NCBI GenBank assembly: GCA_049664225.1 | Contig: JBATEX010000133.1 | Span: 919 to 64,918 of the forward strand | Length of the DNA stretch: 64,000 bases | Direction of reading: 5' to 3' | From: Thermoanaerobaculia bacterium | GTDB taxonomy: Bacteria > Acidobacteriota > Thermoanaerobaculia > Multivoradales > JAHEKO01 | Shown here: positions 1 through 64,000 of the stretch, piece by piece | Layout: each line of letters opens with the position of its first letter | Position numbering within the stretch: the stretch's first letter is position 1 | The notes under the pieces: model-generated | The model's input: only the letters and a program-made list of their open reading frames with translations | The model's database searches: none | What the model was told of the DNA's origin: nothing | Program-made: the position numbers and the translations under genes

Positions 1-1
1 C

Positions 2-118
2 TACCAATCCATCCGCTCTGATCAGCGAGACGAGACCGTCAAGACCACTCTCGAAGTGGTCCGTATGAAGGACGGATGGAAGATCCTGCGACAGGCTAAT
101 TCCCGCTAGTCGACTCGC
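2..118 (+). CDS. 3' end of a gene truncated by the window edge (hypothetical; ...TTLEVVRMKDGWKILRQANSR*)
   Basis: Frame 2 is open from the window edge to TAG at 116..118 (39 codons). The 3' end overlaps the convergent tatD by 23 nt. No family assignment is possible. Confidence 0.3.
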
Positions 119-935
119 TCCGGTGCCTGGCGCCTCCGAGGAGTGCCTCTCCATAGAGGCGCAGAGAGTTGTCTCTCACAGCCTCCACCACCGCCTCCCG
201 ATGCACGCCCTTGAGCTCGGCCACCGCCTGCAGAGAGACTCCGAGGTTGGCGGGCTCGTTGCGCTCGCCCGGCTCCCTACCCAGAACAGGACTGTCGGTT
301 TCCAGCAGTAGATTCTGCAAGGGCACCTGCCGGACAAGCTTCTGTTTCTGACGCGACCGGACCACCGAAGGCGGCACCGAGAGAAAGAAGCCGGCCTCGA
401 TCGCCGGTTGGGCTTTGGCTGCACGACCATCGAAAGCATGGAGCTGTACTCTTCTTGCTCCGCACTGCAGCAGCAGCTCGATCGCCGGAGCACCGGCTGA
501 GCGGGAGTGGACATTGAGGGGCAGGTCGAGCTCCATGGCCAGCTCCACGAACCGCTCGAAGACCTGTCGCTGGATCTCCCTGTCCTCTGGCTCCTCTACT
601 TTCCAATGGTCGAGCCCAACCTCCCCGATGGCGATCAGATCTTCGACATGTCGTCGAATCCACAGCGCCAACGATTCTGCCTGGTCCAGATCCAGAATCG
701 TTGGGAACAGCCCTGCCGCGGGCCGAATGATCCAGGGATAGTCGTGAGCCAGGGCTAGATTGGCGCGCGCATCCTGCAGCGTCTCCCCGACCGCGATGAT
801 CGATTCGACCCCAGCATCTCTCGCTCGCTCGAGAACCTCACCACGATCCCCGTCGAACGCCGGGTCACAGAGGTGGGCGTGGGTGTCGAAGAGGCGGCGA
901 TCTCCAGCGGCGGACTCGGAGTCGATCTCGGTCAT
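96..935 (-). CDS. tatD: TatD-family metal-dependent hydrolase/DNase
   Basis: 279 aa. Has the N-terminal FDTHAHL motif and the HSR / HAFDG / ETDSP motifs typical of the TatD amidohydrolase fold. Confidence 0.88.
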   Translation of the reverse strand: MTEIDSESAAGDRRLFDTHAHLCDPAFDGDRGEVLERARDAGVESIIAVGETLQDARANLALAHDYPWIIRPAAGLFPTILDLDQAESLALWIRRHVEDLIAIGEVGLDHWKVEEPEDREIQRQVFERFVELAMELDLPLNVHSRSAGAPAIELLLQCGARRVQLHAFDGRAAKAQPAIEAGFFLSVPPSVVRSRQKQKLVRQVPLQNLLLETDSPVLGREPGERNEPANLGVSLQAVAELKGVHREAVVEAVRDNSLRLYGEALLGGARHRSESTSGN

Positions 936-970
936 TGACGATCACACTCTGGGGGGAGATCGGGCTCCCG

Positions 971-1840
971 TCACTCGATCTCAATCCGATCGGCACCCGA
1001 GTAGACATTGAATCGTCCATCGCGCAGGAAACCGACCAGCGTCATACCCATTTCCCTGGCTAGCTCCACTGCCAGGCTACTGGGTGCACCGACCGCTGCC
1101 AGAACCGGAATGCCAGCCAAGGCGGCCTTCTGGACCAGCTCGAAGCTGGCCCGCCCGCTCACCAGGAGGACGCGATCAGAACCGGGAAGCCCCTCTTCGA
1201 GCAGCAGGGACCCCACCACTTTGTCGACGGCGTTGTGTCGCCCCACATCCTCTCGCAGAGCCAGCAGCCGGCCCGTGCCGTCGAAGAGGCCGGCGGCATG
1301 CAGGCCACCCGTCTCGGAGAACACGGGTTGTGCCTCGCGCAGGGTAGCCGGCAACCGCACCAGCTGCTGTGGGTAGAGCCGAAAGTTGCCGATTGGGACT
1401 CGGGGACATGATATCTGAACCGCTTCGAGGGAGGCTCTGCCGCAGATCCCACAGCTCGAGGTAGTAAAGACGTGACGGCTGAGCCGTTCAGCATCGAACT
1501 CGACTCCCGGTCTCAAGCTGACCTCGACGACGTTGTCAGGATGCCGCGAAGAGTTGGCGTCGCAGTAGTCGATTCGCCATATGTCGCGATGGTGCTTCAG
1601 CATCCCTTCACCACTGAGAAAACCGGCCGCCAGCTCGAGGTCGTTGCCCGGGGTCCGCATGGTGACGGCTACACTGTGCCGCTGCCTCCGGCCCTCGATC
1701 TCAGCCACGACCCCAATCTCCAGAGGCTCCTCAACCGCCACAGAATCTGCCCGTTCAACAGACTCGTTCCCCTCCACTGCAACTACCCTGGCGGGTACCG
1801 TGGCTCCCGGAGCACCCTTGCGCTTGCGGTCGTCACCCAT
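971..1840 (-). CDS. fdhD: Formate dehydrogenase accessory sulfurtransferase FdhD
   Basis: SSCGICG cysteine motif, GGLHAAGLF and GRHNAVDKVVG motifs. Start placed at the internal ATG 1838..1840, which overlaps the mobA TGA by 1 nt (TGATG). The ORF-track extension to 2059 runs into mobA. Confidence 0.88.
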   Translation of the reverse strand: MGDDRKRKGAPGATVPARVVAVEGNESVERADSVAVEEPLEIGVVAEIEGRRQRHSVAVTMRTPGNDLELAAGFLSGEGMLKHHRDIWRIDYCDANSSRHPDNVVEVSLRPGVEFDAERLSRHVFTTSSCGICGRASLEAVQISCPRVPIGNFRLYPQQLVRLPATLREAQPVFSETGGLHAAGLFDGTGRLLALREDVGRHNAVDKVVGSLLLEEGLPGSDRVLLVSGRASFELVQKAALAGIPVLAAVGAPSSLAVELAREMGMTLVGFLRDGRFNVYSGADRIEIE

Positions 1841-2496
1841 CACGAACTCGAAACCTCTGAGGCCACTGCGGGGATGCCCTGTTGAAGGTCCCTTGGTGAG
1901 TTGATATTCACCAATAGGTCGGGTCGGTAAAAGGCCAGGTCGTGCGTGATCGGAATCGACGCCGTTTCGATCTCGGCCAGAAAGCGCCAGGCTTCCAGAC
2001 GACCGTCGCGTAGCCTCTCTTCGAGGGGCTCCCTGCACGACGCCGAGTAGAGTCCGCACAGGGGCTGCTGCCGCCCCTTCCAGACCGCGACTCTGGCTCG
2101 TGGATGAGCCCAGGCTTCGTCTCCTGCCGAGGCTCGAGGCTTCTGCTCGGTGCTCCAGTCCGCAACATGTTCGACGAGGTCGACACTGACGAATGGCAGA
2201 TCACAGGCGACAACGAACACGGGACGCGAGCGGGCCCACTCGAGGGCAGCATGAATCCCGGCCAGCGGACCGAGCCCCTCGAACCGATCGTGGATCACGG
2301 GTACACCGAGCTCTCCATAGGACCGGCCACCGACCGTGACCACGACGACTTCGGACATAACCTCCTGCAGTACTTCGAACGGGTGCAGAAGCAGCGCCTT
2401 TCCCAACCATGGCAGCAGAGCCTTGTCCCGCCCCAACCGGCGGCTCTCGCCCCCGGCCAGAACGGCACCGACTACAGAGGTCTTCAAGCTTGGCAT
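1840..2496 (-). CDS. mobA: Molybdenum cofactor guanylyltransferase MobA
   Basis: VGAVLAGGESRRLGRDKALL nucleotide-binding motif near the N-terminus; about 218 aa. Start could instead be 2553. Confidence 0.82.
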   Translation of the reverse strand: MPSLKTSVVGAVLAGGESRRLGRDKALLPWLGKALLLHPFEVLQEVMSEVVVVTVGGRSYGELGVPVIHDRFEGLGPLAGIHAALEWARSRPVFVVACDLPFVSVDLVEHVADWSTEQKPRASAGDEAWAHPRARVAVWKGRQQPLCGLYSASCREPLEERLRDGRLEAWRFLAEIETASIPITHDLAFYRPDLLVNINSPRDLQQGIPAVASEVSSS

Positions 2497-2642
2497 CGAG
2501 CTGGGAGATGTTAGCAGAGGGCCAGCAATGCGGGGCCCTCCACTGCGTCGCAATATGGGCCCATGCTACGATAGCCGTGAATTGCCAATCGACCCGGTCC
2601 CGACTTCAGGAATCGACGATTCAGAGCCGGAGAGCCTGCCTC

Positions 2643-3011
2643 ATGCGAATACTGGTAGTCGACGATGATGACCAGATCCTCCAGCTCGTTACTGCGATGC
2701 TGGAGCTCGAAGGTCATGCCGTGGAGACTGCGAGCAATGGTGTCGACGCTCTCCTCCGGGTCGGGGACAATCGGCCCGAGGCCATCCTGCTCGACATCGT
2801 CTTACCACAAATGGATGGCGCCACGGTCGCCCAGAAGCTGCGAGAGGATCCCGGCACAGCCAAAATCCCGATCGTCTTTCTGACCGGCTTGGTGGACAGC
2901 GACGAGGTCCGGCGGCGAGGACCGATCATCGGCGGTCAGTACTTCCTGGCCAAGCCCTTCGACGCCCAGCGACTCTTCAACGTGCTGATGCTGGCGACCG
3001 AAAAGGCCTGA
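2643..3011 (+). CDS. Single-domain (CheY-like) response regulator receiver protein
   Basis: MRILVVDDDD..., phospho-acceptor context ILLDIVLPQMDG, and conserved T (FLTG) and K (AKPF). 122 aa with no output domain. ATG at 2643 verified in the DNA. Confidence 0.88.
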   Translation: MRILVVDDDDQILQLVTAMLELEGHAVETASNGVDALLRVGDNRPEAILLDIVLPQMDGATVAQKLREDPGTAKIPIVFLTGLVDSDEVRRRGPIIGGQYFLAKPFDAQRLFNVLMLATEKA

Positions 3012-3073
3012 GTGACGAACGGAGAGCCTGGAAGCCGGTGAGGTACCCTGCCTTACCGAGGCTTGCACTCGAG

Positions 3074-3850
3074 TTACAGCTCCGGCAATGCCTGAACTGC
3101 TGACTCCTGCTCGGCAGGATGGCCCTCGGCCTGCTCGAGCATGTACTCGACCTGACGACGGGCCTCGTCTGCCAACTCTCGTCGATCCTCCAAGGTCAGC
3201 TGTGCAGTCGGAATCGGCTCGCCGATGGAAACCCGAATCAGTCCGGGCCGAGGCGAGAACCCATCCGCTGGCAGCACTCGCTCACTTCCAGAAATGCCCA
3301 CGGGTACGACCGGTACACCGGCCTTGATCGCGGCGACGAAGCTGCCGGTCTTGAACGGGAGCAGCTGGCCACTTCGGCTGCGGGTGCCCTCTGGGTAGGA
3401 GGCCATGCTGGCACCTTCCTCCAGCAGCTCGGACATGAGCTCGACACTGGTCCTCGAGGCCTCGCTGTCGGATCGATCGATGAAGACCATACCCATCGCA
3501 GCTGCGTAGAGACCCAGAAACGGGATCTTTCGGACTTCCTTCTTGGCCAGGAATCGGAGGTTCGTCGGTACGCCGCCGACCAGGGCCGGAATGTCGTAGA
3601 ACGAGCGATGATTGGCGACGAAGAGCGCCGGCTTGGAGAAATCGTTGAGCGGCGAGATCTTGACCTCCAGGCGGGCTCCCACGGTCCACAATGCCACCGG
3701 CAGCCAGAGTTTCCGGGCGATGGTCAAGGGGAGCTTGGGGCCTCCGGTCACGAGTCGCGCTGCGATCGCGACCGTAACCCAGAAAGCGGTCCACAAGAAC
3801 AGGAACACTGCCTGCAGACCGTTGATCAGGCGCCAGGCGAATCTCTGCAC
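3074..3850 (-). CDS. plsC: 1-acyl-sn-glycerol-3-phosphate acyltransferase (LPLAT family)
   Basis: HX4D motif NHRSFYD and the PEGTRS motif, with N-terminal TM helices. Confidence 0.88.
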   Translation of the reverse strand: MQRFAWRLINGLQAVFLFLWTAFWVTVAIAARLVTGGPKLPLTIARKLWLPVALWTVGARLEVKISPLNDFSKPALFVANHRSFYDIPALVGGVPTNLRFLAKKEVRKIPFLGLYAAAMGMVFIDRSDSEASRTSVELMSELLEEGASMASYPEGTRSRSGQLLPFKTGSFVAAIKAGVPVVPVGISGSERVLPADGFSPRPGLIRVSIGEPIPTAQLTLEDRRELADEARRQVEYMLEQAEGHPAEQESAVQALPEL

Positions 3851-3895
3851 TGCAATCGAATGGTACCGCAGACCGGATCTTTCTGGGACCCGACC

Positions 3896-5578
3896 ATGAG
3901 CAGGCGCCGTGTTACTATCGAACGCCGCTCAACAGCCTATTCCGCACCTCAACCGGATGAGAACTTGGCACCCTTCTGCGAACCGATAGTCGACGCACGT
4001 CGGCGGCGAGCCCATTGGCGCAGCGTTGCACTTTGGGCCGCTCCCCTGTTGCTTTCTGGGGTCTTGCTCGAGGCCGCTGCCGATCTCACCGCACAGGTGC
4101 CGGTCGAGACAATCCAGCTCGACAACGGCATGAGAATTCTGCTGGTCGAGAGACCTGAAACGACCACCATCGCAGCCGGCTGGGTGGTCGAGGTCGGATC
4201 GGCCGACGAGGCTCCAGGCAAGACAGGCCTGAGCCACCTACTCGAGCATCTGATGTTCAAGGGGACGAGAACTGTCGGTACCCGCGACATCGAGAGGGAG
4301 ATGGTCCTCCTCGACCGGGAGGACCGACTCCAGTCCGAGTTGCGCGAGCTCAGGTCGGCGCTTTCAGACGCTGCAACGAAGAAGCGTGCCAAGCTCGAGC
4401 AGCGAATTGCCGATTCCGAGGCGCAGCTACGACTCCTCCAGGCCGAGGCTCGTTCTCAAGCCCTTCTCGGTCAGTTCTCGCTCTTCTACTCCCGGCTGGG
4501 TGCGGTAGGACTCAACGCTCATACCCTTCGTGACCTGACGTTCTACTACGTCACCGTGCCGGCGGAGAAGCTAGAAGCCTGGTTTTGGCTGGAGTCCGAC
4601 CGAATGTCGGAGCCCGTCCTCCGGGAGTTCTACAAGGAGCTCGATGTCATCCACGAAGAGCGCCGTCTGCGCATCGAATCCAATCCTACCGGGTCCGCCG
4701 ACGAGCAGCTGAAGTCGGAGTTCTGGGGCCGGCACCCCTATGCCTGGGATCCACAAGGGGCTCCCGAGGATCTGGAAGGGCTGACCCGGGAATCGGCCCG
4801 GCTCTTCTTCCGACAGCACTACGCGCCAGAGCGCATCACGGCGGCCCTGGTCGGGGCCTTCGATCCCGAGCAGGTCCGCGGACTCGCCGAGAGGTACTTC
4901 GGACGCATCCCACCTCGCGAAGCCAGCCCCCGCATCCGGGTGCCTCTGCCAGCGCCCGACGACTTTGCAGGAGGACGCACCCTGACCCTCGAATGCCGAT
5001 GCCCATCACGAGTGCAGGTTCTCTACCCCTCCGCAGCCTTCGGGGACGCCGACTCTCGCGCTCTGGAGGTTCTGGCAGCCGTACTCAACGGGCGGTCCGG
5101 CAGGCTCTATCGCACAATGGTCCTCGGCAGGCAGATCGCGTTCTCGGCCTCTGCACAGCAGAATCAACTGCGTCAGGCTGGATATTTCGCCTTTCAGGCC
5201 GAAACCAAGGGATCTTCGCGCCCCGAAGACCTCTTGACTGCCTGGGACCAGGAGGTGGCCAAGCTCAAGACAGAGCTGGTGACAGCCGAAGAGCTCCTGC
5301 GGGCAAAGAACCGACTGACAGCCGACTCGTTTCGGCGGCTCAAGGAGCCTGCATCTCTTCTCGTCCAGCTCCTCGTCTACCAGGGCATGGGCGACTGGAG
5401 GGAGATCAACTCCTGGCCCCGCCAGGTGCTTCAGGTCGAGAGCGAGCAGGTACGAGCCGCGGCCAGACGCTATCTCGAGCCCGGCGGAAGAATCGTCGCC
5501 TTCTATCGTCGGACGGATGGCGGCGATCGACCGGCGGTCTCTGGGCCGCAAGGTATCGAAGGCGGGGCGGCACCATGA
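3896..5578 (+). CDS. M16-family zinc peptidase (insulinase/pitrilysin-like), active-type subunit
   Basis: Inverted zinc motif HxxEH in GLSHLLEHLMFKGT and a signal-like N-terminus. Start taken at ATG 3896; the ORF-track start at 3119 is antisense to plsC. Confidence 0.85.
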   Translation: MSRRRVTIERRSTAYSAPQPDENLAPFCEPIVDARRRRAHWRSVALWAAPLLLSGVLLEAAADLTAQVPVETIQLDNGMRILLVERPETTTIAAGWVVEVGSADEAPGKTGLSHLLEHLMFKGTRTVGTRDIEREMVLLDREDRLQSELRELRSALSDAATKKRAKLEQRIADSEAQLRLLQAEARSQALLGQFSLFYSRLGAVGLNAHTLRDLTFYYVTVPAEKLEAWFWLESDRMSEPVLREFYKELDVIHEERRLRIESNPTGSADEQLKSEFWGRHPYAWDPQGAPEDLEGLTRESARLFFRQHYAPERITAALVGAFDPEQVRGLAERYFGRIPPREASPRIRVPLPAPDDFAGGRTLTLECRCPSRVQVLYPSAAFGDADSRALEVLAAVLNGRSGRLYRTMVLGRQIAFSASAQQNQLRQAGYFAFQAETKGSSRPEDLLTAWDQEVAKLKTELVTAEELLRAKNRLTADSFRRLKEPASLLVQLLVYQGMGDWREINSWPRQVLQVESEQVRAAARRYLEPGGRIVAFYRRTDGGDRPAVSGPQGIEGGAAP

Positions 5579-7092
5579 ACGGCAGGCTCATCGGGCCGGC
5601 CGGTGCGCTGTGGCTTGCCTGTGGCGTGGTTGTGTTCTCGGCGGAGCAGCCCTCCATTCCAAGCAGCCCTCTCGCGTTGAGCTTCGACGAGCGTGAGATC
5701 CAGCTGCCAACAGCTGAGGGTCGTCGCCGAGATATCCACAAGGGCACCGTCGTCTATCTTGCCGAAGACCACACCCTGCCCCTGGTGGAGGTCGCGGTCG
5801 CCCTCCGAGCGGGCTCGTTTCTCGAGCCACCTCTCCAGGCTGGTCTCGCCTCCTTGACCGGCGCTCTCGTGAGGCGGGGTGGTACCCGGCTGCGCTCCGC
5901 CGACAGTTTCGATGACAGGGTCGATGAACTTGGAGCTCGCATCACATCTTTCGCCGGCTTCACCCGCAGCGCGGCCAGTCTGAGCGTGCCCACCTGGGCC
6001 CTCGACGAAGCCCTGGATCTGTTCTTCGAAGTGCTCTCCTCGCCCGTCTTTCAGGAGGACCGCCTCGAAAGCGTCAAGACCAACCTGCGGGAGAGCATGA
6101 GTCGGCGGAATCAGGATCCTCTGGACATCCTCGAAAGAGAATGGCAGTGGCTTGTCTTCGGTCGGCGGCACTTCTCAACCAGGCCGCTCACGCCCAGCAG
6201 CCTGGAAGCCATGGACACCCAAGCCTTGATTCGGTTCCAGCAGACCTATTGGCGACCGGAGAACCTCATATTCGCCGTTTCTGGCGACTTCCAAGTCGAC
6301 ACACTCCTGGCCTCTCTCGAAGAGAGAATCGCCCGGTGGTCGAGCCATCAATCCGCTCAAGCTGACAGCAGGTCGATTCCCTGGCCTCCCGAGGGCCCGA
6401 GCTTCGGTCCGACGCCGGGTCTCTATCACTACGAAGCCGATTTCCCCCAGGCCAAAGTCGCTCTCGGCGCGAGGCTTGCCCAGGAAGTGCCATGGGACTC
6501 CGAGGACCGTTTCGCCCTCGAGGTCCTCGGTGAGATTCTGGGTGGTTCCGGAGCCATCTCTCGCGTCGCTGGCCGACTGCGAACTGCCGAAGGCCTCGTC
6601 TACCGGGCTTCCGCTCGACTCGATCCCGGCGAGCTCTGGGTAGGGGACTTCCAGGTATTCTTCGACACGAGCAGCTCTCAGGTAGCGCGCGCAGTCGAGC
6701 TGAGCCTCGAGGAGGTAAATCGAATCCTCACGGAGCCGGTGCACACGACAGAGCTGGAGGTCGCCAAACTGACTCTCCTTGGGAAGTTGCGACTTTCCTT
6801 CGACACCGCCGAGGAAATCGCCGGCCTGCTGGCCGAAAACGAGCTCTTGCAGCGGCCTTACGACTATTGGGACCTCTACCTGCGGGGAATCGAGGCCACG
6901 ACCGCCGACGACATCTTGCGGGCGGCCAGCATCTACCTACTACCTGATCAGCTCCTCTACCTCGTTGTAGGCCGTTGGCACGACATCGCCCAGGGTGCGC
7001 CAGAAGGGAAGTCGCAACTCGAGAAGGTCACTCGCCATCGAGTCCGACACCTGCCAGCTCGGGATCCTCTGACCCTGAGAGATCTGGAGTGA
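5575..7092 (+). CDS. M16-family peptidase paralog lacking the HxxEH motif (likely non-catalytic partner)
   Basis: Its ATG 5575 overlaps the upstream TGA (ATGA). M16-like length and layout with a signal peptide, but the HxxEH position reads LASLTGALVRRGGT. Confidence 0.8.
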   Translation: MNGRLIGPAGALWLACGVVVFSAEQPSIPSSPLALSFDEREIQLPTAEGRRRDIHKGTVVYLAEDHTLPLVEVAVALRAGSFLEPPLQAGLASLTGALVRRGGTRLRSADSFDDRVDELGARITSFAGFTRSAASLSVPTWALDEALDLFFEVLSSPVFQEDRLESVKTNLRESMSRRNQDPLDILEREWQWLVFGRRHFSTRPLTPSSLEAMDTQALIRFQQTYWRPENLIFAVSGDFQVDTLLASLEERIARWSSHQSAQADSRSIPWPPEGPSFGPTPGLYHYEADFPQAKVALGARLAQEVPWDSEDRFALEVLGEILGGSGAISRVAGRLRTAEGLVYRASARLDPGELWVGDFQVFFDTSSSQVARAVELSLEEVNRILTEPVHTTELEVAKLTLLGKLRLSFDTAEEIAGLLAENELLQRPYDYWDLYLRGIEATTADDILRAASIYLLPDQLLYLVVGRWHDIAQGAPEGKSQLEKVTRHRVRHLPARDPLTLRDLE

Positions 7093-7140
7093 AGGTCGGC
7101 CCCTAGAACCCTCCCGCCCCGATCAACGTAAGTGCTCTCG

Positions 7141-8253
7141 ATGAAACCCTTCAAGATCTTCACCATCCGCACGATCCTGGTTGCAGGCATTCTCAGTACC
7201 CTGCCTTGGCAAGCGGGATCTGAGCCCAGATCGGGCACTCCGCTCGCGACCGGGAACGGCCTCTCGGAAGAGGCCTTCATGAGGGGAATGATCGTCTCGT
7301 GCCCCCGCGCCGGACAGATCTGGGGCTCACCCTCGATGGTCGACGCCCTCGACCAACTCGAGGAGCTCGGGGTCGATTGGATCGCGATTCATCCCTACGC
7401 CAGGGTCAGCCGCGACGGAGCCGTGGGCAGCCGTCCAGCCAGCGAAGTCGCCTACCTCGAGCGTGCCGTCGAGATCGCCCGCACCGCTGGTATGCGGCTG
7501 TTCTGGAAACCCCATCTGGCCTATTGGGGCAGCTTCGAATGGCGTGGGGACATCGAGTTCGGCACGGATGAGGCAGCCTGGCGGCGTTTCTTCGACAGCT
7601 ATCAGGGCTTCATCGTCGACCAGGCTCGCTTCGCCCAGAGGAGCGGCGTCGAAATCTTCGCCATCGGCGTAGAGTACGAGAAGACCACGCATCGAGAACA
7701 GGACTGGCGGCGGATCATCTCGGCGGTTCGAGAGGTCTACGACGGCTCGGTAACCTATGCCGCCAATTGGGACTCTCTCGACAGGGTCCCATTCTGGGAT
7801 GCCCTGGATTGGATTGGGGTTCACGCCTACTTCCCATTGAGTCTCGATCAAGACCCCAGTCGAGAGAACCTGTGGCAGGGATGGAACGAACCCCTTCGAC
7901 AACTCTCGTCTCTTTCATCGAAGTATCGGGACAAGCCGATCTTCTTTGCCGAGATCGGCTACAGCCGATCCCACAGTGCGGCCCGTGAGCCATGGAGCCC
8001 TGGACTGGAGGACAACCCGCAGGCACTGCTGTTGCGACAGAGGCTCATCGAGGTCGCCCTGGAGCGCATCGAGGAGCAGCCCTTCGTGCGCGGCATGTTC
8101 TGGTGGAAGTGGATCCCCGGCCCGGACCCATGGGATCGAGACTTCTCGATGAAGGACCCCGAGGCCCGGCACGCCCTCGGCAGGTACTGGGTCACTGATC
8201 GAGCAGACGAGGCTTCCGGCGACCGGAGTGTCACAGCGGGATCGAACGAGTAG
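7141..8253 (+). CDS. Secreted TIM-barrel glycoside hydrolase-like protein (clan GH-A-like)
   Basis: Signal peptide MKPFKIFTIRTILVAGILS. Candidate acid/base IGVEYE and nucleophile FFAEIGYS motifs, plus FWWKW. The family is not identified with certainty. Confidence 0.55.
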   Translation: MKPFKIFTIRTILVAGILSTLPWQAGSEPRSGTPLATGNGLSEEAFMRGMIVSCPRAGQIWGSPSMVDALDQLEELGVDWIAIHPYARVSRDGAVGSRPASEVAYLERAVEIARTAGMRLFWKPHLAYWGSFEWRGDIEFGTDEAAWRRFFDSYQGFIVDQARFAQRSGVEIFAIGVEYEKTTHREQDWRRIISAVREVYDGSVTYAANWDSLDRVPFWDALDWIGVHAYFPLSLDQDPSRENLWQGWNEPLRQLSSLSSKYRDKPIFFAEIGYSRSHSAAREPWSPGLEDNPQALLLRQRLIEVALERIEEQPFVRGMFWWKWIPGPDPWDRDFSMKDPEARHALGRYWVTDRADEASGDRSVTAGSNE

Positions 8254-8272
8254 GGCCCGTGCGACTCGAAGA

Positions 8273-10654
8273 CTACTCCTCGACCAGCCGAATCGCTGCT
8301 TCGATAACTTGTTCTCTCTTGGGTAGGTAGTCGAGCTCCAGTGGAGGTGCATAGGGCACCGGGGTGTCGGGAGCGGTGACTCTGCGAATCGGCGCATCCA
8401 GGAAGTAGAAGCGTTCATCGGCGACCAACGCCGCCAGCTCTCCGGCCAGCCCACCACGGCGCGTAGCCTCGTGCACCACCAGGATCCGGCTCGTCTTCTC
8501 CACCGAATCGAAAAGCGTTTTCTCGTCCAAGGGCACAAGAGTCCGCAGATCCACGACTTCCGCATCGATTCCCTGGTCGGCCAGCGTATCGGCTGCCTGG
8601 AGAGCCGTCCACACCATCGCACCATAGGTGACGATCGTCAGATCCGATCCCCGACGCGCAACCGCGGCCTTGCCCAGCGGCACCTGATGCTCCACTCCCA
8701 GCGGCACCTCCTGTCGCAGATCGGAACGAAAGAAGCCGTAGAGCCCCTTCGACTCCAAGAAGATCACCGGATTCTCGTCTCGCACCGCGGAGATCATCAG
8801 GCCCTTGGCGTCAACGGGGTTGGAAGGAGCCACGACTTTCCAGCCCGGGGTGTGGACAAACCACATCTCCGGACATTGGCTGTGATAGGGACCTCCCCCC
8901 AGCAATGGAGACTGGGTTCCTGTCGCTCCGCCGTAGGGGAGCCGGACCACCATCGGCACGGGCCGGCCCCAACGCCAGTGAATCTTCGCCGCGTTGTTCA
9001 CCAGGGCGTTGAACGCCGGCGCCAGGAAGTCGGCAAACTGGATCTCCACGATCGGCCTCATGCCCAGCAGGGCCGCCCCGACCGCACAGCCCACGATGGC
9101 GGACTCAGCGAGTGGAGTGTTCAGGCATCGATCCTCCCCGAACCGTTTGGTCAGGCCTCTGGTGACTCCAAAGGCGCCTCCATATCGCCCACCCACGTCC
9201 TCACCCAGGACGAAGACCCCTTCGTCATCGTCCATCAACTCGGTCATTGCCTGCCGAACCGCTTCGTCGTAGGACATGGTCTTGGTCCGGGGCTCTCTCG
9301 AGATTGACGGAGAACTGGCAACGCTCGGTGCGAAGACCCGATCTCGATAGACGGCCGGCTCCGGCCATTCGGCTCTGGCGGCCTCGCCTACTGCCTCCGA
9401 TACCTGTGCTCGAGCTTCTCGCCGGAGCTCGGCCAACTCTCGCTCGGTCAGTAGACCGAGCTTGTCGAGCCTCTTGGAGTACAGCGCGATTGGGTCTACA
9501 ACCTCCCAGGCCGCCCCTTCTTCAGCGAACTCGTAGCCGGCGATCCTGGCTTCCGAGCTACCGTGGAATCGATCGTCGTCATGGTGCGCGTGACCGGCCC
9601 GGCGATAGGTAATCAGCTCGATCAGCGTCGGCCCCTGCCCCTGCCTGGCGCGCTCCGCCGCCCAGGTCACGCCGGCCGCCACTTCATCTGGATCATTGCC
9701 AAACAACGTCACACCCGGAATGCCGTAGCCAACCGCCTTGGCGGCGAACCGGCGCGCTACCGTCTGCTCAGAGACGTGGGTGCCCAGAGCCCACTGGTTG
9801 TTCTCGACCACGAAGACCATGTTCAGTTGCTTGGCGGCGGCGAAATTCACCGCCTCGTGCCACTCCCCCAGACTCGATCCGCCGTCGCCGATGAAGCTCA
9901 CGCAAACGCGATCCTCCCGTCGCGACTTGAAGGCATAGGCCATTCCCAGGAGGGTCTGGGTTGCGGTGGCCAACGGCGCCGCCGGTGGCAGGACACCCCG
10001 ATCGAAGTCCCCCAGGTGGATGTCGCGCCCATCCACGGGCGTACCTGTCTTGCCGTACTGCACCAGGAGAGGATGTAGCGGGTCGGGAAGGAACATGAGC
10101 AGAGCGCCCAGATCGCGGATCAGGGGACTGATGTAGTCCCCTCGATAAGTCTCTCCCTGCCCGTACTCGGGATAGCGCCGCAAACGGAGGGCGGAACCCA
10201 CGATGGCCTCTTGCCCCGTCGATCGAAATCCCTTCTGCGGTGATGGAAAGGACCCCCAGCGAATCTCCTTCTTGTCGAAGGCCCGCTTCAAGACTTCGTC
10301 CACCTCACGGGTCAGCAACATGGTGCGCAGCATCAGCCTGCGCTCATGCGGTGTGAGGCTCGCCTTGATACGTCGGCGATCGAAGAAGCCGCGTACCAGC
10401 GTCTCGAGGTCCCGCCTGCCCCCCGACACCGCCATCTGATGTGTCATGGCCGGGTAGAGCTCCGCGGCGGCGAAGCCGGGACCGGTCCGATAGCGCTCAG
10501 CTATGCGCCCGAGAAGCGCTTTCTCGAGGCGGTGCTCAGTCGTGACCTGCGGCAGATCTCGAATCAGAAACGGCGCTTCGAGACTCAGGAAGGCGTGCAG
10601 CTCCCGCAGCAGATCTCTAGTCAGGGGGGCCGGAGGCGAGGACGACTCGGGCAT
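8273..10654 (-). CDS. 2-oxoacid dehydrogenase E1 component, fused alpha/beta subunits (TPP-dependent)
   Basis: 793 aa. N-terminal half carries the TPP motif GDGGSSLGEWHEAVNFAA...VVENNQWA. C-terminal half is a typical E1-beta/transketolase-like Pyr plus C-terminal domain. Confidence 0.88.
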   Translation of the reverse strand: MPESSSPPAPLTRDLLRELHAFLSLEAPFLIRDLPQVTTEHRLEKALLGRIAERYRTGPGFAAAELYPAMTHQMAVSGGRRDLETLVRGFFDRRRIKASLTPHERRLMLRTMLLTREVDEVLKRAFDKKEIRWGSFPSPQKGFRSTGQEAIVGSALRLRRYPEYGQGETYRGDYISPLIRDLGALLMFLPDPLHPLLVQYGKTGTPVDGRDIHLGDFDRGVLPPAAPLATATQTLLGMAYAFKSRREDRVCVSFIGDGGSSLGEWHEAVNFAAAKQLNMVFVVENNQWALGTHVSEQTVARRFAAKAVGYGIPGVTLFGNDPDEVAAGVTWAAERARQGQGPTLIELITYRRAGHAHHDDDRFHGSSEARIAGYEFAEEGAAWEVVDPIALYSKRLDKLGLLTERELAELRREARAQVSEAVGEAARAEWPEPAVYRDRVFAPSVASSPSISREPRTKTMSYDEAVRQAMTELMDDDEGVFVLGEDVGGRYGGAFGVTRGLTKRFGEDRCLNTPLAESAIVGCAVGAALLGMRPIVEIQFADFLAPAFNALVNNAAKIHWRWGRPVPMVVRLPYGGATGTQSPLLGGGPYHSQCPEMWFVHTPGWKVVAPSNPVDAKGLMISAVRDENPVIFLESKGLYGFFRSDLRQEVPLGVEHQVPLGKAAVARRGSDLTIVTYGAMVWTALQAADTLADQGIDAEVVDLRTLVPLDEKTLFDSVEKTSRILVVHEATRRGGLAGELAALVADERFYFLDAPIRRVTAPDTPVPYAPPLELDYLPKREQVIEAAIRLVEE

Positions 10655-10751
10655 GTGGCCGGTAGTATATCCCCGCGCCGCTGCAGCGGTGGCAGAGGAG
10701 CTATTGCAGGATCTCCAGCCTCTTCAGGGTGACGGGCATAGGCGCCAAAGC

Positions 10752-10856
10752 GGTCGATCGATGAGAGATCTGGCCCCAGGGCAAAAGGCAGGTCGTGAAC
10801 CAGGGAAAGGGGATGACCGTCCGCGGCCCGGCAGCCAGATCTCTCATCGATCGACC
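10752..10856. repeat. 23-bp perfect inverted repeat (GGTCGATCGATGAGAGATCTGGC / GCCAGATCTCTCATCGATCGACC) flanking a 59-nt spacer
   Basis: Arms at 10752..10774 and 10834..10856, checked base by base. Lies in the 219-nt gap between the RND operon stop (10874) and the E1 start (10654). Confidence 0.8.
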
Positions 10857-10873
10857 AAAACTGAGCAAGCCTC

Positions 10874-13800
10874 CTAACTGGCAGATACGGCCACGGCTGG
10901 CTCTCCAGATGGCCTGTCGACGGCTGCGGAGGACTCCGGGAGCTTCCTGGAGCCTTTCCAAACCCGCTTCGCCCAATGAGCGACGCCTTCGACGCCGATC
11001 ATGACGTAAGGCAATACAAGAAGAGTCAGCACCGCCGAGGACATCAGTCCTCCCATGACCGTTCTGGCCAGCGGGTAGTAGAAGATGCCGGCGGTATTGG
11101 GGCCGCGAAGAGCCAGAGGTAGCAGACCGATGATGGTAGTCGCCGCCGTCATCAGGATCGGACGCAGTCGATCCCGCCCGGCCTGGAGGATCGCCTCGTC
11201 TCTCGACAGACCTGTGCGTCGGAGACGGTTGATGTGATCGAGCAGCACGATTCCATTGTTGACCACGATCCCCATGAGGATCAGCAGCCCGATCTGACCC
11301 ATGAGATTGAAGGTCGTGCCGGTCAAGGCCAACATCCAGGCGACTCCGGGCAAAGCGAACGGGATCGAGAAGAGGATGGCGAATGGCTGAGCGAGGGACT
11401 CGAACAACGATGCCATCACCAGATACACCAGAACCAGAGCCAACAGGAAGTTGATGCCCATTTGCGCGTTCTGATCCTGTTGCTCGATGATTCGGTCACC
11501 CCATGACCACGAGTAACCTGGTGGCAGGGCGAAGGCATCCATCAAACCAGCCATCTCCTCCTGGGTTTCCTTCCAGTTCTCTCCTTCATAGGTCCCGCGG
11601 ACGGCGACCCTGACTTTGCGATTCTCACGCACGATCTCCTTGGGCCTTGGCACTACCTCGAAACGGGCGATATCGCCCAGCACAAAGGGACTCTGGCCGT
11701 CTGCGCCCCCAATCTGGATCTGTTTGAGGTCCTCAAGGTTCTGACGGTCTTCCAATCGCAGCGCCAACCACGTGTCGACCTCGCGCTCGCCGGCATTGAA
11801 GCGCGGCAGGCGCATGGAGCCGAGACTGAACGAGAAGATGTCGGCCAGATCCTGGGCCGTCAACCCGAGACGTTGCGCCTTGTCGCGGTCGATCTTGACC
11901 TGGATCTCGCGCTGCGAGTCGCGGAAAGAGGTCCGGATGTCCTCTACCCCTTTGAGGGTTTCAACGCGCCTGGCCGCCTCGGTGGCGAAGCTCTCGAGCA
12001 CGCCGGTGTCCTGACCGAAGAACTTGACCGCGAAATAGGTCGTGTTGCCACCTTCCTCTTCATCATCGTCGAAATAGAATTCGACCCCGGCGACCTCCGG
12101 CAACGAATCCCGGACTTTCTGACGCAGTTCCTTGATGGTCTCATCGTCGAAGTCCTGACGACTCAGGACGATCGAGGTTTCAGCCCGACTCTCGGCGTAG
12201 TAGCTGTAGATGGACTCGATGAAGAACTCCTCGCGCTTCGTATCAAGGAAGGCCTCCACCTTGTCTACGACCTTCTCGGCGTCAGACTTGTAGGTGAAAT
12301 CGGCAAACTCGTAGCTCAAGAACAGTCGCTTGTTGACGCCGCCAGAAAAGATGGCGGACTCGACCATTCCCGTGAAGAAGGGCAACAGACCGATGCCGAG
12401 CGCGAGAAGTAGCAACCCGAAGGTCTTGCCTTTGTGTTGCAGGGTCCAGCCAAGCAGGGAGACATAACGATCTTCGAGCCACGTGACGGACTTGACCGGC
12501 CTGGGCTTCTTGCGGCCCAGAAAATAGGCTGACATCAGTGGAATCAGGGTCAAAGACGAGAACAGGGAGCAGGCCAATGCAATGGCGATGGCGATTCCTA
12601 TCTCACCGAGCCAGGTGGTGAGCTGGACCTTGGCACCGACGATCAGGGGCAGGAAGACGATGAGTGTGGTGAGCGTCGAGGCCGAGACCGCGACTGCCAC
12701 CTGGTCGGCTCCGATCTTGGCTGCCTTCTTTCGATCCGGTTCGGTCCTGTGGGTTCGGTCGATGGACTCCAGGACAACGACGGCGTTGTCCACCAACATC
12801 CCGACCGCCAGCATGAGACCCATCATCGACAGGACGTTGAGGCTCTTACCCATGAAATACATCAACCCGCAGGCGGCGATGATCGAAAACGGAATGGACA
12901 TGGAGACGATGAGCGTCGAGTCCAGGCGGCGCAGGAAGAAATAGAGGCTGAGCATGGCCAGCAGGGCGCCGATGTTGCCGGCCTTCAGGAGTCCCTGGAT
13001 ACCACCGGTGATCTCCTCCCCTTGGTCCTCCCAAACGAAGAGGGTCACTCCCTGCAACAAAGTGTCATTGTTGATGTCATTCTGAATGACCGCCATCACA
13101 TCCCGCACCACCTCGACCGTGTTGGCGGTGGACTCCTTGAAAACCTCCAGGGCCACCGCGAACTGGCGATCGAGATGACGCCCATGAGGATACGGCGGCT
13201 CCTCGTAGCTGAGCTCGGCGATGTCACGCACCTTCAGGCCCTGATCGTTGATGATCAGGTTGCCGATCTCCTCGACCGAGGTGAACTCACCGAGAGCCCT
13301 GGCGCTGAATCGCAACCCACCATCCTCGATCTGGCCCAATACGAGATTGGACGAGGCTCCCCGCAGCTGCGCGATCAGAGCTCCGACGTCGACATTGTGT
13401 TTCTTGACGCGGTCGAGAATCAGGTCGATGAAGATCTCTCGCGGCTCGACCCCCTCCAGCGTGACCCTGGCCACTCCTGGCACCCGTCGAATTCGGTTCA
13501 GGATCCGCGCCTCGATGAGCTCGTAGTTCTCCGACAGATCGACACCTTGGGCCGAGAGGCGGGCCTGGACGACAGGAATATCGCTGGTGTTGAAGGAGAA
13601 GATGACGACGTCCCCGATATCCGGCGGCAACTCCGGTTTGATCTGGTCCATCTTTTCGCTGACCTGCATGCGAACGATGTCCAGCTCGTTACCCCAATCG
13701 AACTCCAGGAAGAACTCAGCCTGATCGGCGCTGGCAGTGGCATTGAGTGTCTTGACCCCCGACAACGTGGACAAGACCTCTTCCACCGGCTTGATGATCT

Positions 13801-13984
13801 CCTTCTCGATCTCCTTGGGATTGGAGTTCGGGAAGGGGATCTGCACCCCGATGAAGGGGACGTCCACTTCGGGCAGGTACGCCAGCGGCAGCCGCACGAT
13901 GGCAATCCCTCCGATCACCAGCACGCTGATCAACAGCACCGCGGTGGTAATCGGCCGATTGACGGCCAGATGCGAGAACCTCAT
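10874..13984 (-). CDS. RND efflux transporter permease (AcrB/HAE1-like), second of a tandem pair
   Basis: 1036 aa, 12-TM RND architecture, typical N-terminus MRFSHLAVNRPITTAVLL. Its ATG overlaps the upstream TGA by 1 nt. Confidence 0.9.
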   Translation of the reverse strand: MRFSHLAVNRPITTAVLLISVLVIGGIAIVRLPLAYLPEVDVPFIGVQIPFPNSNPKEIEKEIIKPVEEVLSTLSGVKTLNATASADQAEFFLEFDWGNELDIVRMQVSEKMDQIKPELPPDIGDVVIFSFNTSDIPVVQARLSAQGVDLSENYELIEARILNRIRRVPGVARVTLEGVEPREIFIDLILDRVKKHNVDVGALIAQLRGASSNLVLGQIEDGGLRFSARALGEFTSVEEIGNLIINDQGLKVRDIAELSYEEPPYPHGRHLDRQFAVALEVFKESTANTVEVVRDVMAVIQNDINNDTLLQGVTLFVWEDQGEEITGGIQGLLKAGNIGALLAMLSLYFFLRRLDSTLIVSMSIPFSIIAACGLMYFMGKSLNVLSMMGLMLAVGMLVDNAVVVLESIDRTHRTEPDRKKAAKIGADQVAVAVSASTLTTLIVFLPLIVGAKVQLTTWLGEIGIAIAIALACSLFSSLTLIPLMSAYFLGRKKPRPVKSVTWLEDRYVSLLGWTLQHKGKTFGLLLLALGIGLLPFFTGMVESAIFSGGVNKRLFLSYEFADFTYKSDAEKVVDKVEAFLDTKREEFFIESIYSYYAESRAETSIVLSRQDFDDETIKELRQKVRDSLPEVAGVEFYFDDDEEEGGNTTYFAVKFFGQDTGVLESFATEAARRVETLKGVEDIRTSFRDSQREIQVKIDRDKAQRLGLTAQDLADIFSFSLGSMRLPRFNAGEREVDTWLALRLEDRQNLEDLKQIQIGGADGQSPFVLGDIARFEVVPRPKEIVRENRKVRVAVRGTYEGENWKETQEEMAGLMDAFALPPGYSWSWGDRIIEQQDQNAQMGINFLLALVLVYLVMASLFESLAQPFAILFSIPFALPGVAWMLALTGTTFNLMGQIGLLILMGIVVNNGIVLLDHINRLRRTGLSRDEAILQAGRDRLRPILMTAATTIIGLLPLALRGPNTAGIFYYPLARTVMGGLMSSAVLTLLVLPYVMIGVEGVAHWAKRVWKGSRKLPESSAAVDRPSGEPAVAVSAS

Positions 13985-16900
13985 CAGCTCGTCTCTCCAA
14001 GAGGCTGTGTCACCAGGCCATCGGCGGGGCCAGAATCTGCTGCCAGCTCTTCATGCGCTATCGGATCGGGCCTGCGGTCGACCAGGGAGTAGACCACCGG
14101 GATCACCACCAGAGTCAGCAGCGTGGCCACGCTCAGACCGCCGATTACGGTAATGGCCAGTGGCGCTCGCAGCTCCGCTCCTTCGCCGAGCCCCAGTGCC
14201 ATCGGCAGCAGACCCAGAATGGTCGTCGCCGAGGTCATGAGGATTGGCCGGAGTCGGTCACTGCCGGCACTGATCAAAGCCTCCGTTCGCCCCATGCCGG
14301 ACCGACGCCGCTGGTTGACGGCATCCACCAGCACAATCGCGTTGTTGACCACGATTCCGGCTAGCATCACCGCCCCGATCATGGCCACGATGTTGATCGT
14401 CCGACCGGTGATCGCCAGTGCCCCGATGACCCCAATGGCTCCCAGCGGCAGGGTGAAGATAATGACGAACGGGTGCAGGAACGACTCGAACTGCGAGGCC
14501 ATCACCAGGTAGACCAGAAAGATCGCCAGGGCCATGGCCATCATCAGGGAGCGCACGGCCTCGGCCCGCTCCTCCTCTTGTCCGCTCAAGGCCGCCGTAG
14601 CCCCTGGAGGCAACGGTGTCTCGGCGAGAACTGCCCGGACATCCGACGCCACCGCACCCATGTCCCGACCCGCCAGATTGCCCGAAATGACGCCGGTGCG
14701 CTTCTGGCCGATTCGCCGAATCTCGCTGGGGCCCTCGACCAAGGTCACGGCAGCCACCGACTTCAGATAGATCGGCACGGAGTCACGCTGCGCGATGATG
14801 AAGTTGTTGACGTCGCCCACCGAGGCCTGGCCCAGGTCCACGGAGCGAACGACGATGTCGATCTCCCGGTCGCCTTCGGTGAACCGGGTGGCCACATCGC
14901 CTTGCACCTTCTTGCGAAGGGTGTCTGCCACGTCACCCAGATTGAGTCCGAGCTGGGACAGCTGATTGCGGTCGAAAACGACCTGCAGCTCCGGATTGCC
15001 CAACTCGGCTGAGGACTTGACATCGACAAGACCTGGAATCTGATCGATGCGCTGCCTGAGCTCTGTCGTCGCCAGGTGCAGCTCGGTCAGGTTGTCGCTG
15101 TAGACCTCGACTTCGATCGGGGTCCTGAAGCTGAAGAAGGTCGGCCGTTCGAACTTGAAGCGCGCCAGCCCGGAGACCTCGAGACGTTCTCGCAACTCGG
15201 CAATCACGCCAGCCTCCTGCTCGGGCGATGTTCCCTGAGCCATCCGCACTTGGATTCGGCCCGCGTTCTCACCCTCGGTACCTGTGTTGGTCAGCGACAG
15301 CCCCCGCCCACCCGCCATCGAAGAGTGCGACGCGACCAGCTCGTTGCCGTCCAATACGGCTTCGGCATCCCTGATGAAGCGATCGGTGATCTCGAGCGGA
15401 GTCCCTTCCGGAAGCTCCACCATGAAGCTGAACTCGCCCTGCGAAATCGTTGGCACAAGGTCGAAGCCGAGTCGTGGGATCATCCAGATCGAAGCCGCGA
15501 AAGCCACCAGGACGATCGCCAGGACGACCATGCGCGCCTGCAAAGCGCCGCGGAGAATATGTGGATAGGCTGCCGCCGCCCATCCGAGGGCTTTGTCGAA
15601 GGCGCGTGAGAAGGGCAGCGCCAGCAGCGTCAGCCCCTTGCCGATCCAGCTCAGCACGAAGCGAACTCCTCGAATCACCAGAGACGGCAGACCGACGAAC
15701 ACCATGTGAAAGGCCCGCCGGACTCTTCCACCCTGGCCGACTGCAGCAACCGACGTGGCGCCGTCCACGCTCGGGCCGCCACCGGCCAGCGCCGACATCA
15801 TGGGAATCAAGGTCAGGGCGACGGCCAGCGAGGCGAGGAGGGCAAACGAGACCGTCAAAGCCATGTCGCGGAAGAGCTGGGCCGCGATTCCCTGCAGGAA
15901 GACCACGGGCAGGAACACCGCCACGGTGGTCAGCGTCGACGCTGCCACGGCGCGACCGACCTCCGAGGCTCCGTCGCGTGCCGCCTCGAAGGCGGAGGCT
16001 CCCGCCTCGCGGTGCTTGAAGATGGACTCCAACACCACGATGGCGTTGTCCACCAGCATCCCGACACCGAGTGCAAGCCCACCGAGAGACATGATGTTGA
16101 GAGATGTACCGGTGCGGTACATCAGGAAGAATGTGGCGACCACGGAGATGGGTATCGAGACACCGATGATCAGGGTGCTGCGAGCATCCTTGAGGAAGAA
16201 GAGCAGCACCAGAATGGCAATTCCGCCACCCAGCAGGGCATTGCTCAGGACCTCACGAATAGAAGCTTGAATGAACTTGGACTGGTCGACTCCTGTAACC
16301 ACCTCGATACCTTCGGGGAGCTCTTTCGAAATGCTCTCGAGACGACGCTCCACTGCCTTGGCCACCTGTACCGTGTTGGCGTCGCCTTCTTTGTAGATCG
16401 CCAACTCCACAGCTTCGCGGCCGTCGAATCGGGTGATGACTTCACGCTGCTTGTGGCCACGAGTCACCTCACTGACATCGGCCACCCTGACCACCCTCCC
16501 GTCCTGGGCCAGCAGGACAGTATCCATGATGTCCTCGAGATCCACGAACTCGTTGTTGGAGCGCACCAGATAGCGGGCCTCCTCCTCGTAGAGACTGCCG
16601 CCAGCCTGATTCACGTTATCTTTGAGCAGCGCCTCGTTCACCGCTTGGATACTCAGGCCCAGAAGCGCCAACTTGCCTTCGTCGACCCTGACCTGGATCT
16701 CCTCTTCGTAACCACCGTTGACTTTGATGGCGGCCACGCCTTCGGTCGATTCCAGGTCCTTCTTCAGCACCTCCTCGGCAACATAGCGAAGCTGGAAGAG
16801 GTCGTCTGTCCCCTGCATATAGAGGCGCAGAATCGGGTCGTTTGTGGGGTCGAAGCGCAGCACCACCGGTTTCGTCACGTCGCGGGGGAGCCTCACGACA

Positions 16901-17238
16901 TCGAGCTTCTGCCGCACGTCGAGCGAGGCGAAGTCCATGTTGCGGCCCCATTCGAACTCCATCGTCACCTGTGACAGGCCGGGACGTGACACGGAGGTCA
17001 AGCGCTTGACTCCAGCGACGATGCCGACCGACTCCTCGATTGGGCGCGAGACCAGGGATTCCATCTCGGCGGGCGCGGCGCCAGAGAGTTTTGTCTCCAC
17101 GGTCAGGCTGGGATACGAAAGATCCGGCAGCAGATTGATGGAAAGCCGGCTGAACGCTACGAGACCGAAGAGAACGAGGGCGACAGCTATCATGGAGACC
17201 GTCACCCGACGGTGCAGGGAGAAATCGACTAGGCGCAT
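13984..17238 (-). CDS. RND efflux transporter permease (AcrB/HAE1-like), first of a tandem pair
   Basis: About 1084 aa. Start placed at MRLVDFSLHRRVTV (ATG 17238), which matches canonical RND N-termini. The ORF-track start is 17265. Confidence 0.9.
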   Translation of the reverse strand: MRLVDFSLHRRVTVSMIAVALVLFGLVAFSRLSINLLPDLSYPSLTVETKLSGAAPAEMESLVSRPIEESVGIVAGVKRLTSVSRPGLSQVTMEFEWGRNMDFASLDVRQKLDVVRLPRDVTKPVVLRFDPTNDPILRLYMQGTDDLFQLRYVAEEVLKKDLESTEGVAAIKVNGGYEEEIQVRVDEGKLALLGLSIQAVNEALLKDNVNQAGGSLYEEEARYLVRSNNEFVDLEDIMDTVLLAQDGRVVRVADVSEVTRGHKQREVITRFDGREAVELAIYKEGDANTVQVAKAVERRLESISKELPEGIEVVTGVDQSKFIQASIREVLSNALLGGGIAILVLLFFLKDARSTLIIGVSIPISVVATFFLMYRTGTSLNIMSLGGLALGVGMLVDNAIVVLESIFKHREAGASAFEAARDGASEVGRAVAASTLTTVAVFLPVVFLQGIAAQLFRDMALTVSFALLASLAVALTLIPMMSALAGGGPSVDGATSVAAVGQGGRVRRAFHMVFVGLPSLVIRGVRFVLSWIGKGLTLLALPFSRAFDKALGWAAAAYPHILRGALQARMVVLAIVLVAFAASIWMIPRLGFDLVPTISQGEFSFMVELPEGTPLEITDRFIRDAEAVLDGNELVASHSSMAGGRGLSLTNTGTEGENAGRIQVRMAQGTSPEQEAGVIAELRERLEVSGLARFKFERPTFFSFRTPIEVEVYSDNLTELHLATTELRQRIDQIPGLVDVKSSAELGNPELQVVFDRNQLSQLGLNLGDVADTLRKKVQGDVATRFTEGDREIDIVVRSVDLGQASVGDVNNFIIAQRDSVPIYLKSVAAVTLVEGPSEIRRIGQKRTGVISGNLAGRDMGAVASDVRAVLAETPLPPGATAALSGQEEERAEAVRSLMMAMALAIFLVYLVMASQFESFLHPFVIIFTLPLGAIGVIGALAITGRTINIVAMIGAVMLAGIVVNNAIVLVDAVNQRRRSGMGRTEALISAGSDRLRPILMTSATTILGLLPMALGLGEGAELRAPLAITVIGGLSVATLLTLVVIPVVYSLVDRRPDPIAHEELAADSGPADGLVTQPLGETS

Positions 17239-17248
17239 GATGGCGGCC

Positions 17249-18538
17249 CTATCCCACGTTGGCATCCGCGATCAGGATCTTGACGGCGGAGCCATCCTTC
17301 AGGCCACCCTGTCCGGTCACGATCACCCGGTCACCTGCCGCGACGCCGGAGAGGACCTCGATCAGTTCGCCCTCCTCCAGGCCCAGAGTCACCGCTCTTT
17401 TCTCCGCAACGTCGTCTTCAGCCACGTACACATGAGCCTTCTGAAGCTCTCTGAGCACCGCCTCACGGGGCAGGAGCAGCGCGTCGGAATGCGTCTCGCG
17501 GACGATGTTGACGGTGACGAAGCTACCGGGTCGGACCTGCTCGGGTGGTTCGGTCGCTTCGACCGTCACTTTCACGGTTCCGGTAGAGGTGTCGACAACG
17601 GGGCTGATCTGGCGAATCCGCCCAGCAAAGTACACCTCGGTTGCTGCATCGAGCCGAATCTGGACGTCCTGGCCTTCCTCCAGCCCCAGAACATCACGCT
17701 CCGGCAGATAGATGCGGGCTACGAGCGGGTCGAAGTCGGTCACTTGAAAGAGCTCATCGCCGGGGCGCACATGTTGGCCCAGCTGCGTCATTCGAGCCGT
17801 GATCCGGCCCGAGAACGGCGCGATGATGGTGGTCTTCTTCAGAGCCCATTCGGCTTCTGCAAGCTCCTGCTGAGCGATTTCGTAGTCGATACTCAGCTTG
17901 TCGAATTCCTCGCGACTGATGAGCTCCCTTTCCACCAACTCCTTGGCCCGGTCGTAGGCGGCGCGGGCATTGGTCTCCTGGAGCTGCGCTTTCTTGAACG
18001 CGATTGCCTGGTCGTCCCGCACGAGAGTCGCCAGAACCTGACCGTTCTTGACCCAGTCGCCCTCCTCGACCCGCAGCGTCAGGACACGTCCTTCGACCTC
18101 GGAGAGGACCTTGACCTCGTTCTCGGCAACCAGGTTGGCCGTGGAGCTGGTGTAGGCGGAAACAGAGCCCTCCTCCACCGAGGCCACTTCGACCGGCACT
18201 GGCGTCTTGGCATCGTCGCCTTCCTCGTCGCCCTTCTTCTCGTCGTCAGTATCCTCCGGCGTCGAGGCGGCGCTCTCGGACGCGTCGGAACTCTCCTCTA
18301 CCGTCGACGCACCGTTGGCTCTGGCGGCACTCACGTTCATCAACGTCACAGCGCCGGCGACCAGCAGGAGGACAGCAACGGCCAACGACATCCACCGCCA
18401 CAACTTCTTCCCTCGCCTGGTGCCGTTCTTCGCTTCGGATCGTTCAGTCATTTCAGCCTCCATCAACCTGGCCTTGGTTGCTTTCGCGTATTGGTTCCGA
18501 CGCTCGTTTCTACGTATCGGAATCACCATTTGTTTCAA
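17249..18538 (-). CDS. RND efflux periplasmic adaptor (membrane fusion protein, HlyD family)
   Basis: N-terminal TM, acidic low-complexity linker, then lipoyl/barrel-sandwich and beta-barrel MFP pattern (VEGRV..., coiled-coil, GDRVIVTG). Directly upstream of the RND permeases. Confidence 0.85.
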   Translation of the reverse strand: MKQMVIPIRRNERRNQYAKATKARLMEAEMTERSEAKNGTRRGKKLWRWMSLAVAVLLLVAGAVTLMNVSAARANGASTVEESSDASESAASTPEDTDDEKKGDEEGDDAKTPVPVEVASVEEGSVSAYTSSTANLVAENEVKVLSEVEGRVLTLRVEEGDWVKNGQVLATLVRDDQAIAFKKAQLQETNARAAYDRAKELVERELISREEFDKLSIDYEIAQQELAEAEWALKKTTIIAPFSGRITARMTQLGQHVRPGDELFQVTDFDPLVARIYLPERDVLGLEEGQDVQIRLDAATEVYFAGRIRQISPVVDTSTGTVKVTVEATEPPEQVRPGSFVTVNIVRETHSDALLLPREAVLRELQKAHVYVAEDDVAEKRAVTLGLEEGELIEVLSGVAAGDRVIVTGQGGLKDGSAVKILIADANVG

Positions 18539-18610
18539 GCAAACTCAGCCCTTTTGACGTTGCCGACGGATTCAATTGACTCCGAAGTGGGTTTGCACCA
18601 TCCTGTTCGC

Positions 18611-19504
18611 ATGCGGTTGCTCGTTTCCTGCCCCTCCTGCAAACGCCAATACGACGCTGGCGAGCTGCAGGCCGGAGACCGCTTTCATTGCCTCTGCAGC
18701 GAGATTCTCGAGGTGCCGGTACCGTCACCTCACGACGCCGCCGTGGTCCGCTGCTCGGCGTGTGGAGCGCCTCGCCAGGCAGAATCCGCCACCTGCCGCT
18801 TCTGCGACGCTGACTTCACCCTCCACGAGCGGGATCTGCACACAATCTGCCCAGCGTGCATGGCACGCGTCAGTGACCGTGCCCGCTATTGCCATCACTG
18901 CGCTACCCCGCTGCTGCCTGCCGGCAGAGCCGGAGAACGGAGCCTGACGCCATGCCCCGCGTGCTCCGACTCCATCCACCTGACCAGTCGTGAGCTCGGC
19001 CAGCCCCCGGTGTCGGTCCTCGAGTGCCCCCGCTGTGCCGGTCTCTGGCTGGCCAAGGACACGGCACAAGTCTTGATGGAGAGAGTGAGAGAGGCCTCCA
19101 TGACCACCGAGCTGACATCGACCCGGAAGGGGTCGATTGAGACAGTTCCGGCGGCTGGACAGGACCAGACTCGCCTCTATCGTCCCTGCCCGGTCTGCGG
19201 CAAGCTGATGCACCGGCTGAACTTCGGTCGCAAGAGCGGCATCATTGTCGACAGCTGTCGACCCCACGGCCTGTGGTTCGATGCCAACGAGCTCGATGCG
19301 GTGGTGCGTTGGATCCGCACCGGAGGCGAATCAGAGGCCAGACGGCTTCGCCGGGAGATGGAAGCCGACCTCGAGCGGCGAGCGGATTTCGACAGGCAGA
19401 TGCCAACCCTGGGCGCTGGATCCGGATGGTCGGAAAGCGTTGCCGGCTCGGGCTCGCTCCTGAGCCTGCTCGGATGGCTGCTGGACCGGATTCTCAACCG
19501 CTGA
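18611..19504 (+). CDS. Multi-zinc-ribbon protein with two TFIIB-type zinc-finger-like modules
   Basis: Repeated CxxC pairs throughout. Two modules of type CPxC...L..........C..C.G.W(L/F)D..EL (CPACSDS...CPRCAGLWLAKD and CPVCGKLM...CRPHGLWFDANELD). Only the 3' 297 codons of the 886-aa ORF are credited. Confidence 0.7.
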   Translation: MRLLVSCPSCKRQYDAGELQAGDRFHCLCSEILEVPVPSPHDAAVVRCSACGAPRQAESATCRFCDADFTLHERDLHTICPACMARVSDRARYCHHCATPLLPAGRAGERSLTPCPACSDSIHLTSRELGQPPVSVLECPRCAGLWLAKDTAQVLMERVREASMTTELTSTRKGSIETVPAAGQDQTRLYRPCPVCGKLMHRLNFGRKSGIIVDSCRPHGLWFDANELDAVVRWIRTGGESEARRLRREMEADLERRADFDRQMPTLGAGSGWSESVAGSGSLLSLLGWLLDRILNR

Positions 19505-19517
19505 CAGGCCCCAGCCA

Positions 19518-19588
19518 GCATTGCTTCTGAGCCCCACGGCATCTACTGAAGATCGCCCGCAATCTGCACGCGGGGTCAGAAGCAATGC
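19518..19588 (+). other. Long imperfect hairpin (18-bp stem including one G-U pair, 36-nt structured loop) between the zinc-ribbon gene and the sigma-54 activator gene
   Basis: GCATTGCTTCTGAGCCCC (19518..19535) pairs with GGGGTCAGAAGCAATGC (19572..19588). No U-tract follows. Confidence 0.4.
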
Positions 19589-19712
19589 GGGCTAGAGTAC
19601 TGCGAAATATTCGACTGCCGACGGCTGAGCCCCGTGCTACTCTCGGGCAAAATTATGGCGCATACGCCACTCTGATGGGATTCTCATCAGTTTCTTGCCC
19701 TCGAACCCGCCC

Positions 19713-22700
19713 ATGATCGAAGCACCGGCACTTCTCCGCTCCTACGTCCAGGGCATACGCCGTCTCAGCGGCGCGGAATGTGCCAGCCTCTTCATCCCGG
19801 AGCCGATGAGTCGCCTGGCGCGTCCCCTGCTGATCCACGACGGTGAAGCTCCCCCGGTTCCGGAACTCGAAGACCTCGAGTCCGCGGAGGCGTTCGCCAA
19901 CCACATAGCGAAGACCAGCGCGGGGAACGGGGACGAAGAGAGCTCCGGAATACCGTCCCTCGTCATCAGCGAGGCCGCCGATTCCGGCCTGGTGCCGCTG
20001 CCATCGGTGGAGCCCCCATTGACGCTCGGGGCTCTGTTCGGCGACGAGGGCCAGCGGCGACGCAGCGACGCCCGGGAAGGCAAAGGTGGTCCCCTCCTGG
20101 GGGCCTGGATCGGCCTTCGCTTCGCCGCCGGAAAGGGCACGGTATTGGACCGCCTGGCCAGCAGCTATCTACCCAGCAGCCTGCGACAGGCCCAGGATCC
20201 GGAGCACTGGTGGGATTGGCTATTCGCCCTTGGCGGAGCCCTGGCCAGTCACACCAGCCAGGTCTCGGCGATCCTGAAGGATCCCAACACTGGCCTGCCC
20301 GATCGCAAGGAGTTCCAGGCGGTCCTCGCCGACCGATTCCGCGAGGCGGTCGACGAAAGCTCGCCTCTGTCTCTGCTCCTTATCAACCCGGACGATTTCT
20401 ACATCGTCAACGAACGCTTCGGCCGGGAGAGCGGCGACCAGTGCATCCGCGCCATCAGTGAGGCTCTGCGCACGACGCTCCGGGGTACCGACCTGGTGTC
20501 ACGCTACGGGGGCGTAGTCTTCGCGGTAGTTCTTTCCGAAACCCCGGCTCACGAGGCTCGGGAGATCGCCGAGCGCGCCGAGCAGCTCCTCGGCAGCCTC
20601 AGCCTCCTCGACTCTCAGGTCTCGCTCTCCTTCAGCATAGGGCTGGCCACCCTCCAATGCGGGCAGGCGGACGTTGCCAATCCTCTCGAGTTGGTAGGTC
20701 GAGCGGATCAGGCCTTGAATACGGCCAAGCGCATGGGCGGCGGCACGGTGGTGAGCTGGCAAGAGGACTTCGCTTCCCAACAGGTCGGCAGCTTCGATCG
20801 ACTGAGCGGCATCTTCACCGGCAACATGGCGAAGGACTACCGCAACATGGTTCTGCTCAGGGACACGATCGACATCATCGCCCTGCATGATGCCTTCGAT
20901 GATCTTTCAGCTCAGGTTGTCGACAAGCTCTATACGGCCTTCCTACCCAGCCGCATCGGGCTCTTTACCAGAGACGAAGAGGGCCATCTGCAGATCTTGC
21001 GGGGTCTGACTCGCACCGATGGTGGAAGCGGGTTGCAGAGTCGAATCGAGACTCTCGAGCTCGACACTGAGGAGCGCCAGCGCCTGGAAATCGCTGCCGC
21101 CGAGCTGGAAGCGAACGAGACCAGCTACGACTCGCCTGCAGTCGACGGCCAGCAGTCATCACCGACGAAACGAATCTGCTTCACGGTACCTCTCATCGCC
21201 GGCAGCGATTGCCTCGGCTGCCTGATGATCGATGGCCAACACCAGTCCATGACGCTCGACTCTTCGGATCTCATCTTTCTCAAAGCCCTGTCGGCCCAAT
21301 TGGCAGTCGCCATGGACCGGGCTCGTCTGGCTGACCTGGAGAGACGACGCCAGGAGATGGAGCACCGCAGGCTGCGCGCCGAGCTGAGTGACCTTCGCCA
21401 GGCCTTGCAGCAGGTCAAGCTCGTCTACCGATCGAGCGAGATGGAGAGTGTGGTCGGTACCGCGCGACGAGCGGCGCCTACCGACGCAACTGTCCTGATC
21501 ACCGGTGCCAGTGGTACAGGAAAAGAGCTCCTGGCTCGCACGATCCATCAGCTCAGTCCGCGCAGGAGCGCCGCACTGGTCATCGTCGATTGTGGGGCCA
21601 TAGCTTCGTCCCTGATCGAAAGCGAGCTCTTCGGGCACGAAAAGGGCGCCTTTACCGGTGCACAGCAAAACCGTGCTGGGCGGCTGCTGCAGGCCAACGG
21701 TGGAAGCGTGCTGCTGGACGAAATCGGAGAGCTGCCGCTCGAGGTCCAAAGCAAGCTCCTGCGCTTCGTACAGGAGAAGCAGTTTACGACGGTCGGCGGC
21801 TCCAAGACCCGCCGAGTGGATGTCAGGATCATCGCGGCCACCAACAGGGACCTTGCTCGGGAGGTGGAGGCGGGGCGCTTCCGGGAAGATCTCTACCACC
21901 GACTCAACGTTCTGCACCTGAAGATTCCGCCGCTCAAAGAGCGGCCCGATGACATCCTCCACCTCGCTCGGCACTTTCTCGAGCTCTACGCAGTCCAGTA
22001 CCAGAAGCAGGCTCGTGCGCTGTCCCGCTCGGCAGAAGCGGCGATGCTGGCTCACGACTGGCCTGGCAATGTGCGCGAGCTCCAAAATCGGCTCCTGCAA
22101 AGCGTCATCCTCAGCGACGATGAGGAGCTCGAGCCCGAGGAGCTCGGTCTGACCGGTGAGGCGCTCGCCTCCGGACCCTTGCAACCCCGTGTGAGGGAGA
22201 CCGGAACCCCGTCCGAGCCGGCCGATGCCAACACCCAAGCAGTGAAAGGGGAGGAGGAGAGGCGCCGGGATCCCTGGGGAGAGCTCAGGACAGCCCTACA
22301 GCGACAAATCGCATTGGCGGCTGAAAGCGATCCTCCACTGGGCCTGCCCCTCGGTCGCTGGCTGGCAGACGACCTGATTGTCGAAGCCGGCGCCGCTACC
22401 GATCAGGTGGCCCGTCGCGGCTGTCTCTTCGTCGGCTTGCCTGAGAGCACCTTCCGACGCCGCCTGAGAAAAGCCAGCCAGCAGATCCAGTCGGGTCTGG
22501 CACCGCGCTCCGGCAGCTGGAACGAAGTCCAGAGAGTTCTGTCTGACCTGGTGCGGTCCCCCGCGCGGGAGCAGGGGCGACTCCTGGAGCAGGTCCAGGA
22601 GATTCTCCTTGAAGAGATCGTCTCGCGATTCCCGGACGATGTCCGAATCGGTTCCCTGCTGCTGGGTGTAAGCCCTCCCACCTATCGTCGTCGACTCCAA

Positions 22701-22760
22701 GATGGGGGCCAAGAGCCCACTCCCACCGCTGCCGGCGAGCTCCATCCGTCGGAACCCTGA
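19713..22760 (+). CDS. Sigma-54-dependent transcriptional activator (bEBP) with N-terminal degenerate GGDEF and GAF domains
   Basis: AAA+ core with Walker A GASGTGKE, GAFTGA loop, Walker B LLDEIGE and WPGNVREL. The upstream GGDEF-like domain carries RGTD...RYGGVVF, followed by a GAF-like region. The C-terminus has two Fis-type HTH-like segments. The start may be TTG 19695. Confidence 0.88.
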   Translation: MIEAPALLRSYVQGIRRLSGAECASLFIPEPMSRLARPLLIHDGEAPPVPELEDLESAEAFANHIAKTSAGNGDEESSGIPSLVISEAADSGLVPLPSVEPPLTLGALFGDEGQRRRSDAREGKGGPLLGAWIGLRFAAGKGTVLDRLASSYLPSSLRQAQDPEHWWDWLFALGGALASHTSQVSAILKDPNTGLPDRKEFQAVLADRFREAVDESSPLSLLLINPDDFYIVNERFGRESGDQCIRAISEALRTTLRGTDLVSRYGGVVFAVVLSETPAHEAREIAERAEQLLGSLSLLDSQVSLSFSIGLATLQCGQADVANPLELVGRADQALNTAKRMGGGTVVSWQEDFASQQVGSFDRLSGIFTGNMAKDYRNMVLLRDTIDIIALHDAFDDLSAQVVDKLYTAFLPSRIGLFTRDEEGHLQILRGLTRTDGGSGLQSRIETLELDTEERQRLEIAAAELEANETSYDSPAVDGQQSSPTKRICFTVPLIAGSDCLGCLMIDGQHQSMTLDSSDLIFLKALSAQLAVAMDRARLADLERRRQEMEHRRLRAELSDLRQALQQVKLVYRSSEMESVVGTARRAAPTDATVLITGASGTGKELLARTIHQLSPRRSAALVIVDCGAIASSLIESELFGHEKGAFTGAQQNRAGRLLQANGGSVLLDEIGELPLEVQSKLLRFVQEKQFTTVGGSKTRRVDVRIIAATNRDLAREVEAGRFREDLYHRLNVLHLKIPPLKERPDDILHLARHFLELYAVQYQKQARALSRSAEAAMLAHDWPGNVRELQNRLLQSVILSDDEELEPEELGLTGEALASGPLQPRVRETGTPSEPADANTQAVKGEEERRRDPWGELRTALQRQIALAAESDPPLGLPLGRWLADDLIVEAGAATDQVARRGCLFVGLPESTFRRRLRKASQQIQSGLAPRSGSWNEVQRVLSDLVRSPAREQGRLLEQVQEILLEEIVSRFPDDVRIGSLLLGVSPPTYRRRLQDGGQEPTPTAAGELHPSEP

Positions 22761-22795
22761 CGCTCTTCGAGCGTTATAAGGGTAAGGGAGGAGCC

Positions 22796-23368
22796 GTGAC
22801 AGAGACCACGGCGCACAGCGATAGCGATCTGTTCCAGCTGGCGAGACAGGGCAACCGATCTGCCTTTGGGCAACTGGTGGATCGTCACAAGGACGGCCTA
22901 GTCAGTTACCTGATCCGCCTGACCGGCAGTAGGGGCCAGGCCGAAGACCTGGCCCAGGAGGCATTCTTGCGCCTCTATGAACGGGGTCATCGGTATTCCG
23001 AGAAGGGTAGGCTCCAGTCCTACCTCTATCGCATCGCGACCAATCTGGTCCGCAGCGCGGCAAGACGCGACCAACGGTGGTCGAGGCTGCGAGTCGCCTT
23101 CTTCCACTCCAATGGCCATCGGACAGAGCCCAGTCAGCAGACCGAAGTGCTGCGGTGCGAGTTGAACCAGGAGCTGAATCGGGCCCTCGCCAAGCTGCCA
23201 CTGCGCTACAGGGCCCCCATCGTGCTGTCGTACATCGAAGACAAGAGCCACCGAGAAATCGCTGATCTTCTGGGCATCCAAGAGGGAACGGTCAAGTCAC
23301 GGCTGCATCGCGGGCGCGCTCTGCTTCGCGGCGAGCTCGAGCCCTATCAGATGGGAGGACGATCGTGA
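22796..23368 (+). CDS. ECF-type RNA polymerase sigma-70 family factor
   Basis: Region 2 (DLAQEAFLRLYE) and region 4.2 HTH (HREIADLLGIQEGTVKSRLHRGR). GTG start preceded by GGGAGGAG. Confidence 0.9.
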   Translation: MTETTAHSDSDLFQLARQGNRSAFGQLVDRHKDGLVSYLIRLTGSRGQAEDLAQEAFLRLYERGHRYSEKGRLQSYLYRIATNLVRSAARRDQRWSRLRVAFFHSNGHRTEPSQQTEVLRCELNQELNRALAKLPLRYRAPIVLSYIEDKSHREIADLLGIQEGTVKSRLHRGRALLRGELEPYQMGGRS

Positions 23369-23829
23369 CACGGAATCGACAGCAATCCCCCGTCGAAGAG
23401 GCCCTGGCGAAGCTGCCAAGAGAAGTGGCCTCCGAGGACTTCACGAGGCGAGTCCTGGATGGGCTCGCCCATCGCCATTCGTCGAAGCTGGCCGGCATAT
23501 CTCCTCGCTGGCTGGCCACGATCGCGACACTGGCAGTCGTCGGCCTGGCCCTCGGATTCTGGCTCCGCTCCTATCCCGCCGCTGAGCCGACGGTGCAGCA
23601 GGAGAGCGCCCAGAGGATTCGCCAGGAGTACGAGAGTCTTCAAGACGAGGTAGCGGCCCTGCGCTCGCTCGCCGCCCAGCCTCCGCCTGTCTTGTACCTT
23701 GGAGGCGACAGTCAAATCGATCTCGTCCTGGATCTTGGGCAAGGCGCCTTTGACCCCACGAAACTCGATATTCGACCTGCAGCGGTAGGCACCCGGCGAG
23801 CAGCACCCGGGGACCCCCGCATCCAATGA
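23365..23829 (+). CDS. Putative membrane-anchored anti-sigma factor (short cytoplasmic N-terminus, one TM)
   Basis: GTGA overlap with the sigma gene, a single TM (WLATIATLAVVGLALGFWL) and a DFTRRVLDGL motif. No zinc-binding HxxxCxxC was seen. The call rests on position. Confidence 0.55.
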   Translation: MTRNRQQSPVEEALAKLPREVASEDFTRRVLDGLAHRHSSKLAGISPRWLATIATLAVVGLALGFWLRSYPAAEPTVQQESAQRIRQEYESLQDEVAALRSLAAQPPPVLYLGGDSQIDLVLDLGQGAFDPTKLDIRPAAVGTRRAAPGDPRIQ

Positions 23830-23845
23830 AGAGAAAAGGAGACCC

Positions 23846-24616
23846 ATGACTATGCGAACCGAAGGCTCTATCTTCACCCCCCGACGGACCCTCCCTCTTA
23901 CCATCGTTCTCATGGCTGTCGGACTGGTCGCCGCGGCACCGCTCTGGGCGGGAAGCCAGACGGAAGAGAGCGAAGCGATCCGGCAGACCCGCGTCATCAA
24001 GGTAGCGGGTCCCGGGGAGCACCACGCAGTAGCCCACGGCTACGGGACGATGACTAGCCGAGGCTATCTGGGAGTCGAGGCGGTCGAGTTGACTCCCGAG
24101 CTGCGCGAGCATTTCGGGGCTCCGGCTGAGGTCGGAGTGCTGGTCTCGCGGGTGGCAGACGACAGCCCCGCGCAGAGTGTCGGTCTTCAGGTCGGGGACA
24201 TCTTGACGACCGTCGACGACGAGTCCATCGCCTCCTTTGTCGATTTGTTTCACGAGATCTCGAGACATGAAGAAGGAGATGCCGTCAGGGTCGAAGTGTG
24301 GAGAGATGCTCAGTTGCTGGCATTCAACGCGACTCTGACCAAAGCTGAACGGCCCCAGATCGACATCCGTCACTTCAACGTCGACCCTGGTGGCGGGCAC
24401 CGGGGCCTGGTTGTACCGGATGGTGACTACGACGAGGTCATCGAATTGCAGGTCGAGGCATTCGACGAAGCCATCGAGCGTCTCAACCTGGAGTTGAGCA
24501 GCGAAGACTGGCGGGAGCGCTTGCACAGCTTCAACTCGAGTCAGGAGGAGCTGCTCGAGCGTCTGGAAGCGCTGGAGAACCGTCTACGCGAGCTGGAAGG
24601 CGATCTGGAAGAGTGA
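23846..24616 (+). CDS. Exported PDZ domain-containing protein with C-terminal coiled coil
   Basis: N-terminal signal/TM. PDZ core GYLGVEAVELTPEL...GVLVSRVADDSPAQSVGLQVGDILTTVDDESI. No protease domain. Confidence 0.75.
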   Translation: MTMRTEGSIFTPRRTLPLTIVLMAVGLVAAAPLWAGSQTEESEAIRQTRVIKVAGPGEHHAVAHGYGTMTSRGYLGVEAVELTPELREHFGAPAEVGVLVSRVADDSPAQSVGLQVGDILTTVDDESIASFVDLFHEISRHEEGDAVRVEVWRDAQLLAFNATLTKAERPQIDIRHFNVDPGGGHRGLVVPDGDYDEVIELQVEAFDEAIERLNLELSSEDWRERLHSFNSSQEELLERLEALENRLRELEGDLEE

Positions 24617-24716
24617 ACGCCAGCCAGCCAAGAGACCCGAAGGTGCCAGAGAACACGGTCGGATAACAGGCCGGAGAATGTCCTGAGCTCCTAAGCCCTT
24701 AGGCCCCTACGCCCCA

Positions 24717-25568
24717 CTACCCGGGGCTGCCCTTCGAGGCACTCCCGGGGGTGGAGCTCTTCTTCCCGAGGCGGCGCTCCAAGACCGCAGCCACCTCTCC
24801 GCCGATCAAGATCGACATTGCGGTCAGGTACAGCCAGATGAGCAGTGCCACCATTCCGCCGACGATGCCATAGACAGCACTGAAGCGCCCAGTGTTGATC
24901 AGAAAGAGCCGAAAGCCGACCGTCGCCACCGCCCATAGCGAAGTGCCGATCACGGCACCGGCCAGAATCCACCGCTTGGATCGGCTCTGGTCGTGATTCG
25001 GCAGCGTGAAGTAGATAGACCACATCATCAGCACCGAAAGCGCGAGGGTGAGCGGCCACCTGATGTTGCTGTTGAAGGTCTCGAAGCTGAGGATTCTGGC
25101 CACCTCGGGTCCAGCCAAAAGGAAGGCGGCCTGCGCAACGAGGGCTGCCGCAAGCAACAGCAACATGGCCAGCGAGAGAGCGCGCTTCTTCCACCATCGA
25201 TGGGCCCACTTCGCCTCATAGGCCTTGTTGAGACTGTCAGCCAAAGCAGTGAAGACGTTCGAGGCCGTCCAGATCGTCAACAAGACGCCAATCGACAGGG
25301 CGCTGGGGCTTCGAGACTCCGTAACCTGCAGCACGAAGCGGCCGATCGTCTCGGCGGATGCAGGTGGTAGTGCCACCAGTAGCTCCTCCATTACCCATTC
25401 GAAGGCCGCGCGCCGCCCGATCAGACCGGTGAGACTGAATAGGGTCAGGATCATGGGAAAAAACGAGAGAAAGAAATAGTAGGCGATGCTGGCCGACTCC
25501 GCATTGAGTCGGTCGCGGCGACAGCACTGAATCACCTCTCGCGGTATGGATAGGCGTTGCTCAGCCAT
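24717..25568 (-). CDS. YihY/BrkB-family inner membrane protein
   Basis: Polytopic membrane protein with ASIAYYFFLSFFPMILTLFSL and IGGEV motifs characteristic of YihY/virulence factor BrkB. Confidence 0.8.
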   Translation of the reverse strand: MAEQRLSIPREVIQCCRRDRLNAESASIAYYFFLSFFPMILTLFSLTGLIGRRAAFEWVMEELLVALPPASAETIGRFVLQVTESRSPSALSIGVLLTIWTASNVFTALADSLNKAYEAKWAHRWWKKRALSLAMLLLLAAALVAQAAFLLAGPEVARILSFETFNSNIRWPLTLALSVLMMWSIYFTLPNHDQSRSKRWILAGAVIGTSLWAVATVGFRLFLINTGRFSAVYGIVGGMVALLIWLYLTAMSILIGGEVAAVLERRLGKKSSTPGSASKGSPG

Positions 25569-25684
25569 TGGAATCGCCAGTATATGCGCGTCCGACGGGC
25601 GGCCACAGAACGAGATCGGGACCTAGTCCGCGCTGGCGGGCACAACCCTCCGCGGCGCCAGATAGAATAGCCGCTCCTCGAGCC

Positions 25685-26914
25685 ATGCGTCTCTCTGCTT
25701 TCAAGGGTATCCGCTACGCCAGCGGGCTCGCCGACCGCGGCAGCCTGGCGGCACCACCGTACGACCAGATTGACGACACCCACGCCGCTCGCCTGAGAGA
25801 GAACCTGCACCAGTTCGCGTGGCTCACCCGCCCGGTCGCGACGGACTACGGTAACCCCTACGATAGTGCTCATAAGACACACGAACAATGGCTGCAGGCC
25901 GGCACCGTTCAACAGGACCCGACCGAGGCCCTCTACCCTTATGAGGTTCTCCTACCAGGAGGGGGACGCCGACTCGGCCTCACCGCGCTCGTCGGCCTCG
26001 AGGACCCAACGGCAGGGATCATACGACCGCACGAAAGGACGGTCGACAAGACGGTGGACGAGCGGCTGGATCTCCTGCGCGCCACCAACGCCGACCTCGA
26101 GCCCATCCTTCTCTTGAGCGACGACAATGGCGGCCTCGACCCGCTGCTGACCGAGGACGTGACGGCAGGCGCATTCCTGGTCGAGCACCAGGACTCATTC
26201 GGCAACCGCCACCGGCTCTACCGTCTCGACGATGCGGTTCGAATCGAGCAATACCGAAGCCTCCTCGAAACCTGTCCAGGCCTCATCGCCGATGGCCATC
26301 ACCGCTATGCGGTCGCCCTCCTACACGCCACCGAGCAGGGTTTGAAGATTGGCTCCGACAAGGCAACGAAACTGGCCGTGATCGCCAGTTTGAAAGCCCC
26401 TGGCCTGACTATCGATCCGATCCATCGCGGACTGCCGGCAGCGGTCGATCTGGACTCGGCGGCAGGACTGGCCAGCAGTCGCCGGCCCTGCGATGCGACT
26501 GCGGGAGTCACCCTCGCAGCAGCAGCGGCTCAAGAAATGCAGCCCGCTCTCGTCGTCCTTGCAACGGGACGCCAGCCCGAAGTCTGGTCCTTCGATCCGT
26601 CAGAGGCCCCTGTCGACCTACCCCCCTACTCCCGTCATCTGGCAGTCGCGTGGCTGCACGATGTCGTGCTCCCGCGGCTCGGACTCGACGCCGCCGCAGC
26701 CCGCGACGGCAGGATCGTCTATCGCTCCGATGCAGACGAACTGGTAACCGCGATCCGCCATGGCGAGCTCACGGCCGGGTTCGTGCTACCGCCAATGTCA
26801 CCGCACAGTTTCTCGAAGGCGACCGCCCAAAGAGCCTTGCTGCCACCGAAGTCGACCCGGTTCCTGCCCAAGATCGTCTCCGGTCTGGTCTGGGCCAGCC
26901 TAGGTGACGAGTGA
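25685..26914 (+). CDS. DUF1015 domain-containing protein
   Basis: N-terminus MRLSAFKGIRY...APPYDQI, then IADGHHRY and about 409 aa, matching my memory of DUF1015. ATG 25685 verified. Confidence 0.7.
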   Translation: MRLSAFKGIRYASGLADRGSLAAPPYDQIDDTHAARLRENLHQFAWLTRPVATDYGNPYDSAHKTHEQWLQAGTVQQDPTEALYPYEVLLPGGGRRLGLTALVGLEDPTAGIIRPHERTVDKTVDERLDLLRATNADLEPILLLSDDNGGLDPLLTEDVTAGAFLVEHQDSFGNRHRLYRLDDAVRIEQYRSLLETCPGLIADGHHRYAVALLHATEQGLKIGSDKATKLAVIASLKAPGLTIDPIHRGLPAAVDLDSAAGLASSRRPCDATAGVTLAAAAAQEMQPALVVLATGRQPEVWSFDPSEAPVDLPPYSRHLAVAWLHDVVLPRLGLDAAAARDGRIVYRSDADELVTAIRHGELTAGFVLPPMSPHSFSKATAQRALLPPKSTRFLPKIVSGLVWASLGDE

Positions 26915-26970
26915 GAGCGAACCCAGTGGTGCCACACATCGAGCCAGAGTGATCCGACCAGGACGAACCC

Positions 26971-27339
26971 ATGCCGACGAGCTTTCGTGACGACAACAAG
27001 CCGGTAGTGTCCTTCGACCCGAGACTGGAAGTGTCGGCTTTCACCCTGTTTCGCAGCCTCCGGGAAGGCAGGGCCCCACTGCTCATCGATGTACGAGAGC
27101 GCCCAGCAGGCAAAACTCTGCGTGGTGCGATGCCCATGCCCAGCCCGGACTGGCGGCCGCTGGCGGACCAGCAGGTGGTCCTGTTCGACGAGGATGGGTC
27201 GAGGTCGGTCCTGCTAGCGGGCGAGCTGCAAGCTGAAGGCTTCCCTCACGTGCGAGCGCTGTTCGGGGGGCTCGAGCTCTACGACTTCTCCCTGGACCCC
27301 GAAGTCGTAGAGGCCGACACCTATCTGATCGATCTTTGA
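26971..27339 (+). CDS. Rhodanese-homology domain protein with Asp in place of the catalytic Cys
   Basis: LLIDVRE...VVLFDEDGSRSVLLAGELQAEGF...LFGGL aligns to the rhodanese loop C-x-x-G-x-R-S, with D73 (27187..27189) at the Cys position. Confidence 0.65.
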   Translation: MPTSFRDDNKPVVSFDPRLEVSAFTLFRSLREGRAPLLIDVRERPAGKTLRGAMPMPSPDWRPLADQQVVLFDEDGSRSVLLAGELQAEGFPHVRALFGGLELYDFSLDPEVVEADTYLIDL

Positions 27340-27359
27340 GAGCCTGTTCTGCGGCGAGG

Positions 27360-28412
27360 TCAGGCCTCTTCCACTCCGCTGACCACAGTCCCGTCCTGCC
27401 TGACTGTCCAAGCCTCTCCGGAGTAGATCAGGTCCTGGAGAGTCCCTTCACCTCGTTGCTCGGTCAGCTCTTCGACCTGCGCGACGGAGGCCAGCTCATA
27501 CGCGGGCCGTGAGACAGAACGGAAGACTCCGATGGGCGTCGGGAAATCCGGTGGCGACAGTTGGGCCACCAGAAAAGCCAGGGCAGGGTTGGGGTCGTGA
27601 GCATCCCAGGTAAGGCAGTCATCAGGTCCCAGGCCGTCACCCAGCTCCACGACCTCCGGTTGGGTGCAGTTCATGCGTATTCCGAGACTCTTGTCCTTGC
27701 CGAACACCAGCGGCTGACCGTGCTCGAGCTGAATCGACTGGGTGTCTCTGGACTCCTTCTCGGTCATGTACTTGAAGGCCCCGTCATTGAATATGTTGCA
27801 GTTCTGGTAGACCTCGATAAAGGCAGAACCCTCATGCTCGACAGCCTGACGTAGCGTCTCCTTCAGGTGCCGCTGGAAAATATCGACAGTTCTGGCGACG
27901 AAGGTGGCACCCGCTCCCAGCGCCAGAGAGAGAGGATTGAAGGGTCTGTCGATAGACCCGAAGGGAGTGGACTTGGTCCGCTTCCCCACCTCACTGGTCG
28001 GCGAATACTGGCCCTTGGTCAGGCCATAGATCCGGTTGTTGAACATCACGATCTTGACACCGACATTGCGCCGTAGAAGGTGGATCAGGTGGTTGCCGCC
28101 GATAGACAGGGCGTCACCATCCCCCGTTGCGACCCAGACCTCCAACTCCGGTCGGGCCATCTTGATCCCCGTGGCGATTCCTGGAGCCCTGCCGTGAATC
28201 GAATGAAAGCCGAAGGTGTCCATGTAATAGGGAAACCGGCTGGAACAGCCGATTCCGGAGACCACGACGAAGTTCTCCTTGGGAATCCCCAGGGTCGGGA
28301 AGAAGGACTGCACCGCCGACAGGATGGCGTAGTCGCCACACCCCGGGCACCACCGCACCTCTTGGTCGGTCTGGAAGTCACTCTTCTTCAATACCGGCAG
28401 CTCAACTGACAT
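27360..28412 (-). CDS. korB: 2-oxoglutarate/2-oxoacid:ferredoxin oxidoreductase, beta subunit
   Basis: WCPGCGDY, GIGCSSR and the TPP motif GDGDALSIGGNH...MFNNRIYGLTKGQ. Start at ATG 28412 (MSVELPVLKK), overlapping the korA end by 11 nt. Confidence 0.9.
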   Translation of the reverse strand: MSVELPVLKKSDFQTDQEVRWCPGCGDYAILSAVQSFFPTLGIPKENFVVVSGIGCSSRFPYYMDTFGFHSIHGRAPGIATGIKMARPELEVWVATGDGDALSIGGNHLIHLLRRNVGVKIVMFNNRIYGLTKGQYSPTSEVGKRTKSTPFGSIDRPFNPLSLALGAGATFVARTVDIFQRHLKETLRQAVEHEGSAFIEVYQNCNIFNDGAFKYMTEKESRDTQSIQLEHGQPLVFGKDKSLGIRMNCTQPEVVELGDGLGPDDCLTWDAHDPNPALAFLVAQLSPPDFPTPIGVFRSVSRPAYELASVAQVEELTEQRGEGTLQDLIYSGEAWTVRQDGTVVSGVEEA

Positions 28413-30288
28413 CGCTTCGGGCCTCCAGGATCTCTTTGATCTTGTCGTAGATCTCGGTTCGGAAGAAGGGTTTTCCCTTGACCTTGCTGTAGCTGATGAC
28501 ATCTCGCAGGTAGCCGGCCCGGAGTAGCAGCGCCAGCTGACCGGAATTCATCTCCGGCACCAGAACCCGCTCAAAGCGGCTCAAGATATCACCCAGGTCG
28601 GGTGGGAATGGATTGATATATCTCAGATGGATTTGACTCACACTCAAACCTTCGCGCCGTGCCTGTCGGACGGCACCCGCGACGGCCCCCAGCGTGCTTC
28701 CCCAACCGACGACCAGCAGGTCGCCTTCCGGGTCGCCGTTGACAACCAGATCTGGAATCTCGTTGGCGATGCGCCGCACCTTTTCGGCCCGATAGTGGGT
28801 CATCTTCTGGTGATTTCTGGCACTGTAGGAGACGTTGCCAGTGAGATCCTCCTTCTCCAGCCCCCCGATACGATGCTCGAGACCCGGAGTACCCGGCACC
28901 GCCCATGGCCTGGCCAGGGTCTTCTCATCGCGAGAGTAGGGCTGGAATCCTTCCGCCTTCGACCAGAATTCGGTCCTGAGGTCGGGAAGAGACTCGAGGC
29001 TGGGCAACTTCCACGGCTCCGAGCCGTTGGCGATGTAGCCGTCGGAGAGAAGAATGACCGGCACCATGTACTTGACGGCGATGCGACAAGCCTCCAGGGC
29101 GGTGTCGAAGCAGTCTGCTGGGGAGCTGGCAGCGAGAACAGGTATGGGTGAGTCACCGTTGCGGCCAAACATGGCTTGCAGGAGATCCGACTGCTCGGTC
29201 TTGGTGGGCAGGCCGGTGGAGGGGCCGCCACGCTGGATGTTGCACACGACAAGCGGCAACTCCACCATGATAGCCAGATTGATGGCCTCGGATTTGAGGG
29301 CAAGGCCCGGACCACTGGTGGAGGTCACCGCCAGGGCGCCTCCAAAGGAAGCCCCAATGGCGGCGGAGACAGCTGCGATTTCGTCTTCCGCCTGAAACGT
29401 CGTCACTCCATAGTTCTTGAAACGCGCCAACTCGTGCAGGATGTCGCTCGCCGGGGTGATCGGATAGCTTCCCAGGTAGAGAGGCAGGCCGCTTCGCCGG
29501 CTGGCCGCTACGAGCCCGATGGCGAGGGCGCCGTTGCCCATGATATTCCGGTAGACCCCCGCCTCCAGCGGCGCCGGTTCTACCTCGTAGCGCACCTGAA
29601 AGGCCTCGGTAATATCGCAGAAATTGTAGCCGGCCGTGAGCGCCTTGACGTTGGCTGCGGCAATCTCCGGGCGACGCTTGAACTTCTGCTTCAGCCAGGT
29701 GATGGAGGTCTCCACTGGGCGGCTGTACACCCAATAGATCATTCCCAAGGCGAAGAAGTTCTTGCACCGATCTTGGGTCTTCACATCCAGGCCGCTGTCC
29801 TCCAGGGCTCGCCGAGTCATGGTCGTAATGTCGGCGGTATAGAGGCGGTACCCTTCGAGGCTCCCATCTTCTAGGGGATTGGTCTCGTAGCCCGCCTTCT
29901 TCAGATTGCGTTCGTCGAACTCATCAGTGTTCGCGATGATGATGCCACTGGGTCGCACGTCCGCCAGCGACTTCTTGAGCGCCGCAGGATTCATCGCCAC
30001 GAGCGCATCGGGGGCATCTCCCGGCGTATGGATGTCGTAGTCGGCGATGCGAACCTGGAACGCCGAGACCCCTGCGATGGAGCCGGCTGGCGCCCTGATC
30101 TCGGCCGGAAAGTCCGGAAAGGTAGCCAGATCATTGCCCATCAAGGCGGAGGTGCTGGTGAACTGATTGCCGGTCAACTGCATTCCGTCACCGGAATCAC
30201 CGGCAAAGCGGACCACCACTTCACCCATCTTCTGGAGCTCTACCTGGCGTTCTGACACTTCTTTGTCGTCAGTGATTCGAGTAGTCAT
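28402..30288 (-). CDS. korA: 2-oxoglutarate/2-oxoacid:ferredoxin oxidoreductase, alpha subunit (fused gamma-alpha type)
   Basis: 628 aa. FAGDSGDGMQLTG N-terminus, and YPITPASDI within the pyruvate-flavodoxin oxidoreductase core. GAAGGA lies upstream of the ATG. Confidence 0.9.
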   Translation of the reverse strand: MTTRITDDKEVSERQVELQKMGEVVVRFAGDSGDGMQLTGNQFTSTSALMGNDLATFPDFPAEIRAPAGSIAGVSAFQVRIADYDIHTPGDAPDALVAMNPAALKKSLADVRPSGIIIANTDEFDERNLKKAGYETNPLEDGSLEGYRLYTADITTMTRRALEDSGLDVKTQDRCKNFFALGMIYWVYSRPVETSITWLKQKFKRRPEIAAANVKALTAGYNFCDITEAFQVRYEVEPAPLEAGVYRNIMGNGALAIGLVAASRRSGLPLYLGSYPITPASDILHELARFKNYGVTTFQAEDEIAAVSAAIGASFGGALAVTSTSGPGLALKSEAINLAIMVELPLVVCNIQRGGPSTGLPTKTEQSDLLQAMFGRNGDSPIPVLAASSPADCFDTALEACRIAVKYMVPVILLSDGYIANGSEPWKLPSLESLPDLRTEFWSKAEGFQPYSRDEKTLARPWAVPGTPGLEHRIGGLEKEDLTGNVSYSARNHQKMTHYRAEKVRRIANEIPDLVVNGDPEGDLLVVGWGSTLGAVAGAVRQARREGLSVSQIHLRYINPFPPDLGDILSRFERVLVPEMNSGQLALLLRAGYLRDVISYSKVKGKPFFRTEIYDKIKEILEARSDVS

Positions 30289-30627
30289 CGATCCTTCACC
30301 AAAGGGTTGTGTAAATGGGCGGGAACCTAGCGCTGGCCAGGCTCAGTCGTGAATCTCGCCGGGATACATTCGACTTCGGAGGCAAGGTTGAAACGATACA
30401 TCGTTATCTTCCTCCGACGACGGCAGGAGTTTAGCAGAAAGCCGGCCGCCGGGCTCAAGATCCAAAATCAGGCTATTATGCATTCGGCGCTCGGAGGTAT
30501 TTGGTTCGGTCACACCGTTTGGCGAGTCGATGGTGTCTTGACTTGGCTCTTCCAGCGAACCTTTCTCCTGCGATCCCCGTAGTGCGAGGTATTCGAGGGC
30601 TCGCTCCAGTTCTTTCCCCAATCTCCC

Positions 30628-32619
30628 ATGTCCAGAACCTCGGTCCTCTTCCGCTCCTCTCTCCTGGTCCTACTGGCCCTGGTCATCGCCTTGCTGGCCG
30701 TTGTTGCCTTGACCGCGGATTCCGCCATCTTGTCACTCTTGGCCAAGGGGCTGCTGCTCGGCTTCGCCCTTTTGGCCCTTCTTTGGCTGTTATGGAAGGG
30801 TCTGTACAAGTTCCTTTGGAGTGTTGGTCGAAGACTGGCGTTCTCTTACTTTCTGATCGGCATCTTCCCCATCCCACTCCTGGCCCTGCTGCTGATCCTC
30901 AACGGCTTTCTCTTGAGTGGCTATTTTCTCGGGCACCTCTATCGAGATGCCGCCAGCTCGCTCCAGCTCGAGGTGCAGAATGCGGCTGAGAGCGCACTGG
31001 TCGGATTCGCCAGCGGAGACGAAGCAGAGGTGGATCAACCCGAGCGGATCGATATCGCCTTCTACCACAAAGGTCGCCGAGTGGCGGGCTCGAAACTGCT
31101 GCCCTCTGAATGGCCCAGTTGGCTCGACAACGGAGAGGGCCTGGAGCAGGAACCGTCCAGCACAGAGCCGGTTCAGCCATTCGTGGCGCTGGCGGACGAG
31201 ATCCCCACCCTCGTCGGTAGCGCTGCGGGAGGCGACAGGGGCGTCTTGGCGGTGTACGTCGGACCGATCGACGAGGAGCTCGGACGACGCAACGACCTCG
31301 ATGTGACCTTGATGCGCGGCGACGATCCCGACAAAGAGGGAACAATCCAGGTCAGCCTGGGGAGCCGCGAATTCGCCCTGGTGCCCTTCAAGGGCGGCAG
31401 GGCCGAGGTTCACGAGCCCGCACTCACCGACGGCCAGAAGCGATCCTGGTGGCAACGTCCCATCCTTCTTTGGGGTGAACTGGCCGGTCCGCTCAGGAGC
31501 CTGAAAGATGGGTCAGTGCTGACAGATGATGTCGTCGCCACTCTCAGAGGCAGGCCGGCGAGAGTCTTCAAACATCTTTTTTCGGGATCCGCAGAGGTCA
31601 ACACTGCCGTATGGGCAAGTCTCATCTCGGTCACGGGCCTGCTCGCGACCATCTACGGCTTCGCCTTTCTCATGGCCTTCTTCCTGATCTTCGCGCTCAG
31701 CCGCGCGGTGAACCGCTTGAGTCGCGCCACCAACTCGGTGAGGGCTGGAGACTTCTCAACCCGTATCCCCGTCAAGCGAGGCGACCAGATAGGCGAGCTG
31801 CAGCGGTCCTTCAACGAGATGACGGCCAATCTCGAGGAATCTGTGGCTGCGGTAGCCCAAAAGGAGATCCTCGACAAGGAGCTGCAGATCGCCCGTGACC
31901 TGCAGCAGAGCCTCATCCCGGCCGATATTCCGACCTCTGAGGCCGCACAATTCTCCACCCTCTTCGAGCCCAGCGCGGCCATCGGTGGAGACTACTTCGA
32001 CATCCTGCGCCTCGACGATCAGCGATTGGTCGTGGTGATTGCCGACGTGTCGGGCCACGGCCTGCCAACAGGGCTGCGGATGGCCATGCTGAAGGCTGCC
32101 CTTGTGATTCTGGTGGAGGAAGGAAAGCCTGCCAAGGAGATTCTGCGCCGACTCAGCACCATGGTCAACTCCGAGAACGAGAGCCGGTTTTTTGTTACCG
32201 CCTCCATCGCCTTCATCGACCTGGAAGCAGGCGAGATGGAGCTGACGAACGCCGGGCACCCCCCCACCTACCTACTGCGTGGCGGCTTAGCGCATGAGAT
32301 TCTGCTGCCCGGCAACCCCCTTGGGGCTCTTGGCGAGTCCTTCGGCCAGAAACAGATCACGCTCGCGGGCAATGACGTGGTCGTCTGGCTCTCGGATGGC
32401 CTGATCGAGGGCCTCGATCCGAGCGGAGAACCGTTCGGCTACGACAGGCTCAAGCAAGCACTGAATGGACCAACCGACGGTGTGGAACAGGTGAGCCAAC
32501 GCCTCTTGGCGGCTGTCGAAAGCCATGCCCGAGGTGTCCCAGCCTCGGACGACAGGACCCTGGTGGCGATGCACTATCGCCCTGCGGTGGCGGCGTCCGC
32601 GAACTCCAGGACCCGCTGA
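30628..32619 (+). CDS. Membrane sensor with HAMP domain and PP2C-type (SpoIIE/RsbU family) phosphatase domain
   Basis: N-terminal TM bundle plus extracytoplasmic segment. HAMP (VRAGDFSTRIPVKRGDQIGELQRSFNEMT), then LQIARDLQQSLIP...GGDYFD...IADVSGHG...GLIE. Confidence 0.85.
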   Translation: MSRTSVLFRSSLLVLLALVIALLAVVALTADSAILSLLAKGLLLGFALLALLWLLWKGLYKFLWSVGRRLAFSYFLIGIFPIPLLALLLILNGFLLSGYFLGHLYRDAASSLQLEVQNAAESALVGFASGDEAEVDQPERIDIAFYHKGRRVAGSKLLPSEWPSWLDNGEGLEQEPSSTEPVQPFVALADEIPTLVGSAAGGDRGVLAVYVGPIDEELGRRNDLDVTLMRGDDPDKEGTIQVSLGSREFALVPFKGGRAEVHEPALTDGQKRSWWQRPILLWGELAGPLRSLKDGSVLTDDVVATLRGRPARVFKHLFSGSAEVNTAVWASLISVTGLLATIYGFAFLMAFFLIFALSRAVNRLSRATNSVRAGDFSTRIPVKRGDQIGELQRSFNEMTANLEESVAAVAQKEILDKELQIARDLQQSLIPADIPTSEAAQFSTLFEPSAAIGGDYFDILRLDDQRLVVVIADVSGHGLPTGLRMAMLKAALVILVEEGKPAKEILRRLSTMVNSENESRFFVTASIAFIDLEAGEMELTNAGHPPTYLLRGGLAHEILLPGNPLGALGESFGQKQITLAGNDVVVWLSDGLIEGLDPSGEPFGYDRLKQALNGPTDGVEQVSQRLLAAVESHARGVPASDDRTLVAMHYRPAVAASANSRTR

Positions 32620-33284
32620 ATGTAATTGTCGGTCTCGCGAAAGGGCGGCACTCCCTCGTGTCGCTCGACCATGGCCTCGCCGGCGTTGTAGCCGGCCAGG
32701 ACCAGAACGAGATCGCCAGCGAACTTCTCTCCGAGCCACTTGATGTAGCGCACCCCCGCTTCAAGGTTCGAAGCCGGATCGAAAGCTTGGGGCTGCTGGA
32801 GGCCGAATCGCGTGGCAGTGGCCGGCATCAATTGCAGAAGGCCCATGGCACCCTTGGGCGAAACCGCTCGAGTATCGAAGGCCGACTCCGCCCGGACCAT
32901 GGCTGCGACCAAGAGCGGATTGACCTCGTGCCGCCGGGAAGTCTCGTAGATCAGCTCACCGAACGGCGTATCAGGAACAACCGAGGAACCCTCGAACCAG
33001 AGTCCCAGGTCGCCCACCGCGTAGCGCTCCCCAGCGGCCGGCCGTTCGACAATCTCGTCCTCGACAATGCGCGCTACCCGCTCGATCGAGATCGTCAGTC
33101 GCCCGCCGTCTCGCAAGCCCAGTACAATCCTGTCCTCCTGGCGCTCGAAGGACTCCACTTTCAGCACCTGGCCATCGGTCATCACCACGAGCTCAGCGCT
33201 CGAGCTCGATGGCGCCGCGAGGAGAAGCATCGAGAGCCAGGCCGGAAAGCCGGGACGTCGGCCGGTCAGTCGCCACCAACTCAA
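32574..33284 (-). CDS. Lytic transglycosylase (SLT domain) protein, exported
   Basis: Signal peptide. Catalytic context VRAESAFDTRAVSPKGAMGLLQLMP and AGYNAG. Confidence 0.85.
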   Translation of the reverse strand: MSWWRLTGRRPGFPAWLSMLLLAAPSSSSAELVVMTDGQVLKVESFERQEDRIVLGLRDGGRLTISIERVARIVEDEIVERPAAGERYAVGDLGLWFEGSSVVPDTPFGELIYETSRRHEVNPLLVAAMVRAESAFDTRAVSPKGAMGLLQLMPATATRFGLQQPQAFDPASNLEAGVRYIKWLGEKFAGDLVLVLAGYNAGEAMVERHEGVPPFRETDNYIQRVLEFADAATAGR

Positions 33285-34213
33285 CGCGAGCTACTCCTCG
33301 GGTGGAACTCGTCGTAGAGACTGCGCAATCGCTGGGCATGGATATGGGTGTAGATCTGGGTTGTCGATATGTCGGAGTGTCCAAGCATCATCTGCACCGC
33401 GCGCAGGTCAGCGCCATGTTCCAAAAGATGGGTTGCGAAGCTGTGGCGCAGCACGTGCGGCGAGACATCCCCCACCCCCGCTCGCAGACCATACCCCCTG
33501 ATGATCTTCCAGAATCCCTGTCGGCTCAGTGGTGCACCCCGCTGATTCACGAAGACGATCTCGTGACGGCCGGTCAGCAGTTGCGGGCGCGCCTCCCTGA
33601 GATAGCGAGTCAGCCAGGCCTCAGCCTGCTCGCCCACGGGAACGACACGCTCTTTACCTCCCTTGCCGAGGACCACGATGAAGCCGAAGTCCAAGCGCAG
33701 CTGGGACAGCTGCAGTCCGACCAACTCACTGACGCGCAGCCCGGTGGCGTACAGCAGCTCCAGCATGGCTTTGTCTCGAAGTCCTGACAGCCGGTCCAGG
33801 TCCGGCGCCCCCAGAAGGGACTCCACCTCGGTCTCCGTCAGTACCTTCGGCAACCGACGCCAGAGCCGGGGTGGAGAGAGGTTGACCGCGGGGTTGTCGG
33901 GCCGTTCGCCAACCTCCTCCAAGTGGCGGTAGAAGCCGCGGATCGACACCAGGGCTCGGGCGATAGAGCGCGGCGACAGTCCCTGTCTGCGCAGCTGTCT
34001 GAGATGTGCGGCGATGGCCTCCTGGTCAGCCGCCAGGGGGTCGACTTCCAGTTGGTCCAGGGAATCGCCCAGACGAGACAGATCCGATCCGTAGGCCTCG
34101 ACCGTGCGCTTCGAGAGCCCACGCTCCAGCAAAAGGGATTCCAGATAGCGCTGGACGGCCCGCCGCCAGAGGGGCTCTGTTGACGAACCGGTCGCGGTCT
34201 TGCGATCGGACAT
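33281..34213 (-). CDS. xerD: Site-specific tyrosine recombinase XerD/XerC family
   Basis: 310 aa. ATGLRVSELVGL, HVLRHSFATHLLEHGADLRAVQMMLGHSDISTTQIYTH (R-H-R-Y catalytic signature). Confidence 0.88.
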   Translation of the reverse strand: MSDRKTATGSSTEPLWRRAVQRYLESLLLERGLSKRTVEAYGSDLSRLGDSLDQLEVDPLAADQEAIAAHLRQLRRQGLSPRSIARALVSIRGFYRHLEEVGERPDNPAVNLSPPRLWRRLPKVLTETEVESLLGAPDLDRLSGLRDKAMLELLYATGLRVSELVGLQLSQLRLDFGFIVVLGKGGKERVVPVGEQAEAWLTRYLREARPQLLTGRHEIVFVNQRGAPLSRQGFWKIIRGYGLRAGVGDVSPHVLRHSFATHLLEHGADLRAVQMMLGHSDISTTQIYTHIHAQRLRSLYDEFHPRSSSR

Positions 34214-34229
34214 CGGAGATCAACCGGTC

Positions 34230-35315
34230 TCACCTACCCACCGTCGCACGTGCCAGGAAGTCCCCAACTTCCGAGGTGGAGCTTCGACCTCCCAGGTCTG
34301 CGGTCGTGACTCCTCCTTCAAGAGCTCGGCCTACGGCGTCTTCGACCGCCGTCGCAGCCTCCCGGTGTCCGAGAGTGTCCAACAGAAGGGCCAGTGTCAG
34401 GATAGCGGCCATGGGATTCGCCGTGCCCAGGCCGGCGTACTTGGGCGCCGACCCATGAACCGGTTCGAACATCGACGTGTGACCGGGATGCAAGTTGGCC
34501 GAGGCGGCCATTCCGAGCCCACCCTGCAGGGCCGCTCCTAGATCGGTGAGTATGTCGCCGAACATGTTGTTCGTGACGATGACCTCGAATTGCTCGGGCT
34601 TGCGGACCAACTGCATGGCCAAGGCGTCGACAAACAGATGGGAGGCCTCGATCTGGGGATAGTCCGAAGAGACGTCAGCAAATGCGCGTTGCCAGAGGTC
34701 GTGGCCAAAACGCATGACGTTCGACTTGTCGGCCATGCAAACCTTGCTGAAACCACGCTCCGTGGCGTACTCGAAGGCAGCTCGCAGGATCCGCTCGACC
34801 CCTTTGCGCGTATGGATTTCCTCCTGTAACGCGACTTCGTCGGGGGTGTCCTTTTTGAAGATGCCTCCGACTCCAACATAGGCCCCTTCGGTGTTCTCCC
34901 GGAAGACCACGAAATCGACGTCGGTAACTCCTTTGCCCCGAAGTGGGCTGAGGTGCTCTGCGTAAAGCTTGATCGGACGGAAGTTGATGTAGAGATCGAG
35001 TCCGAATCGGATACCCAGCAGCACATCCGCGGCGTGCTTCATGTCGGGCACCCGGGGATCGCCAAAGGCCCCGATATAGATCGCATCGTAGTTCTCACGC
35101 AGATCGTCCAGGGCGCCATCGGGAAGCGTCTCACCAGTCTGGAGATAGTGATCTGCGCTCCAGGGAAAGTCGACCGGGGTCAGATCCAGGTTCCACTTCT
35201 GCCGCACGGCCGCCAGCACCTTCATCGCTTCGGCCGTGACCTCCGGACCGATGCCGTCGCCCGGAATCACTGCAATTCGTTGCTGTTTGCGACCTTCTGG
35301 GGGGATCGGTTTCAC
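34230..35315 (-). CDS. Isopropylmalate/tartrate dehydrogenase-family beta-decarboxylating dehydrogenase (LeuB- or TtuC-like)
   Basis: [41 protein letters not shown]. Resembles both actinobacterial-type LeuB and TtuC, and the substrate cannot be resolved by eye. Confidence 0.85.
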
Positions 35316-35325
35316 CGTCAGGATG

Positions 35326-36171
35326 CTAGCACAGCATCTCGCCCCGCGACGGTCGAACCGCCGCTCGCTGCGAACGCTGGGAGGCCGTTTCCAGCATCGC
35401 CGGATCGGTCGCTACTGCCACCGCCGCCCGTCTCTGGGCCTCTCGCGCTGCCGCCGTGTCCAATTCGAAGACGAAGGGGATCTCGGGACAGAGCCAGGCC
35501 GAGTGCAACTCGGGCCAGGGCGTGCTTTCGGGAAGCGGCAGGCAGAGATCGAGCAGGTGAATATCCTGCATCTCGACGCTCAGTGGCCAGATCGGGACTG
35601 ACCGCTGGCTGGTCTCGACGGACCGCAGACCACCAGCAGTGACCAAGTAGGCGCGACGACGCTGCCGGAAGTAGGAGGTCATTCGCTCCCACGAGCCGAG
35701 TGACGGACCGGCAGTGACCTCAGGGGATCCCTGGCAGGCCGTGAGCTTGAGGCTGGCTTCGCGATGTACCTCCCATTGCCAGCAGCCAGCATTGGCTTCC
35801 GCAGTCGGGGCCGGAAAACTAAATCGCCCCCCCACAGCCGGCTGGCCCGCCAGCCATCGAGAGCCGGGTACGACCCAGTGGGGTACCAGCAGTCGATGTA
35901 GGAAGATCGACGGCACCTCTTCGTGATCGGTGACGTAGAAGCGGAAATTGAACTGCGGATAGGAAAGACGAAGAAAGGGCAAGCCGGCCACATGGAGATG
36001 CTCATGGCGGAAGAGGAGCGCAGAGCCGAATACCAGGCTCGCTCCTTCGGCGGCGTGAGCTTCGTATCGCAGCGGTTCCGGCAAGGGCGGCAGGGCCTCC
36101 ACCGGAAACGCCCAATTTAGATACAAGCAGTCCCTGACGACCGTGCGGACGGTAGTACCCTGAGCCGTCAT
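35326..36171 (-). CDS. DUF2071-like hypothetical protein
   Basis: Start placed at MTAQGTTVRT (ATG 36171). Pattern CLYLNWAFPVEAL...YPQFNFRFYV resembles DUF2071 as I remember it. The upstream 161 codons of the ORF are not credited. Confidence 0.5.
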   Translation of the reverse strand: MTAQGTTVRTVVRDCLYLNWAFPVEALPPLPEPLRYEAHAAEGASLVFGSALLFRHEHLHVAGLPFLRLSYPQFNFRFYVTDHEEVPSIFLHRLLVPHWVVPGSRWLAGQPAVGGRFSFPAPTAEANAGCWQWEVHREASLKLTACQGSPEVTAGPSLGSWERMTSYFRQRRRAYLVTAGGLRSVETSQRSVPIWPLSVEMQDIHLLDLCLPLPESTPWPELHSAWLCPEIPFVFELDTAAAREAQRRAAVAVATDPAMLETASQRSQRAAVRPSRGEMLC

Positions 36172-36370
36172 TCTGGACCCGCCCTCATGAATCCGACCCC
36201 CGAGTTTTCTTCCCCATGAATCAAAACCATAACCTGCTGAAGGACAGGCCGCAAGCCGCACCCTCCTGGCCCCTGCCGCGATCCGGTCGGACTGCCCCGA
36301 TCCCAACATCCGAAGCGTTCCGCCTCTGCTAGAGTTCAGGACTTCAACTACCTTTCCTCGGAGGGAATCC

Positions 36371-38098
36371 ATGAAAACCGAATTCTCGAAGGACCTCGAT
36401 ATGACAACCCATGTGGCCATCATGCTGAGCTTCGTTCTGGCCTTTGCGGCCTGCCAGCAGTCTCCACCGGCCATTGAAGAACCCGAGGCGGCCGTCTCGC
36501 TCGATCTTCCGCCGGGCGTCGAGACTGCGACCGAGGCCATCAATGAAGAGACCTTGAAGGCCCACACCGCATCGCTGTCGAGTGACGAGTTCGAAGGCCG
36601 AGCGCCCGCCAGCCCAGGCGACGAGAAGGCACGGCAGTACCTGCAGGACACCATGGCCTCGCTGGGCCTCGAGCCGGGCGCTCAGGACGGTGCCTGGCAG
36701 CAGAGATTCGCCATCATGAGCATTACCTCGGAGGCGCCTGAGGTATGGTCCTTCGAAGGGCAGGATGGCAGCCTGGACCTCGCATCCTGGGACGACTTCA
36801 TTGCCGGCAGCGGCGTGCAGAGCGAGAAAGCTCTCATCGACGACGCCGAGCTCGTCTTCGTAGGCTATGGCATCGAAGCTCCGGAGTACGACTGGGATGA
36901 CATCAAGGGCGCCGATCTGGAAGGCAAGGTGCTCCTGATGATGAACAACGATCCTGACTGGGATCCGGAGCTATTCGAGGGAGATCGGCGGCTCTACTAC
37001 GGTCGCTGGACCTACAAGTACGAGGTGGCCGCCCGGCATGGAGCAGCTGGGGCCATCATCATCCATACGACGCCTTCAGCCGGCTATCCGTGGCAGGTCG
37101 TGCAGGCCTCCTGGACCGGTGCGCAATTCGAGCTGCCGGCAGGAGACGAGCCGCGATCGCAGGTCTCGGCGTGGATTACGGAAGAAGCGGCTCGCAGTCT
37201 CGTGGCCGTCTCCGGTCACGAGCTGGATGCGCTTCGCGAGTCGGCCAGGAGCCGTGACTTTCAGCCTGTACCTCTGGGAATCACCACATCTCTGCTTTTG
37301 ACCAACAGCATCGACAGTGTGGAGACCGGAAATGTGGCGGGACTGCTGGAGGGCAGCGACCCCATCCTGAAGAACGAGGTCGTCGTCTACTCGGCCCATC
37401 ACGACCACTTCGGAATCGGTGAGCCGAACGACGAGGGCGACAACATCTACAACGGTGCGCTGGACAATGCTGCCGGATGCGGCAAGGTGCTGACGATTGC
37501 CGACGCCTTTACTCGTCTGCCCGAGCCTCCCCGACGCTCGGTCCTCTTTCTGTTCGTAGCCGGGGAAGAACAGGGACTCATAGGTTCGGAGTACTACGCC
37601 AAAAACCCCACTTTCCCGCCGGGTCGAATCGCTGCCAATGTCAATATCGACGGCGCCAACATCTTCGGCCGGACGAGCGACGTCGCCTATATCGGTTTCG
37701 GGAAATCGACCCTCGACGATGTCGTGGTAGCTGCGGCGGCACGCCAGGGAAGGACCGTGGTGGGTGACCAGTTTCCCGATCGGGGTTCCTTCTACCGCTC
37801 GGACCAGTTCAATTTCTCGAAGATCGGTGTGCCGGCCATCTACGCCGACAGCGGTACGACCTACATCGGTCGCCCCGACGGCTGGGGCAAGGAGCAGGCC
37901 GAGGCCTGGGAGTCAGTCCACTACCACCAGCCGAGCGATGAGATGACTGACGATTGGAACTTCGAAGGCATCATCGAAGACACGGTCCTGGCCTTCGAAG
38001 CCGGTCTCTCTATTGCTCAGACCGCGGAGCTACCGAGCTGGACGCCAGGCGACGAGTTCGAGGCGGCTCGCATCCAGGCTCTGGCAGAGCTCGACTGA
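36371..38098 (+). CDS. M28-family metallo-aminopeptidase with PA domain, probable lipoprotein
   Basis: Lipobox-like LAFAAC. Zinc ligand contexts HHDHFG, GALDNAAG, VAGEEQGLIGS. GGAGGG lies upstream of the ATG. Confidence 0.85.
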   Translation: MKTEFSKDLDMTTHVAIMLSFVLAFAACQQSPPAIEEPEAAVSLDLPPGVETATEAINEETLKAHTASLSSDEFEGRAPASPGDEKARQYLQDTMASLGLEPGAQDGAWQQRFAIMSITSEAPEVWSFEGQDGSLDLASWDDFIAGSGVQSEKALIDDAELVFVGYGIEAPEYDWDDIKGADLEGKVLLMMNNDPDWDPELFEGDRRLYYGRWTYKYEVAARHGAAGAIIIHTTPSAGYPWQVVQASWTGAQFELPAGDEPRSQVSAWITEEAARSLVAVSGHELDALRESARSRDFQPVPLGITTSLLLTNSIDSVETGNVAGLLEGSDPILKNEVVVYSAHHDHFGIGEPNDEGDNIYNGALDNAAGCGKVLTIADAFTRLPEPPRRSVLFLFVAGEEQGLIGSEYYAKNPTFPPGRIAANVNIDGANIFGRTSDVAYIGFGKSTLDDVVVAAAARQGRTVVGDQFPDRGSFYRSDQFNFSKIGVPAIYADSGTTYIGRPDGWGKEQAEAWESVHYHQPSDEMTDDWNFEGIIEDTVLAFEAGLSIAQTAELPSWTPGDEFEAARIQALAELD

Positions 38099-38115
38099 AC
38101 CCAGCCGCTCGCCGC

Positions 38116-38355
38116 CTAATCCAATTGGGCGTGACTGCCGTCGCAATAGGGCGGGTTGGCCGTGTGCTTGCACTGGCACAGGGCCACCCGCTTTTTCTCG
38201 CCCAGCTCCACCTTCAGTGGCGTGAATTCGGTCCCCGTATGAGAGCCGTCGCAGAATGGCTGTGTCTCCGAGTGTCCGCACTGGCACCAGAAATAGGTCC
38301 CCGGCTCCAACTCCACCACTGCAGGCCTCGTTGCGGCTACTTTCGGCTTTGACAT
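38116..38355 (-). CDS. CDGSH iron-sulfur domain protein (two CDGSH motifs)
   Basis: CQCGHSETQPFCDGSH and CQCKHTANPPYCDGSH. Confidence 0.9.
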   Translation of the reverse strand: MSKPKVAATRPAVVELEPGTYFWCQCGHSETQPFCDGSHTGTEFTPLKVELGEKKRVALCQCKHTANPPYCDGSHAQLD

Positions 38356-38373
38356 TCGAGCCTCTCTTTCGAG

Positions 38374-39459
38374 CTATTCGATACCGACTTCGGCGAGCCC
38401 TCGTTGGAGAATCGCCTCATCACCCAGGTGCTTGGCGCCCAGTTCCATGACTTGGCGACGAAAGTCGACCTCCAATTGACGTCGTTCCTCCTGAGTGACG
38501 AAGGCGTGCTGGAGTGCAGACCATCCGAAAGCTGCCACCTCCTCCGCTCCATAGCCAAACGTCTCTGACAGGCGCTGAAACTCTTGGGTCAGGGTCGTCT
38601 CGAAGAGAGGGGGATCATCGGAGTTCACAGTTACCGGAACCCCGGCGCTCCGGATCGTCTCGATCGGGTGACTCGCCAAATCTGGAACAGCACCCAGCTG
38701 GACGTTGGACGTCGGACAGATCTCGAGGGGGATCTGACGCTCCGCCAGCTCCTCCAAGAGCTCGGCATCGTCTACCGATCGGATCCCATGGCCGATTCTT
38801 TCGGGCTGGCAGACCTCCAGGGCCGAACGGATCGAGTCAGGGCCCTCATGCTCGCCAGCATGAGCGACCCGGTGAAGTCCCTCCTGCCGAGCAACCCTGA
38901 AGTGCTCTCGGAAGGGCTCGTCTGAAGAGGCTTCGAAGCCGGAGAGCCCGAGTGCCACCACGCCTTGCCCTCTCCCATCCAGAGCCCACTCGAGAGTACG
39001 GTCCGCCCATTGCCAGGGAACGTCCCGAACGATGTCGGGGATCCACCGAGCGGTGACGCCCGATCGCCTCTCTTCCTCCTCCAAGGTCTCGCTCAACGCC
39101 GCCGCAACCTCACTCCCATTGGCACCGTTCCGGAGGTGGGTGGCAATGGTGAAATGGACTTCGCTATAGCGGATGTTCTGCGCTGCCTGTTCACCCAGGA
39201 ACTCCCTGGCCACCAGCTGGAAATCCTCCGGATCGCGCAAGCTCTGGCTGCAGGTCAGGTAGATCTCGACGAAGTGCTCGAAATCCCTGAATCGGAACCA
39301 CTCACGTAGCCCTTCGACGGTATCGGCCGGTAGGGAAACTCGGTGCCGCTTCGCCAGCTCCAAGAGAGTCCGGGGACGGATGGAGCCTTCCAGATGGACA
39401 TGGAGCTCCACCTTGGGCATCTCTTGGATGAAGGCGTCCAGTGCTGGTTCCAGACTCAA
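38374..39459 (-). CDS. add: Adenosine deaminase
   Basis: PKVELHVHLEGS, HAGE and SDDP motifs; 361 aa. Confidence 0.9.
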   Translation of the reverse strand: MSLEPALDAFIQEMPKVELHVHLEGSIRPRTLLELAKRHRVSLPADTVEGLREWFRFRDFEHFVEIYLTCSQSLRDPEDFQLVAREFLGEQAAQNIRYSEVHFTIATHLRNGANGSEVAAALSETLEEEERRSGVTARWIPDIVRDVPWQWADRTLEWALDGRGQGVVALGLSGFEASSDEPFREHFRVARQEGLHRVAHAGEHEGPDSIRSALEVCQPERIGHGIRSVDDAELLEELAERQIPLEICPTSNVQLGAVPDLASHPIETIRSAGVPVTVNSDDPPLFETTLTQEFQRLSETFGYGAEEVAAFGWSALQHAFVTQEERRQLEVDFRRQVMELGAKHLGDEAILQRGLAEVGIE

Positions 39460-39470
39460 CCGGCGCCCTC

Positions 39471-39965
39471 TCAGACCCGCCCCGTCGCTCGATCGCCCAG
39501 CTCCCGGAGCACATTCTCGGGAACCAGACCGGTGAGATCCCCACCCAGGAAGAAGACCTCCTTGACGAGGCGGCTCGATAGGTAGATGTACTCCTCCTTG
39601 GGCACCATGAAGACCGTCTCGATCCGGGGATTCAGGCGCCGATTCATCAGCGCCATCTGGAACTCATACTCGAAGTCCGAGACGGCTCGCAGACCACGGA
39701 TGATGGTGCGAGCTCCCACCTGGTCCATGAAGTCGGCCAGCAGGCCCGAGAAGCTCTCCACTCTGCAGTCTTCGCATTCTCGAAGCTCGTGCGTGATCAT
39801 GGCCATCCGCTCGCTGACGGAAAAGACCGGCTTCTTCTCTTCGTTGCCGAGCACCGCTACCACCACTTCGTCGAATACCGATCGGCATCGACCGATGATG
39901 TCCAGATGGCCGTTGTGAATCGGATCGAACGAGCCTGGGTAAACGGCGATTCGCTTTCTACTCAT
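39471..39965 (-). CDS. coaD: Phosphopantetheine adenylyltransferase
   Basis: AVYPGSFDPIHNGHLDII and ISSRLVKE-like C-terminal motif; 164 aa. Confidence 0.93.
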   Translation of the reverse strand: MSRKRIAVYPGSFDPIHNGHLDIIGRCRSVFDEVVVAVLGNEEKKPVFSVSERMAMITHELRECEDCRVESFSGLLADFMDQVGARTIIRGLRAVSDFEYEFQMALMNRRLNPRIETVFMVPKEEYIYLSSRLVKEVFFLGGDLTGLVPENVLRELGDRATGRV

Positions 39966-42196
39966 GGTCCATCCTGGGATAGATCGAAGGTCACGACGTT
40001 GAAGGCAGCATCCATGAGCCGCAGCAGAATGAGCTTTCCAGAAGCCGGAATATCCACCAGGAGTCTCTCATTTTGTCCGTCCAGAAGTCCATCCACCGGT
40101 CTGGCCGGCAGCCATTCTCCCGCATCGAGGCTGAATTCAGCGCGCCGAAGAGGGCTCCACCTGTCCTCGACTTGCACTTCCAGGCTCTCTGCCTGTCGTT
40201 GGACACCCACCAACTCCGGCACGCTGTGGTCCACGAGGACCGGCTCACTGATCTCCTCGGACCGCTGCACCCCCGATTCCTCGGACCGGATTCGATCTCT
40301 AACGCTCAGCCTGAACCGATATCTACCGTCGGGAAGAGCCGTCGCGTCGAAGCTGTGGTGAGAGTCCCTCAGATCCTTGGCCATTGGCAGCCAGCTCTCA
40401 TTCCAGTCAGCCCGACGAAATTCCAGATCGAAGAAGAGGTCATCTTCGTTGGGATCCTCCGACTTCCACCGAAGCGTTCGATAACCTTTCTTCCAGAGGG
40501 TCTTCAACCGCCGGTTCTCGCTGGGTGTTTCGGCTTCCAATACCGTGAAGATCCCCTGACGGTCCGGATGCACGGGCTCATAGACCTGCTGGGCTGGATT
40601 GAAGTTGGCCGGGACCAGGACCTGACCCGGTTCCATGACCGTCAAGCTGTCGATTCTCGGTGGCAGATTCGTCTGTTTGTAGGAGATCTGAATCTCGCTG
40701 AGGCTCGGTGAGGTTCCGCCGTCAGCCTCCAACTCGGCTCGCCACTGGAAGTAACGGCCGGCTGGCAGCTGCGCCAGCGATACTTCCATCCCAACTTGCC
40801 AAAGTGTCCAGTCCGACCAGGTTCGATCGGGATCCGAGCTCATGCCACTGCGGAAGGAGAATCGGACCTGGCTGCCCTGAGGGACCTTTCCCTGCCAGCG
40901 GAGGTTGCCGAAGGTCGCGAACTGCTGGGCGTCCAAAGTCGGGCTGGTGTAGACGCCTCGTCGTTCGGTGCGGCCCGAGATCCGATAGAGAGCCGCCGCA
41001 TTCGTGGTCGCGAAGGCAGGACCGGGGTCATCTTCCAGAAGCACGACTACCTGACGTTCATCGACGTCCTTCTCCAGCACCGGCTTGCCGTCGCTGAGGC
41101 TGAAGACCTTGCCCTCCAGACCAGTGCCCACCCACAAGCGGCCACGCTGCCAGGCGATGCTGTAGACCGTCTCCTCCTCGAAAGCGGTCAAAGATTGCAC
41201 CAGACCTTCAGAAGAGATCCTCAGGATCTCCGACCGGGGGCCCTGAAAACCGCTCGGTCTCGTACCGACCATCTCCGACTCTCCCCTACTTTCGGCGGAG
41301 ACCGTGATCTGTACCGTCACCTCGCCGCCATCGTTACCTTCCTCGGAGCTCGACTCGTCTTCCTCAGAGGGCTCTTCCGCTGGCTGGTGCAGACTCACAA
41401 GACTCGCCTCCGAGGCCAGAACCGCGGCGTAGCAGTCGCCGTCCGGATCGGCGGCGAAGGCCACCACCTCCGGTTGCGCAGCATCATAGAGAGTGCGAAC
41501 AGTGCCATCCGGGTCGAGTCGGAGAATGAGACCTTCACCGGCGGTACCCATGAGCACCTGGCCATTGGGCAGCGCCTTCAGAGTCCTCAGATGCGTGTCC
41601 TGGCTGTCGAACAAAACCTCAGCCTGACCATCGGCTTCTACCTTGAAGAGTTTGCCATCCGTTCCGGTCGCCACCAGGAGACTTCCACCAGCACCCCTCT
41701 CGAGGTCCCAGATGTAGGTCTGCTCGGGATCGAAGAAGACCGTCGCGTCGTCTTCGCCGAGGCGATATACCTTGCCGTTCGGAGAAGAGCCGGCAAAGAC
41801 CGCGCCATCCTCTGCTACCCAAACGGCGAAGATCTCAGGCTCCTCCGCCTCGAAGAGCACAGTCGTCTCACCCTGCCGATCAATCAGCAGGACCCGGCCT
41901 CCGTTGCCAGTGCCCACGACCCAACCGTCTGGATGGGAAGCTGCCGACAGGAGGAACGGCTCGTTGACCTCTGTCAACCGCTCCACTTGATCTGCCAGCC
42001 GCAGCGTTCCAAGCGAGTCCACTCCGATTCCATCCAGAGTACCGGCCAGGAACGCTGTTCGACTCTGCATGGAGTAGATCCGCACCTCAGCCTCCGCCGG
42101 CCTGGCCGGTCCGACGAGGGCCAAAACCAGGACCGCCAAACCCAGCCAACGAAAGTCCGTCATCAGTTGATGCACTCCTCTTGATCTTCGTTTCAC
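39962..42196 (-). CDS. Large exported hypothetical protein, beta-propeller-like N-terminal half plus beta-sandwich C-terminal half
   Basis: Signal peptide (...LVGPARPAEA). Repeated G(T/S)xxGK(V/L)(Y/F) blade-like motifs, an acidic linker, and no catalytic motif recognised. Overlaps coaD by 4 nt. Confidence 0.7.
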   Translation of the reverse strand: MKRRSRGVHQLMTDFRWLGLAVLVLALVGPARPAEAEVRIYSMQSRTAFLAGTLDGIGVDSLGTLRLADQVERLTEVNEPFLLSAASHPDGWVVGTGNGGRVLLIDRQGETTVLFEAEEPEIFAVWVAEDGAVFAGSSPNGKVYRLGEDDATVFFDPEQTYIWDLERGAGGSLLVATGTDGKLFKVEADGQAEVLFDSQDTHLRTLKALPNGQVLMGTAGEGLILRLDPDGTVRTLYDAAQPEVVAFAADPDGDCYAAVLASEASLVSLHQPAEEPSEEDESSSEEGNDGGEVTVQITVSAESRGESEMVGTRPSGFQGPRSEILRISSEGLVQSLTAFEEETVYSIAWQRGRLWVGTGLEGKVFSLSDGKPVLEKDVDERQVVVLLEDDPGPAFATTNAAALYRISGRTERRGVYTSPTLDAQQFATFGNLRWQGKVPQGSQVRFSFRSGMSSDPDRTWSDWTLWQVGMEVSLAQLPAGRYFQWRAELEADGGTSPSLSEIQISYKQTNLPPRIDSLTVMEPGQVLVPANFNPAQQVYEPVHPDRQGIFTVLEAETPSENRRLKTLWKKGYRTLRWKSEDPNEDDLFFDLEFRRADWNESWLPMAKDLRDSHHSFDATALPDGRYRFRLSVRDRIRSEESGVQRSEEISEPVLVDHSVPELVGVQRQAESLEVQVEDRWSPLRRAEFSLDAGEWLPARPVDGLLDGQNERLLVDIPASGKLILLRLMDAAFNVVTFDLSQDGP

Positions 42197-42227
42197 ATCG
42201 GCTCCTCACCAACTTCGGTCTTCTCTG

Positions 42228-44093
42228 TTAGCGGCCGCCCTCGGTCCCTGTCGATGTCGGAGTCGATGGCTGCAGACCCCCACCGGCCGCTGGAGAGTCT
42301 CCCTCTGCCGGCTCTTTCTTGAGCGGTCCTTCCCGTTGCACCTCGAGGTCGACCCGGACGATGCCTTCTAGAGGCTGGTCCAGCTCGATGACACTCTCCT
42401 GGGCCACGGCCAACCGCAGCGGCGTCGCGCTGGTCGAGGGAGCTGCGCTCCACAGCGACCGCACCGAGGCCGGGAGTTGCGGCAGCACCTCGCCTCCTAC
42501 CGACAGCCCCTCGCCACGAAAGACTCCCAGAGCCACCAGCTCACGACTCGAATGAAACGAGCGGAGGAATCTGAGAGCCTGTGGAAACGTCTGAGGTGCC
42601 GTCTTTTCAACCTCTAGCCGCGCCATATCGACACTGACCCCATCTCCGACCAACAGAGAGTAACGACCCTCTGGCAGGCCAGTGGGTACGTCGAGCGCCA
42701 GCGTCGCGCGGAACGTTTCGCCCCGATAGGCCTGGAGATCGACCACCAGCTCGATTCGATCGCCCGGGCGAACGAGGGTCTGGTTGACGTGCGCTCCAAC
42801 CAGGCGGGCTGTCCTGGGCTCCGCGTGCTGCTCGAGCTCGATGTCGATGGACTCCAGGTTGATCCTTTCGAACCTGTTGTTGAGAAAAAAGCCTGTGAAG
42901 GCAAACAGGTAGAAAGCCGCCTCTTGAGACGCCAGCTCGCCATCGAAGCTCTGACGAATTTCGAGCTCTCCCCATTCTGCCAGGTCGAACCGGGCCTCGA
43001 GGTCCAGCCCCTGGCTACCGCTGCTCTGCGACGCCGCCTCGAGAGAGCCAAGAGTGGAGATGGCCACCAGGGTCGGAGTCAGCAGTGGCAGATCCGCGAC
43101 GCGTAGCGCGAACTGTCGGTCCACGAGACCCGCGATACGCACGCTCACGGGTATCATCGGGGCCTCGGCTCCGACCCGGCCGCGCATGCCAGCAGCTCTG
43201 TCCATCTCGAACGCGCCGACGACCGCTCCGAGATTGGAGATCTTGAACGAGTTCATCTGGCTGGAGACGACCGTCACGACCTCGCTCGTGGCCATCGGCA
43301 CACGCAGCGGACCGACTCCGAGGAACGGGTGACCGAAGGCGAGGATCTCGTCGCCCCTGCGTTCGGTGACGGTTCCGGTTGCCGCCAGGCGTAAGTCTCC
43401 ATCGACCAGCACCCCAGATACGGACGATCCCGCAACCAGTCTCAAATCCCCGGTGTCCGACGCCTGGCCGGCGGCAGACAGGCTATCGAGCGCCCCCTTG
43501 AGAGTGGCGCGAGTGGCGCTCCCAAAGCCCACCGTGCTCCATTGGACACCGCTGATCGCCGAGTCCAGACCCGTACCTTCGAGGCTTCCCAGGGGCTCCA
43601 GGATCTCCTGCCAGGTGAGACTGCCTGAGATCAGGTCTCGGGGCTCTCGAGGCCTACTCCCGTTCTGCGATGAGGATGTGGACGATTCACCGGCGCTCAG
43701 ATGGCGCATCTGCTCGATGGGGGTGATTCCCGCCACCGCCTCGTTGGCGAACAACCACGAGAAGGACACGGCACCCAGCAGGCGGCCGTCGACGTATACC
43801 GGGCTTCCACTCATACCCGCGATCACACCGCTGGCCTCCAGGCCCCTTCCCTTCAGTCGAGCCAGAATGAAACTCGTCGAAGGTTGCGTGTTGCGCCACA
43901 CCCCCAGCACCTCGACCTCGAACCGCTCCGGGATGGCGCCCTCGAAAACCGAGAGGCCGTAGCCGGTCAAACCGGGTTGCACAGAATCCAGCGGAAACAT
44001 CTCTTCATCGGCGGTTTGGGATGGAGTGGGGGTCTCGGCACCCATACCGATCGGTAGAAGGAAGACGAGGAGACTGCACAAAATCTTATGCAT
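42228..44093 (-). CDS. Exported peptidase S55 (SpoIVB-like) domain protein
   Basis: Signal peptide. N-terminal domain with VIAGMSGSPVYVDGRLLGAVSF, matching the SpoIVB serine motif GMSGSP. The long C-terminal region is unassigned. Confidence 0.7.
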   Translation of the reverse strand: MHKILCSLLVFLLPIGMGAETPTPSQTADEEMFPLDSVQPGLTGYGLSVFEGAIPERFEVEVLGVWRNTQPSTSFILARLKGRGLEASGVIAGMSGSPVYVDGRLLGAVSFSWLFANEAVAGITPIEQMRHLSAGESSTSSSQNGSRPREPRDLISGSLTWQEILEPLGSLEGTGLDSAISGVQWSTVGFGSATRATLKGALDSLSAAGQASDTGDLRLVAGSSVSGVLVDGDLRLAATGTVTERRGDEILAFGHPFLGVGPLRVPMATSEVVTVVSSQMNSFKISNLGAVVGAFEMDRAAGMRGRVGAEAPMIPVSVRIAGLVDRQFALRVADLPLLTPTLVAISTLGSLEAASQSSGSQGLDLEARFDLAEWGELEIRQSFDGELASQEAAFYLFAFTGFFLNNRFERINLESIDIELEQHAEPRTARLVGAHVNQTLVRPGDRIELVVDLQAYRGETFRATLALDVPTGLPEGRYSLLVGDGVSVDMARLEVEKTAPQTFPQALRFLRSFHSSRELVALGVFRGEGLSVGGEVLPQLPASVRSLWSAAPSTSATPLRLAVAQESVIELDQPLEGIVRVDLEVQREGPLKKEPAEGDSPAAGGGLQPSTPTSTGTEGGR

Positions 44094-44111
44094 TCCAGAG
44101 GCGCTCCCTGA

Positions 44112-44801
44112 TCATCGAGGTTCTGCGGGACGATCCGCAGACTTTTCCGCAGTCGCTGCGGAAAAGCCCGAGCTCCATCCCAGCTCTGTGAGCCGCCGTC
44201 GAAGCTCGGCGACAGGATAGCGACCGACTCGTAGGACCTCCAGACCCGTCGGTCCAAGAGCTACGATGGTGGAAGGTGCCCCGCCAGGCAGAAGTCCGTC
44301 ATCGACGATCAGCGCCGGCCATCCCACCAGCCTGAGTGCGAGGTCGACCGGGTCACAGATAGGGGCTTCTCCACTGCTGTTGGCACTCGTTGCCGTCAAG
44401 GGACTCCGCAAGTTGGCCAGCAACTCGACTAGACGTGGGTGATCTGGGATCCTCACCGCCAGCGAACCGCTCGCACCGGATGCGGGCAACGATTGGCGAA
44501 TCGGCAACACCACACTGAGCGGCGCCGGCCAGAGTGATGTCAGGATCCGCAGGCCGGGATCGTCGATGTCGATTCCCAGCATGGCGAGGTGCTCCAGGGC
44601 TCCAACCACCACCGGCAGCGGCTTGTCGCCCGACCTCGCCTTGAACCGATAGACGCTTTCGACTCCCTTCGCGCTCCTGGGATCCACCGCCAGAGCGTAG
44701 CTGGACTCAGTCGGCACGGCGAGCATTTCGCCGCCAGCCAGGCCTTCTCGGATGACGTCGAGAGAATCTCCCCAGCGCCAAACCTCGGGGCGGCGGCTCA
44801 C
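44112..44801 (-). CDS. tsaC: L-threonylcarbamoyladenylate synthase (YrdC/TsaC/Sua5 family)
   Basis: YrdC-domain motifs AVPTESSYALAVDP, SVRIP-like LAVRIPDHP and TSANSSGE. Confidence 0.85.
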   Translation of the reverse strand: MSRRPEVWRWGDSLDVIREGLAGGEMLAVPTESSYALAVDPRSAKGVESVYRFKARSGDKPLPVVVGALEHLAMLGIDIDDPGLRILTSLWPAPLSVVLPIRQSLPASGASGSLAVRIPDHPRLVELLANLRSPLTATSANSSGEAPICDPVDLALRLVGWPALIVDDGLLPGGAPSTIVALGPTGLEVLRVGRYPVAELRRRLTELGWSSGFSAATAEKSADRPAEPR

Positions 44802-46522
44802 GAAGCCCTCCTGGACGTCGAGGCGATCAGCTCTTCGGCGTGAGACCGGGACAAAGAAGTGACCCGCTTGCCAGCCAGCATTCGAGCCACCTCTTCCACT
44901 CGATCGGGCTTTGTCAGGGAGTCGACCCGAGTGGCGGTTCGGCCGCCACTGACCCGCTTACGGACCTTGAAGTGCCGGTCGGCGTGACTGGCTACCTGGG
45001 CGAGATGGGTTACGGCGAGAATCTGGCCACCGTCGGCAAGGCGCTGCAGCTTGTCGCCGAGAATTGCCGCTTCGGCTCCACCGACACCCGCATCGACCTC
45101 GTCGAAGACCAGCGTCGGTACCTCCCCTCCGCCTTCACCTCGCACTGCCAGTTGCAGGGCCAAATAGACGCGCGACAGCTCACCGCCTGAGGCGCTGCTG
45201 GCCAGCGGCAGCATCTCTTCGCCTGGATTGGCAGCCAGCTTGAAGGTCACCTGGTCGTAGCCGCGAGCCGAGAAGCTAACGGGTTCACCATCGAGCTCGA
45301 GGCGGCTGGCCTCGAGGTGGCGCGTTGACAGCTCGACCTCGAAGCGCGCCTTGGCCATCGCCAGATCTCGCAGCTCCCGGTGCACCCGGTCTTCCAGCTG
45401 CTTGCCCCATTCGACGCGACGGCTCGACAGGTCGGCGGCCGCCTGACGATAAATTTCCAGGGCACCGACCAGCTGCTCCTCCAGCTCGTCCAGCCGCTCG
45501 ACATCTCCTTCCAGCTCCTCGAGCTCCGCTCCGATCCGTTCACGGTGGGCGAGGACTTCCGCTGACGTCTGTCCATACTTGCGAGCTAGCCTGTCGAGGA
45601 CCGCCAGTCGTTCCTCGATGGCGTTCAACCGCTCGGGATCGGCCTCCAGAGAATCGAGACGATGGCGCATTCCCTGGGCCATCTCCTGTAGCTCGATGGA
45701 CATCGTCTCCAGATCCTTGGACCAGATCGCCGATTGCTCTTCCCACTCGGCGATCTCTGATAGCCGTCGAGACGCCATCGAGAGCCGCTCCGAGGCCGAG
45801 CTCTCCTCCTCGAAAAGCAAGCCGAGCGAGCCGCCGAGAGCGGTGCCGATGGCTTCTACGTGACGTTGTAAGTCTCTTTCCGCCTTGAGACCGTCCTCCT
45901 CACCAGCCTGCAACCTGGCAGCGTCGATCTCGCCGCTCTGGAACTTCAGGAGGTCGATGCGCTCCTGTCGCAACCGATCGTCCCCTTCGACGCGTTCGAG
46001 CCTAGTGGCCAGGTCGCGAAAACGACCAAATCGCTCTTCAACCTGACGCAGAGCCTCAACGCCTCTCTCGCCACCCGAACGATCGAGCCATTGCCGCTGC
46101 AAACGAGCCGAGACCAGCCCGAGCTCTTCACGCTGCCCGTGAATCCGAATCAGCTGCGGCGCGAGTCGCGTCAGCAAAGCGAGGGTCACCGGTTGGTCCT
46201 GAACGAAGACGCGGTTGCGTCCTTCGCGATTGACCTCCCGCCGCACGATCAGAGCATCCGAGTCGCTTTGCAGGCCAGCCTCCTTCAGCACCTGGCGCCA
46301 CTGCTCACCTTGCGGCTCGAATACACCCGTCACGGACAGCATCTGTTCTCCTGTCCGAATCAGCTCACTGGTGGCCCGAACTCCAGACAGAAGAGCCAGA
46401 GAGTCGACCACAATGGACTTTCCAGCACCGGTCTCCCCTGTTAGGACGTTCAACCCCGGGCCGAACTCGACGGAGACATCTTCGAGTACCGCCAGGTTGC
46501 GGACATGGAGATCTCGCAGCAC
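44798..46522 (-). CDS. recN: DNA repair protein RecN
   Basis: Walker A GETGAGKS, long coiled coil, and SGGE signature (ASGGELSRV). Start placed at GTG 46522 (VLRDLHVRNLAVL), matching the canonical RecN N-terminus. The ORF-track start is 46633. Confidence 0.9.
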   Translation of the reverse strand: MLRDLHVRNLAVLEDVSVEFGPGLNVLTGETGAGKSIVVDSLALLSGVRATSELIRTGEQMLSVTGVFEPQGEQWRQVLKEAGLQSDSDALIVRREVNREGRNRVFVQDQPVTLALLTRLAPQLIRIHGQREELGLVSARLQRQWLDRSGGERGVEALRQVEERFGRFRDLATRLERVEGDDRLRQERIDLLKFQSGEIDAARLQAGEEDGLKAERDLQRHVEAIGTALGGSLGLLFEEESSASERLSMASRRLSEIAEWEEQSAIWSKDLETMSIELQEMAQGMRHRLDSLEADPERLNAIEERLAVLDRLARKYGQTSAEVLAHRERIGAELEELEGDVERLDELEEQLVGALEIYRQAAADLSSRRVEWGKQLEDRVHRELRDLAMAKARFEVELSTRHLEASRLELDGEPVSFSARGYDQVTFKLAANPGEEMLPLASSASGGELSRVYLALQLAVRGEGGGEVPTLVFDEVDAGVGGAEAAILGDKLQRLADGGQILAVTHLAQVASHADRHFKVRKRVSGGRTATRVDSLTKPDRVEEVARMLAGKRVTSLSRSHAEELIASTSRRAS

Positions 46523-46656
46523 CGGATCTGCCTCGGGTGCCCCTAGGCCAGCCGCCAGACCCACGGGATGGGCCAGGAAAGAAGATCGGATTCGCGAGGT
46601 TCGAGCAACATGGGCGGAGCGAAAGTCTAGCAAAGCCTCGCTCTAGCCACACAGAT

Positions 46657-46690
46657 CGGACATCTTCGATGCGGGCGTCGAAGATGTCCG
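46657..46690 (-). terminator. Perfect 13-bp stem / 8-nt loop hairpin downstream of the crp-like gene
   Basis: CGGACATCTTCGA-tgcgggcg-TCGAAGATGTCCG, starting 22 nt after the stop at 46712. No clear U-tract, so intrinsic-terminator function is uncertain. Confidence 0.45.
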
Positions 46691-46711
46691 ACTACTGAGC
46701 TTGGTTGAAGC

Positions 46712-47407
46712 TTACTGGCAGCGACCAACCAGCGCCTGAACGTCGTGAACCGTGAAACGGTGGGATGGATCGACCGAAATAAAGCCGCTGTCCTTGAAGT
46801 CGACGATGACCTGGTTGACCCGCTCTCTGGAAGCGCCGACGAGCGCCGCCACATCGGTCTGCGTGAGTCGCAGCGGAATTCGCACGTTGTTCGAGGGATC
46901 GGACTCGCCGTACTGCTGGGCGAAAGCCAGTAGCTGCCGTGCCACTCTTCCCCGAACGTCGAGTGTCGACAGGGCCTGGATCTGTTCGTTGGCCAGGCGC
47001 AGTCGCCGACTCAGGAGTCGAACCAGGTTGTAGCTCAGGCCCTTCATGCTCTTGAGACACTGATAGAAGGAGTTGCGATCCATGATCAAGCAGTTGCACT
47101 CCTCCAGCGCGATCACGTTGGCCGACCGTCCGGCGGTGTCCACCATGCTCATTTCACCGAAAGTGTCGCCAGGCCCCAGAAAGGCCAGGATCACTTCCGA
47201 GCCATCGAGCTGGTCGACGTAGATCTTCACGGTACCGTCGAGGAGCACGTAGACCAGATCACCGGGCTGGGCCACGGTGATGATGTTGAGCCCCGTTGTA
47301 AAGGACCGCTTGTGCAACAGGAGATTGAGACGATTGAGATCTTCGGTGCTCAAGCCTTCGAACAGTCCGACTTGGTTCAGAACCTTTACATCATCTACAG
47401 CTGTCAT
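46712..47407 (-). CDS. Crp/Fnr-family transcriptional regulator (cNMP-binding domain plus HTH)
   Basis: cNMP-binding beta-roll (GDTFGEMSM...RSANV) and C-terminal HTH (LTQTDVAALVGASRERVNQVI). No Fnr-type N-terminal Cys cluster. Confidence 0.88.
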   Translation of the reverse strand: MTAVDDVKVLNQVGLFEGLSTEDLNRLNLLLHKRSFTTGLNIITVAQPGDLVYVLLDGTVKIYVDQLDGSEVILAFLGPGDTFGEMSMVDTAGRSANVIALEECNCLIMDRNSFYQCLKSMKGLSYNLVRLLSRRLRLANEQIQALSTLDVRGRVARQLLAFAQQYGESDPSNNVRIPLRLTQTDVAALVGASRERVNQVIVDFKDSGFISVDPSHRFTVHDVQALVGRCQ

Positions 47408-47465
47408 GGTCCACCTCCACCAGAGAGCGAAGGAAAAGAAAGAAACATCCCCCTAAACCGATTGC

Positions 47466-47482
47466 GCTGTAAAGTTTACAGC
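47466..47482. promoter_or_regulatory. 17-bp perfect palindrome GCTGTAAAGTTTACAGC, candidate dimeric regulator operator upstream of the crp-like gene
   Basis: Verified base by base. Centred about 67 nt upstream of the crp-like ATG (47407) in a locally AT-rich 110-nt gap. The loop would be too small for a stable RNA hairpin. Confidence 0.4.
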
Positions 47483-47517
47483 AACTTCCCCATTCCTCGG
47501 GATTCTACATGCTGCAG

Positions 47518-48423
47518 CTAGTCCTTGCGAACTCCCAGCATCGCACGCATGACGTGGATGGCCATCTCGGGGTTCTCCCGCAGCCGCCGGGTGGAGTACG
47601 GGTACCAGTCTTTGCCGTACGGTACATAGACCCGGAGCCGGTGCCCGGCGTCGATCAGAATCTGTCGCAGCTGCTCGTCGACTCCCAGGAGCATCTGGAA
47701 CTCGTAGCGATCCTGTGGCACCTGGTGGCGCTCGAGGAGTGCCACGGCCGCACACACCAGGTACTCGTCGTGCGTCGCGATGGCAGCGTAGATGTCACGG
47801 GCGATCATCTTCTCCAATGCGGCCACGAAGTTGTACCGCACCGTCTCGTAGCCCTTCCAGGAGACTTCCCTGGGCTCGATGTAGATCCCCTTGCAGAGCC
47901 TGACGTTGCCGCCCGTCTCCGGCATCTCCTCGATGTCCTGCAATGTGCGTCGCATGTAGGACTGGAAGACGACGCCCAGGTTGCCGTACTTCGGCTGCAG
48001 CTGGTGATAGATCCGCAGAGTGGCATCGGTGCAGGTGTGGTCCTCCATGTCGATCCGCACGAAGTTGCCGATTGAGGAGGCCGCCGAGGCGATACGCTCC
48101 ACATTGTCGAGACAGAATCCCTCGTCGATTTTCAGGCCCAGAAGCGTGAGCTTGATCGAGACATTCGAATCGACACCCGAGGCTTCGATAGCCTCGAAAA
48201 GCCGGATGTACTCCTCGACCGCTGCTTCGGCCTTGGGGCGCTCGCTGACCTCTTCGCCCAACACATCCATAGTGGCGATAGCGCCCTGGGCATTCAGCTT
48301 GCGAACCTCTTCGAGAGCTTCTTCCAGCGTTTCCCCTGCTACGTACCGCGAGGCCACCTTCCCGACCACGGGTTTGGGTACCAGGGGCAAAGTGGTCACT
48401 ACGAGCCGGCCAAACAGACTCAT
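47518..48423 (-). CDS. Proline dehydrogenase (monofunctional PutA-like)
   Basis: 301 aa. Overall resemblance to the proline dehydrogenase family (N-terminal ...YVAGETLEEA...G....MDVLGE, plus C-terminal RRLRENP). Confidence 0.8.
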   Translation of the reverse strand: MSLFGRLVVTTLPLVPKPVVGKVASRYVAGETLEEALEEVRKLNAQGAIATMDVLGEEVSERPKAEAAVEEYIRLFEAIEASGVDSNVSIKLTLLGLKIDEGFCLDNVERIASAASSIGNFVRIDMEDHTCTDATLRIYHQLQPKYGNLGVVFQSYMRRTLQDIEEMPETGGNVRLCKGIYIEPREVSWKGYETVRYNFVAALEKMIARDIYAAIATHDEYLVCAAVALLERHQVPQDRYEFQMLLGVDEQLRQILIDAGHRLRVYVPYGKDWYPYSTRRLRENPEMAIHVMRAMLGVRKD

Positions 48424-48469
48424 CGTTCCGCTCCGTTGTAAGGGTTAACTCGATGGGTTCGGGGGCCGC

Positions 48470-49813
48470 TCAGCGAGCTGCTTGCGCCTGGCCGCCCGAG
48501 CCATTACCGTCAGGCTCCTCCACCACCCACCTTACCGCACGAGAGCACGGACAAACACCCCCCACACGCCGCAAGCTGGGCATCGTGCGGGCTGCCTCAT
48601 CCCGGGTCAGCTCGGCGGAATCGACGCGGCGAATCATCTGCGCGTAGTCCTTGAAGTCCCTGCCGGCGCGATAACCGTCGGGCAGATGAACGGTCAGATG
48701 CCGAAGATAAGCCTCGACGTCGTCGAAGTTCTCCCCCGCCCAACCGACCATCTTGAAGGCCGGCACGCCGCGACGCCGAAAGAAGTCTCGATGAGGCATA
48801 GAAATAAGCTCTTCCCAGGAGATGCCTCGACTGCTGCCGCCATCCGCCAAGAGCTTTTCGAGCAGCGATTCGGCTTGCGCCAGCGAGAGCTCGGGTAGGC
48901 GCGCTCGAATGAAACGCATGTTCAGGTCGCGAACGACCTTGCCGACCTCCTGGTAATACTGCTCCTGGGCCTCGGCGTTCTTCATCGGCTTGAGACCGTA
49001 ACGCACGTTGGTGCCACCGCCCCGCTCATCGCCGAACATCTCGAGACCCCGCGGCAACCACTTGTTGATCGCCTTCTGGATGTCCTGGGTGGTGATATAG
49101 ACCGAGTCCTGAGCCGCCTTCTCCATCCATCGGCGCAGGGGAACGACCCCGGCAGCCAGGTGAAAGGCCTCCTCTCGCAGCATCTGCGGCATGCTCTCGG
49201 CCATCGGCTTGTAGGCGCTGATGCGCTGCATGGAGAGCTGGTATTTGCCCACCCGATCGATCAGAGCGCAGAACGTCACGTTGTCGATGAACGAGTCGAA
49301 ATCGATGTTGAAGGCACCCAGGATGTGGGAGCCAGTCTGCATCGAGAGGATCTCTTCCACCATCTCCGGCCCCGACTGATCGGTAACGTCGCTCCAGTCG
49401 TCCTCCAGAAGAAGGTGGAACATCTGGTAGCCGTGTCGAAGCTCTTCGGCCATCATGCGGAGAATCCAGAACTGCTCTTCCTCCTCCTGCGCCCTGGCCA
49501 GCGTCAATTGGTGCTGCTGAATCGAGCCGAACTCCGTGCTCGCCTGCGCCTTGACTGCACCCAAGACGTGAAGGCCCTGCTGGTGCTCCATCTCGGCGGC
49601 CTGTCGGAACTTGGTGCTGCCCTTCTGCTCGCCGCACTCGATCTCGTTGCACATTCCCATCTCGCGAAAGGCGCAGAGCTCGAATTGGGTATCCCGCGGG
49701 AAATACCTGTCCCAGTTGTCGAGCAGGAAGTCGTAGTCCGGCAGGTAGGTCTCCTGCCACTTGACGACAGCCTGGTGGAATTTCTTCGGTATGTAGGTCT
49801 TGGTCACACTCAT
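48470..49813 (-). CDS. BoxB/PaaA-like di-iron (ferritin-like) oxygenase family protein
   Basis: Di-iron ExxH motifs AEELRHGYQM and MLREEAFHL. ILGAFN and DRVGKYQL segments match my memory of benzoyl-CoA epoxidase BoxB. Confidence 0.6.
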   Translation of the reverse strand: MSVTKTYIPKKFHQAVVKWQETYLPDYDFLLDNWDRYFPRDTQFELCAFREMGMCNEIECGEQKGSTKFRQAAEMEHQQGLHVLGAVKAQASTEFGSIQQHQLTLARAQEEEEQFWILRMMAEELRHGYQMFHLLLEDDWSDVTDQSGPEMVEEILSMQTGSHILGAFNIDFDSFIDNVTFCALIDRVGKYQLSMQRISAYKPMAESMPQMLREEAFHLAAGVVPLRRWMEKAAQDSVYITTQDIQKAINKWLPRGLEMFGDERGGGTNVRYGLKPMKNAEAQEQYYQEVGKVVRDLNMRFIRARLPELSLAQAESLLEKLLADGGSSRGISWEELISMPHRDFFRRRGVPAFKMVGWAGENFDDVEAYLRHLTVHLPDGYRAGRDFKDYAQMIRRVDSAELTRDEAARTMPSLRRVGGVCPCSRAVRWVVEEPDGNGSGGQAQAAR

Positions 49814-49857
49814 GTTCAGACTCCGGGCCTCTCAGGCCGGAATGAAAAGTATTCCAA

Positions 49858-50307
49858 CTACAGATTCTTGACGAAAGAGCGCAATGGAGCGGGCTCGAAG
49901 CCCAAGCTGTCGAAGAAGCTGGCGATCTCCGTCATCGTCTCGTCGACGAGGGTCCTGACGCTCGAGGCACCCTGGTTTTGGAAGTGGCTCAGCATTCTCT
50001 CAGCGAGTCGCCTACCGATGGCCTGCCCCCGGAGGTCTGGGTCGACTCCCATCACCTCGATCCAGCCCGTGGGCTCCTCGAGACCGAACTCACCGGATCG
50101 GACTTCGCCGAGCATGAAACCGGCGACCTTGCCATCGCGATCGGCCACCACCAGGGCTTCCGGGTCCCGCCTGAGGTAGTAGCCGATCCGGCGCTCCCAA
50201 ATCTCGGGTCGGTACTGCCCACCGATCTTCTCATCGAGAGCCGTGATACCTCCGATGTCGGTGTCTTCCAACTGTCGAATCCGCACTGGGGTCTCTGACT
50301 CGGTCAT
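49858..50307 (-). CDS. GNAT-family N-acetyltransferase
   Basis: Start at MTESETPVRIRQL (ATG 50307). Acetyl-CoA motif RGQAIGRRL; 149 aa. Confidence 0.85.
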   Translation of the reverse strand: MTESETPVRIRQLEDTDIGGITALDEKIGGQYRPEIWERRIGYYLRRDPEALVVADRDGKVAGFMLGEVRSGEFGLEEPTGWIEVMGVDPDLRGQAIGRRLAERMLSHFQNQGASSVRTLVDETMTEIASFFDSLGFEPAPLRSFVKNL

Positions 50308-50536
50308 GAGTATGGCGATCTCCTGGTTGGCCCGGCAGGCCCGAAATGACGTCTTTGAAGCCGCCCCGATTCTAGCCGCTCGCCATGGACTGCGCAAACC
50401 GCTCCAAAAGCAGTGTTCCGATCTCTCTGCAGCACCCGGAACCTCCGAAGAACCGTTGCCAAAGCTGCCGAAGTTGGTCACAATCCCCACCCCCCAGACC
50501 CGGTGGGATCTAAATACGGCAGCCCAGGTGCAGGAA

Positions 50537-51511
50537 ATGGAAAACAGCGGCGAATCCTCTTTGTCCGACAGCCGTTCTCCGGTCGAGGAATCCGACAGAC
50601 GAGGCCTCCTCACCTTGCACCTGGCCTTGCTGGCTGTTCAGGCCAGCTTCAGCGGCCTTCACGTTGTCGGCAAGATAGTCCTGGAGGATGTTGCTCCCCT
50701 GGCCCTCGCCTGTTTGAGAGTGCTCTTCGCCACACCAGTCCTGCTGCTCATCGCGGCCCGACGAGGTGCCAAGGTGCCCGAGCTCCGCTGGCTGCCCAAG
50801 CTGGCCCTGCTGGGTTTCCTGGGTGTCTTTCTCAACCAGGTCCTGTTCATCGTCGGCCTGAGCTACACCACCCCGACCAACGCCGCCATCCTCATGACGT
50901 CGGTCCCGGCCTTCGCGGTGGGGGTGGCAGCGCTCCTGGGTCTCGAGCGCATCGGGCCCTACCGCCTGGCAGGGGTGATCCTGGCGATCTGTGGTGCGCT
51001 GGTGATTCTCGACCCGACACGATTCTCTCTAGGTGAGAGCAGCCTGGTCGGCAACCTGCTGATCCTGCTCAACTGCCTCAGCTTTGCCACCTTTCTGGTG
51101 CTACAGCGCCCGATCCTGCGCCATCTTCCCTGGCAGACTGTGATCGCCGGCGCCTTCGTGTTCGGCAGTCTCGGGGTTCTGGCTGTCGGAGGCACCACCC
51201 TGGGACAGCTCTCAGTCAGCAGTCTTGCTGCTTCAACCTGGATGGGCATCCTCTACATCATGGTCTTCCCGACCACCCTGAGCTACCTGATCAACTCGTG
51301 GGCCATCCAACGATCTTCAGCCCTTCTGGCCGCAGCTTACACCACGCTCCAGCCGCTCCTCACGGCTCTGCTATCGAGCCTGTTTCTGTCCGAGATCTTG
51401 ACCTGGCGCCAGGCGATCGGCTTTGCCCTCATCGCTTCGGGACTGTGGTTCGTCAGCTGGCGGGCTGGCCGGGGCACAGCGAGAGCGTCCACCCCTGCAA
51501 GTCGCTCCTGA
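50537..51511 (+). CDS. DMT-superfamily (EamA-like) transporter
   Basis: Ten predicted TM helices in two EamA-like repeats. Start placed at ATG 50537, because the ORF-track 5' extension is antisense to the GNAT gene. Confidence 0.82.
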   Translation: MENSGESSLSDSRSPVEESDRRGLLTLHLALLAVQASFSGLHVVGKIVLEDVAPLALACLRVLFATPVLLLIAARRGAKVPELRWLPKLALLGFLGVFLNQVLFIVGLSYTTPTNAAILMTSVPAFAVGVAALLGLERIGPYRLAGVILAICGALVILDPTRFSLGESSLVGNLLILLNCLSFATFLVLQRPILRHLPWQTVIAGAFVFGSLGVLAVGGTTLGQLSVSSLAASTWMGILYIMVFPTTLSYLINSWAIQRSSALLAAAYTTLQPLLTALLSSLFLSEILTWRQAIGFALIASGLWFVSWRAGRGTARASTPASRS

Positions 51512-51515
51512 AGGC

Positions 51516-52466
51516 TCAACCGGCAGCGGCCACATGCTCGTGAGCGTGATAGCTGCTTCGCACCAGGGGACCGGACTCGCAATGCTCGAACCCGAGAGAC
51601 AGGGCAAAGCTCCGGTAGCTGCCGAACTCTTCAGGGTGCACCCATCGATCGACGGGAAGATGGGCCGGAGTCGGCTGCAGGTACTGGCCGATAGTCACGA
51701 TTTCCACACCGGCTTCTCGGATGTCCCGCAGGGTCTCTTGAACCTCTTGTGAGCTTTCTCCCAGCCCGACCATGATCCCTGTCTTCAGGCGCCCTGAGAA
51801 CTCACCGCCGTCCTGGCGCGCAGCAACCGACTCCAGCAATTCCAGAGAACGCTCGTATCGGCTTCCGGGTCTCGCCGTCCGGTAGAGCCGGGGTACGGTC
51901 TCCATGTTGTGGGAGAAGACCTCCGGAGCGGCACCCAGAACGATGTCTACGGCCTCTGGCACGCCCCGGAAATCGGGGGTCAGTACTTCGACGGCGGTAC
52001 CGGGAGTGCGTCGATGAATGGCCTCGATGACCCTGGCGAAATGCGCCGCTCCACCATCGGCCAGGTCGTCCCGATCCACCGAGGTGACGACCGCATGTCT
52101 CAAGCCCATGGCCGCGACCGCTTGGGCGACGTGCCCTGGCTCGTCCTCCTCCACTCCGGGTCGAGGTCTGCCTGAGGTCACTGCACAGAAACCGCATCGG
52201 CGCGTGCAGATGTCGCCCAGAATCATGAAGGTGGCCGTGCCGTGCTCCCCCCAACACTCGTAGATGTTGGGGCATCGGGCCTCCTTACAAACCGTGTTCA
52301 GGCTCAAGCCCTCGACGAGGCCGTTGACCTCGTGGTAGCGCCGGGGCGTCGAGAGCCGAATGCGAAGCCAATCCGGGCGGGGCTGCCGGGAAGAGTCGGC
52401 TGATTGGCTCTCGCCGATTTGGATCAGAGAGTCGGACACGGGAGCCCCGATTCTATAGGACCGCAA
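51516..52466 (-). CDS. lipA: Lipoyl synthase
   Basis: CKEARCPNIYEC (CX4CX5C) and radical-SAM CTRRCGFC motifs. Confidence 0.93.
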   Translation of the reverse strand: MRSYRIGAPVSDSLIQIGESQSADSSRQPRPDWLRIRLSTPRRYHEVNGLVEGLSLNTVCKEARCPNIYECWGEHGTATFMILGDICTRRCGFCAVTSGRPRPGVEEDEPGHVAQAVAAMGLRHAVVTSVDRDDLADGGAAHFARVIEAIHRRTPGTAVEVLTPDFRGVPEAVDIVLGAAPEVFSHNMETVPRLYRTARPGSRYERSLELLESVAARQDGGEFSGRLKTGIMVGLGESSQEVQETLRDIREAGVEIVTIGQYLQPTPAHLPVDRWVHPEEFGSYRSFALSLGFEHCESGPLVRSSYHAHEHVAAAG

Positions 52467-52487
52467 GTCGCCTCGAGTCCTCGGCCC

Positions 52488-53924
52488 TCATCCCTTGATC
52501 ACCCCGATCGGCTTCAGCTGTGCGACTTTGCGACTGATCCCTGCTCCTTCTACTACATCGACCACCGCCGAGACGTCCTTGTAGGCCTCGGGCATCTCCT
52601 CGGCGACGGTGGCCATGCCTGCGGCCATGACCACAACTCCTTCTCTCTCGAGCTCGTCGAGCAGTCTCCGTCCTCTGGCCTGCTTCTTGGCCTGCCTACG
52701 GCTGAGTCTCCTACCCGCGCCATGACAGGTGGAGCCAAAGGTCTCGCGGTAGGCTCTCTCGGTCCCCACCAGCACGTAGGAATACCGTCCCATGTCTCCG
52801 GGTATCAAGACGGGCTGACCGACCTCCCTGTAGGCTTCGGGTGTCTGAGGGTGACCAGGAGGATAGGCCCTGGTGGCACCCTTCCGGTGGACACAAAGGC
52901 GTCGGCTGCGTCCCTCGATCTCGAAGGTCTCGAACTTCGCGATGTTGTGGCAAACGTCGTAGACCACCGTGAGACCGGCCTGGCTGGGCCCCAGACTCAG
53001 GGCCTGCATGAAGCTCTCGCGAGCCCAATGGGCCATGACCTGCCGGTTGGCAAAAGCGAAGTTGGCCGCCGCCGACATGGCGCCCAGATAGTCGCGGCCT
53101 TCCGGGGACTGGAGCGGCGCGCAGCAGAGCTGACGATCGGGCAGCTCGATGCCGTAACGGGCGGCGGCTTCGACCATCACCCTCAGGTGGTCCGAGCAGA
53201 CCTGATGACCGAGGCCTCGGGATCCACTGTGAATTGTCAGGGTCACCTGATCCTGAAATAGCCCCAAGGCAGCCGCAGCCACCTCGTCGTAGATCTCGGC
53301 CACGTACTGGATCTCAGCAAAGTGATTTCCGGAGCCCAGTGACCCGAGCTGACTGCGCCCTCGCTGATAGGCCCTGTCCGAGACGAGATCCGGCCGCGCG
53401 CCCTCAATGCAGCCGTTCTCTTCCAGGAACTCCAGATCCTCCTCGTAGCCCATTCCCCTGTCGACGGCCCAGGCTGCCCCTTGGGCCAGAACCTGGGTCA
53501 ACTCCTGTCGACTCAACCTCAGATCGGTGCGGCCCTTGCCGATGCCGGTAGGAATGTTCTGGTAGAGGCGGGTAACGAGATCCCGCACTCTGGGCTGGAT
53601 TTCGGCGCGACTCAGACCTGAGCGCAAGAGGCGGACGCCTCAGTTGATGTCGTAGCCGACGCCGCCAGGCGAGACAACGCCCTTCTTGCTGTCCATCGCC
53701 GCCACGCCACCGATGGGGAAACCGTAACCCCAGTGGATATCGGGCATCGCCATGGAAGACCCGACGATTCCCGGCAGGTGGGCGACATTGACCACTTGCT
53801 GGAGGCATGGATCCTGGTGCATCTCACCCATCATCTCCGCGCTTGCGAAGACGAGACCCTCGACCCGCATCTTCCCCCGCTTGGGAATTCGCCAACGGAA
53901 CTCGTCGATCTGCTCGATATGCAT
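52488..53924 (-). CDS. rtcB: RNA 3'-phosphate/tRNA-splicing ligase RtcB with in-frame TGA (53640..53642) at the conserved Cys codon: candidate selenoprotein (alternative: pseudogene)
   Basis: Two same-frame ORFs joined by one TGA: ...[19 protein letters not shown].... Downstream catalytic His context STCHGAGRR is intact. 478 codons, typical for RtcB. A SECIS-like hairpin lies downstream of the TGA, and archease is next door. Confidence 0.75.
53606..53626 (-). promoter_or_regulatory. Candidate bacterial SECIS stem-loop (UGCGCUCA-GGUC-UGAGUCGCG) 14-34 nt 3' of the rtcB UGA
   Basis: Pairs A24-U29, C23-G30, U22-A31 and C21-G32; bulged U33; then G20-C34, C19-G35, G18-C36 and U17-G37 (numbering from the U of UGA = 1). 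Apical loop is GGUC. Confidence 0.55.
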
Positions 53925-54017
53925 CGTCCCCGATCCTCCACGCAGATGCTTCAGAGATAGCCCGCCCTCAGACAGACAGGCTACGCCTGTCGTGCAACGG
54001 CTGCAAGCGCCGTCGAT

Positions 54018-54440
54018 TCAAAGGTCGAAGATGACTCGTGCCGACCAACCCGTTGTCGAGGACTTCACCCTCAGTTGATGGTAGGTGACCGCCTTGATCA
54101 GCGTCTTGATCTCGTGCCGGTCAGGATCGTAGCGCTCACCCCGAACCGTTCCACGGAGACGCCAACCGCCGCCCTCCGCCTCGACTTCGAGATCGGTCTG
54201 GCGCAACAGAACCGACTTCGTCTCGAAGAGGTAAACAATCTCGCTGAGCCACTCGACCAGCAGGTCTTCTCGACTCGGGGCGATGAGATCGATCGGCAGC
54301 TCGAGCTCGAGATTAAGCCGTTCCACCTCGGTCAGGGTATCGGTCAGAGCCAGGAGGCCCTCGGACAGCAGACTCTCGAAGCTGGCCCCCTCGATCTCGA
54401 CACCCATGTCGGCCGTGTGCTCGATGAACCTGTAGGCCAT
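54018..54440 (-). CDS. Archease (RtcB activator)
   Basis: MAYRFIEHTADMGVEIEG... and C-terminal IKAVTYHQLRV...GWSARVIFDL; 140 aa. Its ATG overlaps the lipB TGA by 1 nt. Confidence 0.9.
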   Translation of the reverse strand: MAYRFIEHTADMGVEIEGASFESLLSEGLLALTDTLTEVERLNLELELPIDLIAPSREDLLVEWLSEIVYLFETKSVLLRQTDLEVEAEGGGWRLRGTVRGERYDPDRHEIKTLIKAVTYHQLRVKSSTTGWSARVIFDL

Positions 54441-55153
54441 CAGTGCTTCAACTGCTCGGGACTCACCGCGAGCGGGCGACGATGAAAGACCTCGGCCAGG
54501 TGCCGGGCACAGAGATCGGCCAGGTCCTCGATTGGCATGGTCCGGCCCGTGAGCTCGGCGACGGAGGTCATCTCCACTCCCTGGAGGCCGCACGGCACGA
54601 TTGCGGCGAAGTAGCTCAGGTCGGTGTTCACGTTGAGAGCGAAGCCGTGGGTCGTGATCCAGCGGCTGACGTGAACACCGAGGGAGGCGACCTTCCTGCC
54701 GTCCACCCAGACTCCGATCTCGGGGCTTTGCGACCTCGCCTCAGCGGACAGACCGACCTCGGCCAGCACCCGGACCAAAACTTCCTGCAGATCGCGCACG
54801 TAGCGCCGAAGATCACGTCGATCCGGGGTCAGATCGAGGATCGGATAGCCCACGAGCTGACCGGGACCATGGTAGGTGACCTGTCCGCCACGGTCACATT
54901 CCACGACCTCCACTCCTCGGGTCCGCAGCCACTCACGGTCCGCCAGGACATCGGTGCGGTTGGCGTTGCGACCCAGCGTGTAGACGTGGCCGTGCTCGAG
55001 CAGCAACAACGCATCGTCTGCCCCACCTGACCGGATTCGCTCCCGGCGATGCTCCTGCAGCACCATGGCCGACCGGTAGTCGAGCCTGCCGAGGTAGCTC
55101 CACTCAAGGTCTCGCTGGTTGGTTTCTCTCACTTGAGGACTGCTGTCGATCAA
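54440..55153 (-). CDS. lipB: Lipoyl(octanoyl) transferase
   Basis: RGGQVTYHGPGQLVGYPILDL, KVASLGV and PCGL motifs. Confidence 0.92.
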   Translation of the reverse strand: MIDSSPQVRETNQRDLEWSYLGRLDYRSAMVLQEHRRERIRSGGADDALLLLEHGHVYTLGRNANRTDVLADREWLRTRGVEVVECDRGGQVTYHGPGQLVGYPILDLTPDRRDLRRYVRDLQEVLVRVLAEVGLSAEARSQSPEIGVWVDGRKVASLGVHVSRWITTHGFALNVNTDLSYFAAIVPCGLQGVEMTSVAELTGRTMPIEDLADLCARHLAEVFHRRPLAVSPEQLKH

Positions 55154-55190
55154 AGCAACAACACCTTCGCGGCATGTCCGAGCCGGTCGA

Positions 55191-56579
55191 CTATTGGAAC
55201 GAGTCGAGCTCGGACCAGCTTTCTTCCAGCAGCGTTCGCCGGAGGTGATTCATGAAGCTGTCGGCCTCCGCACCATCGATCAGACGATGATCGAAAGTCA
55301 GGGCGAAATAGCACATCGTCTTGATCGCGATTCCGTCGTTGCCATCGGCATCGGTTTCGACGACAGGGCGCTTCTCGATGGTGCCGATGCCCAGGATCGC
55401 CACCTGGGGCTGGTTGATGATGGGAGTTCCGAACAGCGATCCGAACACACCGGGATTGGTCACCGTGAATGTCCCCCCCTGCACCTCCTCCGGGCTCAGG
55501 CGTTTGCTTCGAGCACGCTCGGCTAGATCGTTGGCGGCCTTGGCAAAACCTACCAGATTGAGCCGATCGGCATGCCGAATCACCGGCACCAGAAGGCCCC
55601 ACTCGAGAGCTACAGCCATGCCCAGATTGATGTCCTTCTTGCGCACGATGTCGGTGCCGTCGATGGACGAATTGAGGTTCGGATAGGCCGTGAGCGCGTT
55701 GGCAACCGCTTTGAAGATGAAGGGCATGAACGTGAGCTTCGTACCGTGCGTCTGCGCGAAGCCTTGCTTGGCGCGCGCTCTCACCCTGGCCACTCGGGAG
55801 AGGTCGACATGGAAGACCGTACTGACGTGCGCCGAGGTTGCCTTGGAATAGACCATGTGGGCCGCCGTCAACCGGCGGATTCTGGACATCGACTCGATTT
55901 CGACGTTGTCTCCCTCGCTGTAGGCGGCCACTTGGAAGTCACCGGTTCGCTGTCGAGGAGCGGTAACCAGCTCTGCGCTCCGCATCGGGGACGCTGGAGT
56001 TGGAGTCGGTGTAGCTGTCGTCGCGGGAGTCACCACCGACCTTTTCTCCAGGAAGGCCAGCATGTCTTGCTTGGTCACCCGCCCGTGGATTCCGGTGCCC
56101 TCGACCCGAGTCAGATCGACCCCCTCCGCGGCGGCCATCTTGCGGACCAAAGGGCTGGAGAACCGGCGGATCCTATCGACCAACTGACCATCCTCGGCTG
56201 AATCCCCATCCTGCCTGGGAGTAGCTTCCGGCGCTGGTGGTGGCGGCTCTTCCACTACTACCTCCATGGACTTCGCCGCCTCCACGTCCTCGATTTCGGG
56301 GGCAGGAGGCTCTGACGCGAGCTCTGAATCCACTTGCTCGGTAGGTTCTCCGACAAGGGCGACCAGCTCATTGACTTGGACTGTCGCGCCCTCCCCGTGA
56401 TGGACTACCAAGAGAACTCCGGCAGCCGGGCTGGGGATTTCGGCGTCTACTTTGTCGGTCGAAATCTCGAACAGCGGCTGGTCTCTCTCCACCCGCTCCC
56501 CCACCTGGACCAACCACTTGGTGATGGTGCCCTCAACGATGGACTCACCCATCTGAGGCATGATGACTTCCGTTGCCAT
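55191..56579 (-). CDS. 2-oxoacid dehydrogenase E2 dihydrolipoamide acyltransferase
   Basis: N-terminal lipoyl domain (EISTDKVDAEIPSP), Pro/Ala linker, subunit-binding domain (SPLVRKMAAAEGVDL) and catalytic DHRLIDGA. Confidence 0.92.
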   Translation of the reverse strand: MATEVIMPQMGESIVEGTITKWLVQVGERVERDQPLFEISTDKVDAEIPSPAAGVLLVVHHGEGATVQVNELVALVGEPTEQVDSELASEPPAPEIEDVEAAKSMEVVVEEPPPPAPEATPRQDGDSAEDGQLVDRIRRFSSPLVRKMAAAEGVDLTRVEGTGIHGRVTKQDMLAFLEKRSVVTPATTATPTPTPASPMRSAELVTAPRQRTGDFQVAAYSEGDNVEIESMSRIRRLTAAHMVYSKATSAHVSTVFHVDLSRVARVRARAKQGFAQTHGTKLTFMPFIFKAVANALTAYPNLNSSIDGTDIVRKKDINLGMAVALEWGLLVPVIRHADRLNLVGFAKAANDLAERARSKRLSPEEVQGGTFTVTNPGVFGSLFGTPIINQPQVAILGIGTIEKRPVVETDADGNDGIAIKTMCYFALTFDHRLIDGAEADSFMNHLRRTLLEESWSELDSFQ

Positions 56580-56672
56580 GTAGGACTCTCCCTTACTCGA
56601 CTCGATATCCCGGCTCGGGCGTCAGGGACCAACGAGACCCGAGCACGAACCGATCCACTCTGCACTACCCCA

Positions 56673-58070
56673 TCAGATATGGATCGCATGCCCGACGGCT
56701 GCGTGCGCGGCCTCGGCGACGGCCTCCGACAGAGTCGGATGGGCATGAATGGTGCGAAACAACTCCTCTGTCGTGGACTCGACCTGAAGCGCGACACAGG
56801 CCTCGGCGATCAGCTCTGTGGCATGGCGACCGATGATATGGACTCCGAGAAGCTCATCGTACCGAGTCTCGCGAACGATCTTGACGAACCCTTCAGTGTG
56901 TCCCTCGATCGCCGCCTTGGCCAGTGCCGTGAAAGGAAACTTGCCCGTGGTCACCTCATATCCACGCTCTATGGCCTGGGCTTCAGTCAGGCCGACGCTG
57001 GCCACTTCCGGCTCACAATAGGTGACAGCGGGAATCCGATCATAGTCGATCGGCCGCACGTGCCGACCTGCCAGGTGCTCGGCGACCAGAATGCCCTCGG
57101 CCGAAGCCACATGTGCCAGCCAGGGGGTGTCGACGACGTCGCCGATGGCGTAGATGTGGGGAACATCGGTCTGCATGAGCTCGTTGACCTCGACGTAGCC
57201 CCGATTGAGGCGAATTCCCAAGGCTTCGAGACCGAGGTCCGAGGTCACCGGCGCACGCCCGACGGCCACCAACAGCGCCTCGGCCGTCAGGCTCTTGCCG
57301 CCTCCATCTTCCCTGTCGATTTCGATCTCCAAACCACTGTCTGTGAGCACGGCATCTTTCAACCGACTGCCCGTATGGATCTTGATGCCTCTCTTCTTCA
57401 GGGAGCGTTGAAGCTGCCGCGAAATCTCCTCATCCTCGAGGGGCAATACGCGGGGCAGCATCTCTACCAGAACGACCCCGGATCCAAAGGAGTTGAAGAT
57501 CGACGCGAACTCGCAGCCCACAGCTCCTGCGCCCAGCACCACCAATGAGGTGGGAACATTCGACACCTCCAGGAGATCATCCGAGCTCAGCACACGCTTG
57601 CCGTCTGTGGGTAGGAACGGCAGCTGACGCGGAACCGAGCCCGTCGCGATCAGGATGTGACGCGCTTCAAAGGTCGTCGTGCCGCCCTCTCCTGCCACCT
57701 CGACCTCGTGGCTGCCGACGAGTCTTCCCCTGCCCCGAACACCTTCGACGCCGTACTTCTTGAACAGATACTCGATTCCTTTGGCGCTCTTGTCGACCAC
57801 TTGCTGTTTGAAGGCCTGAGCCTTCTCCAGATCCAGGCTCGGCGAAGCCACCTCGATGCCGAATCTCTCCGCCGAGCGAATCTCGTCGAGCATGCCGGCG
57901 GTGCGGAGGAGCGCCTTGGTGGGAATGCAACCTCGATGCAGACAGGTGCCGCCGAACTTGGGGTCCTTCTCCACTACGCTGACCTTGAGACCCAGCTGCG
58001 CAGCACGAATCGCGGCGACATAGCCGCCGGGACCGCTACCGATGATGACGAGGTCGCGTTGTTCTGCCAT
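56673..58070 (-). CDS. lpdA: Dihydrolipoyl dehydrogenase (E3)
   Basis: GSGPGGYVAA FAD motif, redox-active GGTCLHRGCIPTK, and C-terminal HAHPTLSE. Confidence 0.93.
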   Translation of the reverse strand: MAEQRDLVIIGSGPGGYVAAIRAAQLGLKVSVVEKDPKFGGTCLHRGCIPTKALLRTAGMLDEIRSAERFGIEVASPSLDLEKAQAFKQQVVDKSAKGIEYLFKKYGVEGVRGRGRLVGSHEVEVAGEGGTTTFEARHILIATGSVPRQLPFLPTDGKRVLSSDDLLEVSNVPTSLVVLGAGAVGCEFASIFNSFGSGVVLVEMLPRVLPLEDEEISRQLQRSLKKRGIKIHTGSRLKDAVLTDSGLEIEIDREDGGGKSLTAEALLVAVGRAPVTSDLGLEALGIRLNRGYVEVNELMQTDVPHIYAIGDVVDTPWLAHVASAEGILVAEHLAGRHVRPIDYDRIPAVTYCEPEVASVGLTEAQAIERGYEVTTGKFPFTALAKAAIEGHTEGFVKIVRETRYDELLGVHIIGRHATELIAEACVALQVESTTEELFRTIHAHPTLSEAVAEAAHAAVGHAIHI

Positions 58071-58106
58071 TGTCTTCGAGATCTCCGTTCGGGGTACGCG
58101 GTCTGG

Positions 58107-59168
58107 TCAGGCGACGGTGATCTCACGACTCAGGAAGACATCCTGAATCGCATTCAGAAGCTCCACTCCCTCGGCCATGGGCCGTTGAAACGCCTTGCGA
58201 CCCGAGATCATGCCGGTACCTCCCCCGCGTTTGTTGATCACGGCCGTACGGACAGCCTGAGCCAGATCACCCTGACCACCCGAGGCACCGCCCGAGTTGA
58301 TCATACCGATCCTACCCATGTAGCAGTTGGCAACCTGCCACCGGACGAGATCGACCGGGTGGTCGGAGCTCAGGTCGCTGTAGACGAGCGGGCTGGTCTT
58401 GCCGAAGCCGACAGCCGTGTACCCGCCATCCTTGGTGGCCTGCTTCTGTTTGACGATGTCAGCCTCGATGGTCACACCGAGATGATTGGCCTGGCCGGTC
58501 AGATCGGCCGCGTCGTGGTAGTCCACGCCCTCCTTCTTGAATCCCGGGTTCCGCAGGTAGCACCAGAGAATCGTCGCCAGGCCGAGGTCGTGGGCCTGAG
58601 CGAACGCCTCGGAGATCTCGACCAGCTCGCGATCAGAGTCCTCCGAACCGAAGTAGATCGTAGCTCCGACGGCCGCAGCCCCCAGCTCCCAGGCCTGTTC
58701 CACCTGCGCAAACAGCACCTGTTTGTAGCGGTTGGGGTAGGTCAGCATCTCGTTGTGATTGATCTTCACCACGAACGGGATCTTGTGGGCATACTTACGA
58801 CTGATAGAGCCCAGAACTCCCAGGGTAGAAGCTACGCCGTTGCAGCCGCCCTCGATAGCCAACCGCACGATGTTCTCCGGATCGAAATACTCCGGATTCG
58901 GGGCGAACGAGGCGGCTGCCGAGTGCTCGATACCCTGGTCCACAGGCAGAATGGAAAGGTAACCGCTACCCGCCAGCCGGCCCGAATTGTAGAGGCGGGC
59001 CAAGTTCACCAGAACGGTCGGCTTGCGATCCGAGACACCGAAGCAGCGGTCGATGTGATCAGCGCCCGGCAGATGCAGGCTCGCCTTGGGAATGCCTTTG
59101 CAGGTGTGATTCAGCAAGCCTTCGGCTTCGTCGCCGAGCAGCTCGGTGATGCGATCGATTCCAGTCAT
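58107..59168 (-). CDS. fbaB: Class I fructose-bisphosphate aldolase (DhnA/FbaB type)
   Basis: Near-colinear resemblance to E. coli FbaB ([27 protein letters not shown]..., [15 protein letters not shown]). Start chosen at [12 protein letters not shown]; alternatives extend up to 59225. Confidence 0.88.
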
Positions 59169-59237
59169 CGGTTCTGCAACAGTTATCATTGTCTTCTTGC
59201 CTCCAGGATCGGTTCTCTTATGCAATGTCGGATTATC

Positions 59238-60056
59238 TTACAGGCCAGAGGTTCTCTCGGGGGACGGCGGAGACTGAATCGAAGCGAGAAACTCGAATAG
59301 CCGCCGCCACACCATGTTGTTGCCCAACAAGTCGTTGTGACCCGCTGAAGGTACCTCCAGCCAGTCTGCTCTCAAGGCTGCCGCCACTTTCCGGCCCTGC
59401 TCCACCGGAATGATGCGATCCCTAGAGCCATGGATCACGAGCGCCGGGCAGACGACCCGTTCGGCCGCCACAGTAGAGTCGTATCGATCGGCCACGGCGA
59501 CCTCCACGAGCCACCGAGGGAAGTGAGAGGCACCGACATCGGCCAGCGAAGTCCAGGCGCTCATCGCCACCAATCCGTCGCAACGCTCGGGATTGGCGGC
59601 CGCCAGACCGATAGCTACCGCAGCCCCAAGGGACCAGCCCACGACCACTGTCGGTCGGTGTCCGAAGTGATGGCGCATCCACTCGAGGGCTACCGAGCCG
59701 GCCTCCAGAAGGGAAGCCTCGGACGGCACTCCGGTGCTACGCCCGTAGCCAGGGTAATCCAGGACTACGAAGGGTACTTCGAGGGCGAGAAGTTCCTCGA
59801 AGAGACCCACTTGCCGCATGGTCTCCAGGTTCTCGCCGTTCCCGTGGAGGAACAGCACAGCCGGCCCGGTCGACACCAGGCCAGGCTCATCATGCACCCA
59901 CGACGCGATCTGGGTTCGATCACCGAGACTCCAGGTTACGGCGCGCAAGGGTCGCGGCGGGTCCGGAACACTGACCGGTGGGGCCGGATAGACGATATGG
60001 CGCACGGAACAGCCCGCGAGGATCAGACAGAATGCTGGCCAGACGAGCTTCGACAT
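59238..60056 (-). CDS. Alpha/beta-fold hydrolase, probable lipoprotein
   Basis: Lipobox LILAGC after MSKLVWPAF. FLHGNGEN and the nucleophile elbow GWSLGAA. Confidence 0.8.
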   Translation of the reverse strand: MSKLVWPAFCLILAGCSVRHIVYPAPPVSVPDPPRPLRAVTWSLGDRTQIASWVHDEPGLVSTGPAVLFLHGNGENLETMRQVGLFEELLALEVPFVVLDYPGYGRSTGVPSEASLLEAGSVALEWMRHHFGHRPTVVVGWSLGAAVAIGLAAANPERCDGLVAMSAWTSLADVGASHFPRWLVEVAVADRYDSTVAAERVVCPALVIHGSRDRIIPVEQGRKVAAALRADWLEVPSAGHNDLLGNNMVWRRLFEFLASIQSPPSPERTSGL

Positions 60057-60079
60057 CCGGCCTGCTTTCGTCTCTATCC

Positions 60080-60679
60080 TCACTCCTCCTCTTCCGGCAG
60101 CTCCAAGCCGAGCCGATGCAACAAGTTCTGCATGATGCGTGCGGTTAGCCCCCACACCTGCCTTGACCCCAGGTGGTAGACGCGGATCATGCGCTCTACG
60201 CCATCGATCTGCACGATCCGGTCTTCGATAGCCCTGAAATCGGCAAAGGCCAGAAGAGGAACGGAGAACACCTCCGCGATCTCTTCCTCATTAATGTTCG
60301 TCTCGAGAGCGCTCGGCACCGCACCGACACACGGGATGATCCTGAATCCACTCGGCGTTTCGGCCTCGTCCAGCTCACCCAGTCGGACCACCTGCCTGGT
60401 GTCGAAGCCCAGTTCTTCCTCGGATTCGCGTAAGGCGGCGGCCCAGGGGTCCTCGCCTATCTCCCGACCACCTCCCGGAAACGCGATCTGACTCTTGTGG
60501 TGGGGCAGCGACTCAGCCCGTTTGGTCAGTAGAGTCCAGAGCTCGCCGGCATCGACGAACAAGGGGACGAGGACCGCCGCCTCCCGAGCGTCGCTGGGTG
60601 GTAGACGACTCGGCGAAGGTGTGCTCAGACGTTGCCTGACCTGTTGGATCCAGCTCTGCGGCCCCTGTTCCTCGGTCAT
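60080..60679 (-). CDS. NUDIX hydrolase, CoA pyrophosphatase-like
   Basis: NUDIX box GGGREIGEDPWAAALRESEEELG, preceded by the NuCoA-like LLTKRA...IAFPGG. Confidence 0.85.
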   Translation of the reverse strand: MTEEQGPQSWIQQVRQRLSTPSPSRLPPSDAREAAVLVPLFVDAGELWTLLTKRAESLPHHKSQIAFPGGGREIGEDPWAAALRESEEELGFDTRQVVRLGELDEAETPSGFRIIPCVGAVPSALETNINEEEIAEVFSVPLLAFADFRAIEDRIVQIDGVERMIRVYHLGSRQVWGLTARIMQNLLHRLGLELPEEEE

Positions 60680-62454
60680 TGGTCGGTCTTCCGTTCAGGC
60701 AGGGACAAGCCGGTAACCGAAAAGACCTGAGTGCTGTCTGCGGCGCCGGGCATCCTCAACCTCACATCATAGAAATTCTGCTCCGCCTCATCCCACCAGG
60801 CTGGATGGCGCGCGACCGGATCGAGGCCGCCGACATGGAACGCTACCCGGCCGTTTGGCTGTAGTACCATGTTACCCAACTCTCCTCCCCCCACCTCGAG
60901 CTCCGGCTCCGCACCACCGCCGAACTCGAAGTACACGGAATCGAGTGGCAACGGAGCGGCAATCAGCAGCTCTGCCGGCTTGCCGCCCTCCATCTGCCAC
61001 CTTCCATCGCCCTGCAGCCTGACCGTGTTTCGCAGCGATCGGACCCAGGCACCTCGACCGAGAATCTCACCGAAACCGGGGAGGGGGCGCTGACTGGTCT
61101 CCAACGGCAGATAGCTCGCAACGAAGCTTTTGGCGTGTTGCAGGCTGCCATCCGAATCGACAGGCGAACCGGCAGGTGTGAGCCACACTGGATAGAGGAA
61201 CAGGCCTGCGAGGGCGGCCGTGATACCAAGCCACTGAGGCCGAGGTTGGCTCGCCGGCACGAACCACAGCGCCCCGAACAAAGGCACGAACCACCGATTT
61301 CCGATGGCCGTCGGGCCGCCGGCGAAATCGAATGGCGACAGCAGGGCAATCAGCCCGATGGCTAGCCAACAGATTGCCACCAGACTGGAACGTCCGGAGC
61401 CCCTGGTCCAGAGACCCAGGACGAGAACCGTTGGCAAGAAGTAGGGCAACAATCCCAGGTGCCGCCCGGCGATCGAGTAGGCGACATTCCAAGCCGTCAA
61501 TCGACCGCTGATGCGAACGGGGAAGGGCCTTCCCGGTGCCGCCTCGAAGGGGCTCGAGAGCGACTTCCCAGCGAGGTCACCGAGCGGCTCTCGGCCCAAC
61601 GGCTCGGCAGCCAGAAGAACCGAAGACGATGGCTCTGGAAAGGGCATCTGCCAACTGCCGGCCCTGTTCCACTCGATCAGTCCGGAGAGGGCCAGAACCG
61701 CAAGCAGGCCTGCAGACAAGCAGGCCAGGGCGGCCCGCCGGTTGTCGCGCGGAGCCGCAGCGACGGCAGGCAGGGCCAGGAGAATGTAGACGGGATTGAA
61801 AGCTGCCATCAGGCCCAGCAATAGACCCGCGGCCCCCCACCGCCATCCCACCCTGGCCCTGGTGGGCAGAGGCCTGTACATGTCAGACGGCCCTTCCGAG
61901 ACCGGCTCTTCCAGGCCAAAAACCAGAAAGAATGTCGACACGGACAGGGCCAGCAGGAAAATCGGCGGCTCGGCGACCTGCAGGTAGCGAAACACGACCG
62001 AAGTGAACAGGAACAGGCCGACGAGCCATGGCGCCGACCAGCCGAGCCTCATATGGAGGCGGCGACTCGCCAGGCCGACCGCCAGGCAGAGCAGCATCAG
62101 ATTCGCTACCGTAGGTCCTCTCGCCGGCGCCAGACGAACGAAAGGTGCCAGGTAGGCGGAATAGAAGACGGGACGGGCGAAAACCGGCTCTTCGTCGAGA
62201 CGTCCATTCCGCAGGCTCAGACCCGTGATTTCGACCCCCGCTGAGGCCACCCGCCGACGGTCTTTGGCGTCGAAGACGGCATCCAGATCACGGGCCAGGC
62301 TCTCGGCCTGCAGGACATGGGTCGCCTCCTCACCGATCCAGCGCGGCCACCCGGGCCGATCGAGTACCGCCACGGCGAGACCCCACACGGCAACCACGAC
62401 GACTAGAACAATCGAGTTCCTTCGCCCGCCTGAGCTTGTCCAGAGACTCGTCAT
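60676..62454 (-). CDS. Polytopic membrane protein, possible GT-C-fold glycosyltransferase
   Basis: 592 aa. Many TM helices in the first two thirds, an acidic first-loop segment (IGEEATHVLQAESLA), and a soluble C-terminal domain. Sits next to a GT4 gene. Family assignment is tentative. Confidence 0.5.
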   Translation of the reverse strand: MTSLWTSSGGRRNSIVLVVVVAVWGLAVAVLDRPGWPRWIGEEATHVLQAESLARDLDAVFDAKDRRRVASAGVEITGLSLRNGRLDEEPVFARPVFYSAYLAPFVRLAPARGPTVANLMLLCLAVGLASRRLHMRLGWSAPWLVGLFLFTSVVFRYLQVAEPPIFLLALSVSTFFLVFGLEEPVSEGPSDMYRPLPTRARVGWRWGAAGLLLGLMAAFNPVYILLALPAVAAAPRDNRRAALACLSAGLLAVLALSGLIEWNRAGSWQMPFPEPSSSVLLAAEPLGREPLGDLAGKSLSSPFEAAPGRPFPVRISGRLTAWNVAYSIAGRHLGLLPYFLPTVLVLGLWTRGSGRSSLVAICWLAIGLIALLSPFDFAGGPTAIGNRWFVPLFGALWFVPASQPRPQWLGITAALAGLFLYPVWLTPAGSPVDSDGSLQHAKSFVASYLPLETSQRPLPGFGEILGRGAWVRSLRNTVRLQGDGRWQMEGGKPAELLIAAPLPLDSVYFEFGGGAEPELEVGGGELGNMVLQPNGRVAFHVGGLDPVARHPAWWDEAEQNFYDVRLRMPGAADSTQVFSVTGLSLPERKTDQ

Positions 62455-62457
62455 GAT

Positions 62458-64000
62458 CTACTTCAGAATCCGGTACCACCACGGCCCACCGAGTGAGCGG
62501 AAACCCGCTATCTCGGCAAGATGGGGCTCGACAATCAGCAATCGGCCCCCAAGAGGGCGCCGCACTTCGGCCTCGACAATCATCGACTCCCCAGGGCCCA
62601 CGGGACGGGAAGATCGAAACCAGCGAGGGTCCATCGGCTCTTGTGCCGCTCCACGGCGCCAGTGGATCTGCAGAACGAGGCCACCGGTATCCTCCCTGCT
62701 GGGCAACCACCGAGCCAGACCCGTGTTTCGAAGCTCGACCCGGAGACGGCGTCGCTCGCCTTCCGGCCATGGCTCCTCCGCGCCTTCGACCCTGATCTCG
62801 CCCTCGACGCGATACCAGAACCGGGTCGTCGGCGGTTCCAGGTCGGGCCGCCCAGGCCCTGGAGGGGTCAATTCGCCCAGCTCTCGGCAGGCGTCTGCCA
62901 CCGCCGCCGCGGCCACGGTCGGATCGTGGTGCGATCGGATGTATTCGCGGGCTGCATCGGCCATGCCTTGGAGTCGCTGTCGATTCTTCAACAGGCTACC
63001 GAGCCTCGAGCTCAGAGTTTCTACCTCCGCCTCGCCCAGGGGCACCTTGACCACCACCTCGTCAGGCAACTCGGCCGATTGTGCGTAGTCGGAGACAACG
63101 ACTGGCCGGCCCACCGCCAGGACTCGCAGGAGCGACGCCGAAGTCTCCCCGGCGGTCGGATAGCGCAGATTGACACACAGGTCGCAGGCGCTGATCGCCG
63201 CCTCGAACTCGGCATAGTCGAGGAAACCGGTGATGTGAACCCGATCGGCGACCCCGAGCTCGCGGGCTTCCCTCTCCAATGCGAGGGCCGGTGAGACCTC
63301 GCCTGCGATCACCAGATGGGTCTCCCCCAGGTCCTCGCTTGCCAGCGCGGCAATGACCCGATCCGTGCGCTTGATAGGAGTCTGAAATCCAAAGGAGCCC
63401 AACAAGGCAGTTCCCTCGTCCAAACCGAGACGTCGGCGAAACTCGAGACCCGCCTGGGGATCAGGGCGTTCCGGCAGCGGAACACCCATCGGAACTCTAC
63501 GCACTTGAAGCTCCGGATCGCTCTCGCAGAGGGTCTCGACGGCCCAATCGCTGTGGACGAGGACCCCGCGTTGCAACCGCAGAAGGGTCCGATGGGCGTG
63601 CAAGGCGAAAAGCGCTGCCTGACCGATCTCCCACCATTTTCGGGCCTGGCCCACGGCTTCGCCGACCCAGCCATGATCCGCCTCCAAACGATCGAGATAA
63701 GGCTCGAGCTCGCCGCCCGCCAGGGTCAGCTCTACTGCCAGGTGGTGCAACACCAGATCGTGCAGCGTCAGCACTCCCGGCCGCTCCATGGCCAGAGCAT
63801 CGACCCCCTCGTGGTAGCGGTTGTTGCCCATCTGGTAGAGCGGCAACCGCCCCCCTTCTCCGGTCACTTCCGCCGGTTGCGGACTCCAGCGCTCGATCAC
63901 CGCAGCATCGACCGGCTGACCGGGCAGGCGAATCACCCGCAGGTCGCACAGCTTCTCCAGATTGGGCAAGAGGTCCAGGCTGTAGTCCGCAATGCCTGTA
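62458..64000 (-). CDS. GT4-family glycosyltransferase with extra C-terminal beta-sandwich-like domain (5' end outside the window)
   Basis: The reading frame stays open to the window edge (...GIADYSLDLLPNLEKL). GT-B patterns (VLTLHD, GFQTPIKR, E-x7-E-like region), then a ~130-aa C-terminal extension. Confidence 0.75.
   Translation of the reverse strand, partial: TGIADYSLDLLPNLEKLCDLRVIRLPGQPVDAAVIERWSPQPAEVTGEGGRLPLYQMGNNRYHEGVDALAMERPGVLTLHDLVLHHLAVELTLAGGELEPYLDRLEADHGWVGEAVGQARKWWEIGQAALFALHAHRTLLRLQRGVLVHSDWAVETLCESDPELQVRRVPMGVPLPERPDPQAGLEFRRRLGLDEGTALLGSFGFQTPIKRTDRVIAALASEDLGETHLVIAGEVSPALALEREARELGVADRVHITGFLDYAEFEAAISACDLCVNLRYPTAGETSASLLRVLAVGRPVVVSDYAQSAELPDEVVVKVPLGEAEVETLSSRLGSLLKNRQRLQGMADAAREYIRSHHDPTVAAAAVADACRELGELTPPGPGRPDLEPPTTRFWYRVEGEIRVEGAEEPWPEGERRRLRVELRNTGLARWLPSREDTGGLVLQIHWRRGAAQEPMDPRWFRSSRPVGPGESMIVEAEVRRPLGGRLLIVEPHLAEIAGFRSLGGPWWYRILK

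Follow-up and report, generated by a model that had tools for sequence, protein, structure and literature searches.

The question raised by this locus is whether a TGA lying in frame within an rtcB gene ends translation or is read as an amino acid, and if so as which one. The gene is located in a 64,000-nucleotide stretch of a Thermoanaerobaculia bacterium genome (the window, meaning the whole of the DNA analysed) and occupies a 479-codon frame on the minus strand (52488..53924), running from an ATG at 53924..53922 to a TGA at 52490..52488. Translation of this frame reveals exactly one internal stop, a TGA at 53642..53640 (minus strand) corresponding to codon 95, and ORF calling cuts the gene into two pieces in the same frame, one of 94 aa (53640..53924) and one of 379 aa with a TTG start (52488..53627). 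Read through, the frame specifies 478 residues (Met1...Asn94-Sec95-Gly96...Gly478) followed by its TGA stop. From sequence comparison, the gene very probably encodes a full-length RtcB 3′-phosphate/5′-OH RNA ligase with UGA codon 95 decoded as selenocysteine (Sec), and Sec-RtcB would be a genuine selenoprotein form, widespread and apparently not yet catalogued. A GGAGG motif 10 nt upstream of the ATG (53935..53939, minus strand) is Shine-Dalgarno-like by consensus resemblance only. The gene's own TGA stop coincides with the conserved C-terminus (...GVIKG), and TGA similarly ends each of 27 window ORFs that were checked, including lipB, archease, lipA and rtcB itself; the window thus uses the standard code and not tables 4 or 25, which read TGA as sense.

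The recoded protein is related to RtcB over its full length. It matches solved RtcB structures at E=1e-190 to 1e-131, with residues 2–478 aligning to both the Thermus thermophilus (2epg; E=1.9e-190) and Pyrococcus horikoshii (1uc2/4dwq; E=2.7e-175) enzymes, and PF01139 matches homologues of the window RtcB as well as both called pieces in a relative (L201). Alignment to these structures places the TGA opposite P. horikoshii Cys98, the equivalent of human Cys122 and E. coli Cys78, such that the window gene has TGA where the family has a codon for this cysteine. The motifs containing the other metal ligands and the nucleophile are intact, with D92 (GYDIN), H201 (SGNHF), H232 (IHSGSRG), H326 (CHNIAK) and H401 (STCHGAGRR) corresponding to P. 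horikoshii Asp95, His203, His234, His329 and the nucleophile His404, respectively. An earlier note made from the window sequence had described the same-frame split, the single TGA at the metal-bridging cysteine and the retention of the His-nucleophile context STCHGAGRR (H401) in the downstream part, and the translation and the alignment to Cys98 confirm it on all three counts. The cysteine itself has been described as "invariant" and oxidation-sensitive (PMC12263435); it links both Mn2+ ions, Ala mutants of the E. coli, human and P. aerophilum enzymes are ligase-dead (PMC10630183), and it is considered essential and, under oxidative stress, the point at which the enzyme is vulnerable (PMC12263435, PMC10653391, PMC10630183). 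Selenocysteine, if decoded, would be a chemical analogue of cysteine at this site, and the window gene is therefore regarded as a variant of the RtcB family rather than a non-member. Profiles for intein-containing RtcB (NCBIfam NF038162 / NF052663), in which the intein precedes the Cys98-equivalent residue, were also considered and rejected, scoring 741 bits where 1150 are required; the profile aligns in two stretches, the best of which (residues 94–478 on profile positions 578–961) begins at the TGA position, and no inserted sequence is present at this place in the window gene.

The genes around rtcB are organized on the same strand. A 140-aa archease, the RtcB activation factor, is directly upstream (54018..54440, minus strand; PF01951, E=1.2e-38), and its ATG overlaps the stop codon of the preceding lipB (54440..55153, minus strand) in the arrangement cTGATGg. 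Genes for 2-oxoacid dehydrogenase E2 and E3 are also located upstream, a lipA-like radical SAM gene (51516..52466, minus strand) is immediately downstream, and there is no terminator-like site between lipB and rtcB. This gene order is conserved in the relatives L201 and L202, both of which have a 140-aa archease at the equivalent place. More broadly, archease is directly upstream of rtcB in 92 of 97 genes with TGA at this codon (Sec forms) and in 58 of 64 with a cysteine codon (Cys forms).

The TGA recurs in many relatives. Scoring the Cys98 column for TGC or TGT versus TGA, as the earlier note had proposed, gives 54 TGC, 15 TGT and 6 TGA codons among 75 representative genomes, the six emerging despite a search pattern that favoured cysteine; these are from Acidobacteriota, Nitrospirota and Desulfobacterota-type lineages. 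At least 120 metagenome contigs also have TGA at this rtcB codon. The nearest full-length homologues, at ~90% identity (P0001–P0005), are Cys forms, and codon 95 is TGT in L202 and TGA in the window, L201 and L001; a single 90%-identity cluster contains both 478-aa Cys members and 379-aa TGA-type members. Sec forms diverge to as little as 51% protein identity and make up 58 Sec-only clusters at 90% identity, and at least 16 Sec/Cys switches are placed on the tree.

Downstream of the TGA is a hairpin of the bacterial SECIS (bSECIS) type (53607..53625, minus strand) formed by GCGCUCA, an apical GGUC loop (53618..53615) and UGAG(U)CGC, with a bulged U at 53610. As published, the bSECIS criteria specify a loop of 3–9 nt, an upper stem of 4–16 bp and a spacing of 16–37 nt, together with a G in the first two loop positions and a minimum free energy of −7.5 kcal/mol or lower (PMC13188914). 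The window hairpin passes four of four, with its GGUC loop, 4-bp upper stem, UGA-to-loop distance of 21 nt and energy of about −8.7 kcal/mol. The fixed 20-nt hairpin segment folds at −8.6 kcal/mol compared with −4.1±2.1 kcal/mol in synonymous recodings, 3.2% of which fold equally well, and the generic best-hairpin energy of the window is not significant against synonymous recodings, 75% of which are equal. The criteria are also permissive, being passed by 7 of the 27 true TGA stops in the window (26%), and the weight of the argument therefore rests on conservation and covariation. The SECIS-like hairpin that the earlier note had reported after the TGA is thus present, although as evidence from the window alone it counts for only a modest amount. 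The comparative evidence, and not this one hairpin, is decisive.

Such a hairpin is mostly absent from Cys forms. The bSECIS model accepts 17 of these 69 genes, compared with 103 of 121 Sec forms (p=1e-16). Of the 103, 75 share the 21-nt spacing of the window, and the median energy of the best downstream hairpin is −14.5 kcal/mol in Sec forms versus −8.9 kcal/mol in Cys forms (p=2e-13). Among 60 Sec forms picked by the peptide RSGLSR alone, the hairpin codons are nearly fixed (CGC 60/60, UCA 59/60, GGU 51/60, YUG 60/60, AGC 57/60 and CGC 58/60), compared with a gene-wide usage for these codons of 0.15–0.41; the four codons preceding the hairpin vary freely. In a variant clade, RNAalifold recovers the hairpin, and compensatory changes affect 6 of its 9 pairs (for example, GCGCUCC/GGAGCGC against GAAGACC/GGUCUUC). 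A second hairpin class, in a long-stem Sec-RtcB clade, has a 15-bp stem and a 9-nt loop often lacking the loop G, and fails the consensus bSECIS model. Double changes are present in 8 of its 15 pairs, and 84.9% of cells are paired compared with 36–55% when the partners are slid, with none of 500 shuffles as good; this support comes from an explicitly specified stem, which RNAalifold did not recover. The RNA element also seems to have shaped the encoded peptide, residues 102–106 being S102-G103-L104-S105-R106 in the window where most Cys forms have T-N-L-T/x. At these residues, Sec-RtcB would offer a clear case of a protein constrained by an RNA element within its gene, and recent Cys revertants one of "fossil" SECIS hairpins.

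Searches for the selenocysteine machinery extended over the 64 kb of the window and, in relatives, over ~2 Mb of flanking sequence, and the failure to find selA, selB, selD or tRNA-Sec in this limited span is uninformative. The window has no tRNA genes (ARAGORN) and no Rfam matches at gathering thresholds, and there is no tRNA-Sec among 22 tRNAs identified by ARAGORN in the ~2 Mb of related loci. Likewise, tblastn with E. coli SelA and SelD and with the L022 SelD finds no SelA or SelD homologues in the window or the Sec-form flanks; the matches are to L022 and two weak ones in Cys-form loci (L006 and L008). L022, a related Thermoanaerobaculia MAG, contains a selD that itself contains Sec. Scanning for further selenoprotein genes in the window was of little help when based on TGA-split ORF pairs, with a useless 267 matches at 62% GC. 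Looking instead for a TGA with a GGU-loop hairpin after it yielded 14 matches; of those checked outside rtcB, the strongest (40644, minus strand) does not share the frame of its gene. A further selenoprotein gene was not convincingly identified in the window by these scans.

The best-surviving alternative, although an improbable one, is that the UGA is read through with another residue, for example cysteine delivered by Cys-tRNA(Sec) or a near-cognate tryptophan or cysteine, giving an ordinary or slightly altered RtcB. Thiophosphate-derived Cys-tRNA(Sec) may be delivered by the Sec machinery when selenium is scarce; the inserted residue is not readable from sequence data, and both the hairpin and its conservation fit SelB-dependent delivery of Cys-tRNA(Sec) equally well. 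However, the UGA and its SECIS are retained in at least 58 lineages with plain TGC or TGT only one mutation away, and this long retention through at least 16 switches argues for a benefit over a plain cysteine codon. Near-cognate read-through, moreover, has no need of a conserved GGU-loop hairpin at a fixed 21-nt spacing.

Slightly less probable still is a split gene in which the ribosome terminates at the UGA and initiates again at a TTG or ATG five codons on, to yield an RtcB of two pieces (94 aa and 379 aa). These pieces are what gene callers predict. The earlier note had held that the C-terminal part has no Shine-Dalgarno sequence or ATG for its own expression, a point that needs some correction; in the window a TTG (53627) is 10 nt after a GAGG (arising from UGA-GG), and the codon at this position is ATG in 47 of 60 related Sec forms (class A). 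Met or Leu is found at the same position in Cys forms too, though, and a split enzyme would be missing the metal-bridging cysteine, at which Ala is ligase-dead (PMC10630183), together with the next four residues. The interruption is TGA in 6 of 6 interrupted genes among the 75 representative genomes, with no TAA or TAG, albeit in a small number. Restarting also leaves the covarying GGU-loop hairpin unexplained, and this structure would occlude the restart codon rather than expose it.

Decay of a nonsense-inactivated rtcB, for which the internal stop in an otherwise normal gene might be taken, is refuted by the comparative data and has only a very slight probability. Among the 86 Sec forms whose 3′ part is complete, 85 have a reading frame that stays open for 379–396 codons after the TGA, in lineages down to 51% identity; a single contig (L087) has an additional frameshift-like lesion. 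Further lesions in relatives were named in the earlier note as grounds for rejecting recoding, and although this one of 86 contigs is damaged, the other 85 are intact. Both halves of the gene are under strong purifying selection, with dN/dS of about 0.06–0.11 at dS of about 1 (0.07–0.11 for codons 1–94 and 0.055–0.09 for codons 96–478; dS 0.8–1.8), the archease upstream is intact and the stop is always at one codon. The divergence of the relatives excludes copies of one assembly artefact. The preference of the earlier note for Sec recoding over gene decay is therefore upheld by the recurrent TGA, the open frames, the purifying selection, the TGC or TGT of Cys homologues and the covarying hairpin.

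A sequencing or assembly error concealing a true TGC or TGT, each one base from TGA, or a reassigned code with TGA as sense, is just as improbable as decay, given that the identical TGA is found in L201, in L001 and in more than 20 distinct, near-identical sequences (379-aa fragments of 97–100% identity) from four independent data sources (JGI, ENA, Logan and NCBI assemblies), and that, as the earlier note had also observed, TGA is a genuine stop elsewhere in the window (27 ORF ends, that of rtcB included).

In the favoured reading, the decoding of codon 95 as selenocysteine, the hairpin 21 nt downstream would serve through its GGUC loop as a bacterial SECIS, recruiting SelB-GTP-Sec-tRNA(Sec) to the ribosome such that UGA is read as Sec and not as a stop, and translation would run for 383 further codons to the normal TGA. 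In the site of GTP binding and guanylylation, Sec95 would replace the cysteine bridging the pair of divalent metal ions, beside D92, H201, H232 and H326, with H401 as the predicted guanylylated nucleophile and the archease encoded upstream probably activating guanylylation as in other RtcBs. The codon, its homology to Cys98, its recurrence, the purifying selection and the conserved, covarying hairpin are shown directly, whereas SelB-dependent decoding, the incorporation of selenium into RtcB and a functional benefit from it are what we infer from these patterns.

The most likely benefit of Sec95 would be that an oxidation-prone metal ligand resists irreversible oxidative inactivation, and metal affinity or selectivity is possibly altered as well. 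A soft selenolate and the hard Mn2+ ion are not an obvious match, and the functional rationale for Sec-RtcB is uncertain for this reason. We suggest, tentatively, that exchanging the metal-bridging thiolate for a selenolate is a natural remedy for the oxidative weakness of RtcB, namely its irreversible metal-catalysed oxidation, to which the ligase would become resistant and which metazoa counter with PYROXD1 and thioredoxin. The exchange might also shift metal preference, and Sec-RtcB could be the first selenoenzyme in RNA ligation or repair, with Sec in a binuclear, non-redox nucleotidyl-transfer site; the 16 or more Sec/Cys switches may then follow how much oxygen or selenium is available to sediment and soil lineages.

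No record of a natural Sec-RtcB was found in the searchable literature, recent selenoproteome reviews or NCBIfam, the supplementary family table of BSepDB lying outside this search. If Sec is decoded, a widespread family would be added to the prokaryotic selenoproteome outside the usual redox enzymes, and the relatives of 90–95% identity would provide a natural Cys/Sec pair for testing selenium at the metal-bridging ligand of a non-redox enzyme. There is also a systematic annotation error to be recognized, with databases carrying the 94-aa and 379-aa fragments, some of them named "tRNA-splicing ligase RtcB".

The window RtcB resembles the Cys-type enzymes (P. horikoshii PH1602, T. thermophilus TTHA1785, E. 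coli RtcB and human RTCB) in its full-length homology and in the conservation of the other metal ligands and the His nucleophile motif, and its gene is adjacent to archease; it differs in that the metal-bridging residue is specified by UGA with a SECIS hairpin. This hairpin is similar to those of E. coli fdhF and the bSECIS consensus in being within the coding region just after the UGA, with a small apical loop beginning G-G-U, a 21-nt spacing, a 4-bp upper stem with more pairs past the bulge, and a ΔG of −7.5 kcal/mol or lower. Its apical sequence is identical to that of fdhF (CAGGUCUG). The window stem is shorter than that of fdhF, and its bulge (U53610) is on the 3′ side whereas the bulged U of the fdhF SECIS is on the 5′ side. 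Sec in place of a metal-ligand Cys, with Cys homologues in existence, is also a feature of [NiFeSe] hydrogenase, the Mo/W-Sec formate dehydrogenases and recently described metal-binding selenoproteins (reviewed in PMC13188914). These are redox or metal-handling proteins, however, whereas RtcB ligates RNA by GTP-dependent nucleotidyl transfer, and its metals (Mn2+ in the enzymes studied) are not thought to change oxidation state in catalysis. Sec has been placed at the identical active-site position by engineering, in a P. horikoshii RtcB C98U made with an artificial UAG/EF-Tu system and reported to self-cleave (PMC4150793); the natural genes, in contrast, use UGA with a SECIS and are evolutionarily stable.

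The window's rtcB gene is transcribed leftwards (minus strand) from an ATG at 53924..53922, preceded 10 nt upstream by a GGAGG motif, to a TGA at 52490..52488, and its 479 codons include one internal stop, a TGA at codon 95 (53642..53640). A mechanical ORF list cuts it into pieces of 94 aa (53640-53924) and 379 aa (52488-53627) that share a frame and are annotated separately, as the earlier note had recognised. Residues 2-478 align to the solved structures of Thermus thermophilus RtcB (E=1.9e-190) and Pyrococcus horikoshii RtcB (E=2.7e-175), and in the structure alignment the TGA lies opposite P. horikoshii Cys98, the metal-bridging position that the note had proposed; the remaining catalytic residues are all there (D92, H201, H232, H326, and H401). 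Cys98 links both Mn2+ ions, and substitution of the equivalent cysteine by alanine in the Escherichia coli, human, and P. aerophilum enzymes leaves them ligase-dead (PMC10630183); this active-site cysteine has been termed invariant and oxidation-sensitive (PMC12263435).

The TGA recurs widely. A protein search using the window RtcB with cysteine substituted at the TGA recovers more than 20 distinct 379-aa proteins with 97-100% identity from JGI, ENA, Logan, and NCBI assemblies, and five more matches at 89-91%; the retrieved 379-aa sequences all begin with MRSGLSR, corresponding to a TTG just past the TGA, and the closest full-length (478 aa) homologues, at ~90% identity, have cysteine. Scoring of the Cys98 column in 75 representative genomes gives TGC in 54, TGT in 15, and TGA in six (an Acidobacteriota MAG, Ca. 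Marinacidobacterales, a member of the Thermodesulfobacteriota, two Nitrospirae/Thermodesulfovibrionia, and a Deltaproteobacteria MAG), the TGA forms turning up even though the search pattern spelled out cysteine. At least 120 metagenome contigs match a degenerate pattern requiring TGA. Among the matches listed, these selenocysteine (Sec) forms have protein identities down to 51% (median 63%), and they form at least 58 Sec-only clusters at 90% identity. In public protein sets the window gene appears as two products (94 aa plus 379 aa, or 362 aa), some of the fragments carrying the name 'tRNA-splicing ligase RtcB', and the 379-aa product begins at a TTG or ATG within the candidate SECIS hairpin. 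The splitting of Sec-form rtcB is a systematic mis-annotation in JGI, ENA, NCBI, Logan, and MGnify records; the counterpart of the split gene in the related Sec locus L201 is at 9704-11140.

The frames beyond the TGA are intact. Among the matches listed, 85 of the 86 Sec forms whose 3′ portion is complete have 379-396 open codons past the TGA. The sole exception, metagenomic locus L087, appears frameshifted: from position 3811 onward its frame breaks down ~55 codons past the UGA, with a stop at codon 75, and the contig has either an indel introduced by assembly or a real pseudogene. Comparison of the window gene with those of L201 (Sec), L202 (Cys), and L001 (Sec) gives dN/dS values of 0.07-0.11 before the TGA and 0.055-0.09 after it, with dS of 0.8-1.8. 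TGA is a genuine stop elsewhere in the window, ending 27 checked ORFs, among them rtcB, whose own C-terminus is conserved. Sequencing error, gene decay, and another genetic code are rejected on the recurrence of the TGA, the open frames, the low dN/dS, and the use of TGA as a genuine stop.

A SECIS-like hairpin does follow the TGA, as had been claimed (GCGCUCA-[GGUC]-UGAG(U)CGC; 53625..53607, minus strand; apical loop 21 nt from the UGA), but on its own it carries modest weight. Folding of the 20-nt segment yields -8.6 kcal/mol, compared with -4.1±2.1 for synonymous recodings, 3.2% of which fold equally well, and a generic best-hairpin score does not distinguish the window significantly from its recodings. 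The four published bSECIS criteria are also passed after seven of the 27 genuine TGA stops in the window, and the model is unspecific in this 62% GC genome. Hairpins past the rtcB, archease, and lipA stops are among those seven, and some possibly represent attenuator- or terminator-like folds.

Support for the hairpin comes from comparison, and it is strong. The best downstream hairpin has a median of -14.5 kcal/mol in the Sec forms listed and -8.9 in Cys forms (p=2e-13), and among the matches listed all four criteria are passed by 103/121 Sec forms and 17/69 Cys forms (p=1e-16), and of these 103 Sec forms 75 have 21 nt between UGA and loop. Among 60 Sec forms selected solely for encoding the peptide RSGLSR, the hairpin codons are nearly fixed (CGC 60/60, UCA 59/60, GGU 51/60, YUG 60/60, AGC 57/60, and CGC 58/60); gene-wide usage of these six codons is 15-41%, and the four codons before the hairpin use up to six synonyms. 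Other clades have a hairpin in the same place with a changed sequence, and six of nine pairs are compensated (RNAalifold). A third, mostly Nitrospirota-like group has a 15-bp stem and 9-nt loop in which eight pairs have changed on both sides; pairing holds in 84.9% of cells, compared with 36-55% in slid controls, and none of 500 shuffles equals this. Members of this group (including L027, L029, L083, L093, L104, L105, L110, and L112; UGA +15 to +54) have a stem of ~15 bp, interrupted by a single unpaired A, and an A-rich loop, often with no G at the first two loop positions, and mostly fail the consensus bSECIS model despite the covarying stem. Position 411 aside, Sec and Cys proteins are best told apart at residues 102, 103, 105, and 106, inside the hairpin, and S-G-L-S-R at residues 102-106 seems to be dictated by the RNA element.

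The two states have interchanged repeatedly, with at least 16 Sec/Cys changes required on an approximate neighbor-joining tree of 142 complete sequences and both states found within one 90% cluster. Certain Cys forms, each with a very near Sec counterpart (L005 shares 95% identity with L181, and L202 ~90% with the window), retain the hairpin type of the window almost unchanged (L005:10283-10342; L018, Cys codon +60 nt; L202:3543-3605, where UCG replaces UCA, leaving a G-U pair). These read as probable recent TGA-to-TGY conversions with a fossil SECIS.

The minus-strand gene order is lipB (55153..54440), archease (54440..54018, with an ATG that overlaps the stop of lipB), rtcB, and a radical SAM lipA-like gene (52466..51516), with no terminator-like site found between lipB and rtcB and with 2-oxoacid dehydrogenase E2 and E3 genes further upstream of lipB. 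The lipB-archease-rtcB-lipA order is common to L201 and L202, where nadA and other NAD genes are inserted between rtcB and lipA. This lipB/lipA setting (51516-58070, minus strand) is unexpected for an RNA repair module. Among the matches listed, archease is directly upstream in 92/97 Sec forms and 58/64 Cys forms, so these loci retain the partner gene expected of a functional RtcB.

No tRNA gene, Rfam match, or SelA or SelD homologue lies within the window, an absence that says little because only 64 kb of the genome was searched; the flanks of Sec-form loci likewise have no SelA or SelD homologue. A related Thermoanaerobaculia MAG with a Cys-type rtcB (L022) has, ~3 kb downstream of its archease-rtcB pair, a selD gene (7532-8557, plus strand) with an in-frame TGA (7574-7576) aligned to E. 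coli SelD Cys17 (GGG-U-ASK) and followed by a hairpin (GGAGCC-GGA-GGCUCU); ORF callers begin it past the TGA, at 7586. It is a predicted Sec-containing SelD, which places the Sec trait within the wider lineage. Both the observation and the Sec interpretation of the earlier note hold on recurrence, open frames, selection, and the comparative hairpin evidence, and the window rtcB is predicted to be a genuine, widespread Sec form of RtcB; statements about which residue is inserted, which metal the enzyme uses, and what benefit follows are inferences. Some caution is warranted by an engineered P. horikoshii C98U RtcB, which self-cleaved (PMC4150793).

As far as can be determined, Sec-RtcB is new. 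A natural form was not found in the main text of the 2022 and 2026 prokaryotic selenoproteome reviews (RtcB, PF01139, and 'ligase' are all absent from the >110 families tabulated with accessions in the latter), in deep-Sep, the BSepDB main text, or the Olavius symbiont paper, under older enzyme names, or in NCBIfam 20.0; with the BSepDB supplementary list and subscription-only papers outside this scope, uncatalogued means not found rather than proven absent. In P. horikoshii, Cys98 is also the +1 residue of the extein (PMC4150793), and the intein-RtcB profile NF038162 (NCBIfam) has its best match to the window protein from residue 94 onward. The putative Sec codon (53640-53642) is exactly at the archaeal RtcB intein site, and this one position thus comes in three unusual genetic guises: as Cys, as an intein junction, and as Sec. 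The window protein resembles a typical archease-linked RtcB except for the 'Cys98' feature, its sole failing, because the predicted Sec stands in for Cys. Like bacterial selenoprotein genes, the window rtcB has a UGA, an in-frame SECIS candidate, and a Sec/Cys pair; recoding is by the standard mechanism, and the predicted Sec sits at a chemically unusual place.

Follow-up and report, generated by a model that had tools for sequence, protein, structure and literature searches.

We analysed a stretch of 64,000 nucleotides (hereafter the window) that carries, on its minus strand, a gene for the RNA ligase RtcB preceded by an archease gene. The two genes apparently share one operon. Archease is a known activator of RtcB guanylylation, and the gene order E2 - lipB - archease - rtcB - lipA recurs in orthologous loci. 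The features of the locus are listed below, with nucleotides of the mRNA numbered from the U of the in-frame UGA (U = 1).

54018..54440, minus strand: archease gene, directly upstream of rtcB (Pfam Archease, E=4.2e-39)
52488..53924, minus strand: rtcB coding sequence, 478 codons including the in-frame UGA (by translation)
53640..53642, minus strand: in-frame UGA, the proposed selenocysteine codon, residue 95
53627..53639, minus strand: spacer, nt 4-16 (codons +1 to +4 and the first base of codon +5), without conserved RNA structure
53619..53626, minus strand: 5' arm of the hairpin, nt 17-24, UGCGCUCA (minimum-free-energy structure)
53615..53618, minus strand: apical loop GGUC, nt 25-28 (minimum-free-energy structure)
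53606..53614, minus strand: 3' arm of the hairpin, nt 29-37, UGAG-U-CGCG with a one-nucleotide bulge (minimum-free-energy structure)

Translation showed that the in-frame UGA breaks an otherwise unbroken RtcB reading frame. The product matched RtcB of T. thermophilus (2epg; E=1.9e-190) and of P. horikoshii (E=2.7e-175), and its close orthologs carry Pfam RtcB. Full-length similarity, a DIN-U motif and the adjoining archease all identify the host protein as an RtcB 3'-phosphate/5'-hydroxyl RNA ligase. When aligned with 82 Cys orthologs and with RtcB structures from the PDB, the UGA fell on the Cys in the motif GGVG(Y/F)DINCG (Cys98 in P. horikoshii RtcB). In the P. horikoshii enzyme, Cys98 bridges both Mn ions, and substitution by Ala abolishes all ligation steps (PMC9745838). 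By this alignment, the UGA of rtcB would replace the Cys that bridges the two Mn ions. The terminal stop of rtcB is also TGA (52490..52488) and is not followed by such a hairpin, which argues that UGA is not reassigned in this gene.

The minus-strand mRNA reads AAC UGA GGC GUC CGC CUC UUG CGC UCA GGU CUG AGU CGC GCC, letter for letter as in the first-pass annotation of this DNA. That annotation had described a fold of nt 17-37 with 4 bp, a bulged U and another 4 bp below a GGUC loop at nt 25-28, had interpreted it as a selenocysteine insertion element (SECIS), and had suggested folding 53590..53645 as a check. RNAfold returned the same structure, in which nt 17-24 pair with nt 29-37 to form an 8-bp stem (53626..53606) with a single bulge at U33 (window position 53610). 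The hairpin was present in the minimum-free-energy (MFE) fold of both 53590..53645 and 53560..53680, so that the suggested check did not yield the outcome that the first-pass annotation had named as refuting, a hairpin not favoured in its context. By itself the hairpin had an energy of -7.8 kcal/mol, and nt 14-42 had one of -8.5 kcal/mol. Most orthologs bulge C34, not U33. Within the apical loop, G26 and U27 presumably form the contact with SelB. A 5-bp GAGGC/GCCUC hairpin, predicted in the window directly after the UGA, was rejected for lack of conservation: at codons +1 to +4, synonymous sites in the TGA set are free to vary (codon entropy 1.6-2.4 bits).

A TGA at exactly this codon of rtcB, with the reading frame continuing behind it, was found in the genomes of at least 119 species from several phyla, including Acidobacteriota, Thermodesulfobacteriota, Nitrospirota, Binatia, Gemmatimonadota and others. 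One group, which we call the Nitrospirota type, has a different hairpin and is described further below. Folding of nt 14-42 placed a hairpin at the same position in all 95 of the 95 remaining TGA sequences, so that the hairpin is not absent from other TGA orthologs, an outcome that the first-pass annotation had named as evidence against its reading. The median MFE of this segment was -9.5 kcal/mol in TGA genes versus -4.0 kcal/mol in 81 Cys genes (Mann-Whitney p=2e-20). An in-register hairpin occurred in 65 of 84 TGA genes (77%), versus 4.3% expected from synonymous recoding. The loops were GGUC (29), GGUU (11), GGUCU (10), GGGU (8), GUGU (7), AGUUU (5) and others, and every tallied loop type has a G within its first two positions (90 distinct TGA orthologs). 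Folding nt 14-42 on their own told more than folding 66-nt contexts. Strict MFE parsing of the latter found only 72 of 126 hairpins, and many true hairpins were missed through competing folds and the -7.5 kcal/mol threshold.

The codons of the hairpin were unusually constrained in the TGA set. Codon +6 was CGC in 78 of 81 sequences and had the lowest codon entropy of the 155 scorable columns of the gene; codon +9 (Leu, encoded by CUG or UUG only) ranked in the lowest 2% and codon +7 in the lowest 3%. In Cys genes, these same three codons showed ordinary entropy or encoded an amino acid that is not conserved. Third positions of the six hairpin codons differed by 0.16 per site, versus 0.59 at four-fold sites across the gene.

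We scored base pairing in two explicit registers and additionally in one fixed register; realignment with a covariance model gave no better alignment. RNAalifold detected no consensus structure in the ungapped alignment of 90 sequences, owing to the mixture of two registers and of loop lengths from 3 to 6 nt among the orthologs. The pairing scores bore out the covariation that the first-pass annotation had proposed to compare between TGA and Cys orthologs. On average, 6.19 of 7 pairs were formed in 90 distinct TGA sequences, versus 2.75 of 7 in 71 Cys sequences outside the clades with selenocysteine (Sec clades). In the fixed register, 78% of the cells were paired, versus 29-44% when the partner strand was slid, and none of 500 shuffles reached the observed covariation score. 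The stem showed compensatory switches between CG and AU, CG and GC, UA and AU, and AU and CG. Some changes that restore the stem also alter the protein, for example from Arg to Gly, from Ser to Glu or from Arg to Ala.

The hairpin agrees with the consensus for bacterial SECIS elements. According to a published summary (PMC13188914), the bSECISearch model specifies a loop of 3-9 nt, a stem of 4-16 bp, a G in the first two loop positions that is usually followed by G or U, a distance of 16-37 nt between UGA and loop, and an energy of -7.5 kcal/mol or lower. The rtcB hairpin has a loop of 4 nt with GG at its first two positions, a stem of 8 bp with one bulge, and a distance of 21 nt (nt 4-24) between UGA and loop. 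Its energy of -7.8 kcal/mol passes the limit narrowly and lies near the weak end of the range. Furthermore, the hairpin lies inside the coding sequence directly downstream of an in-frame UGA, with the RtcB frame on both sides; the UGA corresponds to a Cys at a functional residue; and the hairpin is conserved and covaries in TGA orthologs while being absent from Cys orthologs outside the Sec clades. The structural agreement and the comparative data together lend support to the first-pass interpretation. We consider it highly likely that the UGA at 53642..53640 has its bacterial SECIS in the hairpin at 53626..53606, in which case the RtcB encoded here would carry selenocysteine in place of the metal-binding Cys.

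By analogy with fdhF of E. coli, we infer that SelB binds this hairpin, that selenocysteine is inserted at the UGA of rtcB, and that selA, selB, selC and selD are present in the genome. With the UGA in the ribosomal A site, the hairpin would begin 13-14 nt further downstream, immediately beyond the channel through which the mRNA enters. SelB, loaded with GTP and Sec-tRNA(Sec), would bind the GGUC loop (G26, U27) and the bulged helix through its C-terminal domain. Tethered to the ribosome in this way, the SelB complex would allow insertion of selenocysteine in competition with release factor 2. The predicted product is a full-length RtcB of 478 aa in which selenocysteine replaces the Cys bridging the two active-site Mn ions. 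A Pfam scan of 46 ORFs identified no selA, selB or selD within the 64-kb window, which has no tRNA-Sec and indeed no tRNA of any kind, and no tRNA-Sec was found in 60 related loci scanned for tRNAs. Hence, the Sec competence of the organism is an assumption.

Several Cys orthologs also have the hairpin. The first-pass annotation had argued that equal presence in Cys orthologs would mean that the hairpin is dictated by the protein sequence. This concern applies to the eight closest Cys orthologs (TGT or TGC), which keep the hairpin, but not to Cys sequences outside the Sec clades, where none of 71 distinct sequences forms 6 or more of the 7 pairs. Moreover, when the peptide of the window's rtcB is recoded synonymously, such a hairpin arises in only 4.8% of cases, the peptide RSGLSR is not conserved in Cys-only clades, and the hairpin-keeping Cys orthologs are nested in the TGA clade. 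Together with the difference in pairing between Cys and TGA sequences, these results imply that the hairpin in the closest Cys orthologs is not dictated by the protein.

It could be that the hairpin has a function independent of selenocysteine, for example in ribosome pausing near the metal-site motif or in mRNA stability, and that it predates or coexists with the UGA, its SECIS role being secondary or co-opted. In total, eleven Cys genes (L200-L206, L209, L002, L012 and L013) keep the hairpin with the same codons, and among Cys-Cys pairs in the window's clade the third positions of the hairpin differ by 0.22 per site versus 0.53 at four-fold sites across the gene, as such a function would predict. 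However, all of these Cys genes are nested in, or adjoin, TGA lineages on the tree, and the older Cys branches L207 and L208 in the window's clade no longer have the hairpin or the peptide. The only Cys (TGT) clade of some size showed 3 third-position changes versus 3.4-4.8 expected under neutrality, whereas the equally diverged TGA pair formed by the window and L161 showed 0 versus about 3 expected. The rule for the loop, by which a G followed by G or U stands at a set distance from the UGA, is specific to SECIS elements. We therefore regard a role independent of selenocysteine as improbable. We read the hairpins in nested Cys orthologs as probable leftovers of recent Sec-to-Cys switches, which is an added assumption that the SECIS interpretation needs for these genes, and in these recent Cys revertants decay of the hairpin seems to be setting in.

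The UGA might also not encode selenocysteine at all. It could be a genuine stop in a split or decaying rtcB, or be read through by a near-cognate tRNA with the hairpin as a general stimulator. The lack of sel genes within the window would fit this explanation, as would the annotation by gene callers, which omit the upstream part: TGA-type rtcB was present in the protein database only as downstream fragments of 379 aa. Yet the TGA recurs at one codon in the many species described above, and the N-terminal 94 aa are about as conserved across TGA orthologs as the C-terminal 383 aa (median identity 60% and 62%, respectively). The upstream 94 aa contain the Asp of the DIN motif, which corresponds to the metal-binding Asp95 in P. 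horikoshii RtcB, and the bridging ligand is residue 95; a split or truncated protein should therefore be inactive. In non-TGA orthologs this codon position is invariably Cys, which is the signature of a Sec/Cys pair, and TGA interchanged only with TGY, at least 21 times on a tree of 180 sequences. The loop, too, follows the G-G/U rule of SelB-type recognition. An explanation without selenocysteine is therefore very unlikely, and the TGA-type rtcB genes are mis-annotated in databases.

As an observation on a single sequence, the hairpin does not exceed chance, and its significance comes from the comparative data only. Dinucleotide shuffling gave z-scores of -0.7 and -1.8, neither of them significant; in the 66-nt context, the MFE favoured a competing fold over the hairpin; and synonymous recodings of the peptide were on average as stable (-8.55 versus -8.5 kcal/mol). 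Among 1691 TGA trinucleotides in the window, 6.2% are followed by a hairpin that agrees with the loose bacterial SECIS consensus, and 2.0% by a consensus hairpin in the register of the rtcB hairpin. That the hairpin is a mere by-product of G+C-rich coding sequence, with the signal for UGA recoding located elsewhere or not needed, nevertheless appears already contradicted by the comparative data and is scarcely credible, as its position, loop type and covarying stem recur across several phyla, its frequency far exceeds that expected from recoding, and no synonymous sites of the gene are more conserved than those in the hairpin.

The SECIS of E. coli fdhF offers the closest comparison. The fdhF sequence that the first-pass annotation had given was correct (at least 99% identity in 5413 E. 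coli records, and 100% in those listed), as were the differences it had pointed out. Like the fdhF element, the rtcB hairpin lies in the coding sequence right after the Sec UGA. Its upper stem is likewise short with a single bulged nucleotide, and an A-U pair closes its GGUC apical loop; the octamer CAGGUCUG is identical. In contrast, the rtcB loop occupies nt 25-28 instead of nt 22-25, one codon further from the UGA, and its bulge is on the 3' strand (U33 or C34) instead of the 5' strand (U17). The host genes also differ, being an RNA ligase (rtcB) in an Acidobacteriota-like organism here versus a molybdopterin oxidoreductase for fdhF. Among the hallmarks of the fdhF type, which combines GGUC with G23 and U24 at the fdhF distance and a bulged U17, only the loop sequence is shared. 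The rtcB hairpin is best read as standing outside the fdhF lineage, without sign of common descent, and the likeness as convergence on SelB recognition. No Rfam family matched the hairpin: the whole window gave no match at gathering thresholds, and the sole match in a 161-nt segment at E<=10 was a spurious miRNA.

The Nitrospirota-type hairpin is a different architecture for the same UGA. Like the hairpin described here, it follows the same codon of rtcB, downstream in the coding sequence, and it covaries, with compensatory changes in 5 of 14 pairs. However, it is much longer (consensus fold at nt 15-54, and up to about 16-25 bp in single sequences), and its apical loop of about 9 nt, at nt 31-39, is A-rich and frequently lacks a G at positions 1 and 2. 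The better-folding members have energies of about -17 to -36 kcal/mol.

We found no natural Sec-RtcB in the full-text literature searched, and none of the selenoprotein papers covered names the RtcB family. The hairpin would thus be a known kind of element, a SECIS, in an apparently unreported selenoprotein family. We see a roughly even chance that RtcB is a widespread unrecognised selenoprotein family of at least 119 species, in which a non-redox enzyme, a ligase for RNA repair, has selenocysteine instead of the Cys that bridges its binuclear Mn centre. On this proposal, the family would have undergone at least 21 Sec/Cys switches in 180 sequences and left SECIS elements behind in recent Cys revertants, the hairpin would constrain the protein (RSGLSR, KTSLVF), and the databases would hold truncated proteins of 379 aa. 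Most known selenoproteins are oxidoreductases. If the proposal is true, selenocysteine as a bridging ligand in the two-Mn site of an RNA ligase widens the known chemistry of selenium. The family would also be a natural experiment on SECIS evolution, with at least two hairpin architectures for one codon and with amino-acid changes made to preserve an RNA stem.

The active-site Cys of RtcB has been seen as sulfonic acid in a crystal structure (PMC9745838). This Cys is easily over-oxidised, and selenocysteine might raise the resistance of RtcB or alter its metal preference. An engineered P. horikoshii RtcB with selenocysteine at position 98 (U98), made artificially without a SECIS by decoding UAG with an EF-Tu-dependent tRNA, underwent spontaneous cleavage (PMC4150793). 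Selenocysteine at the Cys98 site is hence not trivially tolerated in every RtcB. The genes described here concern the same active-site position, but are natural and widespread and carry a probable SECIS.

A scan of the window for other TGA-interrupted genes returned only neighbouring genes in the same frame and noise. When the window was searched with a covariance model of the hairpin, the rtcB site scored 34.7 bits and the next match 16.3 bits. This second match (16531..16568, minus strand) falls within a gene of the AcrB type, without a TGA closely upstream of it, and we attribute it to chance. The same holds for a TGA at 24808 (minus strand), which is followed by a hairpin with a loop starting with GGU and is, by coordinate arithmetic, out of frame with a BrkB-family gene.

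The hairpin downstream of the in-frame UGA of rtcB is very probably a bacterial SECIS element for that codon. This reading, first proposed from the sequence alone, is supported by conservation, covariation, consensus fit and specificity for genes with TGA. The features concerned are:

53924..52488, minus strand: rtcB RNA ligase, translated as 478 codons with one internal stop
53642..53640, minus strand: in-frame TGA of rtcB, from the translation
52490..52488, minus strand: terminal stop of rtcB, TGA, with no SECIS-type hairpin after it
54440..54018, minus strand: archease gene, directly upstream of rtcB

The gene order is E3 - E2 - lipB - archease - rtcB - lipA. Because rtcB ends in TGA without such a hairpin after the terminator, this organism has not reassigned UGA; the codon therefore doubles in one gene as a stop and, as proposed, as a selenocysteine (Sec) codon.

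In alignments with solved RtcB structures, the UGA stands at the position of the invariant Cys of GGVG(Y/F)DINCG. In P. horikoshii RtcB the aligned Cys98 is a ligand of both Mn ions, and its change to Ala abolishes every ligation step (PMC9745838). A protein search returned two kinds of close relatives, namely 478-aa full-length orthologs with Cys (72-90% identity) and many 379-aa proteins (89-100% identity) that start just after the TGA. The latter are TGA forms shortened by gene callers. Since the protein database holds window-like TGA forms only as these 379-aa fragments, such forms are systematically mis-annotated. A search for the pattern GGxGYDIN-TGA-G, with each species represented by one genome, found at least 119 loci (L081-L199); among the matches listed, all are rtcB with a frame open past the TGA. 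The TGA loci listed come from Thermodesulfobacteriota ("delta proteobacteria"), Acidobacteriota, Nitrospirota, Binatia, Gemmatimonadales, Eisenbacteria and others. Across TGA genes, median identity to the window is 60% for the 94 aa upstream of the TGA and 62% for the 383 aa downstream. Both parts are equally conserved and hence under selection as protein. TGA at the active-site Cys codon was also noted for the database relatives P0010-P0032, P0074, P0102, P0105, P0112 and P0116.

The mRNA reads UGA GGC GUC CGC CUC UUG CGC UCA GGU CUG AGU CGC GCC, exactly as in the first-pass annotation. Numbered from the U of UGA as 1 (window coordinate = 53643 - n), nt 17-24 pair with nt 29-37 in RNAfold, with U33 bulged and a GGUC loop at nt 25-28. 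This fold, as originally drawn, is part of the minimum free energy (MFE) structure of 53590..53645, the stretch suggested for folding, and of a 121-nt context; when 66 nt are folded, a competing structure wins. The MFE structure also contains a second small hairpin, GAGGC-GUCC-GCCUC (53628..53641, minus strand; nt 2-15), which overlaps the GA of UGA. We rejected it as a functional element, as it is not conserved among orthologs, in which codons +1 to +4 after the UGA are free at synonymous sites.

Taken singly, the window hairpin is real and its signal weak, no more than chance. Shuffle z-scores were -0.7 and -1.8, and its -8.5 kcal/mol compares with a mean of -8.55 for random synonymous recodings of its peptide. 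A hairpin of the loose bacterial SECIS consensus follows 6.2% of the window's 1691 TGA trinucleotides, and one in the rtcB register 2.0%. The case for the hairpin therefore rests on comparison.

The bacterial SECIS consensus, as quoted in PMC13188914, has a loop of 3-9 nt with G in its first two positions, usually followed by G or U, a stem of 4-16 bp, a UGA-to-loop distance of 16-37 nt and an energy of at most -7.5 kcal/mol. The window hairpin has a loop of 4 nt with GG, a stem of 8 bp, a spacing of 21 nt and -7.8 kcal/mol. The fdhF sequence of E. coli, given exactly in the first-pass annotation, shares CAGGUCUG with the window. As the first-pass annotation stated, the loop lies 3 nt further from the UGA than in fdhF and the bulge is on the 3' strand; the window hairpin may therefore be called fdhF-like in its working, not of the fdhF type. 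No Rfam family matches it. A covariance model built from the orthologs scored 34.7 bits here. Its next-best match (16.3 bits; 16531..16568, minus strand), inside an AcrB-type transporter gene, was judged chance because no TGA lies just upstream.

By analogy with the E. coli paradigm, SelB-GTP-Sec-tRNA(Sec) would bind the GGUC loop and adjacent helix with the UGA in the A site, and Sec would be inserted in competition with RF2. The hairpin starts 13-14 nt downstream of the UGA. There were no sel genes within the 64-kb window and no tRNA-Sec in 60 related loci. Formate dehydrogenase is the commonest bacterial selenoprotein. The window contains no gene for it; an FdhD/NarQ-family gene (formate dehydrogenase maturation factor; 971..2059, minus strand) is at most a faint hint of the enzyme in this organism.

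Some TGA genes carry a different hairpin after the same rtcB UGA and were scored apart. This Nitrospirota-type hairpin is far longer, spanning nt 15-54 in its consensus, and its A-rich loop of 9 nt occupies nt 31-39. Energies reach about -17 to -36 kcal/mol in the better-folding members, and compensatory changes are seen in 5 of 14 pairs. It occurs at the following loci:

L022, L090, L092, L093, L098-L100, L106-L108, L110, L126, L129, L133, L140, L141, L146, L147, L150, L158, L167, L168, L171, L173, L178, L187, L193, L194, L199

Codon alignment of the TGA genes shows free synonymous variation in codons +1 to +4, whereas codons +6 to +11 are nearly fixed as CGC UCA GGU CUG AGC CGC or a few alternatives. 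Among 97 non-Nitrospirota-type TGA genes, codon +6 is CGC in 78 of 81 and ranks lowest in codon entropy among 155 scorable columns; codons +7 and +9 fall within the bottom 3%. For the 82 Cys genes, entropy at codon +9 is unremarkable, while codons +6 and +7 vary too much as amino acids to be scored. All 95 non-Nitrospirota-type TGA sequences folded (nt 14-42) have a hairpin at the place proposed for the window; their median energy is -9.5 kcal/mol, whereas that of 81 Cys genes is -4.0 (Mann-Whitney p=2e-20). When synonymous codons were redrawn according to the usage of each gene, 4.3% of recodings (4.8% for the window's own) gave an in-register hairpin with a G loop and 6 bp or more, versus 65 of 84 TGA genes as observed. 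The RSGLSR peptide is missing from Cys-only clades, which have RTDLT, RTNLT, ATPL etc. instead. The hairpin tracks TGA, not the peptide.

Pairs were scored in two registers (loops of 4 or 5 nt), taking the better one per sequence; single-sequence folds of orthologs have loops of 3-6 nt. The covariation looked for at the outset was found: 90 distinct TGA sequences have a mean of 6.19 of 7 pairs (at least 6 in 70), versus 2.75 in 71 distinct Cys sequences outside Sec clades (at least 6 in none). Compensatory changes occur at five of seven stem levels (CG/AU, GC/AU, CG/GC, UA/AU, AU/CG), most clearly between GCGCUCA/UGAGCGC and GAAGACC/GGUCUUC. In one fixed register, 78% of cells are paired versus 29-44% with partners slid (pair-counting tool), and none of 500 shuffles matched the observed pairing or covariation score. 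Amino-acid replacements at codons +6, +10 and +11 restore the stem: CGC to GGC (Arg to Gly; e.g. L008, L029, L112, L186) takes away the bulge, AGC to GAG (Ser to Glu; e.g. L122, L142, L145, L195) yields a perfect 7-bp stem, and CGC to GCN (Arg to Ala; e.g. L017, L131, L184) also occurs. The RNA structure constrains the RtcB protein sequence, not the reverse. Comparison shows that the Sec/Cys position is followed by a hairpin of the consensus type, which is conserved, covaries and is specific to TGA genes.

Equal presence of the hairpin in Cys orthologs, raised initially as an objection, held for a few genes (L200-L206, L209, L002, L012, L013) and for none of the 71 outside Sec clades. L200-L206 and L209 are the eight nearest Cys orthologs, with TGT or TGC and the same synteny; together with L002, L012 and L013 they retain CGC UCA/UCG GGU CUG AGY CGC/CGG. 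In a neighbour-joining tree, the hairpin-keeping Cys genes fall within TGA lineages or next to them; in the window's clade, TGA is basal and is carried by most members. Parsimony requires at least 21 Sec/Cys switches over 180 tips. A strict hairpin test was passed by ten Cys genes, all within the nested set. We read these hairpins as remnants of SECIS elements, left behind by recent switches from Sec to Cys. A second, Sec-independent function might also keep a hairpin in Cys genes, but we consider this very unlikely: two further-diverged Cys genes of the same clade, L207 and L208, retain neither hairpin nor peptide.

Four-fold sites among these genes are near saturation (divergence 0.42-0.63), and the six hairpin third positions show 0.16 differences per site between TGA genes. 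The only Cys clade of appreciable size (L203, L209 and L200/201) has changed at three positions (A24 to G, U33 to C, C36 to G) versus a rough neutral expectation of 3.4-4.8, and the equally diverged TGA pair of the window and L161 has none versus about 3 expected. Although numbers are small, the changes in the Cys clade are consistent with relaxed constraint once Sec was lost. The earliest signs of decay are seen in L200-L202 (A24 to G) and L209 (C36 to G).

In kind, this is an unremarkable bacterial SECIS; what is out of the ordinary is its host gene. Natural Sec-RtcB was not found in literature on RtcB/COG1690/RNA ligase and selenoproteins or in deep-Sep supplements (the 2026 review and BSepDB family lists lay outside this coverage), and NCBIfam has no Sec-specific RtcB model. 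The only Sec-RtcB found in the literature is the engineered, self-cleaving P. horikoshii RtcB U98 (PMC4150793). The hairpin would thus mark a widespread, apparently unreported selenoprotein form of a non-redox metalloenzyme, and SECIS evolution can be followed with unusual clarity in the rtcB family.

Elsewhere in the window, two minus-strand ORFs (39962..42196, 744 aa; 60676..62454, 592 aa) have coding-like composition and no Pfam match at E<=1e-5. A 1021-aa ORF (19695..22760, plus strand) combines GGDEF, GAF and sigma-54 activator AAA+ domains, which struck us as an uncommon regulator architecture.
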